Of a stretch of DNA of 8,451 nucleotides, positions 1-8,451 are shown one piece after another. The translations under genes and the position numbers were made by a program. The notes under the pieces are model-generated. The model had not been told where the DNA came from, did no database searches, and worked only from the letters and a program-made list of their open reading frames with translations. Position 1 is the stretch's first letter, and each line of letters opens with the position of its first letter. Origin of the DNA: a virus (Duplodnaviria; Heunggongvirae; Uroviricota; Caudoviricetes); IMG/VR virus record IMGVR_UViG_2548876857_000001, positions 1 through 8,451 of that record; one strand, written 5' to 3'.

Positions 1-6881: not shown

Positions 6882-7345
6882 GCAGAGTAACCGCGATTAT
6901 CTCCGCTCTGGTTATCTGCATCATCGTCTGCCTGTCGTGGGCGGTCAATCATTACCGTGATAACGCCATCGCCTACAAAGAACAGCGTGATAAAAAAGTC
7001 AGTGAGCTGAAGCAGGCGACCGCCACCATCGCTGACATGCAGCAGCGTCAGCGTGATGTTGCTGCGATCGATGCAAAATACACGAAGGAGTTAGCCGATG
7101 CGAAAACTGAAAATGAAACTCTGCGCGCTGATGTTGCCGCTGGTCGTAAGCGCCTGCGGGTCAATGCCAGTTGCTCCGCAGCCGTGCGTGAAGCCACCGG
7201 ACCCACCAGCATGGATAATGCAACCAGCCCCCGACTGGCAGACACCGCTGAACGGGATTATTTCACCCTCAGAGAACGGTTGATGACGATGCAGAAGCAA
7301 CTGGAAGGGGCGCAGGAATATATCCGCACCCAGCGCATTAAGTAG
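6878..7345 (+). CDS. Rz: Rz i-spanin (inner-membrane spanin subunit)
   Basis: ATG 6878 overlaps the endolysin stop (ATGA). N-terminal TM segment ([18 protein letters not shown]) followed by a charged coiled-coil-like periplasmic domain; position after R. Confidence 0.8.
7098..7283 (+). CDS. Rz1: Rz1 o-spanin (outer-membrane lipoprotein), embedded in Rz in the +1 frame
   Basis: Entirely within Rz in a different frame. Product [22 protein letters not shown]... has a lipobox (VVSAC) and Pro-rich mature region ([22 protein letters not shown]) resembling lambda Rz1 as recalled. Confidence 0.8.
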
Positions 7346-7366
7346 CTGGAGAAAAAACACGAATCT

Positions 7367-7729
7367 GTGGTTTTTACTGAGCGCGGTGTACACGGTGGAA
7401 CATATGGCGGGAAGTTTGTTGCTTATGATTATGCAGCATGGCTAAACCCCGGATTTAAATATGCAGCCTATAAAGTCCTGGATGACTACTTCACCGGAGA
7501 ACTTCAGCATCGCAACAGCTTAAGTGCGCAGCTCAATATGAAGTGTCATGAGTTTGATCAGAAAAAAGATATGGCGAGCTTCTGTGGACAAGGGCTGGCG
7601 GCATGGCGCTATACGAAGCCAGTGTTGGTCGCTGAGATTAACTCCCGGGCTAACCAGCTGCAGATAACGATCCCCGGGCTGTCCGGTATTTGCCGGTATG
7701 AAATTACCGGAAGGCGCGGTCGTTACTGA
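7367..7729 (+). CDS. Hypothetical protein; possibly a 5'-truncated KilA-N-like remnant
   Basis: 120-aa ORF with GTG start and weak RBS. N-terminus GGTYGGKFVAYDYAAWLNPGFKYAAYKV resembles the C-terminal conserved block of KilA-N domains (G.W.HP.LA..FA.WL.P.F) without the preceding half of the domain. Assignment is tentative. Confidence 0.35.
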   Translation: MVFTERGVHGGTYGGKFVAYDYAAWLNPGFKYAAYKVLDDYFTGELQHRNSLSAQLNMKCHEFDQKKDMASFCGQGLAAWRYTKPVLVAEINSRANQLQITIPGLSGICRYEITGRRGRY

Positions 7730-7784
7730 GTAAGAGCAGGCATTACAGCAGCCCTTCACTGAGGGGCTGCGATAATGTGAGGAA

Positions 7785-7823
7785 TAAAAAACCGGCAGGG
7801 GAAATCCATTGAAGATTTGCCGG
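7785..7823 (-). terminator. Minus-strand intrinsic terminator (orphan; no clear minus-strand gene upstream)
   Basis: On the + strand: ATAAAAAA (7785-7790), then stem CCGGCA (7792-7797) / TGCCGG (7818-7823) with possible inner pairing AAATC/GATTT. On the minus strand this reads as a GC stem followed by TTTTTTAT. Confidence 0.5.
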
Positions 7824-7989
7824 TGGCAAAAGATGGCCATGCTTTTAACCTTAGTAGCAGAGCTACGGAGTTCAACAACGACCGTCGCCGTTATCTTGCT
7901 GAAAGGCGTTTCAATGATTTTCATCAATTTATTCATCAGCAATGGTGATAATCACTCTCATTTTGGCGGGTCCTTCCGGTGGGGTGGCC

Positions 7990-8180
7990 TGCCACGGGGC
8001 GGGAGCGTCGCGGAAAAAGGCTAGTTTTTGAAATTTCATTCGTCATCACCACCACTGTAATAGATTGATATTACAGTGGTTTTATTTTTATGGTGTCGAT
8101 TTTGATTGTTTTTTGTTCATCACTAACACCGTTTGCCTAAAGTTGTTCGCAAGATGCATGTTTAAAACATTCTGGAGCGG
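7990..8180. other. cos site region (cosN-like core followed by a cosB-like region) upstream of the small terminase gene
   Basis: ACGGGGCGGGAGCGTCGCGG (about 7994-8013) parallels the lambda cosN core ACG|GGGCGGCGACCT|CGCGG as recalled; downstream TTTTTGAAATTT and TTCGTCAT blocks also resemble the lambda left end. Lies directly upstream of a Nu1-family gene. Confidence 0.55.
8052..8079. repeat. Perfect 11-bp inverted repeat with 6-bp spacer inside the cosB-like region
   Basis: CCACTGTAATA (8052-8062), GATTGA, TATTACAGTGG (8069-8079), followed by TTTTATTTTTAT (8080-8091). Seen directly in sequence. Confidence 0.7.
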
Positions 8181-8182
8181 GT

Positions 8183-8451
8183 ATGGATCGAGAGTTAAAA
8201 AATCTGACGCTGAATATCAGTCAACTGGCGGCACTGTCAGGTGTACATCGCCAGACTGCTGCGGCAAGGCTGCAAAATCTACCCGTTGCAGGGGGGCATG
8301 AAAGCAACCTCAAGCTTTATCGGGTGGTTGATATTGTGTCGGCATTTCTGGCATTACCACCGCCGGTTGCAGAAGGCGAAATGGACGCGCATGAGCGCAA
8401 AGCCTGGTATCAGTCTGAACGTGAGCGTCTTAAGTTCGAACAGGAAACGGC
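8183..8451 (+). CDS. Terminase small subunit (Nu1 family), 5' partial; continues beyond window end
   Basis: ATG 8183 preceded by GGAGCGGG. N-terminal HTH-like segment (LNISQLAALSGVHRQTAAARLQN) followed by GG...LYRVVDIV aligns in pattern with lambda Nu1 (QLADIFGASIRTIQNWQ...GGGKGNEVLYDSAAVIKWY) as recalled. Location immediately after the cos-like region. Confidence 0.65.
   Translation, partial: MDRELKNLTLNISQLAALSGVHRQTAAARLQNLPVAGGHESNLKLYRVVDIVSAFLALPPPVAEGEMDAHERKAWYQSERERLKFEQET

Follow-up and report, generated by a model that had tools for sequence, protein, structure and literature searches.

We think it most likely that a small hairpin lying next to cos in this phage, here called hairpin B, is a functional intrinsic terminator of leftward transcription, a judgement on its activity that we draw from sequence. 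We also lean, with a good deal less assurance, towards the view that it closes a slot for leftward accessory genes, empty here, that separates the lysis cassette from cos. Features of this kind are ordinary, and this one had not previously been annotated. The window, by which we mean the whole 8,451-nt stretch of DNA that was analysed, belongs to the late region of a lambdoid E. coli phage, and its positions 7340-8190 are 99.6-99.7% identical to phages phi458 and cdtI.

Hairpin B and the interval that holds it

The interval between the last plus-strand ORF before it and the cos nick falls into four parts, namely A (7741-7777), B (7783-7824), C (7825-7945) and D (7946-7996), and these are set out below together with the landmarks around them and the features that are discussed later.

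2059-2258: isrK and C4 RNAs
5895-6050: tRNA-Asn and tRNA-Thr
6169-6384: holin gene
6384-6881: endolysin gene
6866-7345: Rz gene, with Rz1 embedded
7367-7729, plus strand: 5'-truncated KilA-N/ORF11CD3 remnant (GTG start, 120 aa), the last plus-strand ORF before the interval
7741-7777: hairpin A, a stem-loop of 5 + 8 bp, CATTA..GCAGCCCT / GGGGCTGC..TAATG
7783-7824, minus strand: hairpin B (7824 to 7791) and U-tract (T6-A-TT, 7791 to 7783), resembling an intrinsic terminator
7786-7843, minus strand: candidate short leftward RNA of about 52-58 nt, predicted to hold a GGC-N8-GCC mini-hairpin followed by hairpin B
7848-7875, minus strand: sigma-70-like promoter candidate, TTGAAC (7875-7870), 16 nt, TAAGGT (7853-7848)
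7905-7927: conserved box GGCGTTTCAATGAT (7905-7918), with the inverted repeat TGAT-N4-ATCA
7946-7996: left half of cos, comprising TGATAAT..TCTCATTT, cosQ and the left side of cosN, with the nick at 7996/7997
7997-8008: predicted 12-nt cohesive end GGGCGGGAGCGT, placed by the first base of cdtI and by alignment with lambda-type cos
from 8184: small terminase gene of the DUF1441 type

The original prediction had picked out a CCGGCA...TGCCGG hairpin followed by a T-run on the minus strand, and this is indeed present, with its arms at 7792-7797 and 7818-7823. An A7791-T7824 pair extends the base stem (ACCGGCA/UGCCGGU) to 7 bp and an inner AAUCU/GGAUU stem contributes five more pairs, giving an irregular structure of moderate stability with a 5-nt bulge, for which RNAfold returns -13.5 kcal/mol (z = -2.7). 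Directly 3' of the hairpin the minus strand reads TTTTTTATT (7791-7783). The U-tract belongs to that strand only, where UUUUUUAUU abuts the stem; the plus strand reads on as UGGCAAAAG. A standard promoter and terminator scan, whose loop limit is 8 nt, passes over this structure. A scan for perfect stems of at least 6 bp with at least four G/C, a loop of no more than 24 nt and at least six T in the next 8 nt finds five distinct sites in the window against 0.1 expected from 200 dinucleotide shuffles, such sites being some 50-fold rarer in shuffled sequence than in the window, and hairpin B is the sole minus-strand site among the five in these 8.4 kb. A G+C-rich stem-loop, a strand-specific U-tract, occurrence above chance and conservation (described below) are all found together in hairpin B.

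The stretch in which the hairpin lies had been described as an interval of roughly 260 bp without a convincing ORF on either strand, and its non-coding character stands, with the amendment that the last 50 bp or so are part of cos. From the 7367-7729 ORF to the terminase gene at 8184 the RefSeq records of homologous prophages are all empty of genes, none of five small ORFs that were searched matches Pfam or NCBIfam, and a codon-by-codon reading of the homologue alignment by eye reveals no third-position bias. Several frames were considered as genes and rejected. The 'Orf24' of phi458 (7823-7948, plus strand) and a 71-aa plus-strand ORF that crosses cos (7809-8024) are both broken by indels of 1-2 nt in homologues, and minus-strand ORFs of 140 and 40 aa likewise contain indels of 1-2 nt and have no family match. 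It was also correctly observed that the sole long minus-strand ORF, at 7520-7942, runs straight through hairpin B. To the left, the 7367-7729 ORF matches Pfam ORF11CD3 (4e-12) and, of the KilA-N profile, the C-terminal end only. The full-length KilA-N/ORF11CD3 homologues of HK620 and the Stx phages cease to match the window at about 7686, and the cdtI record enters this ORF with the remark 'start codon is not identified'.

At the right of the interval, the left half of cos aligns with the lambda right end (...TGATAATCATTATCACTTTACGGGTCCTTTCCGG...GGTTACG), and this alignment places the cosQ heptamer GGGTCCT at 7968-7974. The phage cdtI record ends at window position 7996 and its first base corresponds to 7997. 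The position of the cosQ heptamer and the G+C-rich 12-nt end are those of a lambda-type cos, as which we would classify this site.

Hairpin A, which stands right after the stop codon of the 7367-7729 ORF, is a separate and widely distributed element. It is common to lambdoid phages of E. coli, Salmonella (Fels-1) and Klebsiella and is also found in phiP27, lying 3' of various plus-strand genes; an HNH or terminase gene follows it, or else cosQ does so immediately. IMG/VR yields 41 unique variants, and in an alignment of 34 variants 98.9% of cells are paired and two pairs show compensatory change (GC<->CG and AU<->CG), a value that none of 500 shuffles attains. Hairpin A is a covarying RNA or DNA structure, present in phages of several enterobacterial genera, to which no Rfam family corresponds.

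Versions of the unit and the slot beside cos

How widely is hairpin B distributed, and in what company? A search with the interval 7690-8000 gives matches in 404 of the 5,426 complete E. coli genomes, and in 224 of these the match spans 80% of it or more. In the window's own version, which we call Fam1, the hairpin lies next to cos, and the conserved unit of about 85 bp consists of hairpin B, its T-run and some 50 nt upstream in the minus sense. Parts B to D stay together in the aligned Fam1 homologues, both behind differing lysis cassettes and beside three families of small terminase (DUF1441, a 'terminase small subunit' of 168-182 aa, and the lambda Nu1 type). Hairpin B, including its loop, is near-invariant in 43 unique Fam1 sequences. 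Region C is a mosaic: its left 50 bp or so are well conserved and its right 70 bp or so are highly variable except for the box GGCGTTTCAATGAT, which is invariant in all BLAST-derived homologues, including a divergent one (L009); around the box the right arm (G/A)TCAT is kept and the adjacent bases vary. We did consider a Fur box or an IHF site for the TGATAAT and ATGAT..ATCAT motifs, and judged by eye that the matches were too weak. Many Fam1 members carry an extra cassette of about 130 bp between A and B, flanked by 14-bp direct repeats AAATAAAAAACCGG, and in it, 130 bp to the left of the first, stands another hairpin in tandem that likewise resembles a leftward terminator. A 37-codon minus-strand ORF within the cassette was dismissed as a gene, since its stops are lost and it has frameshifts and many non-synonymous changes.

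Another version, Fam2, carries CCGGCCAAGGATAATCCGCTGAAGATT(C/T)GCCGG as its hairpin directly after the Rz stop codon, with the A-run overlapping the TAA. It occurs in PhiR5_1, vB_EcoS-689R5 and 83 IMG/VR contigs, and there is a match in about 435 of the 5,426 complete E. coli genomes. The CCGGC/GCCGG base stem, which the homologues also form when folded, and five or more consecutive T are common to all versions (28 unique). L009 and Fam2 depart from the others in the upper stem and loop, the sequence flanking the T-run is wholly different between versions (GTGAGGAATAAAAAACCGG, CGACGAAAATAAAAAACCGG and CTCAGATAAAAACCGG), and a plus-strand U-tract is found in no version. The position is constant too, where the lysis region ends on its downstream side, and the orientation is against that region. 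Searches for more distant relatives, with an nhmmer profile of the unit against 2.95 Mb of phage loci that included Klebsiella-type contigs, and with a contig scan for GTTTCAATGAT-N35-60-CGGGTCC, yielded no new divergent copies in the former case and chance matches only in the latter, none of them interval-like.

What precedes the hairpin in the minus sense differs from one context to the next. In Fam1 there is region C and cos only. In Fam2-a there is a plus-strand gene, the hairpin lying between Rz and that gene, and in Fam2-b, after about 270 nt, there are intact leftward genes, a DUF1398 gene (like ydfO, ybcV and lambda p78) and a DUF3950 gene (like ynfO and ylcI), with a lambda-type cos beyond them. 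In lambda and DLP12 the same slot holds leftward bor, p78/ybcV and ylcI. It is this arrangement that inclines us to see in hairpin B the terminator of an accessory-gene slot, although the hairpin of Fam2-b, some 270 nt past the stop of the ydfO-like gene, is at best a putative terminator of that operon.

The fate of the slot in the window is a related matter. Homology between Fam2-b and the window is limited to the hairpin and about 85 nt upstream of it, and the window cannot be a plain deletion of the Fam2-b layout, because the DNA from the unit to cosQ is not homologous. The absence of bor, which the original prediction had asserted, is upheld: tblastn with lambda Bor finds nothing significant (the best hit, at E 0.12, is elsewhere in the window), and when the interval is compared with the lambda right end by blastn, cosQ alone matches. 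Remnants of bor, of lambda p78/p79 and of ylcI were sought in the window and none was found at the DNA or protein level. The idea that a bor-like gene has been deleted here is accordingly left without support, and the more general proposal of a remnant terminator gains partial, indirect support, in that related phages do carry intact leftward ynfO/ydfO-like genes upstream of a homologous hairpin.

In the mechanism that we propose, hairpin B would mark the left border of the lambdoid accessory-gene slot between the lysis cassette and cos. The course of events would be the standard one: leftward RNA polymerase would transcribe the G+C-rich stem, the hairpin would form in the exit channel when the active site holds the weak rU:dA hybrid that the U6 tract makes, and the RNA would be freed before antisense transcription could reach Rz, R and S. 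Rightward late transcription should be unaffected, because the plus strand has no U-tract after the hairpin. What would remain in the slot here is the terminator unit, a variable spacer of about 100 bp and cosQ/cosN, and no gene. In cdtI all genes are on the plus strand for 20 kb to the right of cos, so that leftward input must be local, and its sole likely source would be a weak promoter-like site about 25 nt upstream, with an RNA of about 55 nt as its presumed product. Read in this manner, the terminator is of use for annotating a large group of E. coli prophages, in which it indicates how far the slot beside cos reaches to the left, and it would explain the gene-free stretch, the ORFs called there in some records being spurious.

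A possible short RNA and other readings of the unit

Minus-strand promoter prediction between 7830 and 7990 had been suggested as a check, and the outcome is mixed, since the standard scan reports no minus-strand promoter there, and a position-weight scan gives as its top minus-strand candidate in 8000-7824 the site TTGAAC-16-TAAGGT, about 25 nt upstream of the hairpin, at a weak 8.9 bits, a score that 12% of random 177-nt windows equal. What speaks for the site is comparative and indirect. Among 16 representative types from both families, the best-conserved upstream block is TTGCA(C/T), followed by a diverged spacer of 16-17 nt and then TAnnnT (in homologues TAAGGT, TAGGTT, TAAATT, TAGGCT, TAAGCT, TATGCT or TACGGT), and in the minus-sense alignment upstream homology stops at this -35-like block. 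The -10 of the best candidate stops 22-26 nt short of the hairpin in 34 of the 52 unique upstream sequences. In the common Fam2-b variant TTGCAT is replaced by TAGCAT, and there is a strong TTGACT-16-TAGCAT 22 nt further up, and the 130-bp cassette has a similar layout, of TTGCAT-16-TA(T/A)TGT, about 75 nt and then a terminator. The site may be active, a view that we hold with some hesitation, and the arrangement is suggestive of a leftward RNA of about 55 nt running from this weak promoter-like site to hairpin B. An sRNA had originally been imagined as starting near cos. There is no promoter candidate near cos, and it is the constant position of the hexamers in three contexts that speaks for the remainder of that proposal.

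Whether such an RNA would have a function of its own is another matter, and we rather doubt it. The most developed form of the idea, to which we would give the same tentative standing, is that the unit, about 85 bp long, exists as a small-RNA gene in its own right, with a sigma-70 promoter, an RNA of about 55 nt and a U-tract end, which would work as a cis-antisense RNA against the untranslated late transcript or in trans by pairing through the conserved loop AAUCUUCAAUGGAUUUCCCC. A point against the terminator reading is that an insulator role alone leaves the conservation of the 50 nt or so upstream in three contexts unexplained, and that in the window, with no leftward gene, there is little to insulate. 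In favour of a small-RNA gene, the unit is kept in all three contexts, of which Fam1 and Fam2-a have no leftward gene upstream; conservation stops at the -35-like block, with both hexamers kept and the spacer diverging; the best position-weight candidate holds the same distance from the hairpin in those 34 of 52 sequences; Fam2-b has lost the TTG and yet offers a strong replacement promoter upstream; the 130-bp cassette repeats the layout (TTGCAT-16-TATTGT, about 75 nt, terminator); and the loop is near-invariant within Fam1. Against this, the promoter is weak, at 6.5-8.9 bits with 12% of random windows its equal, and sequence diversity is low, so that invariance may reflect recent ancestry. 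RNAalifold on 20 sequences finds 0 pairs with compensatory change on either strand, a result that is uninformative given that the stem bases are invariant, and an 'anti-terminator' pairing of UUUGCC with GGCAAA was set aside when its changes proved, by eye, not to be consistently compensatory. Rfam 15 at E <= 1 has no match in the interval or in five homologous loci, a search of the cdtI genome for trans targets gives chance 10-mers only, and a literature search found no paper on the hairpin B element. It would be bolder still in scope, and is in our estimation similarly doubtful, to see in the unit and the 130-bp cassette an undescribed family of leftward RNA genes of 55-80 nt where the lysis genes meet cos, serving for example as antisense or trans regulators of basal late-gene, lysis or terminase expression in lysogens. 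If a discrete RNA is made, a common prophage-encoded small RNA would be added to the E. coli repertoire, and its location is one from which it could damp leaky late-gene expression in lysogens.

The other readings that we have weighed ask less of the element, or something different. That it is an evolutionary relic, a terminator and flank left behind when leftward accessory genes were lost and now without function, would sit well with the intact leftward genes that relatives keep upstream of the homologous hairpin, with the mosaic character of a region in which recombination and indels are frequent, and with a cassette that is present or absent between the 14-bp direct repeats AAATAAAAAACCGG. 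We find it improbable nonetheless, as the window's layout is no deletion derivative of the gene-bearing one, the DNA from unit to cosQ being non-homologous, and nothing in the interval is better conserved than the unit, which persists in hundreds of genomes, with three small-terminase families and several lysis cassettes. Very improbable, in our view, is the idea that the hairpin is no terminator and works instead on late mRNA made rightward, stabilising its 3' side or serving as a processing site downstream of the lysis genes: the Fam2 hairpin is immediately 3' of the Rz stop codon, the plus-strand RNA gives a similar fold, and the adjacent hairpin A is clearly tied to plus-strand gene junctions, but both the strictly conserved A-run on the 5' side (the minus-strand U-tract), which is kept in all contexts, and the conserved minus-sense upstream block would be left unexplained. 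It is scarcely credible, finally, that the unit acts at the level of DNA, whether as an extension of the packaging signal upstream of cosQ or as a junction for the recombination of modules. Fam1 does travel with cosQ/cosN whatever the flanking genes, and recombination breakpoints cluster at conserved boxes; Fam2 hairpins, however, lie from 250 to more than 1,100 bp from cosQ, lambda packages without a homologue of the unit, and the spacer between unit and cosQ is the most variable part. The reading that we prefer is still that of a terminator at the left edge of an accessory-gene slot.

Relation to lambda, DLP12 and known small RNAs

Two kinds of known RNA come to mind when the short leftward unit is considered. 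The OOP RNA of lambda is a leftward antisense RNA of 77 nt with its own promoter and intrinsic terminator, experimentally established, which overlaps the end of cII. The unit described here resembles it as a very short leftward unit within a rightward operon, made up of promoter, stem-loop RNA and terminator; it differs in that its RNA is predicted, would lie across late mRNA that is not translated, and is unrelated to OOP in sequence. Small RNAs of the DapZ and MicL type arise from mRNA 3' ends by way of an internal promoter, and the Fam2-b unit, in the trailer of a leftward operon with a promoter-like site just upstream of a shared terminator, is reminiscent of them in its layout; in the window there is no parent mRNA.

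The cos site of lambda is a close relative of the one in the window. About 50 bp at the right of the interval align with it, GGGTCCT and the nick are separated by 22 nt (23 in lambda), and the 12 cohesive nucleotides read GGGCGGGAGCGT here and GGGCGGCGACCT in lambda. The cosB region and the small terminase, which here is of the DUF1441 type, differ, and the terminator unit and about 100 bp to its right have no lambda counterpart, lambda carrying ylcI-like, p79 and p78 genes in that place.

A further parallel is with the accessory ('moron') genes that lambdoid phages carry leftward from cos towards Rz, whose terminators include the hairpin between Rz and bor of lambda and DLP12. That hairpin, GTTGCCCATATCGATGGGCAAC, has no sequence similarity to hairpin B, which in addition has no gene in front of it and has about 50 nt upstream conserved along with it. 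Relatives do have leftward ynfO/ydfO-like genes upstream of it, and hairpin B and the Rz-bor hairpin alike lie just downstream of the lysis cassette, are oriented against late transcription and have the presumed job of ending leftward transcription before it reaches Rz.

A conserved hairpin beyond the lysis genes

The junction of the lysis region with the packaging genes or cos is the site of a conserved stem-loop, hairpin A, found in E. coli, Salmonella and Klebsiella phages alike; in the window it lies just beyond a truncated gene.

7741-7777: hairpin A, a stem-loop; also at about 1503-1540, 1546-1584 and 1503-1540 in the phage loci L257, L258 and L259
7367-7729: ORF after Rz, a KilA-N/ORF11CD3 gene that is truncated at its 5' end and begins with GTG

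Hairpin A reads GGCATTACAGCAG, then the loop UUCAsUGAG, then CUGYGAUAAUG; 98.9% of cells are paired, with compensatory changes in two pairs, and Rfam has no entry for it. It could be an element for processing or stability of the late mRNA, or else a module junction. The ORF before it is probably a pseudogene remnant, its homology to the full-length genes of HK620 and Stx phages ending at about 7686.

Variants around the minus-strand terminator-like hairpin B

L005, about 1290-1420, and many IMG/VR loci: cassette of about 130 bp between hairpins A and B in the long variants
L265, about 2304-2572 (window orientation): conserved non-coding trailer of about 270 nt in contigs with leftward ynfO/ydfO-like genes

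Direct repeats of 14 bp (AAATAAAAAACCGG) flank the cassette, which some loci have and others lack. It comprises TTGCAT-16-TATTGT, about 75 nt, and then a second leftward terminator-like hairpin, and it may constitute another small unit of leftward transcription. Its 37-codon hydrophobic ORF (MHNIAFTSIAAIVISMLHQC...) is not conserved. The trailer runs from the ydfO-like stop codon to hairpin B and contains a block, GATTTATTTCTGTGCGCTGTATCGTCGC, similar to window positions 7882-7897 (ACCGTCGCCGTTATC).

Immunity, tRNA and probable terminator elements elsewhere

2059-2258: c4-a1b1, isrK and C4 antisense RNA, matches above the Rfam gathering score
2311-2991 and 3060-3788: two antirepressor-like ORFs
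5895-6050: tRNA-Asn(GTT) and tRNA-Thr(TGT) genes, with the Q-like region on one side and the holin gene on the other
12-35, + strand: hairpin AGGCCTGC..GCAGGCCT, then T-rich sequence
3010-3027, + strand: hairpin ACCCAGC-TTCG-GCTGGGT, then T5

The RNAs and the antirepressor-like ORFs downstream of them are a P1/P7-type (immI-like) immunity module in a lambdoid late region. The last two sites, two more strong hairpin-plus-T-run elements returned by a custom scan, are likely to be terminators for rightward transcription that flank early or accessory genes.

Elements flanking cos

7905-7927: invariant box GGCGTTTCAATGAT, inverted repeat TGAT-N4-6-(A/G)TCA
7946-7964: motif TGATAATCACTCTCATTT, directly left of cosQ
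8051-8090, + strand: 12-bp hairpin ACCACTGTAATA..TATTACAGTGGT, then TTTTATTTTTA

The two conserved motifs left of cosQ enclose hypervariable DNA; at the position of the second, lambda has GATAATCATTATCAC. The hairpin at 8051-8090, placed after cosN and before the small-terminase start, has the look of a terminator for rightward transcription within cosB; alternatively, terminase may bind its inverted repeat. Its T-rich run is kept in Fels-1 and in L009, a divergent homologous locus, and at the place of this conserved run lambda carries an IHF site.

Follow-up and report, generated by a model that had tools for sequence, protein, structure and literature searches.

A lambda-like cos site with a variant predicted cohesive end and a candidate IHF site in an Escherichia coli lambdoid prophage

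Genomic context of the cos region

The window, the whole stretch of DNA analysed here, comprises 8,451 bp and corresponds to positions 1 to 8,451 of IMG/VR record IMGVR_UViG_2548876857_000001 (Caudoviricetes). Its right-hand part carries a Q antiterminator gene (5313–5831), a P21-type holin gene (6169–6384), a lysozyme gene (6384–6881), an Rz gene (6866–7345) and a gene encoding an ORF11CD3 domain (7367–7729), all of which are located upstream of the cos region. In an E. coli chromosome that is 99.8% identical, PGAP called no gene between 7730 and 8182. The 5′ part of a gene encoding a DUF1441 protein, which phage records list as the small terminase, occupies 8183–8451 on the + strand and is cut by the window end.

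The same region is found in phages that have been deposited as genomes of their own. Phage phi458 shares 99.8% identity with the window over 7900–8451 and 100% over 7955–8200, and the cos region is present at 95–100% identity in phi458, mEp460, Ayreon, and vB_EcoS-569R4. Phage Ayreon originated from pond water and was isolated on E. coli K-12; the authors of its genome were unable to locate cos, and let the record begin with the terminase gene. Among 5,426 complete E. coli genomes, 2,157 (~40%) match the 552-bp region, and 1,470 contain at least 80% of it.

The earlier note had assigned the gene downstream of the site to the Nu1 family, an assignment that has to be given up, as the full-length phi458 protein matches only DUF1441 (PF07278, E 3e-41, 141 bits) and not Phage_Nu1 (PF07471), a family that lambda Nu1 matches with 333 bits in the same Pfam comparison. 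In phi458, the large terminase gene directly follows the small terminase gene, and its product contains both GpA_ATPase (E 9e-72) and GpA_nuclease (E 1e-85) domains. Alignment with hhalign placed residues 9–60 of the small terminase (LNISQLAALSGVHRQTAAARLQ...LKLY) in register with residues 2–55 of Nu1, which form its winged helix-turn-helix, with an E-value of 0.0025 and a probability of only 12%. A profile search of PDB sequences with the small terminase alignment returned a weak helix-turn-helix match (YbaQ, E 0.13) and no Nu1, and a single-sequence AlphaFold model of the 89-residue fragment, with a pLDDT of 55, was too poor for a fold search. A literature search for DUF1441 together with terminase found only genome notes. 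The DUF1441 small terminase probably holds the place of Nu1 and works alike, while falling outside the Nu1 family by the profile test.

cosQ, cosN and the predicted cohesive ends

The 7-mer GGGTCCT at 7968–7974 (+ strand) is identical to the cosQ of lambda and precedes the predicted top-strand nick by 22 nt, compared with 23 nt in lambda. In relatives, cosQ reads GGGTCCT or AGGTACTCC. Both cosQ and the CG pairs that flank the nicks are conserved in lambda-like phages (Feiss, 2015, PMC4669245). A Fur-box-like palindrome lies 7–8 bp upstream of cosQ, with 16/19 matches to GATAATGATAATCATTATC in lambda and 14/19 in the window (7941–7959); at 15/19 or better, it occurs in about 16 of 50 Enterobacterales loci. 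A literature search found no link between Fur and cosQ.

Positions 7992–8013 read CCACG-GGGCGGGAGCGT-CGCGG, in which ACG occupies 7994–7996, the 12-mer 7997–8008, and CGCGG 8009–8013. The equivalent in lambda is TTACG-GGGCGGCGACCT-CGCGG, and the lambda record (NC_001416) starts with GGGCGGCGACCTCGCGGG and ends with ...GGGTCCTTTCCGGTGATCCGACAGGTTACG. The lambda cosN with which the earlier note had drawn a parallel agrees with NC_001416, and the site is not identical to that of lambda. Eight of the 12 overhang positions match, and the left half, GGGCGG, and the CG flanks are the same. From lambda to the window, position 7 changes C>G, position 8 G>A, position 9 A>G, and position 11 C>G, which bears out the expectation that the sticky ends would differ at about positions 7–12. 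The putative cosN, CG-GGGCGGGAGCGT-CG, thus spans 7995–8010, with nicks predicted by lambda homology and record ends at 7996/7997 on the top strand and at 8008/8009 on the bottom strand. Cleavage there would leave the 12-nt 5′ overhang GGGCGGGAGCGT (7997–8008).

The ends of two phage records coincide with this prediction. Phages cdtI (AB285204) and Tritos (OV696610, linear) have records that start with GGGCGGGAGCGT and end with ...CCACG, so that the first base is the equivalent of 7997 and the last base the equivalent of 7996, which is exactly the predicted top-strand nick. Analogy with lambda may itself have guided the choice of these record ends, and the Tritos/LF82 paper is silent on the termini and on how the ends were set. 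Among the viral contigs that were scanned for the cosN 28-mer, none begins at the nick, all matches being internal to prophage-derived contigs. We infer the nick positions from homology and depositor practice. The claim that the locus is a cos site with sticky ends unlike those of lambda is supported by four lines of evidence, namely the homology to lambda cosQ-cosN-I2, the downstream gpA-type terminase, the record ends, and the identity with phi458.

The 12-mer takes many different forms among relatives. Across 54 loci that have either a lambda-like cos or a small terminase of the DUF1441 type, 30 distinct 22-mers were collected, in which positions 4–12 are conserved at 37–80%, while neither the flanks nor the leading GGG change, a constancy that was partly imposed by the regex anchor and with which the raw sequences of relatives agree. 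Examples of variant 12-mers include GGGCGGCGGACT, GGGCGGCGCGCT, GGGCGGTAGCGG, and that of Fels-1, GGGCGGCAGCGG. In lambda-like cohesive ends, bp 7–12 are known to vary commonly, with differences at 9 and 12 in N15 and at 8, 9, and 11 in Gifsy-1, and the lambda mutation C11G has no phenotype (PMC4669245). Since natural variation at bp 7–12 has already been published, the variant cosN is not new, and its difference from lambda becomes less notable. A full-text literature search for the 12-mer returned only unrelated mammalian papers; GenBank has contained a phage record that opens with this exact sticky end ever since cdtI was deposited. To the rule, already published, that a lambda-like cohesive end may vary freely in its right half, the window adds a natural example.

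The I2-like segment and the R-like elements of cosB

Immediately after cosN, CGCGGAAAAAGGCTAGTTTTTGAAATTTCAT parallels CGCGGGTTTTCGCTATTTATGAAAATTTTCC of lambda. The I2-like segment AAAAAGGCTAGTTTTTGAAATTTCATTCG (8014–8042), which is rich in A/T tracts and leads from cosN to cosB, aligns with lambda bp 18–46 (GTTTTCGCTATTTATGAAAATTTTCC). In the description by Feiss and colleagues (PMC4856287), I2 measures ~33 bp and is an A-tract region that is statically bent. The I2-like segment is nearly invariant among close relatives, defined here as the viral-contig loci, about 60 in number, that encode a small terminase 100% identical to that of the window. The segment that the window has in common with cdtI and Tritos extends from cosQ to ~8031 (~+35).

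Three putative small terminase sites follow. These R-like elements, each only 8 bp long, were picked out by visual inspection. The R3-like element TCATCACC (8043–8050, + strand) lies 47–54 nt from the nick and is invariant in close relatives. The R2-like element GGTGTCGA (8092–8099, − strand; 96–103 nt from the nick) is TCGACACC when reverse-complemented, and repeats the R3/R1 motif in inverted orientation with 6/8 matches; it is likewise invariant in close relatives, and is the counterpart of a GATGTCGAA block that is conserved across relatives. The R1-like element TCATCACT (8117–8124, + strand; 121–128 nt from the nick) is a direct repeat of R3 (7/8), and its equivalent in relatives is a GTTCA(C/T)CATCAT block that adjoins the start codon. 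Relatives from Citrobacter, Klebsiella, Kosakonia, Salmonella, and others share this three-element layout, as CATCATCAT ... ATGATGTCGAA ... CACCATCAT, with ATGATG(TCGAA) as the middle element, and the equivalents in Gifsy-2 are CACTGAAAA ... TTTTCAGTG.

The complex cosBs of lambda-like phages, including that of Gifsy-1, have the order R3-I1-R2-R1 with R2 inverted (PMC4669245, PMC9026076). The same sequence pattern is seen in the window, where R-like elements in +, −, and + orientation have a perfect IHF consensus between the first two.

A candidate IHF site at the position of I1

The candidate IHF core TATCAATCTATTA (8058–8070, − strand), located 62–74 nt from the nick, matches the consensus WATCAANNNNTTR without mismatches, and is the putative equivalent of I1. 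In the whole window, 0.35 matches to the IHF consensus would be expected. The T-run TTTTATTTTT at 8080–8089, which the terminator scan also scores as a terminator tail, is on the minus strand an A-tract situated 9 nt 5′ of the core. This layout resembles that of the H′ site of lambda attP, with which it shares the A-tract, a spacer of 8–9 nt, and TATCAA-NNNN-TTR; the minus strand of the window reads AAAAATAAAA-CCACTGTAA-TATCAATCTATTA, as compared with AAAAAA-GCATTGCT-TATCAATTTGTTG in H′, with spacers of 9 and 8 nt, respectively. From this resemblance, the T-rich run is taken to be the A-tract of an IHF site. The contexts differ, H′ serving recombination and the window site packaging, and IHF binding to the window is predicted.

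Position and strand of the consensus are kept among relatives. In a species-level set with one genome per species, the consensus is matched perfectly at 12 of the 51 anchored loci and with at most one mismatch at 26, compared with expectations of ~0.06 and ~0.5, although this enrichment is not an independent-sample statistic, as the compared loci are homologous and the consensus is degenerate. All of these matches begin at +62 to +64 on the minus strand. Among four cosB types that are found on an identical cosN, a TTGAT core is equidistant from the nick in three, and the fourth reads TTGAA there. In lambda, the best I1 match is on the same strand as the IHF core of the window. An IHF recognition element was one of three options that the earlier note had offered for the palindrome region, and is the one favoured by the perfect consensus and by its constant position and strand.

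The palindrome and its alternative explanations

The IHF core covers the spacer of an inverted repeat and reaches into the inner end of each arm. The repeat consists of ACCACTGTAATA (8051–8062) and TATTACAGTGGT (8069–8080) separated by GATTGA. The arms had been described as a perfect 11-bp repeat with a 6-bp spacer; the perfection and the spacer hold, but the arms are 12 bp long (100% complementary). The T-rich run noted after the palindrome is present as well, with TTTATTTTTA following the right arm. This is the sole perfect inverted repeat with arms of at least 12 bp and a spacer of at most 20 bp in the 8,451-bp window. Such repeats occurred at a mean of 0.023 in 300 dinucleotide-preserving shuffles, and at all in 5 of the 300. 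LexA and CRP boxes do not account for the arms, as inspection gave the wrong spacing both for a LexA box (CTGT-N8-ACAG; N16 here) and for a CRP box (TGTGA-N6-TCACA; N10 here). A promoter-like match at 8065–8094 was no better than expected from shuffles.

The perfect palindrome is confined to few loci, even among close relatives. It is found at 12/12 pairs in 9 of 62 of them, and most of the others keep 8–11 Watson-Crick pairs; a C at 8053 occurs in 10 of 59. The most frequent polymorphisms fall at the NNNN positions of the consensus (8062 and 8063) and in the outer arms (8053, 8078, and 8079), whereas the IHF consensus positions and the T-run show zero variation among about 60 close relatives. 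One locus with an identical small terminase (L087) has only 5/12 pairs left, and has retained both the IHF consensus and the T-run. In relatives at 55–86% small terminase identity, no such palindrome was found. Because the consensus and the T-run are constant while the arms vary, the functional unit would be the IHF site rather than the palindromy. We conclude that the palindrome consists of DNA around and partly within the IHF core, that it is lineage-specific, mostly imperfect and largely dispensable, and that it is not a separate conserved element. Palindrome and T-run together look like an I1-equivalent IHF site, to which binding is predicted.

The palindrome could instead be the recognition site of the small terminase itself, with a dimer seated on the arms as inverted half-sites (R3 and a close inverted partner), in which case a hairpin made by IHF would not be needed. 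The left arm adjoins the R3-like block, and its CACCACTGTAA resembles the Gifsy-2 R elements CAGCACTGAAA (R3) and CGACACTGAAA; it is the closeness of CACCACTGTAA to Gifsy-2 R3 that makes half-sites in the arms conceivable. In Gifsy-2, moreover, an IHF-like site is enclosed by the R elements, which make up a 9-bp inverted repeat, the DNA-binding domain of lambda Nu1 is a tight dimer (PMC4669245), and the core CTGTAAT...ATTACAG is retained in most close relatives. Against this, a 100% identical small terminase is found with arms that differ at up to 7/12 pairs (L087), the outer-arm positions 8052–8054 and 8078–8079 are the most polymorphic sites of the region, and the invariant blocks TCATCAC, GGTGTCGA, and TCATCACT all lie outside the arms. 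Relatives at 68–86% small terminase identity also keep the R-like blocks without a palindrome, and recognition of the arms is therefore considered unlikely. On the RNA level, the hairpin and U-run might act as an intrinsic terminator on the + strand, or as another RNA hairpin, that would keep transcription in the lysogen from running on into the terminase genes and, in lytic growth, be overridden by Q-modified polymerase. The terminator scan calls a stem of 12 pairs, four of them G-C, with a 6-nt loop and a T-rich tail, the fold has an energy of −18.8 kcal/mol (z = −4.3), and a Q antiterminator gene is located upstream (5313–5831). With G-U allowed, 91.7% of stem cells pair across 34 distinct close variants, and 5/6 transition-type changes lead to G-U rather than A-C on the + strand. 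Such a proportion of paired cells (92%), together with the wobble compatibility of most one-sided changes on that strand, leaves room for an RNA hairpin. The stem is nevertheless A/T-rich (only 4/12 pairs are G-C) and the U-run interrupted. Covariation in the 34 variants does not exceed unconstrained drift (1 compensatory pair; 13 and 8 of 500 shuffles reach the observed values), and the stems of several relatives are worth only −0.6 to −7 kcal/mol. The T-run is kept in L087, which lacks the stem, and the other cosB types and more distant relatives have no equivalent hairpin. Furthermore, one terminator-like site was found, compared with 1.2 expected from shuffles of the region, and Rfam at a permissive threshold gave no match in 7300–8451. 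Taken with the conservation data, these results make an RNA function of the palindrome distinctly improbable.

A last alternative concerns the whole site, which could be a decayed, non-functional cos relic of a defective prophage, as the window derives from a prophage, and defective prophages are numerous in E. coli. Every subsite is intact, though, and the 95–100% identity of the region in the genomes of phages phi458, mEp460, Ayreon, and vB_EcoS-569R4, as well as its presence over at least 80% of its length in 1,470 of 5,426 complete E. coli genomes, make decay hard to believe.

Nucleotide diversity around the palindrome is locally raised. The 50 bp at 8047–8096 have a mean diversity of 0.097, compared with 0.032 at four-fold degenerate sites of the adjacent terminase genes and 0.012 in the remaining non-coding cos DNA. 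Ten sites in this interval have at least three alleles, and loci with identical 1,250-bp flanks differ within it at up to six positions. A quite unlikely explanation is that 8047–8096 is a fast-evolving cosB quasi-palindrome, which would either be a mutational hot spot (e.g., through template switching from one arm to the other) or be under diversifying selection by which the IHF-dependent start of packaging is tuned; such tuning may take place among co-resident lambdoid prophages or satellites that have one terminase in common. If this were true, the perfect palindrome of the window would be one allele of a polymorphism.

A model for the packaging site

The region 7968–8130 is very likely the cos of an E. 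coli lambdoid prophage of the mEp460/phi458/Ayreon type, working in the manner of lambda cos, with the palindrome as sequence that flanks the IHF site. In this model, which is built from homology, subsite layout, conservation pattern and record ends, the DUF1441 small terminase would bind the R-like repeats of cosB, namely TCATCACC at 8043, the inverted copy at 8092–8099, and TCATCACT at 8117. Host IHF would bind the core TATCAATCTATTA (8058–8070, − strand) and the A-tract (8080–8089), and the resulting bend would make the first two R-like repeats face each other. The complex could then place the lambda gpA-type large terminase on cosN, ~47 bp away, where it would nick the top strand at 7996/7997 and the bottom strand at 8008/8009, producing 12-nt 5′ ends of sequence GGGCGGGAGCGT. 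The predicted role of cosQ (7968–7974) is in the termination of packaging.

Comparison with known cos systems

Compared with lambda, the order and spacing of the subsites are alike, and cosQ, cosN (CG, 12 bp, CG), and the A/T-tract I2 align base by base. The first R element is found at 47–54 in the window and at 50–65 (R3) in lambda. Both have a minus-strand IHF consensus between R3 and an inverted R2, and a gpA-type large terminase thereafter; the start codon of the small terminase is at +187 in the window and at +191 in lambda. The two differ in that 8/16 bp of cosN are two-fold symmetric in the window and 10/16 in lambda (as counted from the sequences), the R elements of the window are unrelated to the CGTTTCC motif of lambda, and its IHF core is ~17 bp nearer cosN. 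The small terminase of the window is a DUF1441 protein, whereas that of lambda belongs to Phage_Nu1.

Further counterparts are found in Salmonella Gifsy-2 and Fels-1 and in the Stx phage VT1-Sakai, which have DUF1441-type small terminases (40–56% identical to that of the window), gpA-type large terminases, and a lambda-like cosN with changes in its right half. Gifsy-1 resembles the window in its R3-I1-R2-R1 cosB and in its cosN, where positions 8, 9, and 11 depart from lambda (PMC4669245, PMC9026076). Relative to Gifsy-1, Gifsy-2, Fels-1, and VT1-Sakai, the window adds the change at position 7, other R sequences, and the 12-bp palindrome, which is absent there in that form. Phages cdtI and Tritos have a different cosB (GGCGGCGGCA...) and a small terminase that is only 42% identical to that of the window; both nonetheless have an IHF consensus at nearly the same distance, at +64 as compared with +62, and that of cdtI is perfect and on the same strand.

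Lambda and phage 21 provide the paradigm of one cosQ-cosN with a different cosB and small terminase. A similar situation is found in E. coli prophages, in which the identical 28-mer GGGCGGGAGCGTCGCGGAAAAAGGCTAG (cosN and I2) is joined to at least four unrelated cosB sequences: those of the window, of cdtI/Tritos, of a pair of loci (L089/L166), and of a fourth locus (L187). The small terminases of the first three types are 42–100% identical to that of the window. The specificities of lambda, 21, and N15 were measured (PMC4669245), whereas those of the present types are predicted from sequence.

Implications

The cos of the window is real but ordinary, and involves no new mechanism. As with lambda and phage 21, one cosQ-cosN-I2 module has been combined with several cosB/small terminase modules. 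The genome ends and the layout of the packaging site, at the level of prediction given above, are fixed for the lambdoid prophages of the mEp460, phi458, and Ayreon types, a group that is very common in E. coli.

Nucleotide diversity within cosB

The cosB of the window contains a local hot spot of nucleotide diversity at 8047–8096, and the same stretch stands out in the related cos loci L006–L085. Mean pi across these 50 positions is 0.097, compared with 0.012 for the remaining non-coding cos DNA, and it also exceeds the value at four-fold degenerate sites of the small and large terminase genes TerS and TerL (0.032, n = 192). Segregating sites account for 18 of the 50 positions, as opposed to 91 of 1250 in the flanks, and 10 sites carry three or more alleles. 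Loci whose 1250-bp flanks are identical differ at up to six positions within 8047–8096, and all four gametes are present for 28 of 78 site pairs. Candidate causes of this diversity are template switching at the quasi-palindrome, gene conversion over short tracts, and selection.

Mosaic junctions and alternative forms of cos

In the window and in loci L159–L238, cosN is flanked on either side by mosaic junctions, located at approximately 7947–7996 and 8031 in the window. The sequence to the left of cosQ is unrelated even among close relatives (pi ~0.55–0.6). To the right of an identical 28-mer spanning cosN and I2, at least four different cosB types are found among 80 contigs; these occur in about 46, 23, 9 and 1 of the contigs, with one contig unclassified.

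Among the relatives L090–L150, cosQ takes one of two alternative forms at the same place, GGGTCCT or AGGTACTCC. In the Pasteurellaceae loci, cosB is much shorter (96–127 nt from the nick to the start codon), contains only one CATCATCATC block, and has no IHF consensus at the position that it occupies in Enterobacterales (+62 to +64). This organisation is reminiscent of the ‘simple’ cosB of phage N15.

Palindromes upstream of cosN

A Fur-box-like palindrome is located 2–8 bp (mostly 7–8 bp) 5′ of cosQ in the window (7941–7959; 14/19 matches to the Fur consensus), in lambda and in several relatives (L091, L104, L105, L110, L112–L119 and L155). The lambda sequence, GTAGATGATAATCATTATC, lies just 5′ of cosQ and agrees with the consensus at 16/19 positions. 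Scores of at least 15/19 were obtained for approximately 16 of 50 lambda-like cos loci of Enterobacterales, while control coding DNA scored 7–11/19. By the same comparison, the Pasteurellaceae loci lack such a palindrome 5′ of cosQ. The literature searched contained no joint mention of cosQ and Fur.

Further upstream, the ORF11CD3-domain gene (7367–7729) is followed, 19 nt past its stop codon, by a G+C-rich hairpin, GCAGCCC-TTCACTGAG-GGGCTGC (7748–7770). The hairpin was not called by the terminator scan because it lacks a T-run.

Metagenomic contigs with the same cos

The same cos, together with a TerS 100% identical to that of the window prophage, is present in two metagenome-assembled genomes (MAGs), one labelled ‘Bacillota bacterium’ (L086; JAEWTL010000010.1) and the other a soil ‘Proteobacteria bacterium’ (L087; JAGTSE010000010.1). 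In each case the contig probably derives from E. coli, through contamination or mis-binning.
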